Positions 1 through 64,000 are shown, numbered from the stretch's first letter. The stretch: DNA of 64,000 bases from Candidatus Latescibacterota bacterium (GCA_965204725.1 OZ242005.1:4096001-4160000); one strand, 5' to 3'. Translations and numbers: made by a program. Notes: a model not told the origin generated them from the sequence alone.

Positions 1-286
1 CGGCACGGGCGGTCGAGTACTCGGCGTAGCGACCAGTATCGGTGATAAACGAGGTGATTTTGACCACGTCGTCCATGGTCGCACCGGCCTCGGCGAGCAC
101 GGCGCGGATGTTGGCAAAGACTTGGCGCGACTGGGCGGTCATATCGCCTTCGCCGACGAGATTCCCTTGCGGGTCGAGCGGCCCTTGGCCGGAGACATAG
201 ACCGTATCGCCGACCTGCACGGCTTGCGAGATGCGGAATTTCTCGGCCCAAGGCCAAGGGGGGTTGTGTGCTTTGCGTTGAGTCAT
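1..286 (-). CDS. RidA/YjgF/UK114 family protein (3' end cut by window edge)
   Basis: Manual translation from ATG at 286 behind an AGGAGG RBS: MTQRKAHNPPWPWAEKFRISQAVQVGDTVYVSGQGPLDPQGNLVGEGDMTAQSRQVFANIRAVLAEAGATMDDVVKIT; typical Rid motifs; not in the ORF track. Confidence 0.9.
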   Translation of the reverse strand, partial: MTQRKAHNPPWPWAEKFRISQAVQVGDTVYVSGQGPLDPQGNLVGEGDMTAQSRQVFANIRAVLAEAGATMDDVVKITSFITDTGRYAEYSTARA

Positions 287-294
287 CTTTCCTC

Positions 295-1413
295 CTATTG
301 CCAGAGCGGCTCGCCATCCTCCAGCGAACTTTGCAAAAACGCCTCGTTTAACTCCACCCCTAGCCCCGGCTTTTCGCTCAGCACCACGTGTCCCTCCTGA
401 ATCACCGGCTCGTCGGCGAGGACCACCTCGCCCCACGTGGGGTCGTCGTAGCGGTGGAACTCCAAGGCGAGAAAATTGGGCACGCTGGCGCAGACGTGGG
501 CGTCGGCCACAGTGCTCAAGGCGCTGGAATTGTTGTGCGGGGCAAAGGGGATGTAATAGGTCTCGGCCATGTTGGCGATCTTGCGGCACTCGGATAGGCC
601 GCCGCACTTGGAAATGTCGGGCATGATAATATCGACCGCTTGCTGCTCGAGCATGTCGCGGAAGCCGTAGCGCAAATAGGCATTCTCGCCCGCGCAAATC
701 GGGGTGCGGGTCGAGTCGGTGATGCGCTTGAGGGCGTCGATGTTCTCGGGCGGGACCGGCTCTTCGAGCCACATCAGATTCAGGCCCTCAAGCGCGTGGG
801 CGAACTTCATGCCAGCGGTGGCATCGTAGCGACCGTGCAGGTCAATGGCCAAGTCCATAGCGGGGCCAACCGCCTCGCGGATCTGGTGGGCTTGGTCGAC
901 CAGGTCGTCTAACTCGGCCGGGGCGACCGACCAGTTCCAAGCATCGAGCTTTTCGGGGTGGCCCGCGTCGTCGAGGTCGAACTTAATCGCGTTGAAGCCT
1001 TTGGCCCGCACGTCCTCGGCGCGCCTTTTGTAATCCGAATGGGCACTATCGACGTAGAGGCGCACCCGGTCGCGGAATTTGCCGCCCAAGAGCCGATAGA
1101 CGGGGATGCCTTGGGCTTTACCGGCCAAATCCCACAGCGCGACCTCAAGGCCGGTCAGCGCTGAAATCGCCAAGCCCGACATGCCGCCGCGAAAGATGTA
1201 GCTGCGGCGGATGCCTTCAAAGAGCGCATCAACATCGCGGGGGTCCTTGCCGATGAGCTGGGCGGCCATGGATTGGGTGGAGCCGCGCCAGCCGCCATCC
1301 ACGTGGCTGGCCTCGCCCGTGCCGTAGAGGCCCTCATCCGTGTGGATGCGGACGTAGTGGTAGAGATACCCGGGTACGCGCACTTGAGCGGTTTTGACCT
1401 CTGTGATCTTCAA
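295..1413 (-). CDS. Mandelate racemase/muconate lactonizing enzyme family acid-sugar dehydratase (DgoD-like)
   Basis: KxD (KFD), DLHG, WLEEP, AGEN, PHN and C-terminal PGLGVELN motifs of the enolase superfamily. Confidence 0.9.
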   Translation of the reverse strand: MKITEVKTAQVRVPGYLYHYVRIHTDEGLYGTGEASHVDGGWRGSTQSMAAQLIGKDPRDVDALFEGIRRSYIFRGGMSGLAISALTGLEVALWDLAGKAQGIPVYRLLGGKFRDRVRLYVDSAHSDYKRRAEDVRAKGFNAIKFDLDDAGHPEKLDAWNWSVAPAELDDLVDQAHQIREAVGPAMDLAIDLHGRYDATAGMKFAHALEGLNLMWLEEPVPPENIDALKRITDSTRTPICAGENAYLRYGFRDMLEQQAVDIIMPDISKCGGLSECRKIANMAETYYIPFAPHNNSSALSTVADAHVCASVPNFLALEFHRYDDPTWGEVVLADEPVIQEGHVVLSEKPGLGVELNEAFLQSSLEDGEPLWQ

Positions 1414-1428
1414 GGGAGTCCCTTTCTT

Positions 1429-2106
1429 CTATAGGTGTAGTTGGCCGATTGCGTGCGTGGCCGCGTCGCAGTACCAGAGCACGCCCTCGTGGATGGTCAG
1501 CCCGTGGACTTCGGTGGGGGCCTCGACGCGGATGACCTCCCAGATGCGGCCGTCTCGGGGGTCGAGGCGGTTGATGGTGCCGGCCGAGGTGTCGGCGACC
1601 CAAAGGGTGCCGTCGTCGGCCCACGCTAGGCCGTGGACCCGGAGGCCGGGGACGCGGAAGGAATGGACTTCTTCCCAAGTGCTGGCATCCATCACGTGGA
1701 CGAATTGCGAAGGCGGCGAGGCCACGTACACCTGGCCGTCCTTCCACTCTAAGCCGTGGGCCCCGGTGACGCGGCCACTCTGCTGGTCGGCGACCCAAGC
1801 GACGACGCCATTACCGGGCGAATCGAGCTTGGCGATGGTTTGGCCGGTAGTCGGGTCGAGGCGGGCGATTTTAAGCTCAAAGGTCGAGGCGACCCACAGC
1901 GAGCCGCCGCCGAGCGTAATGCCGCTGGAGTGCTCGGTGTCGGTCTGGGCGGCAAAAAGGGTCTCGCCGCTTTCGTAGTCGAATTTATAGACCTTGAGGT
2001 CAACTTGGTCGATACACCAGAGGCCGTCGGGCGCGGCTTGCAGGCCATTGGGCTGGGGACCGGGGCATTTGAAACGCTCTTCAACGCGGGCGACTTGGAT
2101 GGTCAT
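1429..2106 (-). CDS. Beta-propeller protein (Vgb/SMP-30/glutaminyl cyclase-like)
   Basis: Repeated blades PNGL..LW, SGITLGGGSLW, HGLEW, HGLAW..LW, HGLT..LW. Confidence 0.7.
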   Translation of the reverse strand: MTIQVARVEERFKCPGPQPNGLQAAPDGLWCIDQVDLKVYKFDYESGETLFAAQTDTEHSSGITLGGGSLWVASTFELKIARLDPTTGQTIAKLDSPGNGVVAWVADQQSGRVTGAHGLEWKDGQVYVASPPSQFVHVMDASTWEEVHSFRVPGLRVHGLAWADDGTLWVADTSAGTINRLDPRDGRIWEVIRVEAPTEVHGLTIHEGVLWYCDAATHAIGQLHL

Positions 2107-2134
2107 GGTATGCTTTCTTTGCTAGGGGTTGGGA

Positions 2135-2914
2135 TTAGGCCGACCGGCCCATGAGGTAGTTCCAGTTTTGACGGCGGATGGCTCGCTCCTTGTAGTGGTC
2201 GCTCTGGGAGACGCCGAGCGGGTTGGTGAAGTTGAGGATGTTGGTGACGTCCTCGGCCCGGTCGCGCTCGTTCCAGTTGGTGGGCTGGTTGGCCGCGGCT
2301 GGATCGTGGTTCCAAGTGGGGGCGGTGTTGTCCCGCGTACGGCGGAAGAGGAACTTGATCATGTGGCGCTTGTGCGGCGAGCGGTTGGCAGCCGTGCCGT
2401 GCCACAGGTCGTAGTGCGTAAAGGCCACGGTCCCGGCCTTGACCACGAGCGGCACTTGGCCGCGGATGTTGGTGTACGTGGCCATGCGGTCCGTCGGCGC
2501 GTTGCGGAACTGGGTGCCGGGGACGATGATGGTCGGCCCCATGTCGGGCGTGACGTCGGTCGGGTAGTACAGCCCCAAGAAGCGGTTGAGCAGTACATCG
2601 CGGTTGTTGAGGCCGTCTTGGTGCCAGCTCATGTGCGAGGCGTTTGGCTGCTTGCAATGCCAGTGGCGATGCGGCTGCACCTCGTAGTCTGGGCCGAGCA
2701 GGCTGACGAGGGCGCCGGTGACGGCCGGATGGTCGAGCACCTGCCAGAGTTGGGGCACGGCTTCGGTGATGGCGTCGCCGGGGTTGTGGTCTAACGCGTC
2801 GAGCTGGTCGGCGATAGACTCGTTGAGCCCGGCGGGCAACTCCGGCTCAACGAGATGGTAGCCGGAGACGAGGAAACGAGCCACTTCGGCGTCGCTGAGC
2901 AAATGCTTATCCAT
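2135..2914 (-). CDS. Phytanoyl-CoA dioxygenase (PhyH) family Fe(II)/2OG enzyme
   Basis: WHQD, GPTIIVPGTQ, AGTV...LWHG motifs; ATG at 2914 overlaps the upstream gene end. Confidence 0.85.
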   Translation of the reverse strand: MDKHLLSDAEVARFLVSGYHLVEPELPAGLNESIADQLDALDHNPGDAITEAVPQLWQVLDHPAVTGALVSLLGPDYEVQPHRHWHCKQPNASHMSWHQDGLNNRDVLLNRFLGLYYPTDVTPDMGPTIIVPGTQFRNAPTDRMATYTNIRGQVPLVVKAGTVAFTHYDLWHGTAANRSPHKRHMIKFLFRRTRDNTAPTWNHDPAAANQPTNWNERDRAEDVTNILNFTNPLGVSQSDHYKERAIRRQNWNYLMGRSA

Positions 2915-3191
2915 CGGCGATACCCTCCATTTTCTGTAGGATGAACTCATAGCCTATCACGTCCAACTCCCGGTCGTCGAACGGGGCCTGTAGGTGCGGG
3001 AATTGGACGATTTGCCAGCCGTCAACTACGGCGTCGTGTACGGTTTGGTAGGGCCAATCGGGTGCTGACTCAGCGCGGATCTCGGGCACAAAGCCCGCGA
3101 CCGGCTCGATGAGCGTTAGGCCGATGATGGGGGACATGACGCTGGGGGTGCGCGCCTGCAAGTAGAGCAGGCGTTGGCGGGGTGCGTCCAT
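2907..3191 (-). CDS. Small hypothetical protein
   Basis: 94-aa ORF overlapping the PhyH start, with protein-like composition (WPYQTVHDAVVDGWQIVQFP, GYEFILQK). Confidence 0.65.
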   Translation of the reverse strand: MDAPRQRLLYLQARTPSVMSPIIGLTLIEPVAGFVPEIRAESAPDWPYQTVHDAVVDGWQIVQFPHLQAPFDDRELDVIGYEFILQKMEGIADG

Positions 3192-3325
3192 TGGGTTGAA
3201 TCGCTCCTGCAATGCGGGGTGTACAGCGCAGCGTTTAATATAGAAAGGCGGTGCGGCGCGGCCAATGACGCCTCTTGATAGCGGCGGCTGTCTTTCGTAG
3301 CTTGCCCCGCTGAGGAGACGGAAAA

Positions 3326-4297
3326 ATGCAATACAACACCCTAGGTCGCACGGGCGTCAAAGTGTCTTCCCTGTGCTACGGCACCATGGCCTTTGGCGGC
3401 GATGCGGACGAGGCGACCTCCGGGCAGATGTACCGCTACTGCCGTGCGTTGGGGATCAATTTCTTCGACACGGCTAACATCTATTCCAACGGGCGTTCCG
3501 AGGAGATCTTGGGCCGGTTGATCCAAGGCGAGCGCGACGAGTTGGTCATCACCTCAAAAGTCTGCGGTCCGATGGGGGATGACCCCAACGACCGGGGCTT
3601 GTCGCGGCGGCACATTGTGCAGGCCATCGAGGCCAGTCTCAGGCGGTTGCAGACGGACCGCCTCGACCTCTATTTCGTCCATAATTTCGACGAAGACACG
3701 CCGATGGAAGAGACCCTCGCCGCGCTCGACGACTTGGTGCGCCACGGCAAAATCCTCTATCCGGCCGTGAGCAACTGGGCCGCTTGGCAAATGGCCCAAG
3801 CCCTCGGCCATTGTGCCCGCGCAGGGCTAGCACCTTTTGCGTGTATTCAGCCCATGTACAACTTGGCCAAGCGGCAAGTGGAGGTAGAGATTTTGCCGCT
3901 GGCCCGTTCCGAAGGCTTGGGCGTGATTACCTATAGCCCCTTGGGCGGCGGCTTGCTGACCGGCAAGTACGGGATTGACAAGCGGCCAGCGCGGGGGCGT
4001 CTCTTGCAGCAGGACAACTACATCAAGCGCTATGCCAACCCCGTGTTCTACGAAATCGCCGAGCGCTTTGTGCGCTATGCCGGCGACCAAGGCGTCCATC
4101 CGGCGACCTTGGCCATCGCTTGGGTTATGGGGCATCGAGACGTGACCGCGCCGATTGTCGGCGGGCGCGACCTAGACCAACTCAAGCCATCGCTCGCCGC
4201 GCTCGACTTCGCCATGTCTGCCGAAATGCGCGATGAGGTGTCGGCACTCTCGATTGCGCCACCGCCCGCTACTGACCGCGACGAGGTCCAGTCTTAA
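3326..4297 (+). CDS. Aldo/keto reductase
   Basis: LGRTGVKVSSLCYGTM, FFDTANIYS, SLRRLQTDRLDLY, YSPLGGGLLTGKY. Confidence 0.93.
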   Translation: MQYNTLGRTGVKVSSLCYGTMAFGGDADEATSGQMYRYCRALGINFFDTANIYSNGRSEEILGRLIQGERDELVITSKVCGPMGDDPNDRGLSRRHIVQAIEASLRRLQTDRLDLYFVHNFDEDTPMEETLAALDDLVRHGKILYPAVSNWAAWQMAQALGHCARAGLAPFACIQPMYNLAKRQVEVEILPLARSEGLGVITYSPLGGGLLTGKYGIDKRPARGRLLQQDNYIKRYANPVFYEIAERFVRYAGDQGVHPATLAIAWVMGHRDVTAPIVGGRDLDQLKPSLAALDFAMSAEMRDEVSALSIAPPPATDRDEVQS

Positions 4298-4314
4298 CGG
4301 AAGGAAAAGGAACC

Positions 4315-5103
4315 ATGAGACCCAACAAGCTGCGCGAAAAACTCAACGCCGGTGAGCCGACGCTCGCCACCCACATCCACACCACTTGGCCATCGATCGT
4401 TGAGGCCCTAGGGCATACCGGCGCGTACGATTACGTGGAATTTGTCGCCGAGTACGCCCCCTTTGACCTGCACGACTTGGACAACCTCGCCCGAGCCGCC
4501 GAGCTATGGGATTTGGGAACGATGATCAAGGTCGATGCCGAAAACCGCGCTTACGTGGCCCAACGGGCCATCGGGTCGGGCTTTGGCAGCGTCCTCTTTG
4601 CCGACGTACGCGATCCAGACGACGCACGGGCCTGTGTGCGTTGCGTGCGCGCCGACGCGCCCGGGGATGAAGGCACTTATGGGGTCGCCATGCGGCGCTT
4701 CGCCTATATGAGCTATGGCGGCACCCCGGAGTACGTCCAAGCGCTGCGCGACGTGGTCGTAGTTCTGATGATCGAAAAGGAGAGTGCCGTCGCCGACTTG
4801 GAGGCCATGCTCGCGGTGGAAGGGGTCGAGATGGTCCAGTGGGGAGGAGCTGATTACTCCATGAGCGTCGGCAAGGCCGGCCAGCGCGGCGCACCGGAAA
4901 TTGCCGCTGCCGAAGAAAAGGTCTTTAAGACGGCCTTGGAAATGGGCGTCCATCCCCGCGCCGAGATCAACTCAGCCGACGACGCCAAGCGCTATCTCGA
5001 CATGGGGGTCCGGCACTTCTGCGTCGGCACGGATATATCGGTGCTGTATGGGTATTGGCGTGAGCAGGGCGAGGCGATGCGGCGGGCGTTGGAGGGGGAG
5101 TAG
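4315..5103 (+). CDS. HpcH/HpaI aldolase family protein
   Basis: EFVAEY, VVLMIEK, WGGADYSMS motifs. Confidence 0.85.
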   Translation: MRPNKLREKLNAGEPTLATHIHTTWPSIVEALGHTGAYDYVEFVAEYAPFDLHDLDNLARAAELWDLGTMIKVDAENRAYVAQRAIGSGFGSVLFADVRDPDDARACVRCVRADAPGDEGTYGVAMRRFAYMSYGGTPEYVQALRDVVVVLMIEKESAVADLEAMLAVEGVEMVQWGGADYSMSVGKAGQRGAPEIAAAEEKVFKTALEMGVHPRAEINSADDAKRYLDMGVRHFCVGTDISVLYGYWREQGEAMRRALEGE

Positions 5104-5105
5104 CC

Positions 5106-5197
5106 TCACCCCCGCCACACCCTCGTCCGCAGCCCTTCAATCCCTTCGCTCAAGGCGCGGCGGTAGAGCCACAAGTCGCCGCCATAAGCTATGCAGC
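5106..5197 (-). repeat. 92-bp direct repeat copy A: displaced duplicate of the 3' end of the 5977-6759 aldolase gene
   Basis: Matches 5977-6068 at 89/92 positions; all three differences are synonymous in the aldolase frame. Confidence 0.95.
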
Positions 5198-5246
5198 CCG
5201 GTCAAATGTCTCGATTTCTCGGCTCTAAAATTCCTTCCGTTGTCAT

Positions 5247-5654
5247 TTAGCTTTGTCCTGAGTCGTCGGTATCGCGCTCAGTTCGTCGGTACTCGCCTCT
5301 AGTCTCCGGCAGACGCCAAGTACTCTGTGCAACATCTCGCATGACTACCAGTAAACCGGGCCATTGCGCGTCGTCAAATTGCCGTAACGCCTGCATAATG
5401 AGTTGGTGAATTTTGTGGCGGTTCGGTCGTCGCAGGCGTATGATGAGTATCCCGTGATGCGCCACTGTTCTATAGCACGTGAACCCTTTGTCCGTCGTAA
5501 TCAACAGGCGCTCTTCCCGCTGTGCTATCTCCCACAAGGCATCATCTTTCATCCCTTCATCTGGGGTACCACGAATATCGCGGACATCATACCCCATTAT
5601 ATGCAAGGCTTGGACCGTCATGAGGGGGATGTGCTCATCGACCAAGACCTTCAT
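5247..5654 (-). CDS. DUF5615 PIN-like toxin (VapC45-like)
   Basis: MKVLVDEHIP, DDALWEIAQREERLLITTDKGF, HHGILIIR; ATGA overlap with the DUF433 gene. Confidence 0.85.
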   Translation of the reverse strand: MKVLVDEHIPLMTVQALHIMGYDVRDIRGTPDEGMKDDALWEIAQREERLLITTDKGFTCYRTVAHHGILIIRLRRPNRHKIHQLIMQALRQFDDAQWPGLLVVMRDVAQSTWRLPETRGEYRRTERDTDDSGQS

Positions 5655-5887
5655 ACCTCACCCGAGAGCACCTCAAGAGGAGCTATATGCTCTTCAGCCA
5701 GTGAGGCTCCATAGTCGAAGCAAGCGAGGACATCTTCCCATGTTAGAGAAGGATATTCTTGAAGTAGGTCTTCGATGGTATCCCCGTTGGCGAGCATCCG
5801 AAGGATTTGATGCACGGGAAGGCGCGTCCCCTTGATGCAAGCCTGGCCGTGATATACTTGAGGATCAATAGTAATTCGGTTGTCCAT
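5651..5887 (-). CDS. DUF433 antitoxin (VapB45-like)
   Basis: RITIDPQVYHGQACIKGTRLPV...LANGDTIEDLLQEYPSLTWEDV signature; start at ATG 5887. Confidence 0.9.
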   Translation of the reverse strand: MDNRITIDPQVYHGQACIKGTRLPVHQILRMLANGDTIEDLLQEYPSLTWEDVLACFDYGASLAEEHIAPLEVLSGEV

Positions 5888-5976
5888 ACTCTCACTTCCT
5901 GATTTGTGTTGCGTTGACTTAACCCAAACGGATGGCCTATCTGTGGTACGCCCCGGTAAAGAGCGATCTATTGTGA

Positions 5977-6068
5977 TCACCCCCGCCACACCCTCGTCCG
6001 CAGCCCTTCAATCCCCTCGCTCAAGGCGCGGCGATAGAGCCACAAGTCGCCGCCATAGGCTATGCAGC
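5977..6068 (-). repeat. 92-bp direct repeat copy B (in-gene 3' end of the aldolase)
   Basis: Partner of 5106-5197. Confidence 0.95.
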
Positions 6069-6759
6069 GAAAGCCGCGGCGCAGCATCTCCGTTCCCTCC
6101 TCAATGGTATTGACCAAATAGCCCGCGGCCTTGCCGTGGCGCTCGCAAGCAGCGATGACGCGCTCAAGGGCGGCGGTGAACTCGGGGTGGTCAAACTGCC
6201 CGGAAATCCCCAAGAAGTTGCTTAGGTCAAAGCCCCCAATCCACAGCACATCAATCTCTTCTATAGCGGCAATGCGCTCTACGTTTTCGAGCCCGGGGCG
6301 GTTTTCAATCTGAGCGATCAGCAGGCCCTCGGCGTTGGCGTGGTCAATTTTGCCAACGATGGAGCCTTGGGCGAAGTGGTCGTGAGCAATCTGAAAGGCC
6401 GCGCCGCGCTGGCCTAGGGGCGGGTACTTGCCCGACTGCACGATGACCTCGGCCTGCTGGGCGTCGCTAACCATCGGCACCATGACCCCTCGCGCCCCCA
6501 CATCGAGGACGCGGGCGATGAAGTGATATTGGGTCGCCGGCACTCGCACAAAAGGCTCGATGTGGTCGGAGTTGGTGGTGGCAATCAGGTCGCGCACCGT
6601 CTCGACGCTCCAGCCGGTGTGCTCCATGTCGTACATAATGAATTCAGCACCAGCCTCGGCAGAGAGCCGGGCAATGCCCGAAGTACAAAACTCAAGGGTC
6701 ATGGTGCCAATGACAGTGCCGCCCTCTTTGAGGGTGCGCTTGACTTTGTTGGGTTTCAT
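5977..6759 (-). CDS. HpcH/HpaI aldolase family protein (GarL-like)
   Basis: YDMEHT, VRVP, LDVGARGVMVPMV, YPPLGQRG, QIEN, WIGGFDLS; ATGA overlap with the upstream dehydrogenase. Confidence 0.9.
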   Translation of the reverse strand: MKPNKVKRTLKEGGTVIGTMTLEFCTSGIARLSAEAGAEFIMYDMEHTGWSVETVRDLIATTNSDHIEPFVRVPATQYHFIARVLDVGARGVMVPMVSDAQQAEVIVQSGKYPPLGQRGAAFQIAHDHFAQGSIVGKIDHANAEGLLIAQIENRPGLENVERIAAIEEIDVLWIGGFDLSNFLGISGQFDHPEFTAALERVIAACERHGKAAGYLVNTIEEGTEMLRRGFRCIAYGGDLWLYRRALSEGIEGLRTRVWRG

Positions 6760-7799
6760 CCGATAGCTCGATAGCGGTTCAGTTTTTCTTTGAGACGGGG
6801 ATGCTCGGCCACTTGGGGATTGACCGGGTATTCGGGCAAGCGACCAGAGGCGACCGCTAGGATGCTGCGGCAGGCACTGCGGCCAATGAGGCGGAAACAC
6901 TCATCGGTCCAACAAAGCCCGTGCGGAGCGACGATGGTCTGATCGGTGAGGGCCAGCACAGGATCGTCTTGGGATACAGGCTCTGTTTCAAAGACATCGA
7001 GGCCAGCCCCGGCGATCTGTCCCCGTTGGAGGGCGCGAGTGAGGGCCTGCTGATCGACGATGGGGCCGCGGGCTGCGTTGATGAGGTAAGCACTTTCCTT
7101 CATCAGCGAGAGCGCACGCTCGTCAATGAGGTGATGGGTCTCCTCAGTAAGGGCGCAGCAGATACAGACATAATCGGCGCGTTGCAGCAACGAGTCGAGC
7201 TCAACCGGTTCGGCCCCAGCGGCGCGTGCTTGTACCGCATCAACGAAAGGGTCAGCGGCAATGCAGCGAATGCCGAAGGGCTTGGCTAAGGTGCAGATCT
7301 CGCGGCCGATATTGCCTAGGCCGACCAGCCCCAGCGTGCGGTCGGTGACGCCCATGCCCATGTAGTCAAGCCGCTCGTTCCAGCGGCCCTCGCGCACCAA
7401 GCGATCCTTGGCCAGCATCCTGTGACTGAGGGCCAACAGGTACGTCAGAGCCATGACAGCCACAGGCCGGCGCACACCGTCGGGAGTAATCGTCAACAGC
7501 ACACCCCGCTCGTTGCAGGCCGCGACGTCGACGCTGTCGTAGCCAACGCCGAAGCGGGCGACGATCGCCAGCTTGTCTGCTCCCTGCAAGGTCTGGGCAC
7601 TGATTGTCGAGGTGAGGACCAGCAAGCCATCGTAGCTGCGGATCTGGTCGGGGCGCAACTCGGTGGTGTTTTCCGCTAGAAACTCCCACTCGACCTTGGG
7701 GGATTCGTCGAGCAGGTCGAGACCAATGTCGCCAAAGCCGAGGGTGCCGTCGGCCTTGAGAAAGTCGCGGGTGACGCCTATGCGAAAGGTTGCAGCCAT
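6756..7799 (-). CDS. D-isomer-specific 2-hydroxyacid dehydrogenase
   Basis: RFGVGYD, GLVGLGNIG, LINAARGPIVD, GLDVFETEP, APHG. Confidence 0.92.
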   Translation of the reverse strand: MAATFRIGVTRDFLKADGTLGFGDIGLDLLDESPKVEWEFLAENTTELRPDQIRSYDGLLVLTSTISAQTLQGADKLAIVARFGVGYDSVDVAACNERGVLLTITPDGVRRPVAVMALTYLLALSHRMLAKDRLVREGRWNERLDYMGMGVTDRTLGLVGLGNIGREICTLAKPFGIRCIAADPFVDAVQARAAGAEPVELDSLLQRADYVCICCALTEETHHLIDERALSLMKESAYLINAARGPIVDQQALTRALQRGQIAGAGLDVFETEPVSQDDPVLALTDQTIVAPHGLCWTDECFRLIGRSACRSILAVASGRLPEYPVNPQVAEHPRLKEKLNRYRAIG

Positions 7800-7931
7800 G
7801 GCGACAAACAAGATAGGGTCTGACGGGCAGCTATCAAGGGGGGAGTCGGCTGTATAGGAAAGGGATCACCTTGTCTGCCATTAGATACAGAAAGAGGCAA
7901 TAAGACAGCGATCCCTTCAGAGAAAAAGGGG

Positions 7932-7947
7932 TGGCTCGCATTTTGCT
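7932..7947 (+). promoter_or_regulatory. Possible sigma54 (-24/-12) promoter
   Basis: TGGCTCGCATTTTGCT fits GG-N10-GC, 50 bp upstream of the 7997 ORF. Confidence 0.35.
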
Positions 7948-7996
7948 TATCTATTCCTGTTGCCTACTTTAACCCTAATCAAGGAGCAATACCGGG

Positions 7997-8419
7997 ATGA
8001 CCCCTGAAACATCTGAGATCACCACCCGCGACGTATTACAGCAGATCAACCGCCGCTTGGAGTTGATTGAAAGCGATGTGCGAGCCGTCAGCGAGAAGCA
8101 GGATGCGTCGGTTCAGACGCTGCACTATAAGAATGCCGCGTCCGTGCAGACGCTTCGAGAGGAAAATACCGTGTCCCATCGGAGCCTGCACGAGAAAATC
8201 GACACGTCCTTTCAGCTCCTCCGAGAGGAAAGGGCCGCGTCCTATCGGAGCCTGCACGAGAAAATCGACGCGGTAGAGCGCAATATGCTCAACAAGTACG
8301 ACGCGACTATGCGCGACTTACACGACAAGCTCGATACCTATTTCCGCTGGACCATCGGCATCGTCCTAGCTAGCTGGCTATCCACCATGGGCGCGATCCT
8401 GTTCAAAGGATTCCTGTAG
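7997..8419 (+). CDS. Small coiled-coil repeat protein with C-terminal membrane anchor (DUF1640/Bdr-like architecture)
   Basis: AAGGAG RBS; 11-aa periodic repeats; C-terminal hydrophobic helix WTIGIVLASWLSTMGAILF. Confidence 0.75.
   Translation: MTPETSEITTRDVLQQINRRLELIESDVRAVSEKQDASVQTLHYKNAASVQTLREENTVSHRSLHEKIDTSFQLLREERAASYRSLHEKIDAVERNMLNKYDATMRDLHDKLDTYFRWTIGIVLASWLSTMGAILFKGFL
8096..8326 (+). repeat. About seven degenerate 33-bp (11-aa) coding tandem repeats
   Basis: ATCGGAGCCTGCACGAGAAAATCGAC recurs 66 bp apart; units KQDASVQTLHY, KNAASVQTLRE, ENTVSHRSLHE, KIDTSFQLLRE, ERAASYRSLHE. Confidence 0.85.
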
Positions 8420-8511
8420 CCCATCCTTCTTCCCAGTTCCTGCCATCGCCTGAAGTCTTCGGCCTTCACGCCGCCTCGCTAGTCGGGCCGCCGCCCCTCG
8501 CGCTTTATCTG

Positions 8512-8637
8512 TTAAGGGCCGATGCGCTCTAAAGCCACGGCCGCGTTGGCCCGGGCGTAGCAATCCTCGTCGTCGAGGGCGCGGGTGAGCTGGGGCACGG
8601 TGTCGGACGCTATGGTGCCCAAAAAACCAGCTTTTTC
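8512..8637 (-). pseudogene. Orphan C-terminal HEAT (PBS-lyase-type) repeat remnant
   Basis: Translates LGTIASDTVPQLTRALDDEDCYARANAAVALERIGP*; in-frame stop upstream, no credible start. Confidence 0.65.
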
Positions 8638-8655
8638 TCAGACAAAGGAGGGATT

Positions 8656-10428
8656 GTGTCGGGTCTGGATTACGCGCTGATGGTGCTCTATATGCTCTTC
8701 TTGGTGGGGATGGGACTGTACTATAGGAAATTCGCCCAAGAAAGCATGGAAAACTACTTCCTCGGTGGGCGCAAGATGAAGGGGTGGATGAGCGGCACTA
8801 GCTATGCGGTCACCTGCATGAACGCCGACGTAGCACCGGCGTATTGCGGCATGACGGTCATCACCGGGACCTTTATCTGCTGGTGGTATCTGAGTCGCTT
8901 CGGGCTGGCACTGATGATTGGTGGGTTGCTCTTTGCCGCGTGTTGGCGGCGGTTGAAAATTTTTACCTCGCCGGAATTTTACGAACTCCGCTTCGGCGGT
9001 GCGGCCGCGCCGACGATGCGCGCTTGGGTCTCGCTGCGCAGCGCCTTTGTCGCAGTGGTAGCTTGGACCGGAGCCGGGCTTTTGGGGCTGACGAAAGTAT
9101 CCGAGGCCCTCTTGGGCTGGTCGCGCTTTGAGACCTTTTTGCTCGTCATTCCAATCATCTTGGTCTATGTGGTGCTCTCCGGCTATATGGGCGTGGTGAT
9201 GTCGGATTTGATCCAGACCGCAGTCATGATCGCGTCCTCGCTGGTGCTGATGGGCTTGGTCTGGGCCGACTTCGGCGGGCCGACGGGCCTCTACCAAGCG
9301 CTGGTGACCCAGTTCGGGGAAGGGGTCGTTAGCTGGCATCCGCCGATGAGTCACGAACTTTTGGGGGTGGTGGGGATTATCGCCTGGACCATGGGGACCG
9401 CTATAGGCTACGGCGGCGACGTGGCCCCGATGGCCGGAGCGATGGAGGGCCAGCGGCTGCTCTCGTGTCGCAACAGCCGCGAGGCGACGCGGATGTACGT
9501 CTGGACTGAGATCGCGCTTTTCCTAATGCTGGCCGTGCTGACCCTGCCGGCACTGGGAGCGATGGTCAAATGGCCGGGCCTGTACGACGGCAGCATGGAC
9601 AAGGAGCTGGCCTACGGTCTCTTGTTGGGCCACTACCTGCCCTCGGGGCTGCTAGGGCTGGCGTTGGTGGCGATGTTTGCCTCGATCATGTCCACGGTGG
9701 ACTCCAACATGAACTTCGGAGCCCAAGTCTTTATCAACGACGTGTATCGGCGCTTTATCAAGCACGGTGCTGGGATGGGGCACTACATGAGCGTCGGTCG
9801 GGTGGTGATGCTGGCCATCATGGGTCTCTCGCTGGGGGTCGCACTCCAAGCCGAGAATGTCATCGACATCGCGGTCTTCATGCTCGGGCTTTCCTCGGCC
9901 GAACTGACGGCCAACTGGGGCCAGTGGTGGTGGTGGCGCTTCAACGGCGCGGCGCGGCTGGCGGCCTCTTTCGGCGGGCCGCTGGTCTTTCTCTCAAACA
10001 AGTACGTGGTTTTCGCCCATTGGATCGACGCGGGGCAGGATGCGGCCTATATGGTGGTACTCTCGTCAATTGCCGCGACGTGCTTGCTCTGGGTCGCGGT
10101 GGCACTCTGCACCGAGCCGGAGCCCGAGGAAAAGCTCTTGGCCTTCTACAAAGAGGCTAGGCCGATGGGATGGTGGGGGCCGATCGCGCAGAAGGCGGGA
10201 GTTGAGACCGGCGGCGGCAGACCGATCGCACACGGCTTGGGGCTTGCCCTGCTTGGTGCGGTCGCCGTGGGAGGAGGCGTTATCGGCTTTTCGGGGCTTT
10301 ACGTGGGGCGTTGGACTGTGGCGTTGGTCGGGGGGGTGGTCGCACTGGTGCTGGGAGCAGCGTTGCGCGGAGCATACACTCGCTATATGCGCCGAGTCGT
10401 CATTGCGCCGGAGCGAGTCGATTTGTAG
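8656..10428 (+). CDS. Sodium:solute symporter (SSS family)
   Basis: GGAGG RBS with GTG start; YFLGGRKM, PEFYELRFG, QRLLS, ASIMSTVDS; many TM helices. Confidence 0.9.
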   Translation: MSGLDYALMVLYMLFLVGMGLYYRKFAQESMENYFLGGRKMKGWMSGTSYAVTCMNADVAPAYCGMTVITGTFICWWYLSRFGLALMIGGLLFAACWRRLKIFTSPEFYELRFGGAAAPTMRAWVSLRSAFVAVVAWTGAGLLGLTKVSEALLGWSRFETFLLVIPIILVYVVLSGYMGVVMSDLIQTAVMIASSLVLMGLVWADFGGPTGLYQALVTQFGEGVVSWHPPMSHELLGVVGIIAWTMGTAIGYGGDVAPMAGAMEGQRLLSCRNSREATRMYVWTEIALFLMLAVLTLPALGAMVKWPGLYDGSMDKELAYGLLLGHYLPSGLLGLALVAMFASIMSTVDSNMNFGAQVFINDVYRRFIKHGAGMGHYMSVGRVVMLAIMGLSLGVALQAENVIDIAVFMLGLSSAELTANWGQWWWWRFNGAARLAASFGGPLVFLSNKYVVFAHWIDAGQDAAYMVVLSSIAATCLLWVAVALCTEPEPEEKLLAFYKEARPMGWWGPIAQKAGVETGGGRPIAHGLGLALLGAVAVGGGVIGFSGLYVGRWTVALVGGVVALVLGAALRGAYTRYMRRVVIAPERVDL

Positions 10429-10437
10429 CATACATCT

Positions 10438-12867
10438 ATGGCCACCGTCGTCCTCACCGAAAAGCCGAGTGTAGCGCGCGACATTGCCCGCGTCCTCGGC
10501 GCCAGCAAACGCGGCCAAGGCTACGTCGAAGGCAACGGCTACATCGTCACCTCGGCACTAGGGCACCTCGTGCAATTCGCTGAGCCAGACGAGTACGGCC
10601 CGCCTTGGAATGGCCGCTGGTCCTTTACCCAACTGCCCATGATCCCCGAGCAGTGGAAGCTCAAGACGACGCGCTCGACCTCCGACCAATACCAAATCGT
10701 CAAAAAATTGCTCAACAGCCCACAGACGGAGCGCGTCATCTGCGCGACGGACGCCGGGCGCGAGGGCGAGCACATCTTTCGCCTGATCTACGAGCACGCC
10801 CGTTGCAAAAAGCCGGTTGACAGGCTGTGGATTTCGAGCCTGACCGACGAGGCCATTCGGACCGGCTTCCGCGCCTTGCAGGAGGGGGGGGCCTTCGATC
10901 CGCTCGCGGCGGCCGCGCGGGCGCGCAGCCAAGCCGACTGGCTGATGGGCATGAACCTGACCCGCGCCTATACCGTCCACAACAACGCGCTCTGCACCAT
11001 TGGCCGAGTGCAGACGCCGACCTTGTCCATGGTGGTCAAGCGCGATGCGGCGATTGCCAGCTTTGTAAAGGCGTACTTTTACGAGTTGGTGGCGCAGCTA
11101 GCAGAGGGGTTTGCCGCCAAGTACTGCAAGGATGGCCAGACGCGCATTGACTCGAAAGAGGAAGCCGAGCGCCTGCATCGCCAGCTCAGCCCCAACAAGG
11201 TCGGCACCGTCCGCAAAATTGAGCAGAAAGTCAAAAAACACCGGCCACCCGCCCTCTACGACCTCAACAACCTCCAGCGCGACGCCAACCGCTGCTTTGG
11301 CTTTACCGCGGCGCAAACCCTCGAGCGCGCCCAAGCCCTATACGAAACCCACAAGCTCATCACGTACCCCCGCACCGAGAGCCGCCACCTCTCCGAGGAC
11401 ATGGTGCCCAAGTTGCCCGGCATCCTAGAAAAACTAACGCACCCGCAGGCCGGGGCTGCGCTGGCGCGTCTGCGCGGCGGGCACCGGCTCGGCCGGGCCT
11501 ATGTAGATCGCACCAAGCTCACCGATCACCACGCCATTATTCCCACCGGGCAACGGCCCGCCCCCAATCTGGCCCCAGACTTACAGAAGGTGTACGACCT
11601 AATCGTGGCGCGCTTTGTCGGCGTCTTCCTGCCCGACCAAGTGGTTGAGGAGACCACGGTACTCATCGACATCGGCGGTGCCGACTTTGTGGCCAAAGGG
11701 TCTGTCGTCTTAGAGGCGGGGTGGACGGTGGTAGCCATGCGGCCTCCAGACGCGGCAAAGGAGCAGCGACAGGCACTCCCGCCGTTGCAACGAGGTCAGC
11801 AAGTTCGCGTAACGAGCATGGATGTGGTCGAGAAGGAAACCCAGCCGCCGCGACCCTACACCGACGCCACGCTCCTAGCGGCCATGAAAAACGCCGGCCG
11901 CGAAATCGAGGACGACGAATTGGCCGCGGCCATGAAGGAATCCGGGTTGGGCACGCCGGCCACGCGAGCCGAGACCATCGAAAAGCTGATTCGCACCGGC
12001 TACGTCGCCCGCGACCGCAAGGCGATCACCTCAACAGAGAAGGGTAAAGCACTGGTGAGCTTGGTGGCCGAACCGCTGCGTAGCCCGGAGCTGACGGCCG
12101 AATGGGAGCAGCAGCTCAAGGAAGTTGAGGAGGGGCAGCGTCCAGCGGCGAAATTCTACGCAGAGATCGCCGACTTAGTGCGGGCACTGGTGCCCAAAGT
12201 CCAGCAGGGGCCGGCACTCTCGCCCGAGCAAGCGGCCGCGGCACAAGGCAAAAAGAGGGGGCGCGGCAAAGCGTTGGGGCCTTGTCCCAAGTGCAAAGAG
12301 GGCCGAGTAGTAGAAAACGCCAAGGCGTACGGATGCAGTCGCTACCGGGAGGGCTGCGACCTAACAGTCTGGAAGACGGTGGCGCGCAAGCGGCTGACCG
12401 AAAAGCAGGCGCAGTTGTTGATAGCCAAGGGCCGCACCGAAAAGATGCAGGGCTTTACGTCCAAGGCCGGCAAAAAGTTTGCGGCGCGGCTCAAATTCGA
12501 CGATGCGTTCAAGGTCGTCTTTGATTTTGACGATCCGCCGCGGAATGGTGCGGCTAGGTCGGAGGGACGCGAGAGGCCGCCCGAGCCGACCGCCGCCCTC
12601 ACCTGCCCCAAGTGCCGGCAGGGCCAAATCATCGAGGGCCAGCGCGGCTTTGGCTGCAACCGCTATCGCGAGGGGTGCGACTTTGTGGTGTGGAAGGAAA
12701 TGGCCGGTAAGAAGTTGACCGCAAAGCAAATCCACACCTTGATCGCCAAAGGCAAAACCGGCGTGATCAAGGGCTTCAAGAGCAAAAAGGGCCACAAATT
12801 CGACGCGCGGTTGAAGCTCGGGCCGGAGTGCAAGGCCGCGTTTGATTTTCCCGCTGGGGTGCGCTGA
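10438..12867 (+). CDS. topB: DNA topoisomerase III with C-terminal zinc-ribbon repeats
   Basis: EKPSVARDIA, ATDAGREGE, GRVQTPTL, ITYPRT (catalytic Tyr), GLGTPATRA; two CPKC...GC..Y...C repeats. Confidence 0.93.
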   Translation: MATVVLTEKPSVARDIARVLGASKRGQGYVEGNGYIVTSALGHLVQFAEPDEYGPPWNGRWSFTQLPMIPEQWKLKTTRSTSDQYQIVKKLLNSPQTERVICATDAGREGEHIFRLIYEHARCKKPVDRLWISSLTDEAIRTGFRALQEGGAFDPLAAAARARSQADWLMGMNLTRAYTVHNNALCTIGRVQTPTLSMVVKRDAAIASFVKAYFYELVAQLAEGFAAKYCKDGQTRIDSKEEAERLHRQLSPNKVGTVRKIEQKVKKHRPPALYDLNNLQRDANRCFGFTAAQTLERAQALYETHKLITYPRTESRHLSEDMVPKLPGILEKLTHPQAGAALARLRGGHRLGRAYVDRTKLTDHHAIIPTGQRPAPNLAPDLQKVYDLIVARFVGVFLPDQVVEETTVLIDIGGADFVAKGSVVLEAGWTVVAMRPPDAAKEQRQALPPLQRGQQVRVTSMDVVEKETQPPRPYTDATLLAAMKNAGREIEDDELAAAMKESGLGTPATRAETIEKLIRTGYVARDRKAITSTEKGKALVSLVAEPLRSPELTAEWEQQLKEVEEGQRPAAKFYAEIADLVRALVPKVQQGPALSPEQAAAAQGKKRGRGKALGPCPKCKEGRVVENAKAYGCSRYREGCDLTVWKTVARKRLTEKQAQLLIAKGRTEKMQGFTSKAGKKFAARLKFDDAFKVVFDFDDPPRNGAARSEGRERPPEPTAALTCPKCRQGQIIEGQRGFGCNRYREGCDFVVWKEMAGKKLTAKQIHTLIAKGKTGVIKGFKSKKGHKFDARLKLGPECKAAFDFPAGVR

Positions 12868-12868
12868 C

Positions 12869-13447
12869 ATGGCTCTTCAACGCTGTCCGTGGCTCGACCT
12901 CGACAAGCCCGATTACGTCGCGTACCACGACCGCGAGTGGGGAGTCCCCGTTCACGACGACCGCAAGCACTTTGAGTTTCTCACCCTCGAGTCCGCCCAA
13001 GCCGGGCTCAGTTGGTACACCGTCCTCCGCAAGCGCGCCAACTACCGCCAAGCCTTCGCCGAGTTCGACCCTGCCCAAGTCGCTCGCTTTAGCGCGGCCA
13101 AAATCGAGCAGATGCTCCAAGACCCCGGACTGATTCGCAATCGCCGCAAGATCAACGCGGCCGTTGAAAACGCTCGGCACTTCCTCGCCGTGCAGGACGA
13201 ATTCGGCAGCTTCAACGCCTACGTTTGGCGCTTTGTCCGGGGCCAGCCCATGGTCAACGAGTTTCGCACCCTCGCCGACTTACCGGCCACCAGCCGCGAA
13301 TCCGACGCCTTGAGCAAAGACCTCAAGAGCCGCGGCTTCAAATTCATCGGCTCAACCGTCATCTACGCCCACATGCAGGCCACCGGCATGGTCAACGACC
13401 ACGTACTCGGCTGCTTCCGCCGCGCCCAGATCCTCAACGCGGGGTAG
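12869..13447 (+). CDS. tag: DNA-3-methyladenine glycosylase I
   Basis: RCPW, YHDREWGVP, LESAQAGLSW, IRNRRKI, QATGMVNDH. Confidence 0.95.
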   Translation: MALQRCPWLDLDKPDYVAYHDREWGVPVHDDRKHFEFLTLESAQAGLSWYTVLRKRANYRQAFAEFDPAQVARFSAAKIEQMLQDPGLIRNRRKINAAVENARHFLAVQDEFGSFNAYVWRFVRGQPMVNEFRTLADLPATSRESDALSKDLKSRGFKFIGSTVIYAHMQATGMVNDHVLGCFRRAQILNAG

Positions 13448-13470
13448 GCACATCCCACAGGAGAAATCCC

Positions 13471-14271
13471 ATGCTCAGCAGCGAACAATACCAGCACTTT
13501 CAGACCTTTGGCTTCGTCGTCCTGCGCCCGTTTTTCACCGCTGACGAGGTGGCCACCTTGAGCGCGGAGTTTGAAAAGGGCCTCGACCTCGCTTATGCAC
13601 ACCGCCCCTTCGACAGCTCTGAGCGCCATTGGGTGCCGCAAATGGGGCCGAGCACGCCCTTGTACGCCAGCTTGCTAGAGGACGAGCGCTTCTTGGTCAA
13701 TTACCGCGCAGCTCTACGGCGCGGATGCCTTTGCCGTGGGCGTAGATGCCAACCGCTACATCGGCGACACCCGCTGGCACCCCGATCACCGCGTCGATCC
13801 CACCGAAGACTGCTACGGGATCAAGTTTGCCTTCTATCTCGATGCGGTCGGCCCGGATACGGGTGCCCTGCGCCTCGTGCCCGGCTCGCACAAAAACCCG
13901 CTGCACGATGACCTGCGGGCATACATTCAAGGGCAGGGCTTGGAGTTGGCAGACATCCCCTCGTGTGCGCCTACCCCTCCGAGCCGGGCGACGTCGTCGC
14001 CTTTGACGTGCGCTGCTGGCACGCCAGCTTTGGCGGGCGACGGGGACGCCGCATGAGTACCTGCGTGTACTACAAAAACCCCGAGACCCCAGCGCAAGAA
14101 CGAGCCGCCCGCCAACGCGCCCAAAAAAGCCATCAAGCACCCGCGCAATACCACCGCCCCGGCGACCCGCTCATCCACCCCCATTGGATCGCCAATCACT
14201 CGGGCAGCCCCTTGCGCCAACGCTGGATTGAGCGGTTGGACGCCCTCGGATTCCTGCATTCGGCGGCCTGA
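13471..14271 (+). pseudogene. PhyH-family dioxygenase broken by two frameshifts
   Basis: Motifs split over three segments: MLSSEQYQHFQTFGFVVL, then WHPD and GALRLVPGSH, then PGDVVAFDVRCWHAS; apparent +1 near 13693 and +2 (TG slip) near 13965. Confidence 0.85.
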
Positions 14272-14434
14272 GCCTCGGGTTCGTAGGCGAAGCTAAACCA
14301 TTGTCGAATATCAACCTTACAGGTCACAGAAGTGTCGTCAACTTCAGCAAGCCGGTCACGGCAGTCGTCTTCCTCTGCCTCTGGCCCCGCTACGACCGAT
14401 CGAGGGTTCGGGGAGGTGGCCCTACAGATCGTCT

Positions 14435-15796
14435 CTACACTGCTCCTTCAATACCTTCATTGAAGTCGGACGTGGATTGAACCGTTGCACCCTCGCTTAC
14501 CGCATCCACATACGCCGCATCTATTGAAGTTACCCCTTCTTGGGCAGCACGACTGACCACCGAAGCCGCTGTAGTCAACAGAATGCGAGGATGTTGTCTA
14601 TTCTTCAATAGGGCCGCCACCCCTTCTTCAGTGAAGGGCTTAATGGTGCCACGGTCTCCGGGATTGTCCCGATAGTAGTCAAGGTGGGCAACTATGATCT
14701 CTCTGGCTTGGTCCGTACTTGGAAGCGGAAGTTCCACTGAATTGGGATCGCTAGGATCCAATCGGGCAACTCCTGCCAGCCCCGCTTCCCCCCAAGCTGC
14801 AGACAAGCCTACCGAGGCCTGTTGGTGGGTAGTCAGTACGCAAGAAAAAAAGTTGTGTGCTGTGTTTGCATATCCTGGGCGAACAGTGCATAGGGCGAAT
14901 TCCTTTGCGAACTCCACGCGATGTCTACGCGCCATTTGGTCGACAAGGTTCTCTATGTCATCAATAAAGAGATATCCTCCGGCAAAACCAGCGGATTTCA
15001 AGTAGAGGACTATGTCATTGAAAAGAAAATCGCGTGAGAGATCCAATAGCTTTGTGTCACGGGGAACATAGAACGGTTCGAGACTGTTGTCCTTTCTAAA
15101 GGACTTCAGATAGTCTTCAAACCCGCCTATGGCAAGAGCTGATGCTGATTCGGGTCGTATTCCTTCTGTAGTTAGCTGGTTCGTAACCTTTAGGTTCAGT
15201 TCCACAGCGTCTATCCCGTTGGCGTGCAATATGTCGTCAGCCAACAGATTAGCGAGATCTCGGGTTCCGTCTGGTTTTTTCTCAACCTGTTGAACTTCTT
15301 GGTCTGTCAGATGCTGCATTCGTAGAGCAGCCTGCGATGCTTTCAGTACGCCGCTTTTACACACATCGACCAATGCCGACAAAGCCAATTGCTCCATAAA
15401 GCGCCGGTCTACTTGGGAAGGAAAAGACACGTAAACCACCAGCGCAGAAAATTGTCCATCGAATTCCGTCCACCCCCAGTCTTGGTTGATACGCTGCCGA
15501 AAGTAACGGAGCAACGCAGTCTTTCCCATGCCTCGGCTCGACTCCGTGTCTCCCTTGGACCAAAGATAGGCAAGCCGAACTCTATTTTGGAAATCGTTGG
15601 GACGAATCAAAAGCTGCTCAAATTTTTCGATGCTTGGGCGCACCGGTCCCTCAGCATAAATGGTCCCATTACGCCGAGGGTCAGTATTATATGGGTCAGA
15701 GATAGCTACATTAGGAAATGGCAAGTCTTTCAGACCAAGTTTTTTGTAGGGAGAAGTCGTTTGTTGCAGGCCTTTCTTAGGTACTCTCAGCATCAT
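14435..15796 (-). CDS. AAA+ P-loop ATPase (BrxD/Cdc6/ExeA-like), putative defence component
   Basis: N-terminal YKKLGLKDLPF, Walker A GMGKT, Walker B YLFIDDIE, VLTT, KPFTEEGV, HPRILL; lower GC; TAATG overlap with upstream gene. Confidence 0.75.
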   Translation of the reverse strand: MMLRVPKKGLQQTTSPYKKLGLKDLPFPNVAISDPYNTDPRRNGTIYAEGPVRPSIEKFEQLLIRPNDFQNRVRLAYLWSKGDTESSRGMGKTALLRYFRQRINQDWGWTEFDGQFSALVVYVSFPSQVDRRFMEQLALSALVDVCKSGVLKASQAALRMQHLTDQEVQQVEKKPDGTRDLANLLADDILHANGIDAVELNLKVTNQLTTEGIRPESASALAIGGFEDYLKSFRKDNSLEPFYVPRDTKLLDLSRDFLFNDIVLYLKSAGFAGGYLFIDDIENLVDQMARRHRVEFAKEFALCTVRPGYANTAHNFFSCVLTTHQQASVGLSAAWGEAGLAGVARLDPSDPNSVELPLPSTDQAREIIVAHLDYYRDNPGDRGTIKPFTEEGVAALLKNRQHPRILLTTAASVVSRAAQEGVTSIDAAYVDAVSEGATVQSTSDFNEGIEGAV

Positions 15797-16887
15797 TATG
15801 CCTTCCTGATAAGGTTATAGATCTGGGTGGAACCCCGGTCACGCACCAATGGCTTTCGCCGACCGGTGATACCCTCGTATTGTAGGCCGACCGTTAAGGG
15901 GCGAGGGTCCAAGTCAAGGATATGGTTGAGGCCCTCGTCGAACGCCGCTTCTGGTATCTTCAAATATTCGCTGACCCTATCCCGGACCTCAGATAAGTCA
16001 TAGTACCCGGCGATCGGAGTCAAGCTCTCAAACACCTCGTAAATGGCCTTAAGGAGTTTGTCGAGTACTTTAAGATCAGCTATGTCCGGTTCGCAGAAAT
16101 AGATGTTAAAGGATTCGTCCGAGTTAAGACGAATATCTAGCGGGACATGCCAATTATTCGGAGGAAAATTCACCATACAGGGAGTATATGTCTTTAAGAA
16201 CTCACAACCTTCTTGGTTATGCTTCATTTGGTTTAATAATCGGAGACTTACCAACCGATCACACATCGCTCTGAACATGGGAACGCCTATACGCATTTCG
16301 GGAACCGCCTTTAGCAGAATACGATGACGTAAGGCATCCTCCATTTTCTTAGGGTTACTACCATTCAGTGTCGATAATACTTGGTCGGCCTGCTTAGCTG
16401 CTTCTTCACCAAATGTAGGAACAAGTAAACCAGTGATGTAATCCCTGTTATCAAATCTGTCCGCATTTACTACTGGACGCCAAATAGCCTCCAATTCTAA
16501 GTGCTTCTTAACTACCAACCGGAGATTATCATAAGTCCGCAAATGCTCCGTAGCCATAACACGCCGCAGTTTTTGGAATTGACGATTATCAAGAAGGGAT
16601 AAAACTGCCCTGCCCTTATCCGTCAGTTCATACGCCCCTCTCTTGACGGACTTGGCGAGTTGGAGATGTACCAATTCAGGGCAAATTTTTTCACCCACGG
16701 TCTCAAATGTACCCCTCGGCTCCGGCAACATTAGCCGCAAAGCTTTGTCACTGACATATTTGCGGACGCTCTTAGCAATTGTGTCTGTCTGCTCCTCTCG
16801 GCGAGCACTAGAAGGCAAACCTGCCAATACGCGCAGTCCGATATAGTGATAGCCAACGTCGGTTACGTTGTAGCTAGTTATATTCAC
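15796..16887 (-). CDS. Hypothetical protein with probable multiple winged-helix domains
   Basis: wHTH-like segments LVHLQLA..GAYELTDKGR, MCDRLVSLRLL, LSEVRDRVSEYLKIPEAAFDEGL; GTGA overlap with the nuclease gene. Confidence 0.65.
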   Translation of the reverse strand: MNITSYNVTDVGYHYIGLRVLAGLPSSARREEQTDTIAKSVRKYVSDKALRLMLPEPRGTFETVGEKICPELVHLQLAKSVKRGAYELTDKGRAVLSLLDNRQFQKLRRVMATEHLRTYDNLRLVVKKHLELEAIWRPVVNADRFDNRDYITGLLVPTFGEEAAKQADQVLSTLNGSNPKKMEDALRHRILLKAVPEMRIGVPMFRAMCDRLVSLRLLNQMKHNQEGCEFLKTYTPCMVNFPPNNWHVPLDIRLNSDESFNIYFCEPDIADLKVLDKLLKAIYEVFESLTPIAGYYDLSEVRDRVSEYLKIPEAAFDEGLNHILDLDPRPLTVGLQYEGITGRRKPLVRDRGSTQIYNLIRKA

Positions 16888-17663
16888 TGCATCGCCTCCC
16901 GGGCACTGGCTAAAAGCCAATTGCATTCCGCGTTAAGCTGCCGAAACGAATGGCTGATTACCTGAGATTCAGATTCAGCGACCACCCTCAACACAATAGT
17001 ATTTTCAGAACGATAGCCGAATCTACTGCTGATCCAATTATCCATTAACTTCAGCCATACATTGTTAAGCTCGGCACAAAAATCTTGAAACCGGTCGTGG
17101 AATTCTTCTGAAACTTGGAGACGACCCCGACGCAGTTCCACGTTAATCCTCTTTGCATTATCAACGAGTATGGGAACGGGTCTCAAACTAGGACTTACCG
17201 GGTGGATGCCAAGCCCAAGACACGCAGCCAAGCCGTTGATGTCGAACGCCGCGGTAGCCATGAATACAGGGCACAACTCCTTCAATAACAAATCCGGATT
17301 GAGGGCGAGATAGTCTAATATCTTGGCAAAGAAGACTATTACGTCGTTTTTCGCCGGAGGCCCCTGCCAGTTCTTCAGTTCCATTATAGCAGTGACATCC
17401 GGGTGTTTGGCCACGATGTCGATTTCGTGCAGAACACCGGATGCAGTAGACATCTCAGAACCGAGACGCATTTCTCGCTCCTGAGAAATCTCCCAACTAC
17501 TCAAGCTAGTAATACAACCGGTCCGAAAATTACGTTCAAATCCCTGATCGGGCAGGTTGTCACGAGCTGTGTGCTGCCATTCCTCGTTGACAAACCGATA
17601 GCAATGTTTGAGGAAGTCAACTGCTGCATTCGGCAGTTCATCTTCCACTCGGATGCTAACCAT
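16884..17663 (-). CDS. Mrr-like PD-(D/E)XK endonuclease
   Basis: QGFE ... SGVLHEIDIV ... MELKNW ... VIVFFAKILD; true start may be 17718 (see findings). Confidence 0.7.
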   Translation of the reverse strand: MVSIRVEDELPNAAVDFLKHCYRFVNEEWQHTARDNLPDQGFERNFRTGCITSLSSWEISQEREMRLGSEMSTASGVLHEIDIVAKHPDVTAIMELKNWQGPPAKNDVIVFFAKILDYLALNPDLLLKELCPVFMATAAFDINGLAACLGLGIHPVSPSLRPVPILVDNAKRINVELRRGRLQVSEEFHDRFQDFCAELNNVWLKLMDNWISSRFGYRSENTIVLRVVAESESQVISHSFRQLNAECNWLLASAREAMQ

Positions 17664-17793
17664 TTTTCCTCATCTCGTCGAGGTCCGTAATGCGTAGATC
17701 GTATAGCTGCTCATCCATGTCTCCTTGTATCTGAGTGTTTTTGGCTGTGCCAACTCGTGCTATGTGAAGAATGTACTTAGCTCCTACGATGTG

Positions 17794-18000
17794 TCAAGTC
17801 ATACCTTCTACATCTAACCCCACCGCCTTCCGCAACTCCTCCGGCTCCGGTACTTGGGCCGCCGCTCCAAAGCTCAGCACCTAACTCTTAATCTCATAGA
17901 ATTTCCCAGTTCGCAGCCGCTTTAGTAGCAAAAATCGCCCGTCCTCCTCCAACCACCGCCCCGCGGTCTGTTTGTAGGCCGCGCCCAATGGTTGGGCCAT
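17794..18000 (-). pseudogene. WYL/WCX-domain regulator C-terminal remnant with nonsense codon
   Basis: EEDGRFLLLKRLRTGKFYEIKS*VLSFGAAAQVPEPEELRKAV matches the WVLSFG..VLEPEELR..V end of PafC/YafY-type proteins; TAG at 17881-17883 replaces TGG. Confidence 0.75.
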
Positions 18001-18090
18001 GTCGTGCTTCCTCTGTGGTGAAATTGCAAAAAGGGGTCCAATTGAATAGAATAAGATGTGCGCTTTTTTCCCCTCACCAAGGAGCTTCTC

Positions 18091-19077
18091 ATGCACGTCG
18101 GCACTCAGCAGTTTAATACATCGGACGAAGACCTCGAATATCTGGCTCGTCACGGGGTCTTCAACAAAAACGAAAATTTCATCGCGTTCCACCGCGAATA
18201 CGGTTGGGACGTCGAAGAATTGGTCGCCAAGAAGGAGAAGTGCGCTCGCTTCGGCATCGACCTAGAGATGGTCGCCTTGCCCATGGCCCAGTTCAACGTC
18301 AACGGCGGAGGCGTCCCCAACTTTATGATGGGCAACTACGAAGAGGGCGATAAGGAGATTGCGCTGGTCGTCAACATGGTGCGGCAGGCGGCCGAAGCCG
18401 GCATCCCAGCCATCAAATACTACCTCTGCGCCCTTGAAAACCAGCGCACCGAAAGTACGCCCCCCGGCCGCGGCGGGTCCATCTACAGCACTTGGGACCT
18501 CGAAAAGGCCGACGCAGATACGCCTCGCTACGACCAACCCGTCACCGCCGAGGAAAACTGGCGTCGCATCACGTACTTCTTGGAAAGGGTCATCCCGGTG
18601 GCCACCGAGTGTAAGGTTCGCATGGCCTGCCATCCCTGCGACCCTTGGCTGCCGCCCGGCTTTAAGGGCATCGATCGCGTGATGGGGGGCTTTGACGGCT
18701 TCAAGCAGTTTATCGAGATCTGCCCTAGCCCCTACCACGGCGTCAATCTCTGCTTGGGCTGCATGGCCGAAAGCGTCGAAGACCCGCTCAACGAGGTCCC
18801 CGAAATCATCCGCTACTTAGGCTCGCGCAACAAAATTTTCCTCTGCCACTTTCGCAACATCGTCGGCAAGCGCAACAAGTTCCAAGAGGTCTGGCCCGAC
18901 GAGGGGGTGATGAACATGCACCGCAACATGCAGGCCCTCAAAGAAGTGGGCTACCAGCACATGTGCGTCCCGGATCACGCGCCCGGGCACAAAGACCCCC
19001 ATAGTATGCGCCAAGCCTTCGCCTACGAGTTCGGCTACATCCAAGCCATGATCCAAGCGGTGATGGACGAGAATTGA
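18091..19077 (+). CDS. uxuA: Mannonate dehydratase family protein
   Basis: AAGGAG RBS; YFLERVIPVA, MACHPCDP, LCLGC, HFRN, VPDHAP. Confidence 0.8.
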   Translation: MHVGTQQFNTSDEDLEYLARHGVFNKNENFIAFHREYGWDVEELVAKKEKCARFGIDLEMVALPMAQFNVNGGGVPNFMMGNYEEGDKEIALVVNMVRQAAEAGIPAIKYYLCALENQRTESTPPGRGGSIYSTWDLEKADADTPRYDQPVTAEENWRRITYFLERVIPVATECKVRMACHPCDPWLPPGFKGIDRVMGGFDGFKQFIEICPSPYHGVNLCLGCMAESVEDPLNEVPEIIRYLGSRNKIFLCHFRNIVGKRNKFQEVWPDEGVMNMHRNMQALKEVGYQHMCVPDHAPGHKDPHSMRQAFAYEFGYIQAMIQAVMDEN

Positions 19078-20684
19078 GCGAGCGCACCACCTACAGTCTC
19101 CACACATTCCGCAACGACGCTTTCGGCGGCCTCACGGCCGCGGTCGTGCTGCTGCCGAAAGCGTTGGCCTTTGGCGTGGCGTCCGGCATGGGGCCGCTAG
19201 CCGGTCTTTACAGTGCGATCGCGGTTTGCTTCTTCGCGACGATGTTCGGCGGGACGCCGGCGCAGATATCCGGCCCCACCGGCCCGATGACCGTGGCCAT
19301 GGTAGTCATCGTGGCTGGGTATGCCGACAGCCTCGCCGAAGCTCTTACGATCGTCATGCTCGGCGGCCTCTTGCAGATCGCGCTGGGCGCCCTGCGAATC
19401 GGCAGCTATGTGGAGTACACCCCGTACTCGGTAATCTCCGGGTTCCGCTCGGGTATTGGCGTCATCATCATACTGCTGCAAGTGCTGGCCATTTTCGGGA
19501 CCAAAACCCCTCCGGGCGGCCTAGTGGAGGCGATCCTCGCTTGGCCGGCCGCAATGGTCAACGCCGACGCGATCCTCTGTGTGCTGCTGACCCTAACCGT
19601 GGCCTTTTGCTGGCCCCACCGGCTACGCAAACTGTGCCCGCCGACGCTGGCGGCCCTAGCGGTGGGCACTCTAATCAGCCTAGCGTGGCTGGACGACGTC
19701 CCCGTGCTCGGCCCGATGCCGGCGGGCCTGCCGAGCCTGAACTGGCCGGTGCTGTCCCCCTCTTTCCTGCTCGGCGTCCTCGAACCGGCCTTTATTATCG
19801 CGCTGATAGGCTCCATCGACAGCCTGCTGACCTCGCTGGTGGCCGATTCGATCACGCGGACGAGCCACAAACCCAACCGCGAGCTGGTCGGGCAAGGGGT
19901 CGGCAATGTCATGGCAGGTCTCTTGGGCGGGCTGCCGGGGTCGGGGACGACTTCTTGTACGGTGGTAAATGTGCGGGCGGGTGGGCGGACGCGGGTGTCT
20001 GGCACGTTGTGCGCTCTACTCCTGCTGGGGCTGGGGCTGGAGCTAAGTGCGCTCACCGCGCAGATTCCCCATGCCGTGCTCGCCGGCATCCTGATGAAGG
20101 TCGGTTGGGACATCATCGACTGGCGCTTCCTCAAGCGCGTCCGCCAAATCCCACGCGATCATCTGGTCGTCATGTTTCTGACGCTTGGGCTTACCGTATT
20201 CGCGGATCTGGTCACCGCCGTGGCGATTGGGCTGATCGCCGCTGGCATGGCCAGCTCGAAGCGGTCGAAGGCCCTCGAACTAGACAGCGTGGTCTCGGTG
20301 CCGTTCCTCGATCAGACGCTCACCTCCTCGCAAGTGCCAGACCCCTACTTGGCGCGCGTCGGCCTAGTCGCTCTGCGGGGCCGGTTTTCCGTTGCTTCTT
20401 CAACCGCGCTAGTGCGCGTCATCGGCGAGGACATCCGCGAGCACGAGGCCGTGATCTTCGACTTCTCCGCCACCAAGCACATCGACGACAGCGCCGCTAT
20501 GGTCATCGAACGCCTGCTCGAGACGGCCGCTGACGAGAACACGGAATGCGTGATCATGGGCTTGTCCGGCTCGGTCGCCCATACCCTCCGCGCCCTCGGC
20601 ACCCTAGACGACGTCTCCCAAGACCGCTTCGTCGAAAGCCTAGATGAAGCTAAACGCCTCGCGCTCCGGCTGCTCGATAGCTAA
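19074..20684 (+). CDS. SulP family anion/bicarbonate transporter with STAS domain
   Basis: LAFGVASG, QISGPTGPM, NRELVGQG; C-terminal IFDFS..IDDSA STAS. Confidence 0.92.
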   Translation: MSERTTYSLHTFRNDAFGGLTAAVVLLPKALAFGVASGMGPLAGLYSAIAVCFFATMFGGTPAQISGPTGPMTVAMVVIVAGYADSLAEALTIVMLGGLLQIALGALRIGSYVEYTPYSVISGFRSGIGVIIILLQVLAIFGTKTPPGGLVEAILAWPAAMVNADAILCVLLTLTVAFCWPHRLRKLCPPTLAALAVGTLISLAWLDDVPVLGPMPAGLPSLNWPVLSPSFLLGVLEPAFIIALIGSIDSLLTSLVADSITRTSHKPNRELVGQGVGNVMAGLLGGLPGSGTTSCTVVNVRAGGRTRVSGTLCALLLLGLGLELSALTAQIPHAVLAGILMKVGWDIIDWRFLKRVRQIPRDHLVVMFLTLGLTVFADLVTAVAIGLIAAGMASSKRSKALELDSVVSVPFLDQTLTSSQVPDPYLARVGLVALRGRFSVASSTALVRVIGEDIREHEAVIFDFSATKHIDDSAAMVIERLLETAADENTECVIMGLSGSVAHTLRALGTLDDVSQDRFVESLDEAKRLALRLLDS

Positions 20685-20687
20685 AGC

Positions 20688-21515
20688 ATGAGCACCGCCC
20701 ATCCTCTGCTCGACATCGAGCGCGTCAACGGGCCGCCCGGGCCGTATCTCGCAGCCATCGGCACCATCTTCGCTGTCTTTGGCCCGCGCACCCAAGACTC
20801 CGGCAATGTCTCCTATGGCGTACAGGTGGGCGGCGAGCGGTTCTTCGTCAAAACCACCAATCCTGGGGCCGAGGTCTTTGGCGACCACACGACCCGCGTG
20901 GCGCTTCTGTACAACGCGGCGCGGCTCAGGCAAAGCTGCGATCATCCAGCCTTGCCGGTCCTGCATCGCATCGTCGAAACCGCGCACGGCCCGGCGCTCG
21001 TGTACGACTGGGTAGAGGGCGAGTGCCTATACGGTGGGCGCGACGACCCCCAATCGGCGCATCAGCGGTTTCGCCGCCTGCCCGACGACGCCATTCTCGC
21101 CGTGCTCGACGCGATCTACGATTTGCACGTCCAGCTCGCCCGACGCGGGTGGATTGCCGTGGATTTCTACGACGGCTGCCTGATGTATGACTTTGAGCGC
21201 CACGTCGCGCACGTCGTGGATCTCGACATGTATCGCTTGGGGGCGTTCACCAACCGGATGGGGCGGATGTTTGGCTCGACGCGCTTTATGGCTCCAGAGG
21301 AATTTGAGCGCGGCGCACAAATCGACGAGCGCACGACCGTCTTTACCATGGGCCGCGCCGCAATCGCATTCCTCGGCGACGACCTCGGCGGCGCACTGGG
21401 GGCGGTGGTGCAACGCGCCTGTCGCCAGCAACGCGACGCACGCTACCGCTCTCTAAAGGAGTTTTACGCTGCTTGGCAGCAGGCGAGGCGGCTAGGGCGC
21501 GGCTGTACCCTTTAG
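20688..21515 (+). CDS. Ser/Thr protein kinase-like protein with atypical catalytic loop
   Basis: FFVK, HPALP, AVDFYDG, VDLD, GSTRFMAPEE. Confidence 0.7.
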   Translation: MSTAHPLLDIERVNGPPGPYLAAIGTIFAVFGPRTQDSGNVSYGVQVGGERFFVKTTNPGAEVFGDHTTRVALLYNAARLRQSCDHPALPVLHRIVETAHGPALVYDWVEGECLYGGRDDPQSAHQRFRRLPDDAILAVLDAIYDLHVQLARRGWIAVDFYDGCLMYDFERHVAHVVDLDMYRLGAFTNRMGRMFGSTRFMAPEEFERGAQIDERTTVFTMGRAAIAFLGDDLGGALGAVVQRACRQQRDARYRSLKEFYAAWQQARRLGRGCTL

Positions 21516-21586
21516 GTCCCAACGCCGTATCGCCTAGTCCCCACTCTGTACTGCAATATCCCTATCGCTCTCAGAGGACATCCCCG

Positions 21587-21602
21587 TTGGCACGGTTCTT
21601 GT
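21587..21602 (+). promoter_or_regulatory. Possible sigma54-like promoter upstream of comM
   Basis: TTGGCACGGTTCTTGT: perfect -24 box, but -12 is GT rather than GC. Confidence 0.3.
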
Positions 21603-21636
21603 TTGTTCTTGTGTGTCTCACACAGAAAGGAACCCC

Positions 21637-23166
21637 ATGCCCTCCACTGTCCTCTCGGCCGCTACGCTCGGGATTGACGCGTACCCGGTCCACGTCGAAG
21701 TCGATACCGACCGCAGCTTGCCGACCTTTACGGTCGTCGGCCTGCCCGACTCCGCAGTCCGCGAAAGCAAAGAGCGCGTCTTGGCGGCCATCAAAAACGC
21801 CGGCTATCAGTGGCCGCGCCGCAAGATCACCATCAACCTCGCGCCGGCCGACCGCAAGAAGGAAGGCTCGGCTTTCGACCTGCCCATAGCCGTGGGCGTC
21901 TTGGCGGCCTCCCGGCAAATCGATCCGGTGAGCCTCCCCGAGTTCGCGCTCTTGGGCGAGCTGTCGCTCAACGGCAGCGTGCGCCCGGTACACGGCATGC
22001 TTTCCATGGCCACGTCCCTGCACCAGCAGGGCCTCTACGGCATGATCGTGCCGACGCAAAACGCCCGCGAGGCCGCCATTGCCAATGGGCCGCTCGTCTA
22101 TGGCGTCAGCTCGCTGAACGAGGCGCTAGCCATTCTGACCGGCGATGCGCGCCAACGACCCTACGAACTGGATGTGGAAGAAGTGTTTAGCAGCAACGCC
22201 AACTACGGGATTGACTTTGCGGAAGTGCGCGGCCAAGACCACGCCAAGCGCGCCCTTGAAGTCGCCGCCAGCGGGGGGCACAACTTGCTCATGGTCGGGC
22301 CGCCGGGATCGGGCAAGACCATGCTCGCCCGCCGCCTGCCCACGATCCTCCCGGCCCCGACCCTGCAAGAAGCGCTCGATACCACCAAGATCCATTCGGT
22401 CGCCGGGATCCTTCCCGTAGGCCAAGCCCTAGTCGCCACTCGGCCCTTCCGCGCCCCGCACCACACCATCTCGGACGCTGGTCTCATCGGCGGCGGCGCG
22501 TACCCGCGCCCGGGCGAGGTGTCGCTCGCCCATCACGGCGTGCTCTTCCTAGACGAGCTGCCCGAGTTCCGCCGCAACGTCGTCGAGGCCCTGCGCCAGC
22601 CGCTTGAAGACCACGCCGTCACCATCACGCGGGCGCAGATCGCGCTCGCCTATCCCGCGGACTTTACCCTCGTCGCGGCAATGAATCCCTGCCCTTGCGG
22701 CTACCTTGCGGACGCCCGCCACACTTGCACGTGCTCTCCGGCCGCAATCCGCCGCTATCGCGCCCGCGTCTCCGGGCCACTCCTCGACCGCATCGACATC
22801 CACATCGAAGTGCCGACCCTCGCCTACGACGACTTGGCCAGCAAGAAAGACGGCGAAAACTCAGCGCACATCCGCCAGCGCGTCAACGGCGCTCGCCAGC
22901 GGCAACTCGACCGCTTTGCCGGCGAGCTATTCTGCAACGCCCAGATGGGTGCGCGGCACACCCGCCGCCACTGCTCGCTCGACGACGCTGGACAGTCCCT
23001 GCTCGAAAAAGCCATGGCCCGCCTCGGTCTCTCGGCCCGGGCCTACGACCGCATCCTCAAAGTCGCCCGCACCATCGCGGACTTAGCCGACGACAGCACG
23101 ATCCAACCGCAGCACTTAGCCGAAGCCATCCAATATCGCGCCCTCGACCGCAACACCCTTCCGTAG
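21637..23166 (+). CDS. comM: YifB/ComM Mg-chelatase-like AAA+ ATPase
   Basis: VGLPDSAVRESKERV, NLAPAD..KEGSAFDLPIA, GPPGSGKTM, LFLDELPEF, MNPCPCG, SGPLLDRIDI. Confidence 0.93.
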   Translation: MPSTVLSAATLGIDAYPVHVEVDTDRSLPTFTVVGLPDSAVRESKERVLAAIKNAGYQWPRRKITINLAPADRKKEGSAFDLPIAVGVLAASRQIDPVSLPEFALLGELSLNGSVRPVHGMLSMATSLHQQGLYGMIVPTQNAREAAIANGPLVYGVSSLNEALAILTGDARQRPYELDVEEVFSSNANYGIDFAEVRGQDHAKRALEVAASGGHNLLMVGPPGSGKTMLARRLPTILPAPTLQEALDTTKIHSVAGILPVGQALVATRPFRAPHHTISDAGLIGGGAYPRPGEVSLAHHGVLFLDELPEFRRNVVEALRQPLEDHAVTITRAQIALAYPADFTLVAAMNPCPCGYLADARHTCTCSPAAIRRYRARVSGPLLDRIDIHIEVPTLAYDDLASKKDGENSAHIRQRVNGARQRQLDRFAGELFCNAQMGARHTRRHCSLDDAGQSLLEKAMARLGLSARAYDRILKVARTIADLADDSTIQPQHLAEAIQYRALDRNTLP

Positions 23167-23228
23167 CGCATTGAGTTCCCAATCTTCATATTCTCAGGCA
23201 GCCGTCCCTACCATCAAAGGAAACGACC

Positions 23229-24155
23229 ATGGCCTCTAGTCCCGACCCGCGCATTCCTTGGTACACTCCCGTCGGTGCAGTAACCGTAGAAAACCCCACC
23301 CCAAGCAAACCCCACCAAGGCAAAGTGCTGGCCGCCGTCCAAGCCCATGCGGATGACATTCCCCTCTTCTGCGCCGGCCTCGTCGCCAAGCTCATGGCCG
23401 AAGGCTACACTGCCTACTTGATCCAGACCACCAACGACGAGAAGTGCGGCCCAGGGACGATGGGCGAGACCATCCTCCAGAACGAGCGCGAAGTCGAAGT
23501 GCTCGCCGAGGAGTTGGGCTTCAAACAGGTCATCCACCTCGGCTACCGCAACCACTTTCTCGACGAAGCCGCGCCCACGGAACTCCGCGCTCGACTCGTC
23601 TTTCTGATTCGCGCCCTCAAAATCGACACCATTACGACCTTTAGTCCTTGGGGCCACTGGGAGGAAAACCCGGATCACTACGTTACCGGCCAAGCGGTCG
23701 AAGCCGCGCGCTGGATGGCCGGCATGAACAAGGACTATCCCGAACAGCTAGCCTGCGGCATGCAGCCCCACTCGGTGCAAGACCTTTACTACTGGACCTG
23801 CCGCCCCGGCCAGCCCTACAACACGGTCGTCGATATATCGCCTCATATCGAGGAAAAGGTGGCCGCGATGAGCGCCAATAAGGCCCAAGGCCCAGCCGGT
23901 GCCCACGGCCGCCACCTCAAGGCGCGGCTGGCGCGTCAGGGCCAGTACCTGCCCGCCTTGGGCGACGACGACGAGGAAGCCGACCGCCAGTACATTCGCC
24001 TCTTCGGCTTACAAGAGTACCAGCGCATTGGCGCGCCCTATGGCTTGGACTACGCCGAGGCATTTTACTACGTGCCGCTGGGCGGAACCTTTACCGGCGC
24101 AATGAGCGGGGAGGACATTGAGCGCTATGTAGCAGAACACGCCGAGAACTTGTAG
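23229..24155 (+). CDS. PIG-L/LmbE family deacetylase
   Basis: AHADD, NPDH, VVDIS..K, YAEAF. Confidence 0.85.
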   Translation: MASSPDPRIPWYTPVGAVTVENPTPSKPHQGKVLAAVQAHADDIPLFCAGLVAKLMAEGYTAYLIQTTNDEKCGPGTMGETILQNEREVEVLAEELGFKQVIHLGYRNHFLDEAAPTELRARLVFLIRALKIDTITTFSPWGHWEENPDHYVTGQAVEAARWMAGMNKDYPEQLACGMQPHSVQDLYYWTCRPGQPYNTVVDISPHIEEKVAAMSANKAQGPAGAHGRHLKARLARQGQYLPALGDDDEEADRQYIRLFGLQEYQRIGAPYGLDYAEAFYYVPLGGTFTGAMSGEDIERYVAEHAENL

Positions 24156-24273
24156 TGCGGTGGCTTCACCTCGTCTTTAGCAGTTGGGACGCAGGGTCTT
24201 CTCGCTGAAGGTGCTGCGAATGTTGCGGCGTCCTATTGATTATAGCGTAGCGGTTCTCAAAGGAGGAATGCCC

Positions 24274-25410
24274 ATGCAAAGCGACTTCCACCCCTCCACG
24301 TTCGCGCCCCCGCTCGTGTGGTTGCGCCTCATTCTGGCGAACCGGGGTGTGGCAAGGCCGTATTGGGGTAAACTCGCACGGATTCTGATCACCACCAGCC
24401 TAGCCACGCCGTTGCGCCTTGCGGAATGGTTGCTGTATTCCCGGCAAATCGCCAACACCAAGATCGAGCAAGACCCTTTGTTCATCTTGGGGTTCGGGCG
24501 TTCCGGCACGACGCACTTGCAGAATCTGCTCGCGCAAGACCCGACCTACGGATACCTGACGACCTTTCAGATGATCATGCCGACCTTTTCGCTGGTCGGG
24601 CGGGGATGGTTGAAACGCCGGATGGAAAAGGGCATGAAAGACATGGGCGAGCAAACTCGGCGGATGGATAACGTGAAAGTCGATCTGGATTCGCCGCAAG
24701 AGGAAGATGTAGCACTCGCCAATTCGAGCGACATGTCCTTTGTCCACCAACTTTCCTTTCCGCAGCAGAGCCGCCGGTTGTTTGAAAAGTACGTGCTGAT
24801 GGGCGCGGACCCCGAGGGCGAGCGTCTGACGGCAAGCGAACTGCGCCGGTGGGAGCGGACGTACCTGCGCGTCTTGCAGAAAATGACGCTCCATGCCGAT
24901 GGGCGACAACTCTTGTTGCGAAATACCATCAATATAGGCCGGGCCGATCACCTGCTGCGCCTCTTTCCCGACGCCAAGTTCATTCACATCGTGCGCAATC
25001 CATACAACTTGTATCCGTCGCTCATGAAGTTGTACCGCACCATGCTTCCCCTGTATCAACTAGACGACTACGATTGGCCGGAAGTGGAGGAGTTCCTCGT
25101 CGAGATTTATTCGCGCTTGATGCAGAAGTACTTGGCGGACCGCGCTCTGATTCCGGCTGGTCACCTCGCGGAAGTGCGCTTTGAGGATCTAGAGCGCGAC
25201 CCGCTCGGCGAACTGGCGCGGCTCTACGCCGAGCTCGACTTGCCCAACTGGGAAAACGCCCAGACCCATATCGCCGCGTACCTCAAGACCATCGCCGGTT
25301 ATCGCAAGAACGTGTTCCGAATCGATCCAGCGATTATTGAGCGGGTAGATGAGAACTGGCGGTTCGCCGTAGAAGAATGGAACTATCTTCCAAGGGAAGA
25401 ATGCCCATGA
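24274..25410 (+). CDS. PAPS-dependent sulfotransferase (Stf3-like), copy 1
   Basis: 5'-PSB GFGRSGTTHLQNLL; 3'-PB IHIVRNPY..S; EVRFEDLERDP. Confidence 0.9.
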   Translation: MQSDFHPSTFAPPLVWLRLILANRGVARPYWGKLARILITTSLATPLRLAEWLLYSRQIANTKIEQDPLFILGFGRSGTTHLQNLLAQDPTYGYLTTFQMIMPTFSLVGRGWLKRRMEKGMKDMGEQTRRMDNVKVDLDSPQEEDVALANSSDMSFVHQLSFPQQSRRLFEKYVLMGADPEGERLTASELRRWERTYLRVLQKMTLHADGRQLLLRNTINIGRADHLLRLFPDAKFIHIVRNPYNLYPSLMKLYRTMLPLYQLDDYDWPEVEEFLVEIYSRLMQKYLADRALIPAGHLAEVRFEDLERDPLGELARLYAELDLPNWENAQTHIAAYLKTIAGYRKNVFRIDPAIIERVDENWRFAVEEWNYLPREECP

Positions 25411-26543
25411 GCAACGACTTCCATCCCTCCACTTTCGCACCGCCTCTCGTGTGGGCGCGTCTCATTCTGGCCAATCGCGGTGTGCCCAAGCCGTATTGGG
25501 GCAAGCTCGCGCGGATTCTGATCGCCGCCACCCTAGCCACGCCGTTGCGCCTTGCGGAATGGTTGCTGTATTCCCGGCAAATCGCCAGCACAAAAATTGA
25601 ACACGCGCCCTTGTTCGTCGTTGGGTTCGGGCGCTCCGGCACGACGCACTTGCAGAATCTGCTCGCGCAAGACCCCACCTACGGATATGTATCTACCTAT
25701 CAGATTATGACATCGACCTTTTCGCTGGTCGGGCAGGGATGGTTGAAACGCCTGATGGAAAAGGGTCTGGCGGAGATGGGCGCGCAAACTCGGCCAATGG
25801 ACAACGTGAAAGTCGATCTAGATACGCCGCAAGAAGAAGATGCGGCACTCGCTAGCTCCAGTGTTCAGTCCGCTATCCACCACCTCACTTTTCCGCAACA
25901 GCGTTGGCGGTTGTATGAAAAGTACGTGCTGATGGGCGCGGACCCCGAGGGCGAGCGTCTGACGGCAAGGGAACTGCGCCAGTGGGAGCGGGCGTACCTG
26001 CGCGTCTTGCAGAAGACGACGATCCACAACGGCGGCAAGCGACTCCTATTAAAAAATGTGCTCAACATCGGCCGGGTTGATCACCTGCTGCGCCTCTTTC
26101 CCGACGCCAAGTTCATTCACATCGTGCGCAATCCATACAACTTGTACCCGTCGCTCCTGCATCTGTACCGCGAGTTGCTGCACGTGTATCAACTCGATGA
26201 CTACGACTGGTCGGAAATAGAGTCGTTTGTCACCGAGACCTATCCGCGCTTGATGCAGAAGTACTTGGCGGATCGCACTATGATTCCGGCCGGCCATCTG
26301 GCGGAAGTGCGCTTTGAGGATCTAGAGCGCGACCCCCTAGGCGAACTGGCGCGGCTCTACGCCGAGCTCGACCTGCCCGACTGGGAAAACGCCCAGACCC
26401 ATATCGCCGCGTACCTCAAGACCATCGCCGATTATCGCAAGAACGCGTTCCGAATCGATCCAGCGATTATTGAGCGGGTAGGGGAAAAATGGCGGTTCGC
26501 CTTAGAAGAATGGAACTATCAACCGCCGAGCGGCGACGCCTAA
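25407..26543 (+). CDS. PAPS-dependent sulfotransferase (Stf3-like), copy 2
   Basis: Same motifs; ATGA overlap with copy 1. Confidence 0.9.
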   Translation: MSNDFHPSTFAPPLVWARLILANRGVPKPYWGKLARILIAATLATPLRLAEWLLYSRQIASTKIEHAPLFVVGFGRSGTTHLQNLLAQDPTYGYVSTYQIMTSTFSLVGQGWLKRLMEKGLAEMGAQTRPMDNVKVDLDTPQEEDAALASSSVQSAIHHLTFPQQRWRLYEKYVLMGADPEGERLTARELRQWERAYLRVLQKTTIHNGGKRLLLKNVLNIGRVDHLLRLFPDAKFIHIVRNPYNLYPSLLHLYRELLHVYQLDDYDWSEIESFVTETYPRLMQKYLADRTMIPAGHLAEVRFEDLERDPLGELARLYAELDLPDWENAQTHIAAYLKTIADYRKNAFRIDPAIIERVGEKWRFALEEWNYQPPSGDA

Positions 26544-26587
26544 AGAGCCACGCCGTGCTCACCGGCGTTCTGCCTGAGAGCTATGGC

Positions 26588-26616
26588 TTGACTTATCTCT
26601 GCAAACCTTCTATATA
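26588..26616 (+). promoter_or_regulatory. Possible sigma70 promoter for sulfotransferase 3 and the P450
   Basis: TTGACT-N17-TATATA. Confidence 0.35.
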
Positions 26617-26672
26617 CGAGACATCGGTCGCTGTTCCCCTATTCTTCTGTTGTTTCCAAGGGGAGAACGCCT

Positions 26673-27809
26673 ATGAGCAACGACTTCCATCCCTTCACTT
26701 TCGCACCACCGCTCGTGTGGGCGCGTCTCGTTCTGGCGAATCGCGGTGTGCCCAAGCCGTATTGGGGCAAACTCGCGCGGATTTTGATCGCCACCGCCCT
26801 GGCCACGCCCTTGCGCCTTGCGGAATGGCTATTGTATGCCCGACAAATCGCCAACACAAAAATTGAGCACGCCCCCTTGTTCATCTTGGGTTATGCGCGT
26901 TCCGGCACGACGCACTTGCAGAATCTGCTCGCGCAGGATCACACGTACGGATGCGTATCTACTTATCAGGCTGTGACGGCGACCTTTTCGCTGGTCGGGC
27001 AGGGACGGTTGAAACGCCTGATGGAAAAGGGCATGGAAGACATGGGCGAGCAAACCCGTCCGATGGACAACATGAAAGTCGGTCTGGACGCGCCGCAGGA
27101 AGAAGACGTGGCAATCGCCAACTCGAGTATTCTGTCCGTTATCCACCAACTTTCCTTTCCGAAACAGTGTTGGCGGTTGTTTGAAAAGTACTCGCTGATG
27201 GGCGCGGACCCCGATGGCGAGCGTTTGACGGCAAGCGAATTGCGCCGGTGGGAGCGGGCGTACTTGCGCGTCTTGCAGAAGACGACGATCCACACCGGCG
27301 GCCGGCAACTCCTCCTAAAAAATGTGGCCAACCTCGGCCGGGTTGACCACCTGTTGCGCCTCTTCCCCGACGCCAAGTTCATTTACATCGTGCGCAATCC
27401 ATACAACGTGTACCCATCGCTCATGAAGTTGCACCACTCCCTGCTTCCCCTGTATCAGCTAGACGACTACAACTGGTCGGAAGTGGAGGAGTTCCTCGTC
27501 GAGAGTTATGCGTGCGTGATGCAGAAGTACTTGGCGGACCGCGCTCTGATTCCGGCCGGCCACCTCGCGGAAGTGCGCTTTGAGGATCTAGAGCGCGACC
27601 CCCTCGGCGAACTGGCGCGGCTCTACGCCGAGCTCGACCTGCCCAACTGGGAAAACGCCCAGACGCAGATCGCCGCGTACCTCAAGACCATCGCCGATTA
27701 TCGCAAGAACGAGTTCCAACTTGAGCAAGCGATTATTGACCGAGTAGAGGAGAAATGGCGGTTCGCTGTAGAAGAGTGGAACTATCAACGACCGAGCGGC
27801 GACGCCTAA
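26673..27809 (+). CDS. PAPS-dependent sulfotransferase (Stf3-like), copy 3
   Basis: GYARSGTTHLQNLL, IYIVRNPY. Confidence 0.9.
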   Translation: MSNDFHPFTFAPPLVWARLVLANRGVPKPYWGKLARILIATALATPLRLAEWLLYARQIANTKIEHAPLFILGYARSGTTHLQNLLAQDHTYGCVSTYQAVTATFSLVGQGRLKRLMEKGMEDMGEQTRPMDNMKVGLDAPQEEDVAIANSSILSVIHQLSFPKQCWRLFEKYSLMGADPDGERLTASELRRWERAYLRVLQKTTIHTGGRQLLLKNVANLGRVDHLLRLFPDAKFIYIVRNPYNVYPSLMKLHHSLLPLYQLDDYNWSEVEEFLVESYACVMQKYLADRALIPAGHLAEVRFEDLERDPLGELARLYAELDLPNWENAQTQIAAYLKTIADYRKNEFQLEQAIIDRVEEKWRFAVEEWNYQRPSGDA

Positions 27810-27827
27810 ACCAACGGAAGGTGTGCA

Positions 27828-29810
27828 ATGGCCCTGCGATTTGCCGAAGAGTTACTGCTGCTCATCCTCAACGAGGATCGCGGCGATCTCGCCTTTGTTC
27901 CCGAGCCGCATCTGAACCTCGCACTCGCCGGGGCCGTGCTCATGGACTTGGTCCTTGAAAATCGGATTGACACGGATCTCGAAAAGCTCGTTTTGGTCGA
28001 TTCTACGCCGGTTGAAGACGACCTTCTGGACCCCACGCTGGCCGACATCGCACAAAACGCGGAAACGCACAATGCCGAATACTATGTGCGCCGCATCGCG
28101 CAAAACGGCGAGCAGATTCGCAACCTCGCGCTCGCTCGCCTGCTGAAAACCGGCATTCTGGCCTCTGCCGAGGAAGGGGCCATCGCTCTGGCGCGTGGGG
28201 TGGCGCGTTCCCGCCGCTATCCCATTGTCGAAGGCAAAGCCGTACAGGAAGTGCAACTGCGGATCATGCGCGTTCTGTTCAGCGACGACATACCCGACCC
28301 CCGCGACATCGTGCTCATCTGCTTGGCCGACGCCTGTGGCATATTCGAGAAAATCCTGTCGAAAGAAGAGTTGCAGGAGGCAAGCGAGCGCATCAATACC
28401 GTTTCGCGGCTGGATTTGATCGGGCGGGCCATCGCCGAGGCGGTGCGCGAATCCGCCCAAGCGTTGACCGCTCCGAGCGCAGTGGTCGCGCCCAAGCAGA
28501 TACCCATGGTCAAGGGATTGCCCATATTCGGCAGCGCACGGGAAGCCGCCAAGGACATCCGCGCCTTTCTGACGAAACAGTACTTGGAACTGGGGCCGGT
28601 GTTTGAAATCCGGATCCTCAATCAGAAGATACTGGTTCTCGCCGGCTCGGAAGCCAATCAGTTCGTCAATCGGAAGGGACGGTTCTTTTTTCGATCGTAC
28701 GAGCCTTATCGAGGGCTTAGCGATGGGCTTGACGCGTCTCGGATGATCCTCAACATGGATGGGCCGGAACACGTGCGATACCGTCAGGCTTTCGCCCCTG
28801 CCTTCTCGCGGGCGCGGCTCCAGAATCATCTCGACATCGCCAGCGACATTGCTCGGGGCCAAGTCAGGGCCTGGCCGCTCGATCAACCTATCCGGCCGCT
28901 CCATGCTTTACAACACATCATCGCCGATCAGATGGGCACGATTTTGTCCGGCACACCTGCGAGCACCTATTTGGAAGATTTGGTCTTCCTGCTCGAAACG
29001 TTGCTGAAGACCACGCTGTCGCAGCTTCCCATGTTTTTGTTCAGGCGCAGATTCAGGAAAGCGCGCCAGCGGCTCAAAGAACTGGCTCAAGAGACGCTGA
29101 AGGCCCATGAGCCCGGAGGGCCGCGTTGCGATGCCGGCGACTTGGTAAACGACATAATTGACCTCCACCGCTCGGACCCACAGTTCCTGCCCGAGACCGA
29201 CCTGATGGCTGTGGTGCTGGCCCCCTATCTGGTGGGTATTGAGACCGTCGCCACCACCTGCGCGTTCACGCTCTATGCCAGCCTCAAGCACCCGGATTTG
29301 CTGGCGCGGATGACGGCCGAGGCCGACGCTCTGTTCGCCGCGGGGGAGCATCCGACCGCAGAAAGTCTGCGCCAGCTCGACGTCACCCACCGGGTGGTGT
29401 TGGAATCGCTGCGGATGTATCCGGCCGCGCCCACCGTTTTCCGTACCGTATCAAACTCATTCGATTTTGCCGGCTACCACATTCCCGCTGGCCGGCTGCT
29501 GTTCGTGGCCACGACGGTGACGCATCGCTTGCCGGAGTATTTTCCCGATCCAGACCGCTTTGACATTAACCGCTACTTGCCCGAGCGCGCCGAGCACAGG
29601 CAGCCCAACGCCTATGTGCCTTTCGGCGTGGGCACCCACCGGTGTTTGGGGGCCAGTTTTGCCGAGATGCAGACCTTGCTAACGCTGGCGGCCATCCTGC
29701 GCGAGGCCGAGCTCGTCCTAGACCCGCCCGGTTACGAACTGAAAATGACGAATGTGCCGACGCCGCGGCCAGCAAAGAGCTTCAAGTTCAAGGTGGCGAG
29801 ACGGCGATAG
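27828..29810 (+). CDS. GOLPH3/GPP34 domain fused to cytochrome P450
   Basis: N-terminal FAEELLLLIL..LAGAVLMDLVLENRI (GPP34-like, about 205 aa); P450 motifs GIET, ESLR, PDRF, FGVGTHRCLG. Confidence 0.85.
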   Translation: MALRFAEELLLLILNEDRGDLAFVPEPHLNLALAGAVLMDLVLENRIDTDLEKLVLVDSTPVEDDLLDPTLADIAQNAETHNAEYYVRRIAQNGEQIRNLALARLLKTGILASAEEGAIALARGVARSRRYPIVEGKAVQEVQLRIMRVLFSDDIPDPRDIVLICLADACGIFEKILSKEELQEASERINTVSRLDLIGRAIAEAVRESAQALTAPSAVVAPKQIPMVKGLPIFGSAREAAKDIRAFLTKQYLELGPVFEIRILNQKILVLAGSEANQFVNRKGRFFFRSYEPYRGLSDGLDASRMILNMDGPEHVRYRQAFAPAFSRARLQNHLDIASDIARGQVRAWPLDQPIRPLHALQHIIADQMGTILSGTPASTYLEDLVFLLETLLKTTLSQLPMFLFRRRFRKARQRLKELAQETLKAHEPGGPRCDAGDLVNDIIDLHRSDPQFLPETDLMAVVLAPYLVGIETVATTCAFTLYASLKHPDLLARMTAEADALFAAGEHPTAESLRQLDVTHRVVLESLRMYPAAPTVFRTVSNSFDFAGYHIPAGRLLFVATTVTHRLPEYFPDPDRFDINRYLPERAEHRQPNAYVPFGVGTHRCLGASFAEMQTLLTLAAILREAELVLDPPGYELKMTNVPTPRPAKSFKFKVARRR

Positions 29811-29860
29811 CCCTAACGACAAGAGAGTTTTCACACCACTTCAACAGCGGATCAAAAGAG

Positions 29861-30745
29861 ATGAGACTGACAGCAGAGCAGATCGCAGAATTCAACACCC
29901 GCGGCGTCATCATCGCCCGGGCGGCGCTTACCCACGACGACTTGCAGCCGGCAATCGACGAGCTGTCGGCGTGGATCGACGAGCGGGCGCGGACGCTGCA
30001 CGCGGCGGGCGAAATAGCGGACCTGCACGAGGACGCCCCGTTTGCCACGCGCTACGGCTTGTTGTTCAAACAGTGCCCTGAGATCGGGCGCGGAATGGAC
30101 ATCATGCACTATCGGGGGCGGGCGATGTTCGAGTTATTGCTCAACGAAAACCTGCTCGACCTCCTCGAATCGCTCTTGGGTCCCGAACTGACCTGCAACC
30201 CCATTCAGCACCTGCGAGCCAAACCGCCGCAAGCCTACGAAAACCGCGAAGGCCCCTCTTTCCACAATGCGCCTTGGCACCAAGACGCCGGCGTGATGAT
30301 GCCCGAAGCCGAAGGCTCTGACGTGGTCACCTGCTGGCTGCCTTTGGCCGAAGCCACGGTAGAGACCGGCTGCATGGAGGTCTTGCCCGGGCTCGTCGAA
30401 ACCGGCTATCTCCGGCATTTGGCGGCCGGCGGCACCACCATTGCCCCCGAGGCCATGCCCCAAACTGAATCCATCCCCTTGGAATGCAGGCGCGGCGACG
30501 TGGTGCTCATGAGCCGCTTTACGCCTCATCGCTCCACCCCCAATTACTCCGATCAATGCCGTTGGTCGCTCGACCTGCGCTACCAGCCCACCGGCCAACC
30601 CACCGGCCGCACCGGCCACCCCGACTTCGTCGCCCGCTCCCGCCGCAACCCATCCAGCGAACTGACCGACCACGCCGAATGGTGCCGCTTGTGGATCGAC
30701 GCCTTTGAAAACCCACGCGGCGTTGTCGCGCACCGGGGGGAATAG
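29861..30745 (+). CDS. PhyH-family Fe(II)/2OG dioxygenase
   Basis: PWHQD, GCMEVLPG, GDVV..TPHRS..N...RWSLDLRY. Confidence 0.88.
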   Translation: MRLTAEQIAEFNTRGVIIARAALTHDDLQPAIDELSAWIDERARTLHAAGEIADLHEDAPFATRYGLLFKQCPEIGRGMDIMHYRGRAMFELLLNENLLDLLESLLGPELTCNPIQHLRAKPPQAYENREGPSFHNAPWHQDAGVMMPEAEGSDVVTCWLPLAEATVETGCMEVLPGLVETGYLRHLAAGGTTIAPEAMPQTESIPLECRRGDVVLMSRFTPHRSTPNYSDQCRWSLDLRYQPTGQPTGRTGHPDFVARSRRNPSSELTDHAEWCRLWIDAFENPRGVVAHRGE

Positions 30746-30892
30746 GTTTCCGCCTCGCTCAAAAATTGCCGAAATTATGTCGAGTTTATTGGCTAGCCGC
30801 ATAATTATTGTTCATACTATTTATCAATAAAGCCTACGAACTCTCGCCATTTGGCCTTGACGACGCGCCAGCGTAAACCAAGGAGCAAAGTT

Positions 30893-31108
30893 ATGTCGCT
30901 ACCCAGTGGCAAAGACCTCGAACAACGTTACCGGCCTTTCTTTGAGAACAAAGCGATCCAAGATGTGGGCGATGCCCGCACTCCAAATGACGCCAAACCA
31001 GTCAATGAAGAAGCCATCCTCAAGTTTGTTCAGGATTCCGATGCTGCCCATGCCCAGTATGTGCGCTCGGCCTTTCAGCGGGTTGAAGAGTTGGATCAGG
31101 CGGACTGA
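30893..31108 (+). CDS. Small hypothetical protein
   Basis: AAGGAG RBS, 71 aa, first gene of a lower-GC islet. Confidence 0.55.
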   Translation: MSLPSGKDLEQRYRPFFENKAIQDVGDARTPNDAKPVNEEAILKFVQDSDAAHAQYVRSAFQRVEELDQAD

Positions 31109-31146
31109 GCCGCGCATCCCAAACTCTGATCCGCAAAGGCGAGGTA

Positions 31147-31635
31147 ATGGCACTTACATGTTACCAAGAGAAAATTGCTAGGCGACAGAACTTGCTGGAA
31201 TTGACCTTTTCTGGTCTTCGAGAGCATTTAGGTTCGGATTTCGAGCACATCGAACTCAACAGAGCCGTTTTGCATAATGTGGTCCAAAGCTATTTCCACG
31301 ATGTAAATCGCCATAAGGATTTTCACGGGACCGAACGCGTCGACGAGATCAAGCAAGCGGCTTATACGATGAAATGGATCGCGAAACTTCGGCCGGTCCA
31401 GTTCAGTTGTCCAGAAGATGTTGTGAGCAAACCCATCCTATACGTCAATGAGGTATTCGCCATGCGAGGGGGGATGGCCTTCATGAAAATTTCCCCCGAC
31501 ATACTGCCTGAGCCACTTTACGACGACATGCTCTATACGTTGCGCTATCGGTCCGTAGATGAGCGAATCCTTTTCGCATGGTTGGCAACACTTCAATATG
31601 CCCTTGATGGCGATATTCCTCGTACCGAAAAATAA
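31147..31635 (+). CDS. Hypothetical all-helical protein
   Basis: GAGGT RBS; YFHDVNRHKDFH, KQAAYTMKWIAKLRP, VNEVFA look like conserved motifs; lower GC. Confidence 0.7.
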   Translation: MALTCYQEKIARRQNLLELTFSGLREHLGSDFEHIELNRAVLHNVVQSYFHDVNRHKDFHGTERVDEIKQAAYTMKWIAKLRPVQFSCPEDVVSKPILYVNEVFAMRGGMAFMKISPDILPEPLYDDMLYTLRYRSVDERILFAWLATLQYALDGDIPRTEK

Positions 31636-31665
31636 AAGCTAACGCATCACCACAGCCGTAAACCA

Positions 31666-32415
31666 TTGTCAGAACAAGTCCAACGCAAAGGGCCGAGAGC
31701 ACATAGCCCGCTTTCGGTTATCAGCCTGTTTTTCGGCTTGGTCGAGATCGGTCTTGCATATAGTTCCGGCGTTTCTTCCGGCACCGTTCAGGTCGCAGTA
31801 TTGATCTTCATGGCATTGTTTGCCGTTGGCATCGCAGGGACTTTCTTTACGTTTCTGTGGAAACGCAACTGGGTTTTCTATCCCCCCTCGGATTTTCCAA
31901 GCGCATCTGTTGAAAGCTATGTGGCGGCGATGCGTGGGGGAACTGACCTGAATCTCAGCCGACTGACTGATAGCGTTGGGCTGGTCTTCGATGACGATTC
32001 CTTGTCTGAAAAGCTAAACCATGCAGTGATGCTTCCCGATACAGAGCGTGGGGAGGCCATCAGGCAGATTGTTGAGGAACTTCGCGGGAACGCCGTTGAA
32101 GAAATAAAGGCGTCCGCTCTCCGTTTCGATGCCAGACCGTTGATGGGTGATGATGCCCCGATGTGGGAGGAAATCTACAACGAGGATACCCCCGTAGATG
32201 TCTGGCTAAACCGCGCGGCGTGGCGGCTAGAGCCTTTCCCTCCATATCCCTACGGCACAATCTGGCTCCTCAAAGACGCTTCGTCGGACAAAATTTACGA
32301 CGATATAGGAGCTGCTTGGGCGAAACAACGAGGAATAGCGAAGGATAATCGTCCCCTTAGTGAAGTGGGTATTAGGGGCGGTATGAACTTTGAAGTGATT
32401 GAGAAACGGGCGTGA
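31666..32415 (+). CDS. Two-TM membrane protein with possible C-terminal ubiquitin-like domain
   Basis: PLSVISLFF..TM..TM..FYPPSDF N-terminus; C-terminus DNRPLSEVGIRGGMNFEVI. Confidence 0.6.
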   Translation: MSEQVQRKGPRAHSPLSVISLFFGLVEIGLAYSSGVSSGTVQVAVLIFMALFAVGIAGTFFTFLWKRNWVFYPPSDFPSASVESYVAAMRGGTDLNLSRLTDSVGLVFDDDSLSEKLNHAVMLPDTERGEAIRQIVEELRGNAVEEIKASALRFDARPLMGDDAPMWEEIYNEDTPVDVWLNRAAWRLEPFPPYPYGTIWLLKDASSDKIYDDIGAAWAKQRGIAKDNRPLSEVGIRGGMNFEVIEKRA

Positions 32416-32521
32416 CGATCAGTGCCGCCTCGGTTGACCAAGCAGGCGGTAATCTTGTTAATTCCCTGCCCTGCTGGCACTACAGCACAACGGTCGTCAA
32501 AACCAACCAAACGGGGGCAAC

Positions 32522-34462
32522 ATGGACCTAGACGCACTGCTGAGCGATGTGGACCTAGACGAAATGCTGCGCCTCTACGACGAGGCGGCTGAAGAGCTGA
32601 TGCAAGTCGCCATCAGCGACGGGCACTTTGCCGACCGCGATCCAAGCGAGATCATCTGGCCGGTGGGCGGCGACCTCGACGCGCTCACGCGCCGCGCCGA
32701 CCTGATCGGCACCATTCACGAGGGCATCCCCCCGCTCCGCGACAAGCGCCTGCAAGAGGCGTACGACCACTACGAGCGCGTCGGCCCCGCCTATCACCAA
32801 GCGAACCGTCTCTACCTAGCAACGCGCGAGCTCTTCGTCGAGCGCGGGCGCGGCGACGCACTCGATTTCCACGCGCTCTACCAATCGGTCTATCTACACG
32901 CCCTAGGCCGCGACAACCCCTACACCCTTGACGAAGGAGAAGCCGCCCTCGTCAAGCTGCGGGTCGCCCGCGTACCGCTGTCTCACGCCCACGCCGTCGC
33001 CGAAAAGCTGCAAGCCGGTGCTGAGCAAAAAGAGCCTGCGGCCGACTCGGCCGACGATCCGCGCTTGGCCGAGCATTATGCCTGCGAGATCAACGGGGAT
33101 CACCACGCCGGGACGTTGCGCGACCTGCTCAGCGAGGTTGCCGAGCGCGTCGTCGATTACCTCGCCGCTGGCGAGCACCTCGCCATCCGCTTCAACGCCT
33201 ATAGCAACTTTATCTATCTCGGGATATCGGTGTGGAAGGCCATCACGGACGCCGATTTGCTCTTGGCCCGCCTTGAGGGGCGGGTGCGCCCCCAATGGCA
33301 TCAAAAGCTGTGCAAGTTGGTCCTGCTCGGTAAGGGCATGTTACTCAAGTTCCTCCAAGCCCACTCCGAAGACCCCGCCCAAATCAAGCCGCGGGAATTT
33401 TGGTACGGCCAAGAGTATAGCTACCTGACCCGCGACATGATTGACCTGACGCGCCGCTTAGTCGGCTACGTCAACCGACTAGCGGGCCGAGTGCCGGGGG
33501 AAGTCGATCCGGTGGTCCTGCCCCCACTGCTCAATAGCAAGGCCAAAGGGCGCTTTCTCGAATACCAGCACGTCGGGCGACGCCAGACCCTCGGCCCATG
33601 GCGTCGCCGAGCGCGCCTGTTGCGGTGGGCTTTGCTCTATTACCGCACCGGGCGCAAAAAAATGAGCCTCTTAGCGGAGCAGCTCCCAGAAGCGGACCGC
33701 CTCAAAGCGGCCAGCGCACAAAGCGGCGAATGGGGGCGGAAGTCGCTGGACATTTTCGACATTGAACTGACCATCAGTGCCGATCCGCTCTTCGCCGCTA
33801 CCGCCCGCGACCTCGACCTCGCCAATAAGCAGGCGAAGGTTCTTTTTCTTCCCACTCACCGCAGCCTCTTTGACCATCCGGTGATGAGCAGCCTGCTCCA
33901 CGACCCCCGCTTTCTCGAGCTGATGGGCTGGCGCGAACCTCCCACGCCTGTGATTCTCGCCCGCGCCCGCCTCACCGCACCCGCAACCCTGCGCATTGGT
34001 GGCCGCTCTTTTTCCCTGATTGGCTTTACCACTGAGGAAGTAGATACCATGATGGAGGCCGTTGACGGGCACGTCATTATGACCCGCTCGGCCGACACGA
34101 GCAACCCCACGCGCCGCTTTGCCAAACTCCTCGCAGAGCGGCCGGGCATCGTCTATGGCGAGGGCACCACCGCCGCCTTTGAGCATCAGTGCCTACCCAT
34201 GCAGCACGCGCTCTTTGCGTACCTACCGCCCGACGTGATCATCGTGCCGCTGGCTTTGCGCGGCATCCACTCGCTGTGGCCCAAGTGCCCTCGCGGCAAC
34301 CTCGACATCGGCAGCGGCCGGGTCGAAGTGGTGGTCTGCCCACCAATGCTCGGCGAAACCACGCTCCTGCCGCGCAAGCGCGCCCTGCGGACGCAGCTAG
34401 AGCCGGCTACGCTCTTTCAAGCCGTACACATCGCACGGCTTTTTAATCCAGAGCCGGGCTAG
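32522..34462 (+). CDS. Large protein with C-terminal lysophospholipid acyltransferase (PlsC-like) domain
   Basis: FLPTHRSLFD (HxxxxD), YGEGT, IVPLALRG; unknown helical N-terminal region of about 400 aa. Confidence 0.7.
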   Translation: MDLDALLSDVDLDEMLRLYDEAAEELMQVAISDGHFADRDPSEIIWPVGGDLDALTRRADLIGTIHEGIPPLRDKRLQEAYDHYERVGPAYHQANRLYLATRELFVERGRGDALDFHALYQSVYLHALGRDNPYTLDEGEAALVKLRVARVPLSHAHAVAEKLQAGAEQKEPAADSADDPRLAEHYACEINGDHHAGTLRDLLSEVAERVVDYLAAGEHLAIRFNAYSNFIYLGISVWKAITDADLLLARLEGRVRPQWHQKLCKLVLLGKGMLLKFLQAHSEDPAQIKPREFWYGQEYSYLTRDMIDLTRRLVGYVNRLAGRVPGEVDPVVLPPLLNSKAKGRFLEYQHVGRRQTLGPWRRRARLLRWALLYYRTGRKKMSLLAEQLPEADRLKAASAQSGEWGRKSLDIFDIELTISADPLFAATARDLDLANKQAKVLFLPTHRSLFDHPVMSSLLHDPRFLELMGWREPPTPVILARARLTAPATLRIGGRSFSLIGFTTEEVDTMMEAVDGHVIMTRSADTSNPTRRFAKLLAERPGIVYGEGTTAAFEHQCLPMQHALFAYLPPDVIIVPLALRGIHSLWPKCPRGNLDIGSGRVEVVVCPPMLGETTLLPRKRALRTQLEPATLFQAVHIARLFNPEPG

Positions 34463-34501
34463 GATGAGAACAAGGAAATCGTGCCGTGCTCCGAACCAAC
34501 G

Positions 34502-34648
34502 CTCGCCTTTTGGTGGATTGGGACCCACCAGCAGCAGGGCCGGGCGTGTCTGACGATCACTCAACTGCCCCGCCTGACGGTCTTGGACCCGCGCTCCCTC
34601 AGCCAAGAGCAGCTAGCCCAAGCCGAGGCGATATTTGAGCGATTCAAC
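34502..34648 (+). pseudogene. Internal fragment resembling the C-terminal part of large type IIG-like RM/methyltransferase proteins
   Basis: LAFWWIGTHQQQGRACLTITQLPRLTVLDPRSLSQEQLAQAEAIFERF; family recognised from memory only; no RBS or start context. Confidence 0.4.
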
Positions 34649-34683
34649 TATAGCAAATACCAAAAGCCGAAAGGAATCAGGCG

Positions 34684-36045
34684 ATGCAATCTGCCAAATT
34701 TGTTTTCAAAAAAATCGGCCCGATAAAAGAGGCTGAACTGGAATTAGGCGACATCACGATCATTGCCGGGCGCAATAATACCGGCAAGACGTATCTGGCG
34801 TACACGCTCTACGGCTTTCTGAAACAGTGGAATTGGAAAATGTGGAATATGTCGTCGGAAATAAAAAAAATAATCGAAGAATTGATAGAGAAGGGTCGCT
34901 TCAAGCGCACCGTAGATAGAGAAACGCTCGGTCAAGAGCGAAAAAAAATAATCCGCGGCTTGACCCGTTCCTTCTCGCAAGAAAAGTTGGCCGGTGCGTT
35001 CAGTTCGCCAAGCAGTACTTTCCCGGGATCTTCTATTGAAGTCGAACTTCCCGGTGAATTTCCCAAAGACGTACAGACTGACATCTCTCTCCAAACGGAT
35101 GGCTTCCTTTCAATCCAATACGATGGAACTGATATTATCATAACAAGAAAAAACATAAAGTGGTCTTATCACATTTCTGAGTTACTCTCGTATCATTACT
35201 GCCAGTTTCTGTTTCCAGAACTGCCTTTTGATCCATTCATTCTTTCCGCCGAACGCTTTGGTATTTCGCTTTTCTACAGAGAACTCGATTTTAACAAGAA
35301 CCAATTGGTAGATTATTTGCAGAAAATGGGCGACGATAAAGATAGAGGTGGCATTTCTCCATATATCCTCATAGACAAAACGACCAGCCGCTACGCGCTT
35401 CCCATAAAAGACAACATTGACTACACCAGAGACATACCCATTCTGAAAGGAGATAGAAGCGAGCTTTACGACGACAAATTGTTTGATCAAATCAAGGACA
35501 TGATGGAGGGCTATTATAGCAGTTCCAGCGACGGTATCGCATTTATCTCCAAGCGCAAAGGACGCAGCTTTAATCTACCGTTGCACATCGCGTCCTCCTC
35601 AGCACGTGGACTGTCCGACTTGTATTTCTACCTGCGTCACGCAGCAAAAGAAAATCAACTCGTCATCATCGACGAGCCAGAGAGCCATCTCGATACGGCC
35701 AACCAAATACTACTGGCGAGATTGTTGGCGCGGATGATACAGTCTAACCTGAAGGTTCTGATAACCACCCACAGCGACTACATCATCAAGGAAATCAACA
35801 ATCTCATTATGCTCAGTAGGCCATTTAAGGAAAAAAAGAAGGTCATTCAGGATCTGGGGTACAAAAAAGACGATGTTATCAGACCAGATTCAGTCCGGGC
35901 GTATGTCGCAGAGGGGGACAGCTTGACCAAGTGTGGAATTGATGAATTTGGTATCGACATGCCCGTCTTTGACAAAACTATTGATAAAATCAATCGGACT
36001 TCAAATGAACTTGCCTCGCGTCTCATAGAAGAAAGAGATGCGTAA
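34684..36045 (+). CDS. ABC-type ATPase (AAA_15/AAA_21, AriA/PtuA/OLD-like)
   Basis: GPIKEAEL, Walker A GRNNTGKT, SSSARGL, Walker B IIDEPESHLD, H-loop ITTHSD; low GC. Confidence 0.85.
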   Translation: MQSAKFVFKKIGPIKEAELELGDITIIAGRNNTGKTYLAYTLYGFLKQWNWKMWNMSSEIKKIIEELIEKGRFKRTVDRETLGQERKKIIRGLTRSFSQEKLAGAFSSPSSTFPGSSIEVELPGEFPKDVQTDISLQTDGFLSIQYDGTDIIITRKNIKWSYHISELLSYHYCQFLFPELPFDPFILSAERFGISLFYRELDFNKNQLVDYLQKMGDDKDRGGISPYILIDKTTSRYALPIKDNIDYTRDIPILKGDRSELYDDKLFDQIKDMMEGYYSSSSDGIAFISKRKGRSFNLPLHIASSSARGLSDLYFYLRHAAKENQLVIIDEPESHLDTANQILLARLLARMIQSNLKVLITTHSDYIIKEINNLIMLSRPFKEKKKVIQDLGYKKDDVIRPDSVRAYVAEGDSLTKCGIDEFGIDMPVFDKTIDKINRTSNELASRLIEERDA

Positions 36046-36610
36046 AATGGCGATAAATTCGGTATTGGAAAGAGTTCTGCAAGAAGATGTTGTGGAGACA
36101 TCAAGTAAGGATAAAACCATCACCCTTCAGGAAAGGAATGAGAATGTCGATATGGAAGTGGAAATAGTTACACAGTCCGCGTCCGTCATCGCGATACGAA
36201 TGAGTGCTAGGAGTCACTTATCAACTATGCAAGATGGTCCGTGGAAGCAGGTATGTGACTACCTGTTAGTCGTTGAATCAGCCAATGAAATTCACGCCGT
36301 TTTCATTGAACTGAAGAGAACTCTTACAAAAGAGGAAAAGCCAAGAGAACAACTACGGCGATCCCCACCATTTTTGGAGTATCTTCTTTCCGTCTGCAAA
36401 ATTGAGAATAATAGCATTAAAACAACGCGAATAAACACCAACTATTTCATTATAGGGGAAAAATTGAACGAAAATATCGACAAGGAGTCGGTGAGAATCA
36501 ATCCTAATAGAATGATTGAAAAGGAGCAGTACAAGGAGATCGAAATTGCGACATCGACCAAGAAAAGGTTCACGCTTAGTGAATTGACAAACCCAAATGA
36601 GGTAGCATGA
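36038..36610 (+). CDS. Putative PD-(D/E)XK nuclease partner of the ATPase
   Basis: CDYLLV...VFIELK...EQL motif; overlaps the ATPase stop; low GC. Confidence 0.6.
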   Translation: MRKMAINSVLERVLQEDVVETSSKDKTITLQERNENVDMEVEIVTQSASVIAIRMSARSHLSTMQDGPWKQVCDYLLVVESANEIHAVFIELKRTLTKEEKPREQLRRSPPFLEYLLSVCKIENNSIKTTRINTNYFIIGEKLNENIDKESVRINPNRMIEKEQYKEIEIATSTKKRFTLSELTNPNEVA

Positions 36611-36807
36611 TGAAAACTGTACCAGACCCGGGATTAGAGCTTACCTCTCCTAGTGGCACGGCAGCTTCAGGGTATCACCTGTCGGAGTCGTTGGATTGGT
36701 CGAGCCTGTCAACGCAGATGAAAAACCGAGTAGTTCTCGTTCCCGTCCATACGCAAACACTGACGATCCTCGAATGTATTCACCCGTTGAGCGCAGGGAC
36801 TAACGGG

Positions 36808-39800
36808 CTAAAAGAGCGATAGCTGTTCAGTCCCGCGTCGGCGCGGCATGGCCACCTCCTCGCGCACGAGCAACCGAGCGGGAATCTCATCTACAAACGG
36901 CGATAGCGCCCCTTGCACCCGCTCGCCATAACGCTGGCGGCTGCGCGCCCGCAGTAAAATCAACTCCTCCTCCGCTCGCGTCATGCCCACGTAAAAGAGC
37001 CGCCGCTCCTCGGCGAGGTCGGCGTCCCGCTCGCGGAAGGGGACGAGTCCGTCCTCCACCCCGCAGACAAATACCACTGGAAACTCCAAGCCCTTGGCCG
37101 CATGCAAGGTCATCAGCGCGACGGCCTCCGGGCCTTGGGGGCCGCCCCGCTCCTCGTAGTCGGCCTCCGCGCCTAGGAGCACGGTCTCCAAAAGCTGCGC
37201 GAGCGTGCCGGCCGCGTCCGCTACGCGGGCCAAGTGCTCCAAGTCCTCGTCCTCCGGGTCGCCAAACTCGGCCTGCCAGCGGCGCACCCAAGCACCCGCC
37301 CCCTCCTGAGCGGCCCATTGCCTGTACTCTGCTACCCGCGCCTCTAGTGCCTCAACCCGGCTTTGTGCCGCAGACGACAGCTCGCCTCGCCGCACTTGGC
37401 GCAAAATGTGCGGCTCCGCGCCCATGGCCTCTAGTGCCTGCCAGCGACGCACATCCTCTTGCGAGATCGAGGCGTAGCGGGCAAACGCCAAAGCGTCCCG
37501 CACCGACGGTGCTTGGAGAAAGCCCTTCTGCCCGACGAGCCGGTAGGGCAGGCCCTCCTTGTGGAAGCACTCTTCGAGCACTTGGCCCTGTCGGCCAGTG
37601 CGGAAGAGCACGGCAAAGTCGGCGAAGCTGCGGGTGCCCTCTTCGCCGGCATCGGCCTGTACCATATCGATGCCGCCGACCATGCGGGCAATCTCTCGCA
37701 CTACCGCAATGCCCTCGGCCATCTCGCTCGGCACCTCAATTAGGCGGATCCGCTCCTTTGCTGGGCGCATGGCTGCGAGTTCAATGGCCTCGCGCCCCGG
37801 ATTGTGGCCGACGACGGCAGCCGCAGCCTCGACAATATGTCCCTGTGAGCGGTAATTCGCGCCTAAATGGAATAGCTGCATACCCGAGAAGTGGTCGCGC
37901 AAACGGGCGAAGTACGCGGGCGAAGCTCCGCGAAAGCTGTAAATTGCTTGATCTGGGTCGCCGATGGCCATCAGGCCCGCACCTGCACCCGCCAACTGGA
38001 GGACCAAGCTATACTGCGCGGCGTTGAGGTCTTGGAACTCGTCTATCAGCAGATAGGGAAAACGCACCCGCACCTGTTCCCGCATAGCTGCGTCTGCTTC
38101 TAAGAGACGCAGCAAATCCAAGAGGATGTCGTCGTAGTCGCAGGCTCCAGACGCATGGAGGACGGCCTGATAGGCGCTGTAGTGCGGTCGCCACGCTTCG
38201 GCCACCTCATCCGGCCCCTGCGCCGCGGCCTTGGCCAGCGAGATGGCTTGACTAACAGCGGCGACCGAGCCCGGCAAATCGGCATCGGCCAGTGCCCCTT
38301 CGAGCAACCGACGCGCTTCCACCTCGTCGAGCACCAGCTTTGGCTCGCAGCCTAGCTGGCGCAAGAGCGACAACGCCAAGCGGTGGAAGGTCCCCACCTG
38401 CATCGCGCCCAGCCCGGACTCACCGCCCAACAATGCGCTCAGCCGCTGCCGCATCTGTCCAGCCGCTCGCCGGGTAAAGGTAATGGCCATGATCTGCCCC
38501 GGGTCCACGCCGCTTGCGACCAGCCGCGCAATGCGTCGCGTCAACACCCGGGTCTTGCCCGACCCTGGGCCAGCTACGACCACTAAAGGCCCGCCGCCGG
38601 CCTCTTCGATTTGCCGCTGGGCCGCGTCGGGCGCGTCCGTGGTCGGTGCCGCTTGTGAGGTGCTATCGGGCTTTGGCCGCGGCACCGGCACCCCGGCCTC
38701 AGCCGCCTTCGCATCCGCCGACCCCAAGTCGAACAACGCCCCCTGCCCTTGTAAGCGCGCCCGCTCCTCCTCGCTGAACACGCTGATTACGCCATACTCC
38801 CCATCGTGGCCGGGATAGATTTCGACTTCGCCGCAACGCATCCGGCGCACCCCCTCGGCCACCAGCGGCCCGCCGCAGCTTTCAATCGCTTGGAGTCCGG
38901 CGCGGCGCAAGACTTCGAGTTCCGGGCCGATCTCGGCCAAGAGGCGGTCGTACACAGCACGGACTTTTTTAGTCTTTGGTCCAGCACCAATCGCAGCGCC
39001 GATTACTTCGTCAAGCGGGATCAAGTACTCGTAGGATGGAGCGACGTCCGGGCGGAACCCCTCCGGGCGGTCGGCCAGCAGCTCCACCCGATGCAAAACC
39101 CCCACCGTCAGCTTGCGCCCGCACACCGGGCAGATTCCCTCAGCGGCTAGCGTTTGCGCTGGCTTGTAGCACACCGCGCACTTGCGGTGCCCGTCGTAGT
39201 GGTATTTGCCTTCTTCGGGATAGAACTCCAAGGTGCCCAAAAAGCGCGCTGGATCGCGGTCTTTGAGTGCAGCGTAGATGCCCGGATACGAGCACTCCGT
39301 ATCAAAGCACGTGGCTTCGCGGGCCAGTTTTTGCGGCGAGTGCGCGTCGGAATTGGATATGATCGCATAGCGGTCGAGGGCCGACAGTCGCCAGTTCATC
39401 GGCGGGTCCGACGACAGGCCGGTCTCGACCGCGAAGATGTGCGGCAGCAGATCCTCGTAGCACTCCTCCAACGAGTCAAAGCCCGAAGAGGCTCCCAAGG
39501 CGGCAAAGTGCGGCGTCCATATATGGGCCGGGACGAAGAGCACGTTTTCGTCGGCTTCGAGGCAGATCTCTAAAAGGTCGCGGCTGTCCAGCCCCAAGAT
39601 GGGCCGACCGTCGGACTGCAAGTTGCCAATGGCGCCGAGGCGGCGGTTGAGCCGGGCTACGGATTCGAGGGAAGGCAGGATGACGACGTGATGGATCTTG
39701 CGGGTCTTGTCGCCCTTCTTGTAGATGGTGCTGATTTCCACCGAGAGCATGAAGCGCACGGCGCGGCGGCAGTGCTCGGGCAGTTCTTGTTCCACGGCGG

Positions 39801-40014
39801 CGCGGCGGCCGGGTTCGAGTTGGTACAGCCCTTCTTCGGCCGGTTCAAGTTGGTCCGACAGTTCGGCAAACCACGCTGGATGCGTGTAATCGCCGGTGCC
39901 GACGACGTCAACGCCCTTGAGTGCCGACCACTTGTGCAAATTGGAGGGGTTGAGTGCGCGACTGGTCGCTCGCGCAAAACGCGAGTGCAGGTGTACGTCG
40001 ATTATGAACTGCAT
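36808..40014 (-). CDS. Endonuclease Q (PHP) domain fused to UvrD/PcrA helicase
   Basis: DVHLHSRF, GTGD.THP, PAHIWTP, NSDAHS, EGKYHYDGHRKC..C..CPVC; AGPGSGKT, LIDEFQD, IGDPDQAIYSFRGA, TLHAAKGLEF, EERRLFYVGMTRA. Confidence 0.92.
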   Translation of the reverse strand: MQFIIDVHLHSRFARATSRALNPSNLHKWSALKGVDVVGTGDYTHPAWFAELSDQLEPAEEGLYQLEPGRRAAVEQELPEHCRRAVRFMLSVEISTIYKKGDKTRKIHHVVILPSLESVARLNRRLGAIGNLQSDGRPILGLDSRDLLEICLEADENVLFVPAHIWTPHFAALGASSGFDSLEECYEDLLPHIFAVETGLSSDPPMNWRLSALDRYAIISNSDAHSPQKLAREATCFDTECSYPGIYAALKDRDPARFLGTLEFYPEEGKYHYDGHRKCAVCYKPAQTLAAEGICPVCGRKLTVGVLHRVELLADRPEGFRPDVAPSYEYLIPLDEVIGAAIGAGPKTKKVRAVYDRLLAEIGPELEVLRRAGLQAIESCGGPLVAEGVRRMRCGEVEIYPGHDGEYGVISVFSEEERARLQGQGALFDLGSADAKAAEAGVPVPRPKPDSTSQAAPTTDAPDAAQRQIEEAGGGPLVVVAGPGSGKTRVLTRRIARLVASGVDPGQIMAITFTRRAAGQMRQRLSALLGGESGLGAMQVGTFHRLALSLLRQLGCEPKLVLDEVEARRLLEGALADADLPGSVAAVSQAISLAKAAAQGPDEVAEAWRPHYSAYQAVLHASGACDYDDILLDLLRLLEADAAMREQVRVRFPYLLIDEFQDLNAAQYSLVLQLAGAGAGLMAIGDPDQAIYSFRGASPAYFARLRDHFSGMQLFHLGANYRSQGHIVEAAAAVVGHNPGREAIELAAMRPAKERIRLIEVPSEMAEGIAVVREIARMVGGIDMVQADAGEEGTRSFADFAVLFRTGRQGQVLEECFHKEGLPYRLVGQKGFLQAPSVRDALAFARYASISQEDVRRWQALEAMGAEPHILRQVRRGELSSAAQSRVEALEARVAEYRQWAAQEGAGAWVRRWQAEFGDPEDEDLEHLARVADAAGTLAQLLETVLLGAEADYEERGGPQGPEAVALMTLHAAKGLEFPVVFVCGVEDGLVPFRERDADLAEERRLFYVGMTRAEEELILLRARSRQRYGERVQGALSPFVDEIPARLLVREEVAMPRRRGTEQLSLF

Positions 40015-40044
40015 ATTGGATCCCCGTTGACTTGTAGGGTTGCC

Positions 40045-40941
40045 CTAATCCCTCCCGACCCAGTTGGCGACCACAATGCCCAAAGCCACCAACCCCATGC
40101 TGGCCAGCAGGTAAGGCGATATGGCCTCGCCCAACAGCGCGGCACTCAACAGCACACCCACCACCGGCGTCACAAAGCTGAAGCCCCCTAATCGCCCCGG
40201 CGAGTGGTGCCGGAGCAGAAAGACTAGGATGATAAAGCACAGCCCGGCGACAGCGATGCCTTGGTAGAGTACGCCAGCGACGACCGGGCCGGTTAGGGCG
40301 TATTCGGCCTCGGATTCCAAGAGCGCGCTCCAAGCGGCGAACAACGGCAGACTCAGCACGGCCTGCCAGAACAATACTTGATAGGGGTTAAGCCCCTGCA
40401 CCAGCCGCTTGATCACCACCTGTCGCAAACCCAACAACAAGCCGCTGGCGGCCACCATCGCGTCGCCGAGCAGGTATTGGGTGTCGGCCAGTGCCAGCGA
40501 CTCCCAAAACAACAGCACCACGCCGACAAACGAAATGGCCAAGCCGAGCCACCGCCCCAAGCCCAAGCGGTCGCCGACGAGCAAGTGCGCGAAAAGTGCC
40601 GTGGAGAAGGGGTAGATATTGACCACCACCCCTGAGCGGCTGGCCGTGGTGTATTGAGTGCCGGCGTTCAAAAGCCATATTTGCAGCGCGAAAAGCAGTG
40701 CCAAGCCGCCCAGCCCCTTCCATTCGCTGGGGGGTGTACGCAGCCGAATACCAGCAAAAAGTGCCCCGACCCATACGGTCAGAGCACCTAGCGCGAAGCG
40801 CAAGCCAGCCATGGCCGCGGGCGGCACCCCGTCGAGTCCCATCTTGATCGCCACCGGATTGCCGCCCCACAGCACGGCGGTCACCAGGGCTAGGGCACCG
40901 GCCTGTAGCCCGACGGCCTCGTTGCGGATTTCAGCGGCCAA
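40045..40941 (-). CDS. DMT/EamA family transporter
   Basis: About 10 TM helices; LWGGN, PP..MAGLRF; TTG start just after the PPIase stop. Confidence 0.85.
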   Translation of the reverse strand: MAAEIRNEAVGLQAGALALVTAVLWGGNPVAIKMGLDGVPPAAMAGLRFALGALTVWVGALFAGIRLRTPPSEWKGLGGLALLFALQIWLLNAGTQYTTASRSGVVVNIYPFSTALFAHLLVGDRLGLGRWLGLAISFVGVVLLFWESLALADTQYLLGDAMVAASGLLLGLRQVVIKRLVQGLNPYQVLFWQAVLSLPLFAAWSALLESEAEYALTGPVVAGVLYQGIAVAGLCFIILVFLLRHHSPGRLGGFSFVTPVVGVLLSAALLGEAISPYLLASMGLVALGIVVANWVGRD

Positions 40942-40942
40942 T

Positions 40943-41587
40943 TTAGTCGATGATCTCGGCCTTGGTGATGTAATCGAGGTTGGGAAAGTTTTCTTCGAGA
41001 TAGGCATTGCCGTTCATGGCGATCTGCCCTTGGTTCGGCTGCTGGCCGTACTCGGCGTTGATCTGGTCAACCACCTCCATGCCTTCTACCACCTCACCAA
41101 AGGGCGCAAAGTTCTGGCCATCAAGTTGGCTGTTGTCTCCCAAGTTGATAAAGAGTTGGGTCGTGCGCGTATTGGGTCGGTTGGTTTTGGCGTACGTGAT
41201 TCGTCCGCGCGTATTGCCCTGCTTGACCGGGTCGTCGAGGATATTGGCTTGGCGCCAAGCCATGTTCAGCTTTGGATTGCCGCTCAAGCCCCACTGCACC
41301 ACAAAGCCGGGCACCACGCGGAAGAAACGCTGCTCGTCGTAGAAACCGTTGCGGACCAAGTGGTAGAAGCGGTCGGCACCGTGCGGTGACCAGTCGCGCA
41401 TCACTTGGATGACGACCGGGCCGGCACTGGTCTCCAAACGCACGGAGAATTCGTCGGGGGCCTGCTCGTTGAAGGCGTCGCTCGTAGGCTCCATTAAGAT
41501 CTCCTTGTTTGCTTCCCCGCCTTGACCGCCGGTTCCACAACCGAAAGCCCAGAGGGCGATGATGATTAGTAGTGCGCTCCGCTTCAT
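40943..41587 (-). CDS. Cyclophilin-type peptidyl-prolyl isomerase, probable lipoprotein
   Basis: Signal ending AFGC; FFRVVPGFVVQWG, RTTQLFINL.DN..LD...FAPFGEV. Confidence 0.92.
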   Translation of the reverse strand: MKRSALLIIIALWAFGCGTGGQGGEANKEILMEPTSDAFNEQAPDEFSVRLETSAGPVVIQVMRDWSPHGADRFYHLVRNGFYDEQRFFRVVPGFVVQWGLSGNPKLNMAWRQANILDDPVKQGNTRGRITYAKTNRPNTRTTQLFINLGDNSQLDGQNFAPFGEVVEGMEVVDQINAEYGQQPNQGQIAMNGNAYLEENFPNLDYITKAEIID

Positions 41588-41678
41588 TTTTGATGCCTCT
41601 TTGATGGGTGTATCTGCATGGTTGTTCCTCCGGTGGTGATGCCCCGACCAGCGCGAACCGGCCGAGGCGGATTAGTCG

Positions 41679-41900
41679 TTATCCGGGTAGCTTGCTCAGG
41701 ATGCTCAACAATAAGCTACCTATGGCTATCAGCGTTGTGATTTGGATGCCGATAACCCAACGCAACGTCACGCGCACATCGGCAACGGCGCGTTCAATGG
41801 CGTCCAGCCGGTAATTGAGTTGCTCGGCAATCCCTTCTAATCGTCCAATCCGCCGATCGTGGTCTTGAGCTTGGGTTAAGGGCTGGGGTTGCTCGGTCAT
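41679..41900 (-). CDS. Small coiled-coil protein with C-terminal TM helix
   Basis: GAGGAG RBS; RIGRLEG...RLDAIE...LRWVIGIQITTLIAIG. Confidence 0.7.
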   Translation of the reverse strand: MTEQPQPLTQAQDHDRRIGRLEGIAEQLNYRLDAIERAVADVRVTLRWVIGIQITTLIAIGSLLLSILSKLPG

Positions 41901-41954
41901 GGCGTTTCTCCTCGTTGGGGTGTGTTACCCGGCCAACCTGTTTGTTAATCTCCG

Positions 41955-44192
41955 CTACAGCCCTCTCGCCGCTGCGACGAGTGCTTCGGTCGTAATGCCG
42001 AAGTGCGCCCACGTCGCTAGATGGCCTTCGGACGGGGCTGTCGTCGGGTCGGTAATGCCGATGTGCGCCGCCGAAATCCCGAGGTCGCTGGCGACGCCCG
42101 CCACCAGCCCGGCGAAACCGCGCAAGCCAACATTGGCTGCGCCGATCAGGCCATCTTCTATAGTTACTACGCCTTGGGGATAGCGGCTTACGAGCTTTTC
42201 GAGGCTGCCGTCAGGCAGCGGTAGGCCGTTGATGATGTGGGCATCCACCGCGCCTTCGAGCTGTGCAGCCGCCTCGCCAGCGAGAAAAGCCGGGGCACCA
42301 AAAGCCAAAATCGCCCGCTCGGCTCCGGCGTAGGTGCGATAGGCCGTCAGCGGCTCCCAAGCGTCGCCCGCTTCCCACAGCGGCCCGGAGCCATCTTGCT
42401 TTTCGAGGATGGGCAGGGAGTCGCGTGGGATGCCGATGATATGCCCTCCGTAGTGCGCCGCCATATCGCAGACCGCCAAAAACGCCGCCCGCGCATCGGC
42501 TGGCCCGTAGAAGCGGTGCAGATAGGGCAGATAGCTCAAGCCGACATTGATCCACTCCAAACCCCAACCTGAAAAGTGATCGCGGCCGGTGCAGGCCCCC
42601 ACGTGCGAGACGTGGAAGGCTACGTTGAGGCCCTCGTTGACGCCGGTGAGGTTGCGCTGATAACGCCAGACGTCAAAGCCCTCGCGGGCAATGCCCTCGT
42701 AAAAGGCCGCAAACGTCGATACCACATTGAACTGCGGACCCGGCCCGCGCATCGCTAGCCCGTCGGTAATCAGACAAGCGGCTTGCTCCTCAATGCTCAT
42801 CTCAAACTGGTGATCAGCGGCCAAGAACCCGCGCGCCTTTGCCAATTTGGTCGAGGGGTCGAGGTCGCAGCTAACGACGAAGACATCGTCGGGAAAATGC
42901 GCGGCTACGGCCGCGTACGCAGCTTCGGACCCGGCGCGTGGGCTTTCGCTCGTGCCCACCGCCGGCAGGCTGACCTCCTGCTTGATGCTGGCGGGCAGGA
43001 CCAAGTTGCGGCTGCCGGGAGCGGGCCTAGCTCGGGTTTCGACGGGGCGCTTCTGCCCTCGGCGCAGCGTCGCTAGGGCTTGGCGCACGGCCGCTGTTTT
43101 TTTGAACATCGGGTTGCTCAGCACTTGCGCGGCGTCGCGGCCCTTCATGTGGCCGTCGTGATGCCCTTCGCCGCCGGGTAGCTTGTTGACCAAGAAGAGG
43201 CACTCTAGCATTGGCACTAGGTCGCGGTAGCTCATCAGCGAGCCGGGAACCCAGACGCGGGTGTTCAGCTCAACGCCGTGCTCGGCCGCGAACGTTGCGA
43301 CTTCGGAACCAATGCCCAAGCGCTCGCCAAAGTCGCCGAGGCACTCGTGCGTTCCCGTGGGATAGATCAGCGACGGCTGGCCCTGCCGCGCCAGTTCGTG
43401 GCCCTTGCGGTAGGCTTTGTAGAGCGTCGGAGCGTCGTGCAGGGTCTCGATCTCAATGACTTCCACGCCCAGTGCCGCGACGATTGGGCGCGGGTCCTTG
43501 TCCATGATGCCCTCGGTAGTGCCCGAAAGCTGGATGCCGTTGCGGTGCATGACAAAGGTGATGGGTGCTCCGTGTACGGCTGCGCCGTTGAAGCCGTTGA
43601 GGGCTTGGCCCGAAATGTAGCCAGCGTCGCCACAGTGGCAGACGACCCAGCTATCCTCGCCGAGCTTGGCCCGCTTGCCGAGGGCTTGGCCCACCGCCAC
43701 CGGGATCATCACCCCCAGCCGCCCGCCGTTTAGCTGAGTCCCGCCCGGCAGCCAAGACACGTGCCCGGGAGCGTCGAGCCCGCGGCGAAAACCCTCGACG
43801 ACGATCTCCTCATCGATAAAGCCCAGTGCCGCCAATGCCGCGTAGTAGCCTACGGAGGTGTGGGCGTGCTCAATGGTGTATTCGATGCGCTCGTAGTCGG
43901 TGATAGCCAAGGTCAGCAAGAGCGGCGGAATCAGCTCTAGACCGCCGCCGAGGTGATCCAACTCGCCGATTTCGGCCAGCGAGGCCAGCGAGCGAATCGC
44001 CATCTCGGCGGCTTCGATCTGCAAGCCCTCCAGAGCGGCGATTTGCTCTGGGTGCAACGCTTGTTGTTCGCCGATATTTACTGTGAGCGGCAAGACCTCG
44101 GAATGCACCTGCTCGCCTAGGTAGCGCACTCCGCTCAGCAGCGCTTTGTTCCGCTGCCGCTGGCCTGCTTGTGCCGCTTCAATCCCCCGCAT
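41955..44192 (-). CDS. Transketolase-like TPP enzyme (divergent, single chain)
   Basis: HLGGGL, PGHVSW, GDAG...N (TPP motif), DLDPSTK, SIEEQ, STFAAF, DHFS. Confidence 0.75.
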   Translation of the reverse strand: MRGIEAAQAGQRQRNKALLSGVRYLGEQVHSEVLPLTVNIGEQQALHPEQIAALEGLQIEAAEMAIRSLASLAEIGELDHLGGGLELIPPLLLTLAITDYERIEYTIEHAHTSVGYYAALAALGFIDEEIVVEGFRRGLDAPGHVSWLPGGTQLNGGRLGVMIPVAVGQALGKRAKLGEDSWVVCHCGDAGYISGQALNGFNGAAVHGAPITFVMHRNGIQLSGTTEGIMDKDPRPIVAALGVEVIEIETLHDAPTLYKAYRKGHELARQGQPSLIYPTGTHECLGDFGERLGIGSEVATFAAEHGVELNTRVWVPGSLMSYRDLVPMLECLFLVNKLPGGEGHHDGHMKGRDAAQVLSNPMFKKTAAVRQALATLRRGQKRPVETRARPAPGSRNLVLPASIKQEVSLPAVGTSESPRAGSEAAYAAVAAHFPDDVFVVSCDLDPSTKLAKARGFLAADHQFEMSIEEQAACLITDGLAMRGPGPQFNVVSTFAAFYEGIAREGFDVWRYQRNLTGVNEGLNVAFHVSHVGACTGRDHFSGWGLEWINVGLSYLPYLHRFYGPADARAAFLAVCDMAAHYGGHIIGIPRDSLPILEKQDGSGPLWEAGDAWEPLTAYRTYAGAERAILAFGAPAFLAGEAAAQLEGAVDAHIINGLPLPDGSLEKLVSRYPQGVVTIEDGLIGAANVGLRGFAGLVAGVASDLGISAAHIGITDPTTAPSEGHLATWAHFGITTEALVAAARGL

Positions 44193-44269
44193 GTAAAGCT
44201 CCCTAAGTGGGTATTTTCAGTTGAGTAAAGAACCGCAAAAAGTATAAACCGAGCACCGAGCGCGAGCAA

Positions 44270-45280
44270 TTAACGCGGCTTGAACTGCACCGCCAATTTC
44301 TCGGCCCACGCCTTGTTCGCGTCGATCGTGCGCCCGGCATTGTGCGGCGTATGCACCACGTTGTGCCGCCCCAGCAGCGGATCGTCCAACGGCAGCGGCT
44401 CTTGGTCCCACACATCCGCCGCTAGGCTCAACTCGTCGGCCAGCACTCGTCGCCGGATGGCGTCGGTATCGCAGATTTTGGCTCTGGTCACCAGCACGAC
44501 TAGACAGCCCTTAGGCAGCGCGTCAATGTGCCCAGCCTCAACTAAGCCGCACGTCGATTCCGTCAGCGGCACCATGGGTGCGAACACTTCGGCATCGGCG
44601 ACTAGCTGCTCCAGATGGTACACGCGGCACGACCCGGCCCGGTGGAAGCACGGCTCGGTGGCAAACGGGTCCCAAGCCGCCACCTCAGCGCCGAGCATGG
44701 CGGCGAAACTGGCGTAGCGGCTGGCGATGTTGCCGGCCCCTACAATTCGCACCCGCTTGCCGCCCAGCGTGCCATTGGCAAAGGCAGGGTCGTCGCCAAA
44801 TTGGTGCCCCCGCGCCCCGGGCCGTCCCACGCCTTCGGGCGGCTCGTAGTCCCAAGGCGCTTGGTTTTGGATGATCGCTCGGTGCAACTGCGGAATCCGC
44901 CGCAGCCCGCACAGCGTCAATGCCAAGCCAAATTCCGCCACAGTTTGCGACCAAAACCCCTCGCTCGGATGGTCGTACACCGCGACGCCGGCCTCGGATA
45001 GGTACTCGCTACAGCCCTCGCCGAGCCGCCGGCCATAAGACCCCTGAAAGGTCGCCTCCTGCAAGGCGCTGAATCGCTGTAGGCAGGTCAGGCGCACCGG
45101 CACTCCGAGCGTGGCCAATCGCGTCACTTGGCGCGGCTCCTCGACGAGCTCGCCCAAGGGCCGCTCGTCGCCATGCGCTAGACGCACAAAGCCTGCTGCG
45201 GGCCACAAGGTGCGGAAGTGGTCGGCGGCAAAGGGCCAAACTCCGTCAAAACTTGGATGAACTACGATCAAATCGCCCAT
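44270..45280 (-). CDS. D-isomer-specific 2-hydroxyacid dehydrogenase family protein
   Basis: IVGAGNIA, VTRA, DVWDQEP, TPHNAG. Confidence 0.8.
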   Translation of the reverse strand: MGDLIVVHPSFDGVWPFAADHFRTLWPAAGFVRLAHGDERPLGELVEEPRQVTRLATLGVPVRLTCLQRFSALQEATFQGSYGRRLGEGCSEYLSEAGVAVYDHPSEGFWSQTVAEFGLALTLCGLRRIPQLHRAIIQNQAPWDYEPPEGVGRPGARGHQFGDDPAFANGTLGGKRVRIVGAGNIASRYASFAAMLGAEVAAWDPFATEPCFHRAGSCRVYHLEQLVADAEVFAPMVPLTESTCGLVEAGHIDALPKGCLVVLVTRAKICDTDAIRRRVLADELSLAADVWDQEPLPLDDPLLGRHNVVHTPHNAGRTIDANKAWAEKLAVQFKPR

Positions 45281-45281
45281 G

Positions 45282-46163
45282 TTACTCGCGCTCTCCCCCA
45301 AAAAATGGCTGCGTCCAAGCAAATGCCTCGCCAGCCCCCCAACATTCAAAGCGCACGTAGGCCGCCCGCGCCGGCACTTCCACCTCGATTTCCCGTCCAT
45401 CGGCCACGGCGATTCGCTTCGCGCCCGCGCACAAAGCCACGATCCGCGCCGCATTCTCCGTCTCAATCCAGATCCGGTTCCCCTCAACTTGGATATGGTT
45501 GATCTCGACGCCCGTCGAGGCGTAAAAGCGACCGGCGCGCAGGGCCTCTATCACGCCGTCGGCGGTCGCCTCTTCCACGTAGGCCACATTCCACCCCAAC
45601 CCCACATCGCCTTCGGCCGCGTGGCTGTCGTCGTTGGCAAACCCCCACAGGCGTCTTCCCGCACTCAGCAGCATGTCCCAGCGGTTCGTCGCGTAGGGGC
45701 TGCCCTCCAAGCGGCTGATCACGCCGTTGTAGATCTCCAAGCCCGCATAGCCTTCGCAGGCCTGCAAAAGCTCCTGCGGGCAGTGGTTGAAATGGCCGCG
45801 CCAGTTGGGGTGGTTAAAAAGAACAAACCCACCGCCCGATTCGTTGGCCTCGTCGATTACCTGCTGCCGGTCTGCATGGGGTGCGACCCACGCTGTGGCC
45901 CCTACGTGCAAAACGTGCGGGCCGTTGGCTGTAATCTCATTGCCCGGCACCAAGACCATCCCTTGGGCGTCGTACTGTTCGTAGTCTGCCAAGGACGTAT
46001 AGAGGTCGTGGTCGGTAATCGCCAAGAAGCCATAGCCACGGCTCGCGTAGTCGTCAATTACCGCTTGGTGACCGCGCTCGCCATCGCTGGCGGTGGTGTG
46101 CGCGTGCAGGTTGCCGGCTAGCCAGCGTCCTCCGCTCAAATTCTGATAGGGATGTTCGATCAT
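45282..46163 (-). CDS. PHP-domain metallohydrolase (CehA/McbA-like)
   Basis: NLHAHTTASDG, AITDHD, PGNE, NHP, NDDSH, GRFYASTG. Confidence 0.85.
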   Translation of the reverse strand: MIEHPYQNLSGGRWLAGNLHAHTTASDGERGHQAVIDDYASRGYGFLAITDHDLYTSLADYEQYDAQGMVLVPGNEITANGPHVLHVGATAWVAPHADRQQVIDEANESGGGFVLFNHPNWRGHFNHCPQELLQACEGYAGLEIYNGVISRLEGSPYATNRWDMLLSAGRRLWGFANDDSHAAEGDVGLGWNVAYVEEATADGVIEALRAGRFYASTGVEINHIQVEGNRIWIETENAARIVALCAGAKRIAVADGREIEVEVPARAAYVRFECWGAGEAFAWTQPFFGGERE

Positions 46164-46245
46164 TATGATTCTCCTTTGGTTAGGAAGCGGCCTCAAAATA
46201 CGGGAGCACCCTGCAAGCGACAAGGGAAGGCCCGCCGAAGCGGTG

Positions 46246-46274
46246 TTGACGCGAAAAGCAAGTGGCCCTTTAAT
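46246..46274 (+). promoter_or_regulatory. Sigma70-like promoter
   Basis: TTGACG-N17-TTTAAT in a divergent intergenic region. Confidence 0.5.
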
Positions 46275-46331
46275 TCCGTTCAGACACGGACGTCACGCAT
46301 CGAACCTCATTGAATTTTGGCCCGAGGAGCC

Positions 46332-46418
46332 CCGGGCTTCGGCGTCGAGCTGGCCGACGACCTCGAAGCGCGCTTCCCGTACATCCCCGGCTCTTGGAGC
46401 AACCCCGTACAACGCTGA
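46332..46418 (+). pseudogene. Orphan C-terminus of an enolase-superfamily (mandelate racemase-like) gene
   Basis: PGFGVELADDLEARFPYIPGSWSNPVQR*, stopping 7 nt before the next ATG; compare PGLGVELN in 295-1413. Confidence 0.6.
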
Positions 46419-46425
46419 GGACCTA

Positions 46426-47259
46426 ATGGTCACTGACCTCGAAAATTATCTCTTCGACCTGCGCGGCTACCTGCACTTAGAGGGAGCACTTACCGCCGAC
46501 GAAATCAAAGCACTCAACGATTGCCTCGACGCCATCCCCCCGCTAGAGCCGGGCGACTGGTACGGCCATGTCCACGCCCATACCTATGGCACGGTGGACG
46601 GCCTCAACTTGCAGCAAATCTACGAGGCGGGCGAACCTTTTGAGCGAATGATCGACCATCCCGCTTGGATCGAGAAAGTGCAGCACTTCGTCGGCGGCGA
46701 GGGCACATTCGACCACGCCCACGGGCCGCTTTTCATCGACGAAAACTTTGCCAACTTCCGCCAACGAGGAGAGGCCATTGGCCTGCATTCCGGCGGCTAC
46801 CCGCCCATCATGCGCAACCAATTCCGCTACCACGGCGGGCGCTATATGTGCGGCCAAATCAACATCCTCGTAGCGCTCACGGACATCGGCCCAGGCGACG
46901 GCGGCACCATGCTAATCCCCGGCAGCCACAAGTCCAATTTCGCGCACCCCGACTTAGAGCGGCATCGCATGCGGCCCGGCGGCGCTACGGTCGAGGGCAT
47001 CGCCGGCGCGGTCGAATGCCTCATGGCCCGCGGCGACGCCCTGCTCTTCGTCGATGGGCTCTCGCACGGCTCGGCCCGGCGCAAAAACGAAGGGACCCGC
47101 CGGATTTTCGTCTATCGCTACGGGCCCTCTTGGGGCAACTTTCGCCACGGCTACCACCCCTCGGACGAGCTGTTGGCGCGCTTGACGCCCGAGCGGCGGC
47201 AGATCGTCTGGCCGCAGCGGCCCCGTCCCCAAGGACCGCAAAAAAAGGCCATTGAGTAG
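46426..47259 (+). CDS. PhyH-family Fe(II)/2OG enzyme with HxG motif
   Basis: YLFDLRGY, GLHSGG, GGTMLIPGSHK, GDALLF...HGS. Confidence 0.85.
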   Translation: MVTDLENYLFDLRGYLHLEGALTADEIKALNDCLDAIPPLEPGDWYGHVHAHTYGTVDGLNLQQIYEAGEPFERMIDHPAWIEKVQHFVGGEGTFDHAHGPLFIDENFANFRQRGEAIGLHSGGYPPIMRNQFRYHGGRYMCGQINILVALTDIGPGDGGTMLIPGSHKSNFAHPDLERHRMRPGGATVEGIAGAVECLMARGDALLFVDGLSHGSARRKNEGTRRIFVYRYGPSWGNFRHGYHPSDELLARLTPERRQIVWPQRPRPQGPQKKAIE

Positions 47260-47262
47260 TCC

Positions 47263-48144
47263 ATGAAGGGCATCATTCTCGCTGGCGGCGCCGGCACGCG
47301 CCTTTACCCTTTGACCGTATCGGTCTCCAAACAGATTCTGCCGATCTTCGACAAGCCGATGATTTACTATCCGCTCTCGGTGTTCATGCTGGCCGATATC
47401 CGCGAGATCCTCATCATCTCCAGCCCAGAGCACACCGATCTCTACCGCCAGCTCTTCGGCGATGGCGAGCGGCTGGGGCTGAGCATTGAATACGCAGTCC
47501 AGCCGCGGCCCGAGGGCGTGGCTCACGCCTTTGTCGTGGGGGCTGATTTTGCTGGCCGCGACCCCTGTGCCTTGATATTCGGCGACAACTTCCTCTACGG
47601 GCACGGGCTGACGGCGATTTTACAGCGCGCCAGCCAACTGCGGGAGGGCGGCTTGGTTTTCGCTTACTACGTGAGCGATCCCACGCGCTACGGGATCGTC
47701 GAATTCGACCGAGCGGGCCACCCCATCATCATCAAAGAGAAGCCGCAAAACCCCCAGTCCAACTACGCGGTCATCGGCCTTTATTTTTACGACGGAGCAG
47801 TCGTTGACATCGTCCGCGGCCTCGAGCCTTCGGCCCGCGGCGAGTTGGAAATTACCGATGTCAACAACGAGTACCTGCGCCGCCAGCAGCTCAGGGTCGA
47901 GGTGTTGGGACGGGGCTTCGCTTGGTTCGACACCGGTACGCACGAGAGCCTCCTAGAGGCCAGTGATTTCGTCCAAACCATTGAGCACCGGCAAGGGCTC
48001 AAAGTGGGCTGCATCGAGGAAATAGCGTACCGCAAGGGCTACATTGGCGCGGAACAACTCCTCCGCATCGCCCATTACTCCAAAGACAATGCGTATTGTC
48101 TCTATCTGAAGGCCCTCGTCGAACAGCCCGGGCCGACGTTCTAA
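47263..48144 (+). CDS. rfbA: Glucose-1-phosphate thymidylyltransferase
   Basis: MKGIILAGGAGTRLYPLT, KPMIYYPLS, PSARGELEITDVN, WFDTGTHESL. Confidence 0.95.
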   Translation: MKGIILAGGAGTRLYPLTVSVSKQILPIFDKPMIYYPLSVFMLADIREILIISSPEHTDLYRQLFGDGERLGLSIEYAVQPRPEGVAHAFVVGADFAGRDPCALIFGDNFLYGHGLTAILQRASQLREGGLVFAYYVSDPTRYGIVEFDRAGHPIIIKEKPQNPQSNYAVIGLYFYDGAVVDIVRGLEPSARGELEITDVNNEYLRRQQLRVEVLGRGFAWFDTGTHESLLEASDFVQTIEHRQGLKVGCIEEIAYRKGYIGAEQLLRIAHYSKDNAYCLYLKALVEQPGPTF

Positions 48145-48211
48145 CGCCTTTTGACTTATCGGCCCATCGCCATACTTTAATGTTTTTCACTTTCCGCCCA
48201 GCCACTCAGAC

Positions 48212-48460
48212 ATGAAGCAACTCGCACTCGACAATCCAGTCGTACAGGGGTTAGACCTAGCCTTTGTGGGCATGAGCATCGTCTTTACCGCCCTCGTATT
48301 GGTTAGCGTCTTTATCGCCGTTTTGCCGCGGCTCCTCGCCGCGATCAACCCGCATATTCCCCCAGCCCAACTCCACACGCAGAGCCAGAGCAAAGAAACC
48401 AACGCAGCCGCCATCGCGGCCATCAGCTTTGCCTTGCACACGCGCCGACAAAACGACTAA
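48212..48460 (+). CDS. oadG: Na+-translocating decarboxylase gamma subunit
   Basis: GMSIVFTALVL TM helix and AAIAAISFALH; upstream of the beta subunit. Confidence 0.8.
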   Translation: MKQLALDNPVVQGLDLAFVGMSIVFTALVLVSVFIAVLPRLLAAINPHIPPAQLHTQSQSKETNAAAIAAISFALHTRRQND

Positions 48461-48465
48461 CGGCC

Positions 48466-49593
48466 ATGGAGATTCTCCTCGAATTCCTCACCACCACGGC
48501 CGTGGCCAACATGTCGGGCGGCAACCTGCTGATGATCGTTATCGGCGCGGTCTTCATCCTCCTCGCCATTCGCAAAGACTACGAGCCGCTGCTGCTGTTG
48601 CCGATCGGCTTCGGCTGCATCGTCGGCAATATCCCGTCTATCACCAGCATGGCCATCGGCGTGTACGACGAAGGCAGCGTGCTCTACTACATCTACTTCG
48701 GCGTCAGCCAAGGGATCTTTCCACCGCTGATTTTTCTCGGCATCGGCGCGATGACCGACTTCTCGACCATGCTCTCCAGCCCCCGGTTGGTGCTGCTCGG
48801 AGCCGCCGCGCAGACGGGCATTTTCCTCACCTTGATCGGCGCATTGCACCTAGGCTTCACTCCGGCCGAGGCCGGGGCCATTGGCATTATCGGCGGCGCC
48901 GACGGGCCAACGGCGATCTTCCTCGCGGCCAAGCTGGCGCCCCACCTGTTGGGGGCCATCGCCATCGCCGCGTATTCCTACATGGCCCTCGTGCCCGTAA
49001 TCCAGCCGCCGGTGATGAAGCTGTTGACCACTCGCCGCGAGCGGCTGATTCGCATGAAGCCCCCGCGCCAAGTCTCGCAGCGCGAAAAGATCATCTTTCC
49101 CATCGCCGCCTTTCTCATCTGCGCGCTCCTCGCCCCGGGCGCGATTGGCCTGATCGGGATGCTGTTTTTCGGCAATCTGCTCAAGGAAAGCGGCGTCACC
49201 GAGCGCTTGGCCCAGACCGCCCGCACCTCAATGGTCGATATCGTCACCATTCTCCTCGGATTCTCGGTCGGCTGCTCGACCCAAGCCCAGACCTTTCTCA
49301 CGCCGCAGTCGGTACTCATTTTCAGCCTCGGTGCTCTGTCCTTTGCAATCGCCACGGCGACCGGCGTACTCTTCGCCAAGTTTTTGAACCTCTTCACCAA
49401 AGACAAAATCAACCCCCTCGTCGGCGCGGCCGGGGTCTCGGCTGTGCCCGACTCGGCCCGCGTAGTGCAGATGATGGGCCAGCAGGAAGACCCCAATAAC
49501 TACCTCCTGATGCACGCGATGGCCCCCAACATCGCCGGCGTCATCGGCTCGGCGGTCGGTGCCGGCGTCTTGTGGTCGGTGCTGGTGGGATAG
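48466..49593 (+). CDS. oadB: Na+-translocating decarboxylase beta subunit
   Basis: EPLLLLPIGFG, IGIIGGADGPT, AYSYMALVP, GVSAVP, NIAGVIGS. Confidence 0.95.
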   Translation: MEILLEFLTTTAVANMSGGNLLMIVIGAVFILLAIRKDYEPLLLLPIGFGCIVGNIPSITSMAIGVYDEGSVLYYIYFGVSQGIFPPLIFLGIGAMTDFSTMLSSPRLVLLGAAAQTGIFLTLIGALHLGFTPAEAGAIGIIGGADGPTAIFLAAKLAPHLLGAIAIAAYSYMALVPVIQPPVMKLLTTRRERLIRMKPPRQVSQREKIIFPIAAFLICALLAPGAIGLIGMLFFGNLLKESGVTERLAQTARTSMVDIVTILLGFSVGCSTQAQTFLTPQSVLIFSLGALSFAIATATGVLFAKFLNLFTKDKINPLVGAAGVSAVPDSARVVQMMGQQEDPNNYLLMHAMAPNIAGVIGSAVGAGVLWSVLVG

Positions 49594-49610
49594 ACAACGA
49601 GGATGCAACT

Positions 49611-51410
49611 GTGAGCAAGAAGAAAATTCGCTTTATGTGTACCGCCTTCCGCGACGGCTTCCAATCGGTTTATGGCGCGCGCGTTTTCACGTCCGATTTT
49701 CTGCCGGCCGTCGCCGCGGCCAAGGAAGCTGGCATCCACTACTTCGAGGCCGGCGGCGGCGCTTGTTTCCAGTCGTTCTACTTCTACTGCGGCGAAGACG
49801 CCTTTGCCGCGATGGACGCCTTTCGCGCAACGGCCGGCCCAGACGCCGAACTCCAGACCTTGGCGCGGGGAGTCAACGTGGTCGGCCTCGAATCGCAGCC
49901 GAGCGACATCATCAAGCTCCACGCCGAGCTCTTCAAAAAGCACGGCATCACGACCATCCGCAATTTCGACGCGCTCAACGACGTCGATAACCTCATCTAT
50001 TCGGGGCAGTGCATTGTGGATGCCGGGCTCAAACACCAAGTCTGCATCACCCTGATGGAACTGCCGCCGGGCTGCTCCGGTGCCCACGACGCGGCCTTCT
50101 ACACCCATACCTTGCGCCAGATACTAGACGCCGGCATCCCGTATGACTCGGTCTGCTTCAAGGATGCCTCGGGCACGGCCGTGCCCTCCAAAGTCTATGA
50201 GACCATCTCCCAAGCGCGGCTCATGCTGCCCGAGGGCACCTTCATCCACTTCCACACCCACGAGACGGCCGGCATTGGCGTCAGCGCCAACATGGCCGCC
50301 CTCGACGCGGGTGCCGACGCCATCGACCTGTCCATGGCGCCCTGCTCCGGCGGCACCTGCCAACCCGACATCATCGTCATGTGGCACGCGCTGCGCGGCT
50401 CTGCCTACGACCTCGACCTAGACATCGACAAAATCCGCGAGGCCGAGGAAGTCTTTAAGGAGTGCATGGGCTCCTACTTCCTGCCTCCCGAAGCGGTGGC
50501 GGTCGAGCCGATGATTCCTTGGAGCCCCATGCCCGGCGGCGCACTGACGGCCAACACCCAAATGCTGCGCGACAACGGCATCATGGACAAGTACCCAGAC
50601 ATGATCAAGGCCATGCGCGAGGTCGTCGAAAAGGGCGGGTTCGGCACCTCGGTGACGCCGGTTTCGCAATTTTACTTTCAGCAGGCTTTCAACAACGTCA
50701 TGTTCGGCCCTTGGGAGCGGATCGCCGCGCCCTACGGCCAAATGGTCTTGGGCTACTTCGGCAAGACGCCCGTCGCGCCCGACCCCTCAGTCGTGGAGAT
50801 CGCCGCCGAGCAACTCGGTCTAGAGCCAACGACCCAAAAGCCGCTCGAACGCAACGACGCCGACCCGAACAAAGGCGTCGAACCGGCCCGCAAACAACTA
50901 CGGGAAGCCGGCCTCGCCGAGACGGACGAAAACATTTTCATCGTCGCCACCTGCCAAGACAAGGGCCTCGCCTTCCTCAAGGGAGAAGGCGAGATCGGCG
51001 TACGCAAAGTGGAAAAAGAGCCAAAAGAAGAGGCCCCGGCCGACGGCCCGGCGCACTATGAGGTCACCGTGGATGGTCGCCGCTACGCCGTAGCCATTGA
51101 CGGCGACACGGCCACCGTGGATGGCCGCCGCTTCCAAGTCAGCTTAGACGCAGCCACAGACGCGGCCGCTCTCCCACCGGCCTCCAAGGCCAAAGACGGT
51201 ACGCCGGTACAAGCCCAGATGCCCGGGAAAGTAATCCGCCACCTCGTCCAAGTCGGCGACCCCGTACAAACGGGCGACGGAATCATAGTGCTCGAAGCCA
51301 TGAAGATGGAAATGCCGGTAACGGCTCCCGTCGGCGGCACGGTCGCCGATATTTTGGTCCATGCCGGGGATCAGGTGGCCGACGGACAGGTGCTGGCGCA
51401 CATACACTAA
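49611..51410 (+). CDS. oadA: Oxaloacetate decarboxylase alpha / PycB-like carboxyltransferase with biotin carrier
   Basis: RDGFQS, FDALND, FKDASG, HTH, MPGG, VTPVSQ, EAMKME biotin motif. Confidence 0.88.
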   Translation: MSKKKIRFMCTAFRDGFQSVYGARVFTSDFLPAVAAAKEAGIHYFEAGGGACFQSFYFYCGEDAFAAMDAFRATAGPDAELQTLARGVNVVGLESQPSDIIKLHAELFKKHGITTIRNFDALNDVDNLIYSGQCIVDAGLKHQVCITLMELPPGCSGAHDAAFYTHTLRQILDAGIPYDSVCFKDASGTAVPSKVYETISQARLMLPEGTFIHFHTHETAGIGVSANMAALDAGADAIDLSMAPCSGGTCQPDIIVMWHALRGSAYDLDLDIDKIREAEEVFKECMGSYFLPPEAVAVEPMIPWSPMPGGALTANTQMLRDNGIMDKYPDMIKAMREVVEKGGFGTSVTPVSQFYFQQAFNNVMFGPWERIAAPYGQMVLGYFGKTPVAPDPSVVEIAAEQLGLEPTTQKPLERNDADPNKGVEPARKQLREAGLAETDENIFIVATCQDKGLAFLKGEGEIGVRKVEKEPKEEAPADGPAHYEVTVDGRRYAVAIDGDTATVDGRRFQVSLDAATDAAALPPASKAKDGTPVQAQMPGKVIRHLVQVGDPVQTGDGIIVLEAMKMEMPVTAPVGGTVADILVHAGDQVADGQVLAHIH

Positions 51411-52111
51411 GCCACATCTCCGGTCCACACCTCGCGCCGCGTCCCGTCGTCTTCGCGCAACAGCAGTTGCCCGGCCGGGCCAAAGCCCAGCACCACGCCT
51501 GTGCGCCCGCCGACAGCGACGTACTGGCCCAAGTTGGCGCAACGAGATTCCCACGCCCCACTCAGCGCAGCAAAGCCGCCTTTTTCCCAGCGCTCGATCC
51601 ACACCTGCAAATGCGCCAGTAGCTCGTCCAATGCCCCCTCCACCTCGCGCTCGGCTCCGGTCTCGATCCTCAGCGAGGTGGCGGGCTGGGCGATGGACGC
51701 GGCCTCGTCGGCATCCATGTTGACGTTGAGGCCGATTCCGAGGACGACCCCTGTACAGCGCTCGGCTAAAATGCCGCAAATTTTGCGCCCCCCCACGAGC
51801 ACATCGTTGGGCCACTTGGTCTGAGCCACCAAGCCATTTTCTTCGAGATAGGCAGCCACGCCCAAAGCAGCGGCTTGGGGCAGCGACAGGAACTGCAACG
51901 GCGACGCATCGCTCCGCAACAGCACGGAAAAGGTCAAGTTGCGGCCGGGCCGAGCGAGCCACCGTCGCTCATAGCGGCCCCGGCCAGCGGTCTGGGAACG
52001 GGCAGCCAACACGAAGCCAGCGGGCAGGTTGCGGCCCGTGCGCAGCCACTGGACCAAGGTCGTATTGGTCGAGGGCAATTCGTCGTGCCACTGGGGTTTT
52101 TGGAATCGCAT
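51407..52111 (-). CDS. birA: Biotin-protein ligase (no HTH domain)
   Basis: STN, QTAGRGR, KWPNDV, KICGIL, GIGLNVN. Confidence 0.92.
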   Translation of the reverse strand: MRFQKPQWHDELPSTNTTLVQWLRTGRNLPAGFVLAARSQTAGRGRYERRWLARPGRNLTFSVLLRSDASPLQFLSLPQAAALGVAAYLEENGLVAQTKWPNDVLVGGRKICGILAERCTGVVLGIGLNVNMDADEAASIAQPATSLRIETGAEREVEGALDELLAHLQVWIERWEKGGFAALSGAWESRCANLGQYVAVGGRTGVVLGFGPAGQLLLREDDGTRREVWTGDVA

Positions 52112-52164
52112 CGTTTTATAAAAATAACGTACAGGACGAAGGCCAAGTGCTGGGACGCTCGCCA

Positions 52165-52192
52165 TTGACCATTAGATGCGCCTTGGTATCTT
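52165..52192 (+). promoter_or_regulatory. Possible promoter for phoX
   Basis: TTGACC-N16-TATCTT with an extended TG. Confidence 0.3.
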
Positions 52193-52246
52193 TGTACAAG
52201 TCCCTTCCAGCCGGTCTCACGCCTTTTAGCTATCGGAGCCAATCCC

Positions 52247-53611
52247 ATGCCTGTTTCTAGACGCCAATTCCTCAAAAGTGCCGCCGCCGTTTCCATCGGC
52301 TTTGCCGGCCTCCATCGCCACCTTGCTTGGGGCGATTCAGCGCTCGAAAACCGCTTTGGGCCGCTCGTGCGCGACCCCGAAGGCATCCTCGACCTGCCCG
52401 AGGGATTTAGCTATCGGATTCTCTCGCGCATCGGCGACGCCATGGACGACGGCCTGCGGGTGCCGGGCAAAGCCGACGGGATGGCCGCTTTTCCCGGGGC
52501 CGAGGGCCGCGTCGTTTTGGTGCGCAACCACGAGCTGGGCAGCGGGGAGCGGGAGGCCGGTGCCTTTGGCGACGCCAACGAGGCGTTGGACAAACTGCCC
52601 AAAGAAGACCTGTACGACTGGGGGCACGGCGAGATGCCGGGCTTGGGCGGCACCACAACCGTCGTGTACAACCCGCAAACCGGCAAAGTGGAGCGGGAAT
52701 TTCTCAGCTTGGCCGGCACGGCGGTCAACTGCGCTGGCGGGCCGACCCCGTGGCATAGCTGGGTTAGCTGCGAAGAGACGACCCAGCGGATGGACGAGCC
52801 GATCGCAAAAGACCACGGCTACAACTTCGAGGTCCCCGCGACCGCAGCAATCCGCCGCGCCGCGCCGGTGCCGCTCAAGGCCATGGGGCGCTTCAAGCAC
52901 GAGGCCATCGCCGTTGATCCCCGCTCGGGCATCGTCTATCAGACCGAAGATACCGAAGATGGCTTGATCTACCGCTACATCCCCGACGCCCCGGGCAACC
53001 TAACGGCTGGGCGGCTGCAAGCCTTGGCCGTAATCGACCATCCGAGCTTGGATACCCGCAACTGGGAAAAAGAGCGGGTGCGCCGAGGCGAGCCGCTCGC
53101 CGTGCGCTGGGTCGATATAGAAAACGTCGAGTCGCCGGACGACGATTTGCGCCTTCAGGGCTTTGACGGCAAGGGCTGTGCCCGCTTTGCCCGCGGCGAG
53201 GGCATGTGGTATGGACGCGAGGCGATTTACTTTGCTTGCACTAGCGGCGGCCGCCAAAAGAAAGGGCAGATCTTCCGCTACCAGCCTAGCCCTGATGAGA
53301 GCGAGGCACCAGGGACGCTCGAACTGTTCGTCGAGCCAAACGACGGCGACCTAGTCGACAACGCCGACAACCTCACGGTCTCGCCTTTTGGCGATTTAAT
53401 CGTCTGCGAGGACGGCGGCGGGGACAACAACTTGGTCGGCGTAACGCCCGCCGGCCAAATCTACCGCTTCGGGCACAATCGCATGAACAAATCCGAATTC
53501 GCCGGCGCGACCTTCTCCCCCGACGGGCAAGTGCTCTTCGTCAATATCCAGCACCCCGGAACCACACTAGCCATCTACGGGCCTTGGGATCAGCGGCGGT
53601 CCGACGGTTAG
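52247..53611 (+). CDS. phoX: Tat-exported alkaline phosphatase PhoX (DUF839)
   Basis: SRRQFLK Tat signal; DGM, NHE, NCAGG.TPW..W.SCEE, GRFKHEA, DN, EFAGATFS, NIQHPG. Confidence 0.88.
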   Translation: MPVSRRQFLKSAAAVSIGFAGLHRHLAWGDSALENRFGPLVRDPEGILDLPEGFSYRILSRIGDAMDDGLRVPGKADGMAAFPGAEGRVVLVRNHELGSGEREAGAFGDANEALDKLPKEDLYDWGHGEMPGLGGTTTVVYNPQTGKVEREFLSLAGTAVNCAGGPTPWHSWVSCEETTQRMDEPIAKDHGYNFEVPATAAIRRAAPVPLKAMGRFKHEAIAVDPRSGIVYQTEDTEDGLIYRYIPDAPGNLTAGRLQALAVIDHPSLDTRNWEKERVRRGEPLAVRWVDIENVESPDDDLRLQGFDGKGCARFARGEGMWYGREAIYFACTSGGRQKKGQIFRYQPSPDESEAPGTLELFVEPNDGDLVDNADNLTVSPFGDLIVCEDGGGDNNLVGVTPAGQIYRFGHNRMNKSEFAGATFSPDGQVLFVNIQHPGTTLAIYGPWDQRRSDG

Positions 53612-53836
53612 CTCTTCACCGAGTCCGGCAGGCGATACAGCGCTGTGTAGTATTCGGCACAGCGTCTTCTTTCAGCACAAGCGGGTCCTCTCTGAAAATT
53701 TGGCTTGCGAAGCGCTGGTACGCCAATTGCAAGAGTTTTGGACCGGCTGCCTCGGCGAGTTATATTTTTTCGTGCGAGGGGAAGATCGACAAATGCTGGT
53801 AAATCCAAAACCTCTAATGCGAAGGGATTTATATAA

Positions 53837-56431
53837 TTGACGACCCTGTTTGACGATCTAAAGCAATCCGCTCTCGACTGGCGCAAGGGCGGATATACTT
53901 GTGATGAACATCCACTTATAGGCGAAATCCTCGCCTACCAGATGGAGGTGCAGGAAGGTGCGCCTGTCCTCAAGTTTCTGCGCGAACCCCAGTTTCTCGC
54001 CCTTGAGGTGTACTGGTATGTCCGGCTCAAACTGAAAACTCCCCGTATCATAGCTCTTTACAAGCATTACTACGGGGGAGATAAAAAGACCTTTTTTGAT
54101 ACGCTTGGCGTTCCAATGTCAAGGGATGCTTTGGAGTGGGCAGAAATAGATGGGGTCATTGAGAAAGTCAAAAGCGATCCAGACTTTGTCGCTGAAAAGA
54201 AAATTCAGGCATTGCACGAGGCGGCGATGCTGGACTATCCGAGTTACATTCTCGCCTTGGCCATGGGTGCCGGAAAAACCGTGCTAATCGGAACGATTAT
54301 CGCCACTGAGTTTGCCATGTCCCTGCGCTATCCCAACGGCCATTTTATGAAAAACGCCCTTGTGTTTGCGCCCGGCACGACGATTATAGAATCCTTGCGC
54401 GAACTTAGCGATATGCCTTATGAAAACATTCTGCCGCCCGATCTCTATCGAGATTTTGCCGCCAATTTGAAAATTGAGTATCCGAGCAACGAAAAGGACA
54501 TACAGGCTCAGACCAGCAGTAGTTACAACCTGATCATCACCAACACCGAAAAAATCAGTCTGCGAGCGAGGCGGAGAAGCAATCAGACCGAACTGGATTT
54601 CAAGGAAAAGGAACTGCAAGCGAACTTGAGGTTGCAAAAAATCGCCAGCCTGCCGAACCTCGGCGTCTTCTCCGATGAGGCGCACCACACTTATGGCAAC
54701 ACCTTCAACAAGCTAAAGCGGGTGCGGGAAACCATCAACTACATCCACGAGCAAACTTCTATCGTAGCCGTAGTCAATACCACCGGAACGCCTTATTACA
54801 AAAAACAGTATCTGAAAGAGGTCATTGTCTGGTACGGACTTGGAGACGGTATCAAGGATAACATTCTCAAAAACCTCAACGACGGGATTCACCAATACAA
54901 CATTGGCAAGCAGTCGGAACAGAGCGTGTTCAACGACATCATCCGAGAGTTTTTCAATCAGTATGGCAATGTCTCGCTTCCCAATGGGGCAAAGGCGAAA
55001 GTTGCCTTTTACTTTAAGACACAGGATCACTTAGACGATTCGCGTCCTTGGATTGAGCAGGCCATGACGGGAATGGGCGAAAGCGTCTCTCAGATATTGG
55101 TCAATACCCAGCAATCAAGCTCGAAGGAAGTGGATGAGTTTAAGCGTCTCAACAACCCGACTAACCAGAAGCGCGTGATTCTTCTGATTGGCAAAGGCGT
55201 CGAAGGATGGAACTGTCCGAGCCTGTTTGCCTGTGCGCTCATCAAAGAGCAGACGACGAGCAACAATTATGTTTTGCAGGCGGCGACCCGGTGCCTGCGA
55301 CAAGTGCCGGGAAACGGGCACTCGGCAAAGGTATTTCTCGATTACGGCAATGTGCGGACCCTAGACAAAGAACTGAAAGACAATTTTGGTACCGACCTCG
55401 ATCTGCTTAGCGCGGCATCGGGAGATAAAGAGACCGTAACACTGCGTATTGTAAAAACGGAACTGCCCAAACTGGAAATCACTCGGACGATTAAGCGGGC
55501 TATCCGCACTGAAAAACCAAGCGACAATCTTACCTTGAACAAACCAGAGCCGCAAGAAGCTCCTGTAGTACTCCGCAGCATTCTGACGCCGGATTTCAGC
55601 GGGCCGCGGGAAATTCTAATGCCAACTGGAGACACCAAGGAACTGCCGGCCGTAGCGGAAATGACAGGTTGCCATGCTGCCGCTTGGAAAATCGCCTCGC
55701 GCTACCATCTGCCGGTGATACCAATTCTGAAGAAGCTCAACAGCTTATATCCCGAAGGTGAAATGCCGAATACTCATTTATACGGGCTGTTTCAGCAGGT
55801 TGAAGAGCAGCAGGCGAACTACGAGACTGTGGAAGAAAAAGTTACTGAGGCGATGGCCTTAATTCGGGTTCAGGATGAGAACGGAATGGATCTCTTTGAA
55901 AAGGACGAGGACGGCGTTTACGTCCACCACTTGCGTCTGCTCAGGCGAACTTATGACCGGATGAGAAACGGCGGGCTGTTTGCTGACTGCGATGAGTATG
56001 CAGACGATCACGACTTGAGCTTCCACTACATGCCGTACAACTTCGACAGTGAACCGGAGCGTTCCTTCTTCCGGCAGATTTTGTCCGTGCTCAATACAGA
56101 CTCCGGCGATGTGAGGGCGTTTCTGTTCACGGGTGGCTTGACCGATCCTAAAAAGACCGACTTTCATTTTGAATACATGGGTGAGGACAAGCGATACCAC
56201 CGCTATTTCCCCGACTTTGTCATTGTCAAGAAGACGGGCGAATTTTATATTGTCGAGGTCAAGGCTGAGAGTGAGCGCGGCGACAGGACGGTGGAAGCAA
56301 AGAGAAAGGCCGTGGAGCGGTTACAGAATATGCAGCCGGATAAATTCAAATATAACGTCGTTTATACTCAGGCTGCTGCGATAAGCGCGGAGCAAATCAA
56401 ACCAATTGCCGATTGGATAAACTCACAATAA
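53837..56431 (+). CDS. res: Type III restriction subunit Res (SF2 ATPase plus PD-(D/E)XK nuclease)
   Basis: LREPQ, AMGAGKT, SDEAHH, TGTP, EGWNCP, QAATRCLR, YFPDF...VEVK; lower GC. Confidence 0.85.
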   Translation: MTTLFDDLKQSALDWRKGGYTCDEHPLIGEILAYQMEVQEGAPVLKFLREPQFLALEVYWYVRLKLKTPRIIALYKHYYGGDKKTFFDTLGVPMSRDALEWAEIDGVIEKVKSDPDFVAEKKIQALHEAAMLDYPSYILALAMGAGKTVLIGTIIATEFAMSLRYPNGHFMKNALVFAPGTTIIESLRELSDMPYENILPPDLYRDFAANLKIEYPSNEKDIQAQTSSSYNLIITNTEKISLRARRRSNQTELDFKEKELQANLRLQKIASLPNLGVFSDEAHHTYGNTFNKLKRVRETINYIHEQTSIVAVVNTTGTPYYKKQYLKEVIVWYGLGDGIKDNILKNLNDGIHQYNIGKQSEQSVFNDIIREFFNQYGNVSLPNGAKAKVAFYFKTQDHLDDSRPWIEQAMTGMGESVSQILVNTQQSSSKEVDEFKRLNNPTNQKRVILLIGKGVEGWNCPSLFACALIKEQTTSNNYVLQAATRCLRQVPGNGHSAKVFLDYGNVRTLDKELKDNFGTDLDLLSAASGDKETVTLRIVKTELPKLEITRTIKRAIRTEKPSDNLTLNKPEPQEAPVVLRSILTPDFSGPREILMPTGDTKELPAVAEMTGCHAAAWKIASRYHLPVIPILKKLNSLYPEGEMPNTHLYGLFQQVEEQQANYETVEEKVTEAMALIRVQDENGMDLFEKDEDGVYVHHLRLLRRTYDRMRNGGLFADCDEYADDHDLSFHYMPYNFDSEPERSFFRQILSVLNTDSGDVRAFLFTGGLTDPKKTDFHFEYMGEDKRYHRYFPDFVIVKKTGEFYIVEVKAESERGDRTVEAKRKAVERLQNMQPDKFKYNVVYTQAAAISAEQIKPIADWINSQ
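56395..56427 (+). repeat. 33-bp direct repeat copy 1 (res 3' end), followed by AGGAGGTA RBS
   Basis: AATCAAACCAATTGCCGATTGGATAAACTCACA. Confidence 0.92.
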
Positions 56432-56437
56432 GGAGGT

Positions 56438-56851
56438 ATGAACGTGAAAATCTATCATTTATTTATTAGCCATTCTTGGGCACATGCTGACGCATACAAC
56501 AATTTGGTCAACCTATTGGATCAAGCCAGTAGGTTCCGTTATCATAACTACTCTATCCCCAAATATGATCCAGTGCATGTTGGCACAGACAAAGAGCTGT
56601 CCAAGGCAATCCATGATCAAATGCAGCCGTGTGGCATCGTCATCGTTCTAGCGGGTGTATATGCCAGTTACAGCAAATGGATAGACAAGGAGATTAAAAT
56701 TGCTAGAAGTAGCTTTTCGAGACCAAAACCTATTCTAGCCATAGAACCTTGGGGGAGCGAGAAAACCTCTTCGGTCGTCAAGGAAAGTGCAAACCAGATC
56801 GTTGGATGGAATACCAGAAGCATCGTCTCGGCAATAAGGGAGCTAGCGTAA
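56438..56851 (+). CDS. TIR-domain protein (DUF1863/MTH538, ThsB-like), copy 1
   Basis: LFISHSW, VIVLAGVYASYSKWIDKEI (catalytic Glu), KPILAIEPWG, VGWNT.SIVSAI. Confidence 0.88.
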   Translation: MNVKIYHLFISHSWAHADAYNNLVNLLDQASRFRYHNYSIPKYDPVHVGTDKELSKAIHDQMQPCGIVIVLAGVYASYSKWIDKEIKIARSSFSRPKPILAIEPWGSEKTSSVVKESANQIVGWNTRSIVSAIRELA

Positions 56852-56919
56852 TGGACGAAAGAAGCAGTAATTCCCTAGCAGCAATAGGGCACACTCTGAC
56901 AACATAGATAGATTGAGAT

Positions 56920-57450
56920 ATGGGTGAGAGTACAACAACATCGTCTGGTGACTCCTATATCAAAGATAGGGTCGAAGATCAGATTCAGTACTTTGACCAG
57001 AAAGCGAGCAAGAACCAGAAATGGTATCGCTTCCTAAAGAAGACGGCCGTCGTCTCCAATATCCTCACGACAATGACCATCGCTGTCGCGTTTACCGTGC
57101 CTGACGACTACAAGGTTTGGATGGGGATCGGTGCTCTTGTTCTATCGACGCTCGTCCTAGCAACGTATCAATGGGAAGAATTTGCGAACTACGGAGCGAA
57201 GTGGGAGAGATTCCGTCTTGTCGCTGAGCTACTCAAGTCAGAAAAGTTCCTGTACAAGCATCAAGCAGGCCCCTACGCATCCGGCGATGAAAAGGGTCGT
57301 CACCGTTATCTTGTTGAAACCGTAGAGGCTATTATCCGTGGGACCGATATTTCCTACTTCTCTCTTATGGTTGACCCTGGGCGCAGGATTGAGCAACGAC
57401 TTGGACAAGGTAGCAATATCCGAGAAGCTGCTGAATCGACCGATGCTTAA
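56920..57450 (+). CDS. SLATT/DUF4231 two-TM effector
   Basis: YIKDRVEDQIQYFDQKASKNQKWY, two TM helices, W..FR..AELLKSEKFLY...GPY. Confidence 0.82.
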   Translation: MGESTTTSSGDSYIKDRVEDQIQYFDQKASKNQKWYRFLKKTAVVSNILTTMTIAVAFTVPDDYKVWMGIGALVLSTLVLATYQWEEFANYGAKWERFRLVAELLKSEKFLYKHQAGPYASGDEKGRHRYLVETVEAIIRGTDISYFSLMVDPGRRIEQRLGQGSNIREAAESTDA

Positions 57451-57520
57451 CATAGCTCGGGCACCGGGGGTTTTCAGACAGCTTCTATAGAGTAATTAGG
57501 AGACAGATATTTTCCAAAAG

Positions 57521-57553
57521 AATCAAACCAATTGCTGATTGGATAAACTCACA
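57521..57553 (+). repeat. 33-bp direct repeat copy 2 (orphan res 3' end), followed by AGGAGGTA RBS
   Basis: AATCAAACCAATTGCTGATTGGATAAACTCACA, 32/33 identical; the mismatch is synonymous (GCC/GCT). Confidence 0.92.
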
Positions 57554-57567
57554 GAGAGGAGGTAGCC

Positions 57568-57936
57568 ATGAACCTATTTATTAGCCATTCTTGGAACTAC
57601 TCAGGCGACTATTGGAGGTTAAAATCACTATTGGAAAACAGAGGATATTTTAATTTCAGAAACTACTCTGTGGAAAGTGATGAACCCAAAAATAATTGGG
57701 CAGAGATAGAGAACAATATTAAATGGTGTAGCACTGTTATTGTTATTGCAGGTGTGTATGCCAGTTATAGCCCATCTATAAAAAAAGAGATACGGCTAGC
57801 CAAAAGACATTTCAAGCCTACACTCGCCATAATTCCTTGGGGAAGTGGTAGAGCATCAGACTTAAGGAATGAATGTGACCGTGTTGTGGGATGGAACACC
57901 GAAAGCATTGTCTCAGCAATAAGGGAGTTGACCTAA
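57568..57936 (+). CDS. TIR-domain protein (DUF1863/MTH538, ThsB-like), copy 2
   Basis: LFISHSW, VIVIAGVYASYSPSIKKEI, KPTLAIIPWG, VGWNTESIVSAIREL. Confidence 0.88.
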   Translation: MNLFISHSWNYSGDYWRLKSLLENRGYFNFRNYSVESDEPKNNWAEIENNIKWCSTVIVIAGVYASYSPSIKKEIRLAKRHFKPTLAIIPWGSGRASDLRNECDRVVGWNTESIVSAIRELT

Positions 57937-58394
57937 TGGACAAAAATAGACAGGAACTTTTAGAAATTTATAAACTCCATGCCGAACTTGCGGACAGGGT
58001 GAGTCAAAGACGGGAAGGAGCAAACAGACTCTTTGTAAGCCTACTGACGGGCACACTAATTTTTCTCGCCGCTTTTTTGAGATACGGCACCGAGACCATG
58101 CCTGTAGGTGCAATTTTGACCGCCGTTAGTATTTTTGGAATTTTTCTTTCCGCAGCATGGTATATCGCTATCCGATCCTATCGTCAACTTAACTCAGGAA
58201 AGTTTGCTGCTTTACACGAATTAGAAGAAAAACTCGCCTATCCCTTTTTTAGGCGTGAATGGGAATTATTAGAAGAAGGCAAGAAGCGAAGTAGTTACTG
58301 GAAGCTTACCATTGTTGAAACCTTCCTTCCCATTGCCTTTTTTATCTTTCATATCGCTCTAATTATCGTCTCTGTTATTTTCTACCATCTGTAG
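57936..58394 (+). CDS. Small three-TM membrane protein (RipA-like oligomeric pore family, tentative)
   Basis: LEIYKLHAELADRVSQRREGANRLF, W...IRSYRQLNSGKF..LHELEEKL, EW, LT.VE..LP; TAATG coupling to TIR2. Confidence 0.7.
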   Translation: MDKNRQELLEIYKLHAELADRVSQRREGANRLFVSLLTGTLIFLAAFLRYGTETMPVGAILTAVSIFGIFLSAAWYIAIRSYRQLNSGKFAALHELEEKLAYPFFRREWELLEEGKKRSSYWKLTIVETFLPIAFFIFHIALIIVSVIFYHL

Positions 58395-58411
58395 ATAAGG
58401 GTAAAAATCAA

Positions 58412-60148
58412 ATGAAAACCTCGCTCAAAGTCGCCCCGCTCAAAGGTCGCCCGATGCTCCATTGGGTCGGCAAGAAACCGCTAGACGTCGTGCGGCATTT
58501 TCCAGCGCAGTTGTGTGAGACGGTGGAAGTTGACGATCCGCCGGCTGAACCATCCTACAAGGAATTTGCCAAGAGCAGTTACAACCTGCTGTTTCACGGC
58601 GATAACAAGGAGATTCTCTCTTCGCTGTTGATTGCCGGGTTCCGGGGCAAGATTGATCTGATTTATATCGACCCGCCGTTTGATTCCGCCGCGGATTACG
58701 TCCGCAAAGTCAGGTTGCGCGGGCAATCCAAAACGCTCAAAGGCGAGGGACATACTTCTATCGAGCAGACGCAATACGAGGATATTTGGGCGAATGACAA
58801 TTACTTGCAGTTCGTGTATGAACGGTTGATTCTACTGCGGGAATTACTGAGCGACAAGGGGGTTCTCTATCTGCATTGTGACTGGCACAAAAGCCATCAC
58901 CTACGGTTTTTGTTGGACGAGGTATTCGGCGTAGAGAATTTCGGAAATGAGATAATATGGAGCTACCGAAGATGGCCTTCTAAAACCAATAACTTCCAAT
59001 CTATGCACGATACCTTGCTTTGCTACTCAAAAGAATTGAAGCGTCACATTTTTAACCAAATGTATGAAGATCCTTCCGATAGCTACATACAGAGATTTGG
59101 AGGGAAAACGCAAATACTAGATGAGAAGACTGGCACTAGAAAAATAACGATGGAAGAGGATACAAAAGGTATGCCAATGCGCGACGTCTGGGATATTCCG
59201 ATAATCGCCGGATTCAAAAATGAACGAACCGACTTCCCAACCCAAAAACCCGAGGCCCTGTTAGAGCGCATCATCAAAGCCTCCAGTAATGAAGGCTCCA
59301 TCGTCCTTGACTGCTTTTGCGGCTCCGGCACCACCGCCGCTGTTGCAGAAAAGCTAGGCCGTCGCTGGATCGTGGCAGATTTGAACAAGGGCGCGATTCA
59401 GACTACCATCAAGCGGCTACAGAAAATCATCAACCAAAAAAACGGCGACTTGATAGAGAACGGCCGCGGCTTCATTCACTACCGGGTCAACAACTACGAC
59501 TTCGCCAAACAAAACGGACTCAAGAAAATTATCATCTCTAAGTACGGCATCCAAAAAGACAATGGCGACCTGTTTTTCGACGGCATAGTCGGCGGCAAGT
59601 TGGCGAAAATCATTGACCTGAACAGGCCGTTGAACCGGATGGATATCCAGATTATCAAAGATGAAATTGCCCACAATCGCCTGGACGAAACGCGGGATAT
59701 TGCCGTTTTCTGCAACGGCTCTGAAATGGACATCATTGACGAAATCGCCCAAGAGAGAAGCCCGATCAACAAAATCACGATCTGCGACATTCAGCAGGAC
59801 GGCGTGACAACAGACCAGCCCGCTGAGGCCGATGTGCAAATCGCTAAGAAAGGCAAAAAAGCGACGATAAAAATTGCCGACTACATTAGCCCTGCCATTC
59901 TGGCGAGAATGGAAATCGACAGAACGTTCTTTAACGAACAAATTGGCGACTTCCGAGCGCAGATCGACTACATTCTGATTGACACCGACTACAACGGCGA
60001 GAATTTCAACATCGTGAAAAACGATCTGCCGCAGCGGCGATCTGGTTTTATCGAAGGGGAATACGAACTGACGCTCCCCCGCGCCGGCGCAAAAGTCGCG
60101 GTCAAGATCGTAGATATGCTGGGCGAGGAAGTTATTGTGGTCGAGTAG
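58412..60148 (+). CDS. mod: Type III RM Mod subunit, beta-class N6-adenine methyltransferase
   Basis: LIYIDPPF, FPTQKPEALLERII, VLDCFCGSGTT, VKIVDMLGEE. Confidence 0.9.
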   Translation: MKTSLKVAPLKGRPMLHWVGKKPLDVVRHFPAQLCETVEVDDPPAEPSYKEFAKSSYNLLFHGDNKEILSSLLIAGFRGKIDLIYIDPPFDSAADYVRKVRLRGQSKTLKGEGHTSIEQTQYEDIWANDNYLQFVYERLILLRELLSDKGVLYLHCDWHKSHHLRFLLDEVFGVENFGNEIIWSYRRWPSKTNNFQSMHDTLLCYSKELKRHIFNQMYEDPSDSYIQRFGGKTQILDEKTGTRKITMEEDTKGMPMRDVWDIPIIAGFKNERTDFPTQKPEALLERIIKASSNEGSIVLDCFCGSGTTAAVAEKLGRRWIVADLNKGAIQTTIKRLQKIINQKNGDLIENGRGFIHYRVNNYDFAKQNGLKKIIISKYGIQKDNGDLFFDGIVGGKLAKIIDLNRPLNRMDIQIIKDEIAHNRLDETRDIAVFCNGSEMDIIDEIAQERSPINKITICDIQQDGVTTDQPAEADVQIAKKGKKATIKIADYISPAILARMEIDRTFFNEQIGDFRAQIDYILIDTDYNGENFNIVKNDLPQRRSGFIEGEYELTLPRAGAKVAVKIVDMLGEEVIVVE

Positions 60149-60208
60149 CTGTGTGAAGCGGTCCGAAAGGTCTTTAAGGTGAGAAAGTTTCTGGTAGATT
60201 GACCTCTT

Positions 60209-62188
60209 ATGAGCCAGCCCTGTATCCATGACGCGGCCTCCCTCAAGCCGCCCCCAGCCGTTCTCGACGCCGCGCTGGCCCGGCTCGGGTTTGAGCGTTT
60301 TCTGTCCGGTCAACGCGAAGCCATCGAAACCCTGCTCGCCGGCGGTCGCCTGCTTTTGGTCGCCCCCACCGGCGGCGGCAAGAGCTTGACCTACCAGTTG
60401 CCCGCGGCCCTCCTGCCGGGCACGGCCTTAGTCGTCTCGCCGCTCATAGCCCTGATGCACGATCAAGTCCAAGCCCTAACGCGACGCGGCCTCGCCGCTA
60501 CGTACCTATCCTCAACCCTCGATGGCGATGAGTTGCGCCGCCGCATGTCCGGGGTGGCCCAAGGCCAGTACAAGCTGGTCTATGCCGCGCCCGAGCGGCT
60601 GACCTTCTCCGGCTTTCGCGCCCTCCTGAGCCAGATCAGGTGCCCGCTTATTGCCGTGGACGAGGCCCACTGCATCAGCGAGTGGGGCCACGACTTCCGA
60701 CCCGAGTACTTGCAGATTGGCGAGTTGATACGCGCACTGCCCGACTGTCGGGTCCTCGCCTGCACCGCCACGGCCACGCCGGTGGTGCGCGACGAAATTC
60801 TCGAACGCCTCGGGCTACCCAGCGACACGCCCCAGCTAGTGCATGGCTTTGCCCGGCCCAACCTCTCGTTGCGAGTCGCCGAAATCAACAGCGCGGCCGA
60901 GCGGCGGCGGCAAATCGACGCCCTGCTGTCCAAAGCCCTCGGCCCCTCCGGCCAGCAGCCGGGGACCGCCATCGTCTATGCCCCCACCCGCAAGAGCACC
61001 GAGGAAGAGGCCGCCCGCCTGCAAGGGGCCGGCTGGCGGGTCGCCGCCTATCACGCGGGCATGACCGGGCCAGACCGCGACGCCGTTCAGTGCGCCTTTA
61101 TGCAAGACCAAATCCAAATCGTGGTGGCTACCAATGCCTTTGGCATGGGCATTGACCGCGCCGATGTGCGTGCCATCGCCCATCTGGCCCCGCCCAGCTC
61201 AATTGAAGCGTACTATCAGGAAGTAGGCCGCGCCGGGCGCGACGGACAAGACGCATACTGCCTACTGCTGATCTCCCCCGGCGACATGGCCCTGCGACGG
61301 CACCTAATCGAAAGCGATGCCAACGGACGCGCCCCCGACCAAGCGGTGGTCCAGCACAAGTGGAATCTCTTTTTGGAACTAATGCGCTGGAGCGAGGGCG
61401 GGTCCTGTCGCCACGACGCGATCTTGCGCTACTTCGGCGACGAAGCAGAAACGCTCTCGGGCTGCGGCCGCTGCGATGTCTGTCGCAGTCTCTCCCACGC
61501 CGCGGCGAGCAACGCCACCGAGGTCGCTACCACCGTGCGCAAAGCCCTTTGCGCGGTCGCCCGCCTGCACGGACGCTACGGCATCCTAATGGCGGCCAAG
61601 CTCTTGCGCGGCACCAAGGACGCCCGCCTTGCACGCGATGGCCTAGATCGGGCTCCGACCTTTGGCATCCTCAAGGAACATTCTGAGCGGTGGCTTTTAC
61701 AGCTTTTGCGCCGGCTGGTCACGGCGGGTTGGGTCGATTTTTTTGGCGGCGAGCGGCCAGTCGTAGTCCTCACGGAAGAAGGACGCCAAGTCATTCACGC
61801 CGAGCGACCCGCACGCCTGCTCTTGCCGCCTAAGTCGGCCTCGCTCCCGGCAGCCCGCACCCGCCCGCGCACCTCTGACCCAGAAGCCCACCAAGCCCGA
61901 CCCGAAGCTGGGCGCACCGCCCGCGCACATCCGCGCCCCCCCGACCCCAGCGGGGAATTCGACGAAAACGCCCAAGCCCTCTTTGAAGCATTGCGCCACT
62001 ACCGCATGACGCTGGCCCGCGAAGAAAAGGTTCCTCCCTACGTCATCGCCAGCGATCGCACCCTCCGCGACATCGTCCTGCTGCGGCCTGCCAGCCTCGA
62101 AGAGCTCAAGCTGGCGCACGGCATCGGTCCGGCCAAGGCTGAAAAATACGGCGACGACTTGCTATCTATCGTCCGACAGGCCGCCTAA
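60209..62188 (+). CDS. recQ: RecQ DNA helicase with RQC and HRDC domains
   Basis: PTGGGKSL, DEAHCISEWGHDFRP, ATNAFGMGID, QEVGRAGRDG, CGRCDVC, VPPYVI. Confidence 0.93.
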   Translation: MSQPCIHDAASLKPPPAVLDAALARLGFERFLSGQREAIETLLAGGRLLLVAPTGGGKSLTYQLPAALLPGTALVVSPLIALMHDQVQALTRRGLAATYLSSTLDGDELRRRMSGVAQGQYKLVYAAPERLTFSGFRALLSQIRCPLIAVDEAHCISEWGHDFRPEYLQIGELIRALPDCRVLACTATATPVVRDEILERLGLPSDTPQLVHGFARPNLSLRVAEINSAAERRRQIDALLSKALGPSGQQPGTAIVYAPTRKSTEEEAARLQGAGWRVAAYHAGMTGPDRDAVQCAFMQDQIQIVVATNAFGMGIDRADVRAIAHLAPPSSIEAYYQEVGRAGRDGQDAYCLLLISPGDMALRRHLIESDANGRAPDQAVVQHKWNLFLELMRWSEGGSCRHDAILRYFGDEAETLSGCGRCDVCRSLSHAAASNATEVATTVRKALCAVARLHGRYGILMAAKLLRGTKDARLARDGLDRAPTFGILKEHSERWLLQLLRRLVTAGWVDFFGGERPVVVLTEEGRQVIHAERPARLLLPPKSASLPAARTRPRTSDPEAHQARPEAGRTARAHPRPPDPSGEFDENAQALFEALRHYRMTLAREEKVPPYVIASDRTLRDIVLLRPASLEELKLAHGIGPAKAEKYGDDLLSIVRQAA

Positions 62189-62209
62189 CTCGCTCACAGG
62201 AGAACATTC

Positions 62210-63223
62210 ATGGCTACAATTCGTTGGGGTATCATTGGCTGCGGCGACGTCACCGAAGTAAAGAGTGGCCCCGCTCTGTACAAGGCGCGCAATTCCGCGC
62301 TGGTGGCGGTCATGCGCCGCAACCCGGACAAGGCCCGCGATTATGCCGAGCGCCACGGCGTACCCAAATGGTACCACCGATCCGAGTTACTCATCAACGA
62401 CCCGAACGTCGATGCGGTCTATATCGCGACGCCTCCCGACACCCACGCTTACTACACAATCCAAGCCGCCCAAGCCGGCAAACCTGTTTACGTCGAAAAA
62501 CCAATGGCGCGCAATTACGGCGAGTGTTTGGCGATGAGAAACGCCTGCCTCCAGGCCGAGGTGCGGCTTTTTGTCGCCTATTACCGCCGCGCCTTGCCCG
62601 CTTTTCTCAAGATCAAGTCGCTAGTTGAGGAAGGGGCCATCGGCGCGGTGCGCTTCGTCTCCATCGCGCTCTGCCGACCCGCATCGGAGGACTCCTACGA
62701 CCTGCCTTGGCGCGTCGTCTCAGCGATCTCGGGCGGCGGCTATTTCTTCGACCTAGCCTCGCACCAGCTCGACTTCCTCGATTTTGTGCTCGGCCCTATC
62801 ATCCAAGCCTCGGGCTACGCGACCAATCAAGCCGGGCTCTATCGGGCCGAAGATGCGGTTACCGCCAGCTTCGTCTTTGAATCCGGCGTTCTCGGCGTCG
62901 GAGTCTGGAACTTCGCCGCCGACCAGTCCCGCGATCAGATCGAAATCGTCGGCGACAAGGGCCGGATCACCTTTTCCACGTTTGCCTTCACCCCGGTCGA
63001 ATTGGAGACGGACGCCGGTACTGAAACCTTTGCCTTCGACCCGCCTGAACACGTACAGCAGCCACTCATCCAAACCGTCGTCGATGCCCTGTTGGCCCGG
63101 GACACTTGCCTCAGCACCGGCCTAACTGCCGCCCGCACTAACCGCATCATGGATATGATCATCAGCGACCATAGCCTTGTGCGACCTCTCACTCACCATC
63201 GGGTGCGGTGGGGGCGGATCTAG
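62210..63223 (+). CDS. Gfo/Idh/MocA family oxidoreductase
   Basis: WGIIGCGDV, YIATPP, YVEKPM, AYYRR, DLASHQLD. Confidence 0.92.
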   Translation: MATIRWGIIGCGDVTEVKSGPALYKARNSALVAVMRRNPDKARDYAERHGVPKWYHRSELLINDPNVDAVYIATPPDTHAYYTIQAAQAGKPVYVEKPMARNYGECLAMRNACLQAEVRLFVAYYRRALPAFLKIKSLVEEGAIGAVRFVSIALCRPASEDSYDLPWRVVSAISGGGYFFDLASHQLDFLDFVLGPIIQASGYATNQAGLYRAEDAVTASFVFESGVLGVGVWNFAADQSRDQIEIVGDKGRITFSTFAFTPVELETDAGTETFAFDPPEHVQQPLIQTVVDALLARDTCLSTGLTAARTNRIMDMIISDHSLVRPLTHHRVRWGRI

Positions 63224-64000
63224 TAGCCGGTCAGTAACTGCAACGCGGTCTCGCGGTTCAATAGTGCCGCATCTTCTGCCCGTTCCAAAAACGGACGCAC
63301 ATCAGCCGCCACCTGATCCCACGCCAGCGTACGCAGCCGGTTGCCGACCGCTTCCCGCCAAGTCCGCGCTGTCAGGGCCTCGCCGGGCCAATGGGTCTGC
63401 TGCAACGCCGCGTTGAGTAGGGACAGGTTGGGCGCAGGCCACATCCGATCGCTCAAGTACCATATTAAGTCGTACAGATCCCGCCCTTTGGTATAAGGGC
63501 GTTGTAGAATCGCATGCAGTTTGCCAGCCAGCAGGGAAGCCCGGTCGTGGTGCTGGAGCCGCAGTGTCACGTGTCGGCGCACCAAACGGGTTTCCAGCAC
63601 GGCACCGGCTGGCGGATTCGCATCGACCTCAATTTGTACGGCGAGGACTTCGTTTTGATGCGGCGAGAGACCGGCCTCGTACAGCAGGCCCCTAAAGCGC
63701 ACGAACGCACGGTGGACGGTCCTCTGATCGTTCAAGCCGAGCCCGACTTCATACCCCTCGCGAGCAAGTTCCGAGCGAATGGCCGCTAAATAGGCCCGCA
63801 AGTCGTAGGAGCTCGAGGCGCCTTCGAGTGTAAAGTCGAGGTCTTCGGAGTAGCGCGGCAGCGCAAAGAGGAAGCGCAGGCTAGTGCCCCCTTGGAACGC
63901 CAGCGGCACCATCGCCCCTGCACGCTGTAGAACATCCAAAATGCGGGCCTGCAAGTATTCGCGCAGGACGTTGCGTCCCTGCACAGGATCGGCCGCCTGC
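63220..64000 (-). CDS. AbiEii/AbiGii nucleotidyltransferase toxin (5' end beyond window)
   Basis: LREYLQ, FQGGTSLR...RYSEDLDF, KLHA...R..KGRDLYDL; frame open to the window edge. Confidence 0.9.
   Translation of the reverse strand, partial: QAADPVQGRNVLREYLQARILDVLQRAGAMVPLAFQGGTSLRFLFALPRYSEDLDFTLEGASSSYDLRAYLAAIRSELAREGYEVGLGLNDQRTVHRAFVRFRGLLYEAGLSPHQNEVLAVQIEVDANPPAGAVLETRLVRRHVTLRLQHHDRASLLAGKLHAILQRPYTKGRDLYDLIWYLSDRMWPAPNLSLLNAALQQTHWPGEALTARTWREAVGNRLRTLAWDQVAADVRPFLERAEDAALLNRETALQLLTGY

Follow-up and report, generated by a model that had tools for sequence, protein, structure and literature searches.

A horizontally transferred cassette of a putative nuclease, a triple winged-helix protein and an ORC/Cdc6-clade ATPase in a Latescibacterota genome

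The gene trio and its islet

The window analysed here is the whole 64,000-nt stretch of DNA from a Candidatus Latescibacterota bacterium, and all positions are given in window coordinates over this full length. Three genes that are coupled in translation, called g1, g2 and g3, lie on its minus strand between 14435 and 17663, within an islet of low GC content. The features of the locus are:

14284..18045 (approximate ends), no strand assigned: low-GC islet of 3.76 kb, absent at the same site in the same-genus genomes G001 and G005
16884..17663, minus strand: g1, putative PD-(D/E)XK-type nuclease of 259 aa
15796..16887, minus strand: g2, triple winged-helix (wHTH), predicted DNA-binding protein of 363 aa
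14435..15796, minus strand: g3, ORC/Cdc6-clade AAA+ ATPase of 453 aa
17373..17420, minus strand: codons of the g1 motif D82 ... E95-L-K97, read from the sequence
15518..15535, minus strand: codons of the g3 Walker A motif, R88-G-M-G-K-T93, in invariant columns
14957..14974, minus strand: codons of the g3 Walker B motif, YLFIDD 275-280 (Y275-D280), in invariant columns
17770..17797, minus strand: promoter-like site lying about 105 nt upstream of g1, with TTGACA and TACATT 16 nt apart

The start codon of g2 is most likely the GTG at 16887-16885. It forms a GTGA overlap with the stop codon of g1 and is preceded at a distance of 7 nt by a GGGAGG (16895-16900); the alternative would be an in-frame ATG at 16926. 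The junction between g2 and g3 is a TAATG overlap. Both overlaps, which had already been pointed out in an earlier sequence-only reading of this DNA, can be read directly from the minus strand. No further sizeable ORF was found in the islet and Pfam detected no methyltransferase domain in the three trio proteins, in agreement with the statement of the same reading that the islet contains no methyltransferase.

Promoter-like sites in this region do not exceed the shuffled expectation, and it is by its position alone that the site upstream of g1 is suggestive. In three runs of one study, RNA-library contigs that are about 92% alike extend over 14435-17777 and across both gene junctions, which is compatible with transcription of the trio, given that DNA carry-over is possible in such libraries and that a multi-gene contig does not prove a single transcript. 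The bin 14288-14431 has no cover by these contigs, which bridge it with 30 other letters, indicating that the relative from which they derive is without this stretch. With regard to habitat, the runs X13-X20 (less than a fifth of the words each) were left out.

GC content is 0.43-0.51 over 14750-17999 compared with 0.61-0.66 on either side, so the lower-GC islet described from the sequence alone is real. The left flank of the islet aligns with G001 and G005 up to 14271/14279, and in both genomes the right flank (from 18067 onwards) follows within 46-47 unaligned bases; by eye, the sequence common with these genomes ends at about 14283 on the left and restarts at about 18045 on the right. Of the 168 genomes of the phylum only 2 carry the ATPase, and among 30 other genomes from the genus it was seen in 1; the window's genome has a single copy of the trio. 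Among related loci the GC content of the cassette is below that of the left flank in 24 of 24 cases and below that of the right flank in 21 of 23. The cassette is of foreign origin and has been horizontally transferred. Searches of phage, plasmid and IMG/VR collections with the ATPase as query returned no match.

The encoded proteins and their distribution

The catalytic-type residues of g1 are strictly conserved, D82, E95 and K97 being invariant in all 25 close homologues and in 60 of 60 sequences when 46 distant relatives are added, which bears out the PD-(D/E)XK motif noticed before. The protein has a conserved N-terminal part, a putative catalytic core at approximately residues 60-125 and a C-terminal region that is probably helical; its last 100 residues gave weak, probably chance matches to helical or coiled-coil proteins. 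Weak Pfam matches among 77 trio proteins, of which 25 are g1, were to UPF0102 (3), NERD (2) and DUF2161 (1). In addition, a sub-threshold match to Mrr_cat (E 0.009, 16.5 bits against a cut-off of 21) was obtained for the close g1 relative P0135, and the Atlas leads for g1 were Mrr_cat and NERD clusters at 0.90. The motif and these sub-threshold family matches suggest that g1 is a putative nuclease. The narrower label "Mrr-like", which the sequence-only reading had given to g1, could not be upheld: the matches stay below threshold, and an hhalign comparison of A1 and A2 with EcoKMrr, a weak test of a single sequence against a profile, yielded probabilities of only 0.4% and 1.8%. Profile searches of PDB sequences with g1 found no nuclease. 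A prediction of a complex between g2 and g1 (score 0.00, mark 0.32) carries no weight either way.

For g2, the three wHTH-like segments reported earlier reappear as three wHTH units in the AlphaFold2 model (pLDDT 90), residues 9-102, 103-267 and 268-363 each matching wHTH proteins. The only multi-domain structural match is the recognition domain of FokI, whose D1-D3 share 8-10% sequence identity with g2 at modest scores by which common descent is not proven. The Mrr_N domain was found below threshold in 4 of 26 g2 proteins (best E 3.3e-5), the g2 of the window reaching 24.2 bits against a cut-off of 29.5.

In g3, both Walker motifs named in the sequence-only reading are intact. Its N-terminal 70 residues are conserved and of low confidence in the model, and about 145 aa between strand 2 and Walker B form a helical insert. 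The fold neighbourhood consists of ORC/Cdc6, TnsC, MuB and BrxC, with the scores of ORC/Cdc6 and TnsC lying within 1 Z unit of each other. Pfam recognised no sensor repeat or effector domain in g3 beyond the ATPase, and none of 26 ATPases matched PF10923, the BrxC/BrxD family, at E up to 0.05. When the PDB was searched by sequence and by profile with all three trio proteins, only chance-level rows came up.

Homologues make up at least 481 protein clusters. Homologous loci were fetched from 185,579 species genomes, and the 31 obtained are a lower bound. Of these, 27 contain all three genes in unchanged order, in about eight phyla, which is more than chance; the trio is thus a real and coherent three-gene unit, and the co-occurrence in other genomes proposed earlier as a check was indeed found. 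Three of the other four loci are cut by contig ends and the fourth, L018, is a truncated copy. Carriers belong to Latescibacterota, Chloroflexota, Verrucomicrobiota, Entotheonella, Binatia, Acidobacteriota, Planctomycetota and Pseudomonadota, with an ATPase identity of 55-96% among them. There is no conserved fourth gene: no other gene cluster is common to more than 5 of the 31 loci, and no conserved partner was seen within 8 kb of the cassette across related loci. The trio is therefore not a fragment of a larger system. This possibility, which the sequence-only reading had named as one that would speak against a system of its own, was rejected for lack of any conserved neighbour across the 31 loci.

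The trio is under purifying selection, with dN/dS values of 0.05-0.22 in each of the 11 comparisons for which dS was usable. The copy in the window holds every invariant residue of g1, g2 and g3, and the mean column identity of the trio proteins is 58-73%; they are unusually conserved for a defence sensor, which counts against a role in defence. Several copies have been damaged: g3 has a nonsense codon in the sister genome L001/G146 and is split in L027, and IS transposases have inserted within the cassette in L007 and L019. Gene losses of this kind are often seen among defence genes.

Most flanking genes are of the housekeeping type (luciferase-like monooxygenases, ABC transporters, CoA-transferase, isocitrate dehydrogenase, EngA), so the cassette is not visibly enriched in defence islands. 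Some copies have defence-type neighbours, namely an Eco57I-like RM enzyme unrelated to the trio near the cassette in L010, PLD-helicase and ResIII proteins beside it in L029 and a TOTE AEP-helicase in L003. The known carriers are almost only uncultured organisms (Dehalococcoidia, Entotheonella, Binatia, Latescibacterota, sponge metagenomes), and the trio illustrates what defence surveys centred on cultured bacteria miss.

Known systems and possible function

No model of PADLOC v2.0.0 or NCBIfam 20.0 matches the trio, and the PADLOC search proposed earlier gave no match at E <0.005 in any of the 77 family members. The claim that the system is undescribed is too strong, as the domain combination has been predicted before: one sentence of PMC10853773 (Nucleic Acids Res 2024) mentions unnamed operons of Orc/Cdc6, REase-ASCH and DndG-like triple-wHTH genes with a predicted counter-invader function. 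By that description, the ORC/Cdc6-clade ATPase gene of these operons is present in the trio as g3 and the triple-wHTH gene of the DndG/SspB/FokI kind as g2, next to g1 as a putative REase-type protein; both are single mobile operons without a modification gene for which a role in defence is predicted. This match was made from the published description at the level of domains. A difference lies in the nuclease component, as the REase of the operons described in that sentence is fused to ASCH, whereas g1 is only 259 aa long and without a detected ASCH domain. Pfam ASCH was found in none of the 25 close g1 proteins (E up to 0.05), 46 distant ones (0.01) or 8 longer relatives (1), so that the sequences lean towards absence of ASCH from g1.

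Other known systems resemble the trio in part. In FokI, reader and cutter are fused and accompanied by a cognate methylase, whereas the trio has separate genes, an added AAA+ ATPase and no methylase. Type II and IIS RM systems in general have a linked cognate methyltransferase, while none is present in the islet or conserved beside the 31 loci. The likeness to Mrr consists of wHTH plus PD-(D/E)XK without a methylase and of the sub-threshold matches to Mrr_N in g2 and to Mrr_cat in the g1 relative; Mrr, however, is one polypeptide with one wHTH, whereas the trio has separate genes in the opposite order, three wHTH and an ATPase. As for BREX, BrxC/PglY and BrxD are described in the pertinent part of PMC12839542 as ORC-Cdc6-type AAA+ proteins, with the helicase BrxHI as the partner of BrxD, in contrast to g3, which is paired with a nuclease-type and a wHTH protein. 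None of PglZ, PglX, BrxA, BrxB, BrxL and BrxHI was found in or near the cassette by Pfam and PADLOC in the 31 loci.

We consider the trio to be a self-contained, horizontally transferred module and most likely an innate anti-invader DNA-restriction system, an assignment made with moderate confidence. Its most economical reading is that of a complex of nuclease and ATPase for which the multi-wHTH protein acts as guide; the nuclease activity of g1, the physical complex, the targeting of DNA and the role in defence are all inferred from the evidence above. In such a scheme g2, whose build resembles that of the part of FokI that recognises DNA, would bind the target DNA; the triple-wHTH module of FokI has been grouped with DndG and SspB, according to the passage of PMC10853773 that treats it. 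The ATPase g3 would then load or oligomerise on the g2-bound DNA in an ATP-dependent manner and act as a switch, upon which the cut would be made by g1, the separate protein of PD-(D/E)XK type. Because no modification gene travels with the cassette, the distinction between self and non-self must rest on something else. The leading option would be a mark or structure of the invader DNA, as in Type IV-like restriction, and a tightly ATP-gated activation might be the alternative. More tentatively, and as a possibility that we would not yet count as probable, the trio may represent a new family of modification-independent restriction in which a FokI-like reader loads an ORC/TnsC-like AAA+ protein and thereby licenses a free-standing nuclease, a "replication-initiator/transposition-target-selector" logic being reused for immunity. 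The disordered, conserved tail of the ATPase (1-70) might then dock the partners, and the family would be spreading through uncultured soil and sponge-associated bacteria.

Among the other explanations, the trio could be the restriction arm of a two-part system, the modification genes of which (a methylase or a pathway for backbone or base modification) are unlinked elsewhere in the genome and mark self DNA. This would be in line with the statements in the relevant part of PMC10853773 that DndG and SspB of phosphorothioate systems have the triple-wHTH module in common, that Dnd restriction modules are commonly decoupled from the modification modules and that an ORC-clade ATPase with a triple-wHTH protein is the arrangement of SspC-SspB. 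We nevertheless regard it as unlikely, given that the cassette moves between phyla alone and has no conserved partner within 8 kb, and that a new host would probably be harmed by a restriction arm acquired without the modification partner. Moreover, the window's genome (94% complete) yielded no match to DndB, and no PADLOC model of Dnd or Ssp matched any of the 77 members. A DndE search of the same genome, in which the control was silent, has no weight either way.

In an abortive-infection or addiction module, the ATPase would sense a cue of infection and the nuclease would degrade DNA indiscriminately, including that of the host. The dedicated and highly conserved FokI-like three-domain reader points instead to specific DNA binding, and in g3 nothing beyond the ATPase could be recognised as a sensor repeat or effector domain, which makes this explanation quite improbable.

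The trio could also serve the mobility of a transposon-like or homing element that has escaped recognition and spreads for its own sake, with a TnsA-like nuclease, a TnsC/MuB-like ATPase and a wHTH protein binding ends or targets. Compared with TnsA-TnsC of Tn7/CAST and with MuB of Mu, however, the trio is without a TnsB-type transposase, TniQ/TnsD and element ends. The unit contains no DDE, serine or tyrosine recombinase, with no DDE or rve domain detected in the trio by Pfam; the window has no terminal inverted repeats or target duplications beyond short chance matches, and no conserved non-coding ends were seen by eye in the flanks of 24 loci. Since the cassette is in addition present in a single copy and the likeness to TnsC is equalled by that to ORC/Cdc6 proteins, this origin is very improbable.

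Least probable of all is that the trio takes part in the cell's own DNA transactions, in repair, replication control or gene regulation, and not in conflict: this would fit the strong purifying selection, the mostly housekeeping flanks and the frequency of ORC/DnaA-type ATPases and wHTH proteins in replication and regulation, but the extremely patchy occurrence (at least 31 loci in all species genomes searched, two genomes in the phylum), the foreign composition with an empty site in close relatives and the repeated inactivation of copies speak against it.

If the trio, as the restriction reading would have it, protects against phages or plasmids, it would be a compact (3.3 kb) defence system that is missed by PADLOC v2.0.0 and NCBIfam 20.0. 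It would also be a clean case of an ORC/Cdc6-type ATPase that controls a separate nuclease via a FokI-like reader in the absence of a methylase, and would bear on the question of how self DNA is spared.

Native debris upstream of g1

Two further features lie upstream of g1:

17821..17943, minus strand: remnant of a WYL/WCX C-terminus with an in-frame TAG (tblastn, 41 aa)
17961..18066, minus strand: scrap similar to the 5' end and upstream part of an unrelated native gene, with copies elsewhere in the genus

A decayed WYL regulator had been placed at the head of the operon by the sequence-only reading. A C-terminal WYL remnant is indeed present, but its link to the system as a regulator was rejected, as it is a native scrap of 41 aa containing a TAG and a search of the 31 related loci found no homologue; WYL is therefore not part of the system. 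The remnant is 76% identical to residues 271-309 of an intact WYL paralogue of 325 aa in the same genome (L044), which has a W where the TAG is found. Operons of the BrxR/CapW type are regulated by an intact wHTH-WYL-WCX protein, whereas only the C-terminal 41 residues exist here. The scrap of this genus-native paralogue is joined to that of the other native gene's 5' end, which is 87% identical over 106 nt to L043 2811-2916 and has several matches of 75-88% in same-genus genomes. A regulator remnant adjoining an islet can thus be debris of the host and not part of the imported system. In the sister genome L001, an 88-bp stretch of the WYL remnant (17846-17933) is missing.

Organisation and sequence families of the trio

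The islet holds three genes, delimited from the ORF listing and the raw sequence:

16884-17663, minus strand: g1, putative nuclease, 259 aa
15796-16887, minus strand: g2, triple winged-helix (wHTH) protein, 363 aa
14435-15796, minus strand: g3, ORC/Cdc6-like AAA+ ATPase, 453 aa

The stop of g1 and the GTG start of g2 have the letters GTGA in common, g2 and g3 overlap in TAATG, and GC content is 0.43-0.51 across the trio genes and 0.61-0.66 in both flanks; the sequence-only reading, which had described three overlapping minus-strand genes of low GC, was therefore accurate as judged by ORFs, raw sequence and GC profile. The longest possible ORF of g2 starts at an ATG at 16926, but its homologues begin in the alignment at the GTG, which is preceded 7 nt upstream by GGGAGG.

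In g1, residues D82, E95 and K97 are invariant among 25 close homologues, and they stayed so in 60/60 sequences after the addition of 46 distant relatives, which a profile search had found among 1.84 billion representatives (141 matches). Across 77 proteins of the trio, including 25 copies of g1, sub-threshold matches were to UPF0102 (3), NERD (2) and DUF2161 (1); NERD also appeared below threshold in 2/46 distant g1 relatives, as did Mrr_cat, at E 0.009, in P0135, a close relative. The language-model Atlas offered Mrr_cat and NERD clusters (0.90) as leads. From sequence, we infer a nuclease fold for g1; Pfam showed no ASCH domain in 25 close, 46 distant and 8 longer relatives.

The g3 family matched AAA_16 in 26/26 and ORC-CDC6-like in 21/26 members, all under Pfam's cut-offs, and in its alignment Walker A, Walker B and many more columns are invariant. 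The AlphaFold2 model of g3, of moderate quality (pLDDT 71, with residues 29-68 and the P-loop <50), places a helical insert of ~145 residues between strand 2 and Walker B. Its best Foldseek match was Cdc6 with an E of 1.2e-3, an ordinary value for an AAA+ core, and the nearest Atlas clusters carry PF10923 BrxC_BrxD (0.96-0.97), which is a lead only.

Distribution and mobility of the trio

The trio of a putative nuclease, a triple-wHTH protein and an ORC-like ATPase is real and intact, is under selection and moves horizontally. At least 481 relatives of g3 exist among 90% clusters; among the 120 matches listed, identity is 63% or more and every name given by the source is 'hypothetical protein'. 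A scan with one genome per species yielded 31 loci.

Taxonomic origin of the 31 loci from other genomes
Chloroflexota: 14 (8 of them Dehalococcoidia)
Verrucomicrobiota: 3
Acidobacteriota: 3
Planctomycetota: 3
Entotheonella: 2
Binatia: 2
Pseudomonadota: 2
Latescibacterota: 1
Unclassified: 1

By tblastn, g1, g2 and g3 occur together and in unchanged order at 27/31 of these loci; the trio is a conserved unit. The exceptions are three loci that end at contig edges (L005, L014, L031) and a truncated copy adjoining a resolvase (L018). When 459 flank and cassette ORFs were clustered, no further cluster occurred in more than 5 loci, and those recurring in up to 5 were housekeeping families. The cassette has a lower GC content than its left flank at 24/24 loci, and than its right flank at 21/23. 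Eleven comparisons of gene pairs had usable dS and gave dN/dS ratios of 0.05-0.22; six more were saturated. Some copies are broken: by a nonsense codon in the L001 g3, by a split of g3 in L027, and by IS transposases within the cassette in L007 and L019.

The defence reading and its alternatives

PADLOC and NCBIfam gave no match for the proteins of the window, and PADLOC none with E <0.005 among 77 family members, in keeping with the earlier view that the combination is not a named system. To call it undescribed would be too strong, since PMC10853773 already mentions operons with the same parts list, although no ASCH domain was found here. The trio is a variant of an architecture already in print. 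According to PMC12839542, BrxD is an ORC-Cdc6 AAA+ ATPase that stands alone and has a helicase as its partner; BREX was excluded because PglZ and PglX are absent. No experimental work on a trio of this kind came up in the literature searches, which does not prove that there is none.

The trio is a credible defence candidate. Counting against this are the neighbours, most of which are housekeeping genes, only a minority of loci (L010, L029, L003) adjoining genes of defence type; the low numbers of families linked to mobility or defence among 145 flank ORFs (Pfam: DDE transposase 4; resolvase, Uma2, PIN, SNF2 and AAA_15 2 each); the failure to find a copy on known phages or plasmids; and the conservation of the proteins, which exceeds that of typical defence sensors. 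A cellular function is a rival reading, as are transposon machinery and an abortive-infection module.

The most economical reading of the trio is that g2 would read DNA, g3 with ATP would load or oligomerise on it and gate the activity, and g1 would cut. The cassette brings no modification gene along and its hosts are nevertheless very different, so that discrimination by a feature of the invader DNA (Type IV-like) or by strict gating is more probable than a restriction-modification pair of the classical kind. A further rival is a restriction arm whose modification partner is unlinked; DndB had no match in the window's genome, which is 94% complete.

Several large proteins are encoded near the trio:

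L010, 11148-15404, minus strand: Eco57I/MmeI-like enzyme with DUF6577, 1418 aa
L029, 643-3291 and 8983-12498: ResIII protein (882 aa) and PLD-helicase (1171 aa), one on each side of the cassette
L003 (Chloroflexota MAG), 5074-7572, minus strand: 'TOTE conflict system' AEP primase domain and ResIII helicase, 832 aa, ~460 bp downstream of the trio
L002, 10177-14865: ORF of 1562 aa
L011, 10070-13522: ORF of 1150 aa
L017, 2387-5383: ORF of 998 aa

The last three adjoin the trio and had no Pfam match at E 1e-5.

The insertion site and its surroundings

Searching 30 related genomes at the DNA level, together with direct reading, showed that the islet is missing from G001 and G005, of the same genus, where the left flank (to window 14271/14279) is followed by a short intergenic spacer and the right flank (from window 18067). 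The islet is therefore an insertion, extending over roughly 14284-18045. Only 2/168 genomes of the phylum contain g3, namely the window's own and its sister G146, which corresponds to L001 (g3 match at identical contig coordinates). There the islet occupies the same site and is 96% identical, the flanks being 92%, and codon 199 of g3 is changed from GAA to the nonsense codon TAA. One sponge-metagenome contig (run X3) covers this entire region; over 4301 bases it has 55 letter changes and 5 gaps.

The PhyH-like gene is separated from the g3 stop by 155 bases (14280-14434). L001 does not share this stretch, and in a relative known from RNA-library contigs its place is taken by 30 other letters, which by eye are similar to the spacer at the empty site of G001. 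From the sequence, the DNA imported into that relative thus seems to reach almost exactly to the stop codon of g3.

The sequence-only reading had placed a decayed WYL regulator at the head of the operon. The remnant is real: 17821-17943 encodes 41 residues that match positions 271-309 of an intact WYL protein of 325 aa, located elsewhere in the same genome (L044), at 76% identity, with an in-frame TAG at the position of a tryptophan. Its role as regulator was dropped, as a WYL homologue is encoded in 0/31 related loci and the remnant is local debris, a scrap of a native paralogue, of which 88 bp are deleted in L001. Immediately upstream of it, 17961-18066 copies, at 87% identity, the 5' end of another native gene (L043), and look-alikes of both scraps are scattered across the genus.

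The genes flanking the islet are:

13225-14271, plus strand: PhyH-like gene, between the gene tag and the islet
18058-19077, plus strand: UxuA/xylose-isomerase-like gene (Pfam)

The former is split over three reading frames (ORFs 13225-13911, 13736-14056 and 13963-14271), reflecting either a pseudogene or assembly indels; its counterpart in G005 is one ORF of 243 aa that weakly matches PhyH, and the gene is missing at the site in several same-genus genomes. The latter more likely starts at ATG 18091 (M-H-V-G-T-Q-Q...) than at GTG 18058; sequence conserved with G001 and G005 sets in immediately 5' of this ATG. For two short stretches next to the islet, 17961-18117 and 17818-17920, most genomes of the genus contain look-alikes of 75-88% at several positions; one of the two corresponds to the C-terminus of WYL paralogues, and the other, which may be a repeated, promoter-bearing segment, to the 5' end or promoter region of the unrelated L043 gene.

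Follow-up and report, generated by a model that had tools for sequence, protein, structure and literature searches.

A type III-like restriction-modification (RM) operon in the window (the whole 64,000-nt stretch of DNA analysed) likely carries autonomous Thoeris-type abortive-infection modules between res and mod, rather than guards of the RM enzyme. The cargo consists of two ThsB-type TIR genes and two small membrane-protein genes. A sequence-only reading had proposed TIR modules resembling Thoeris, with membrane proteins as the sole effectors, inside an RM operon; the domain matches and the gene neighbourhoods support this view.

Gene order and surroundings of the island

All six co-oriented ORFs proposed in that reading were found at the positions given, on the + strand (Table 1). 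The island has a low GC content (45–50% vs 60–67% in the flanks) and is bordered by PhoX on the upstream side and RecQ on the downstream side. The RM operon is horizontally acquired. The gaps between the six genes were, in order, 6, 68, 117, −1 and 17 nt, and a pattern scan of the + strand intergenic gaps found no terminator-like site. The modules are probably co-transcribed with the RM genes. The hairpin upstream of the island is only suggestive, because the count for the region was no higher than in shuffled sequences (10 vs a mean of 7.7). The promoter match is not significant alone, as 8 sites were found and 7.1 were expected.

Table 1. Features of the island and its upstream edge, counted from the first base of the window.
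Feature	Position	Strand	Basis
Island: res-like, TIR1, SLATT/DUF4231, TIR2, 8xMP, type III Mod; 6.3 kb	53837–60148	+	
Terminator-like hairpin after PhoX, upstream edge of the island	53640–53665	+	Pattern scan
Sigma-70-like promoter match 5' of res, candidate operon promoter	53739–53766	+	9/12 positions
res-like subunit, SF2 helicase and C-terminal PD-(D/E)xK nuclease, 864 aa	53837–56431	+	Pfam ResIII
TIR1, stand-alone ThsB-type TIR, 137 aa, 6 nt past the res stop	56438–56851	+	ThsB_TIR, 5.3e-17
8xMP start remnant (its ATG overlaps the TIR1 stop codon), a scar left by an earlier TIR1-8xMP pair	56850–56860	+	Repeat D2
SLATT_1/DUF4231 putative membrane effector, ThsH-like, 176 aa	56920–57450	+	Profile matches
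Duplicated final 44 nt of res (stop and ribosome-binding site) directly 5' of TIR2, recombination scar	57521–57564	+	
TIR2, stand-alone ThsB-type TIR, 122 aa	57568–57936	+	ThsB_TIR, 9.9e-10
8xMP three-helix membrane protein, putative TIR-signal-activated effector, 152 aa	57936–58394	+	PF24838
mod, N6-adenine DNA methyltransferase (beta class, type III Mod kind), 578 aa	58412–60148	+	N6_N4_Mtase

A 1679-nt contig from a sponge metagenome of another study spans TIR1-SLATT-TIR2-8xMP (56473–58151) with 21 differences. The composite order recurs in a separate assembly and is therefore not an assembly artefact. SIR2, Macro, SLOG and caspase domains, described earlier as missing, gave no match at E ≤ 0.01 in any of the six proteins.

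The Res and Mod subunits

Res combines SF2 helicase motifs (GxGKT, DEAH) with a C-terminal PD-(D/E)xK nuclease, as type III Res subunits do. Its Pfam ResIII match (1.5e-6) reached 28.7 bits (cut-off 22.5), and a TnsA-like PD-(D/E)xK match at the C-terminus stayed under the cut-off (21.2 vs 26.5 bits). In an alignment of 22 sequences, the invariant columns included G144/G146/K147/T148, D280-E281-A282-H283-H284 and P792-D793...E807-x-K809. The family is large (3465 homologues at E ≤ 1e-10). None of the PADLOC REase models matched Res, REase_III included, and a search of the PDB with the Res profile returned nothing at E ≤ 0.1, EcoP15I Res included. The AF2 model of Res was of poor quality (pLDDT 66), and only weak matches to SF2 helicases came from it.

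Mod is a beta-class N6-adenine methyltransferase, as expected of a type III Mod, with the motif order DPPF, then FxGxG. It matched N6_N4_Mtase (6.8e-51), PADLOC MTase_III (2e-64) and EcoP15I Mod (4zcf_A, 4.3e-19). The position of res before mod had been called unusual. It is the norm of the family, found in 68 of 70 related loci in which a mod was seen; in the other two (L071, L094), the sole mod match seen was upstream of res. The classical type III order, mod then res, is thus not that of the locus.

The TIR proteins

Two features proposed for the TIR proteins were borne out. They are paralogous (48% identity), and both keep the conserved glutamate, with TIR1 E85 and TIR2 E74 in an invariant column of a 19-sequence alignment. 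These residues align with the glutamate of two ThsB chains of solved structure (6lhy and 9b7d), and we take them to be catalytic. Both proteins are thus ThsB-type TIRs with the glutamate that Thoeris requires. TIR2 has a 7-residue deletion and is missing the Trp of the W-x-x-x-E stretch. Orthologues of TIR1 sit in the same place after res in L013 (86% identity) and L014 (76%), and they pair with 8xMP, not with SLATT.

The membrane proteins

The protein downstream of TIR2 had been described as having three transmembrane helices. It belongs to the Pfam family 8xMP (PF24838; 1.2e-35, 122.7 bits against a cut-off of 30, profile positions 1–135 of 136). Its likely start is the ATG at 57936, which overlaps the TIR2 stop by one base, and not 57891. 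The AF2 model (pLDDT 92.9) contained four helices. When modelled in four copies, the protein scored 0.48 for self-association (best control 0.00), with runs agreeing in ≥86% of contacts and a partner pLDDT of ≥71. Among solved homo-pairs, 20 of 30 reached the mark used, as did 1 of 23 single chains. The protein had no PADLOC match and, at E ≤ 0.01, nothing to PF10028 (DUF2270). PF10028 also had no match in the 168 phylum genomes, including the 22 with 8xMP, or in five 8xMP-bearing plasmid records, and it is not one of the 25 families that occur most often for 71 members of 8xMP.

The 8xMP family has 2262 cluster representatives at E ≤ 1e-3. In the 22 genomes of the phylum, it occupies 27 places: in 13 the gene immediately 5' of it is an intact TIR ORF, six more have a TIR gene or remnant beside it, and none was seen in eight. 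Outside the phylum, a ThsB_TIR gene lies directly upstream of 8xMP on plasmids of Halorubrum, Polaromonas and Haematospirillum (three of six contexts inspected, drawn from 29 plasmid records with an 8xMP match). The pairing of TIR with 8xMP is conserved in both bacteria and archaea. A search for a published experimental test of this pair found none.

The second membrane protein belongs to the SLATT group, as in type VII effectors. It matched Pfam DUF4231 (5.5e-17) and SLATT_1 (2.1e-8; 34.7 bits, cut-off 26.3) as well as NCBIfam SLATT_1 (2.3e-24; 85.8 bits, cut-off 41), and 214 homologues were found. It is unrelated to 8xMP (hhalign profile-profile probability 0.3%). SLATT relatives in two genomes of the phylum (G135 and G081) lie directly downstream of a ThsB_TIR gene, so that TIR pairing was seen for both kinds of effector gene. 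The partner of the nearest relative (G135, 66% identity) is a BcTir/8fz9-like TIR with only 16% identity to TIR1. In G081, where the SLATT protein is 28–34% identical to that of the locus, the partner TIR is 47% identical to TIR1. Because the TIR1 clade pairs with 8xMP and the nearest SLATT relative with a BcTir-like TIR, the SLATT protein may not match the signals of the local TIRs, or may lie idle.

Proposed mode of action

By analogy with Thoeris, a small ThsB-type TIR would sense phage infection and, via the conserved glutamate, turn NAD+ into an ADP-ribose-derived signal. The signal would bind a small oligomeric membrane protein, either SLATT (as in type VII Thoeris) or 8xMP. This protein would then breach or depolarise the membrane, and the infected cell would arrest or die before phage release. 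The modules would be a second line of defence, with the co-located RM system acting first.

Origin of the arrangement and the cargo slot

Each TIR gene is indeed followed by a different membrane-protein gene, as had been noted. The further idea that each TIR has its own effector oversimplifies in view of the scars, which place 8xMP behind TIR1 first. Repeat D2 (56801–56860 vs 57886–57945, 82% identical) includes the remnant of an 8xMP start, and L014 and L105 carry this scar as well. Repeat D3 (56395–56438 vs 57521–57564, 91% identical) is the duplicated end of res; the equivalent repeats in L014 are 33 nt (100%) and 34 nt (97%). These repeats show the locus to be a recombinant of res-TIR-8xMP-mod alleles in which SLATT was captured later. 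Recombination between such alleles would have produced a duplicated unit of res 3' end and TIR, and the SLATT gene would have been captured at the duplication junction.

The survey of res-mod spacers that had been suggested covered 86 Res-family loci, 68 of which have mod downstream. The spacer was ≤150 nt in 45, 151–400 nt in six and >600 nt in 17, and these 17 hold unrelated inserts. The cargo in relatives included FRG-TPR, DUF3644, Bro-N (two loci), Fic (two loci), HEPN, Abi_2, an IS200-like transposase and DUF2281. The spacer between res and mod acts as a slot for cargo, and in the lineage of the island it holds Thoeris-type modules. Turnover was followed in eight genomes of the phylum with Res identities of ≥79%. 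Their slots held TIR-8xMP, 8xMP alone or TIR-DUF2281-TIR-8xMP, or were IS-disrupted, frameshifted or reduced to a 120-nt deletion scar. Decay, IS disruption or deletion affected five of the eight (G136, G145, G092, G082 and G088).

The cassettes could be partly decayed passengers with little present function in the host. They would sit in the slot for two reasons: the res 3' and mod 5' ends are conserved, often-transferred homology arms, and an addictive RM system stabilises the contents. The duplicated res 3' ends flanking the inserts of the island and of L014 fit this explanation, as do the unrelated cargo in the 17 relatives and a 73-nt direct repeat of an HNH 5' end around a second cassette in the same genome. 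Decayed modules are common among the slot relatives, so selection on the modules may be weak. In the island itself, however, all four cargo ORFs are intact with their catalytic and family-invariant residues conserved, and the same composite occurs with few differences in the metagenome of another study. As a full account, we consider this explanation doubtful; it accounts for location, not for function, and is compatible with autonomous modules.

Relation of the modules to the RM genes

The sequence-only reading also considered a guard or backup role similar to that of PrrC, in which Res/Mod would check, or be monitored by, a TIR or effector that fires on a phage anti-restriction protein. The modules are indeed embedded in the operon, where the gaps are very short. 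RM-type genes were found ≤1.5 kb from 16 of the 27 8xMP places in the phylum, although these genomes are kin and not independent, and both other SLATT loci of the phylum adjoin RM-type genes. On a Polaromonas plasmid, the order is hsdR-TIR-8xMP-PIN. With RM-type genes so often adjacent, a functional tie is conceivable.

Validated Thoeris systems, however, work with two genes and no RM, as a preprint describes them (bioRxiv 10.64898/2025.12.03.692087). The RM neighbours of TIR-8xMP and TIR-SLATT in the phylum are also unrelated to each other (type I, ISP, III-like, MmeI-like and Mrr), which makes a specific protein contact unlikely. Pairs also stand alone: a Haematospirillum plasmid carries a lone TIR-8xMP pair, and the second cassette in the same genome (ThsB_TIR-8xMP-TIR_2-TIR_2), flanked by the HNH repeat, has no RM gene within 1.5 kb. 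Moreover, G145 lost the TIR and retained res, 8xMP and mod, and G136 lost the entire cargo with res and mod intact. As the modules occur with many kinds of RM and alone, a PrrC-like guard is improbable and the tie to RM looks positional.

Autonomous modules also remain preferred over TIRs acting as NAD+-depleting effectors or regulators with the membrane proteins as sensors or anchors, a highly unlikely arrangement given that the TIRs are minimal (122–137 aa) with no sensor or effector fusion and that SLATT proteins are an established effector class. Some bacterial TIRs do deplete NAD+ according to one preprint (10.64898/2025.12.03.692087), and the closest solved relative of the TIR profile, a B. 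cereus TIR (PDB 8fz9, 1.8e-23), is reported in another to be non-catalytic and regulatory (10.1101/2023.05.26.542521), but this type is distant from TIR1 and TIR2, and the TIRs consistently lie beside small pore-type proteins, as in the validated types V and VII described in the former.

Comparison with known systems

Like the classical type III RM systems EcoP15I and EcoP1I, the locus has two RM genes, an EcoP15I-like Mod and a Res with SF2 and PD-(D/E)xK parts. It differs in the order, res then mod, and in a Res that falls outside the PADLOC REase models and has no sequence match in the PDB. PrrC lies in the EcoprrI type I locus, under the physical control of the RM enzyme there. An abortive-infection module set between RM genes is common to both; unlike PrrC, the modules of the locus are found beside RM systems of many sorts and also by themselves.

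Type V Thoeris consists of ThsB and ThsF (DUF2270, PF10028), a small three-TM protein for which the preprint models a ring-shaped homo-oligomer (10.64898/2025.12.03.692087). The TIR and small three-TM protein of the locus are similar, and the models suggest that 8xMP also self-associates. The effector is PF24838 and not PF10028, the two being set apart by Pfam profile matches.

TIR with SLATT constitutes type VII Thoeris (ThsB + ThsH), phage-validated and using canonical cADPR as its signal (Yirmiya et al., bioRxiv 10.64898/2025.12.03.692087). The locus shares with it a stand-alone ThsB-type TIR with the glutamate beside a small SLATT protein and the lack of a SIR2, Macro or caspase effector; multi-ThsB operons with two effectors are reported there as well. 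The word 'restriction' does not occur in the main text of that preprint. In the locus, by contrast, the TIR1 clade pairs with 8xMP, the scars show secondary capture of SLATT, the nearest SLATT relative of the phylum has a partner from another TIR clade and an RM operon encloses the module; the cADPR signal and protection are established for type VII itself. Within the phylum, TIR-8xMP and TIR-SLATT pairs turn up repeatedly, some next to type I, ISP or III-like RM genes and some on their own. Both TIR modules are of described or catalogued kinds, so the novelty is lower than first estimated: the locus is a well-preserved and instructive example and not a new kind of system.

The six-gene locus

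Six co-oriented open reading frames form the locus, with intergenic gaps of 6, 68, 117, -1 and 17 nt in gene order (see the table). The locus lies in an island of 45-50% GC, against 60-67% in the flanking PhoX and RecQ genes. The gene content and domain labels given by the sequence-only reading were confirmed by the ORFs, by the domain searches and by a metagenome contig. This contig, 1679 nt long and taken from another study's sponge metagenome, covers TIR1 to 8xMP with 21 differences from the window. Because it spans these genes independently, the TIR1-SLATT-TIR2-8xMP composite is real. One 250-nt contig (run X6) connects position 56742 with 57892, the junction expected of a single-TIR allele, but with 19 differences and one side of 39 nt the match is too weak for use.

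Both TIRs had been said to keep the catalytic Glu, and they do: the Glu that is invariant across 19 related TIRs is present in TIR1 and TIR2 and coincides in the alignment with the Glu found in solved ThsB chains. The claim that they precede two different membrane proteins also held, as 8xMP and SLATT showed no relationship in a profile comparison (hhalign probability 0.3%).

The Res profile had no match in the PDB. The AF2 model of Res was of low confidence, and its Foldseek matches were weak SF2-helicase entries only. A promoter and terminator pattern scan of the region gave counts not above those of shuffles, and a search for RNA runs containing the stretch listed none.

Features of the locus, its relatives and other sites noted (G, genomes of the phylum set, G000 being that of the window; L, single loci; slot, spacer between res and mod)
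Feature	Position	Strand	Length	Evidence or content
Six-gene locus	window 53837-60148	+		res-TIR1-SLATT-TIR2-8xMP-mod
Res-like		+	864 aa	ResIII above cut-off; Walker A, DEAH and C-terminal PD...ExK columns invariant (22-sequence alignment)
TIR1		+	137 aa	stand-alone; ThsB_TIR 5.3e-17
SLATT		+	176 aa	SLATT_1/DUF4231 match
TIR2		+	122 aa	stand-alone; ThsB_TIR 9.9e-10
8xMP (earlier label "3TM")		+		full-length Pfam PF24838 match, 1.2e-35
Mod		+		PADLOC MTase_III 2e-64; EcoP15I Mod 4.3e-19
G000 slot				TIR1-SLATT-TIR2-8xMP
G140 slot				TIR-8xMP
G145 slot				8xMP only
G085 slot				TIR-DUF2281-TIR-8xMP
G092 slot				as G085, second TIR deleted
G082 slot				IS and TIR remnant
G088 slot				every gene frameshifted
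G136 slot	L012 10598-10718		120 nt	scar joining TIR start to 3' part of 8xMP; PhoX-RecQ site as in window
Second G000 cassette	G000:C1:4756322-4758189 (L009 8322-10189)	-		ThsB_TIR 138 aa, 8xMP 165 aa, TIR_2 148 aa, TIR_2 137 aa
Direct repeats of second cassette	L009 8222-8294, 10461-10533		73 nt	95% identical
Further G000 ThsB_TIR match	G000:C1:3010215-3010508 (L010)
Further G000 ThsB_TIR match	G000:C1:67032-67280 (L011)
Split mod of a Poribacteria-labelled relative	L015 12319-14911			insertion with 186-aa and 109-aa opposite-strand ORFs
Type I RM locus of G135	G135:C1:5161000-5176000 (L132)			PIN, hsdM, Fic, ThsB_TIR, SLATT, 291-aa unknown, hsdS, IS, M78-peptidase-like gene, DUF2442, hsdR

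The res-mod family and its cargo slot

Res had 3465 homologues, and 86 related Res loci were examined. In 68 of them, mod lay downstream of res on the same strand. The sole mod match seen was upstream of res in two loci, the contig stopped at most 153 nt past res in 15, and three carried other genes after res with no mod in view. On this survey res-then-mod is the norm of the family, and the description of this order as unusual was not upheld. Identical longest-contig figures for several Res, SLATT and 8xMP homologues (e.g. 5074, 19015, 23569 and 4475102) give a hint that the composite may also occur elsewhere, including on one Poribacteria-labelled contig.

The cargo of the slot was variable among relatives. 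The 68 spacers measured ≤150 nt (45 loci), 151-400 nt (six) or >600 nt (17). Long spacers held FRG-TPR, DUF3644, HEPN, Bro-N (two loci), Fic with partner ORFs (two loci), an IS200-like transposase with a NucS-like gene, and unknowns; Abi_2 was found at one Res locus without a visible mod. Among the surveyed loci, TIR cargo was restricted to a Res subclade of Latescibacterota-labelled genomes. In the Poribacteria-labelled relative with a split mod, the slot cargo was an FRG-TPR protein; we read the insertion as a putative IS630-like element whose ORFs may encode a transposase.

Slot turnover and recombination scars

Res with at least 79% identity was found in eight genomes of the phylum, and all eight hold 8xMP or a remnant in the slot. 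The spacer in G136 is empty at first sight. As its scar is a fusion of a TIR start with the 3' part of 8xMP, the cargo was lost rather than never gained.

In the window, the final 44 nt of res are duplicated directly before TIR2 (91% identical), and a remnant of the 8xMP start lies directly 3' of TIR1. The same repeats are carried by a further locus (L014). These three observations mark the window locus as a stacked recombinant. The native partner of TIR1 was 8xMP, and SLATT sits at the junction.

SLATT relatives were rare: 3 of the 168 phylum genomes carry one. One (66% identity, G135) follows a BcTir/8fz9-like TIR between hsdM and hsdS, and another (32%, G081) follows a TIR 47% identical to TIR1 and adjoins a type ISP enzyme. 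The ThsB_TIR of the G135 type I RM locus closely resembles solved B. cereus BcTir (8fz9).

The 8xMP family and its pairing with TIR

The 8xMP family comprised 2262 cluster representatives. It was found at 27 places in 22 of the 168 phylum genomes. At 13 of these places the gene immediately upstream was an intact TIR ORF; six others had a TIR gene or remnant alongside, and at eight, mostly weak 8xMP matches, none was seen. From 29 matching plasmid records outside the phylum, six contexts were inspected, and in three of these ThsB_TIR was directly 5' of 8xMP (plasmids of the archaeon Halorubrum, of Polaromonas and of Haematospirillum). Given these counts in the phylum and on plasmids, ThsB_TIR+8xMP is a conserved two-gene module. 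8xMP was also seen 3' of an NB-ARC/WD40 STAND protein on a Rhizobium plasmid (L126) and forming the C-terminal portion of a 415-aa protein (L114, G015); on account of these two cases, it may serve sensors other than TIR.

The AF2 model of 8xMP is confident (pLDDT 92.9). In it, a long N-terminal helix continues as TM1 and TM2 extends into a cytoplasmic helix, after which come a short helix and TM3. Conserved basic residues of 8xMP include K13, R25, R26 and K89. No PADLOC model recognised the window protein, the PDB sequence search with single protein and profile gave no match, and Foldseek with the model gave nothing at E≤1e-3. The best Z of the wide VIA-align search was 9.8, below the level of ~13 that is meaningful for helical proteins, and all its matches were generic helical bundles. 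The DUF2270 model did not match 8xMP on the HMM side of the comparison.

In a four-copy model, the self-association score was 0.48 versus 0.00 for the best control, with a partner pLDDT of at least 71 and at least 86% of contacts common to the runs. Of the solved homo-pairs, 20 of 30 reached the self-association mark, as did one of 23 single chains. The model supports a predicted self-association of 8xMP.

Other TIR copies in the genome

The second G000 cassette is a 2.2-kb islet of 43-46% GC without an adjoining RM gene. The same cassette was found in G046, G123, G136 and G140, with the G136 copy between hsdM and hsdS. The direct repeat that flanks it in G000 is identical with the first part of a small HNH gene, which suggests that the cassette was inserted by recombination where that gene begins, comparable to the res-3' repeats of the six-gene locus. 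One of the two further ThsB_TIR matches of G000 lies inside a 488-aa ORF.

Mechanism and alternatives

The cassettes are probably autonomous Thoeris-type abortive-infection modules within an RM operon. The RM operon would act first, and the modules would ride inside it, probably co-transcribed. On sensing infection, TIR would produce an ADPR-derived signal, and oligomers of SLATT or 8xMP would then disrupt the membrane.

A broader joint reading, which we consider doubtful, takes the slot as a site devoted to cassette exchange. Recombination would occur at short conserved stretches in the 3' end of res (stop codon and ribosome-binding site), and promoterless defence cassettes would be inserted, stacked and swapped at these points in a way loosely like that of an integron. 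ThsB-TIR+8xMP would be a putative Thoeris type, with 8xMP a new effector family possibly using a new signal, and one local TIR clade would drive the unrelated pore effectors 8xMP and SLATT.

Hitch-hiking as the explanation of the module location is rather improbable, and it is compatible with autonomous modules. The sequence-only interpretation stood as far as the Thoeris-type TIR and membrane-effector modules are concerned, but its PrrC-like guard, in which the modules monitor Res/Mod and fire when RM is disabled, is unlikely, because the same modules accompany RM systems of unrelated kinds and also stand alone, as in the second G000 cassette.

Significance and comparison with known systems

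The locus is a clean, intact natural case in which Thoeris-type modules are stacked and their two membrane effectors are unrelated to each other. TIR2-8xMP is a directly testable pair, whose effector family had no experimental record in the literature searched. What the analysis adds of most use comes from the slot survey and the scars: a widespread res-then-mod RM family has a variable defence-gene slot, and the scars record how cassettes were gained, stacked and lost in related symbiont genomes. The slot position is useful for discovering defence genes and for asking if co-transcription with RM matters.

Full-text literature searches on 8xMP (including "octameric membrane protein") and on RipA with TIR and anti-phage defence gave nothing relevant. 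Type V and type VII Thoeris, ThsF and ThsH were found only in one preprint of December 2025 (10.64898/2025.12.03.692087), and 8xMP, "3TM", "2TM" and restriction are absent from its main text. According to that preprint, TIR+SLATT is type VII Thoeris, with phage protection shown and canonical cADPR as the signal, and TIR+DUF2270 is type V, DUF2270 being a ring-forming three-TM protein. The same source lists a total of 29 putative effector types and describes islands that carry several ThsB genes as well as two-effector operons.
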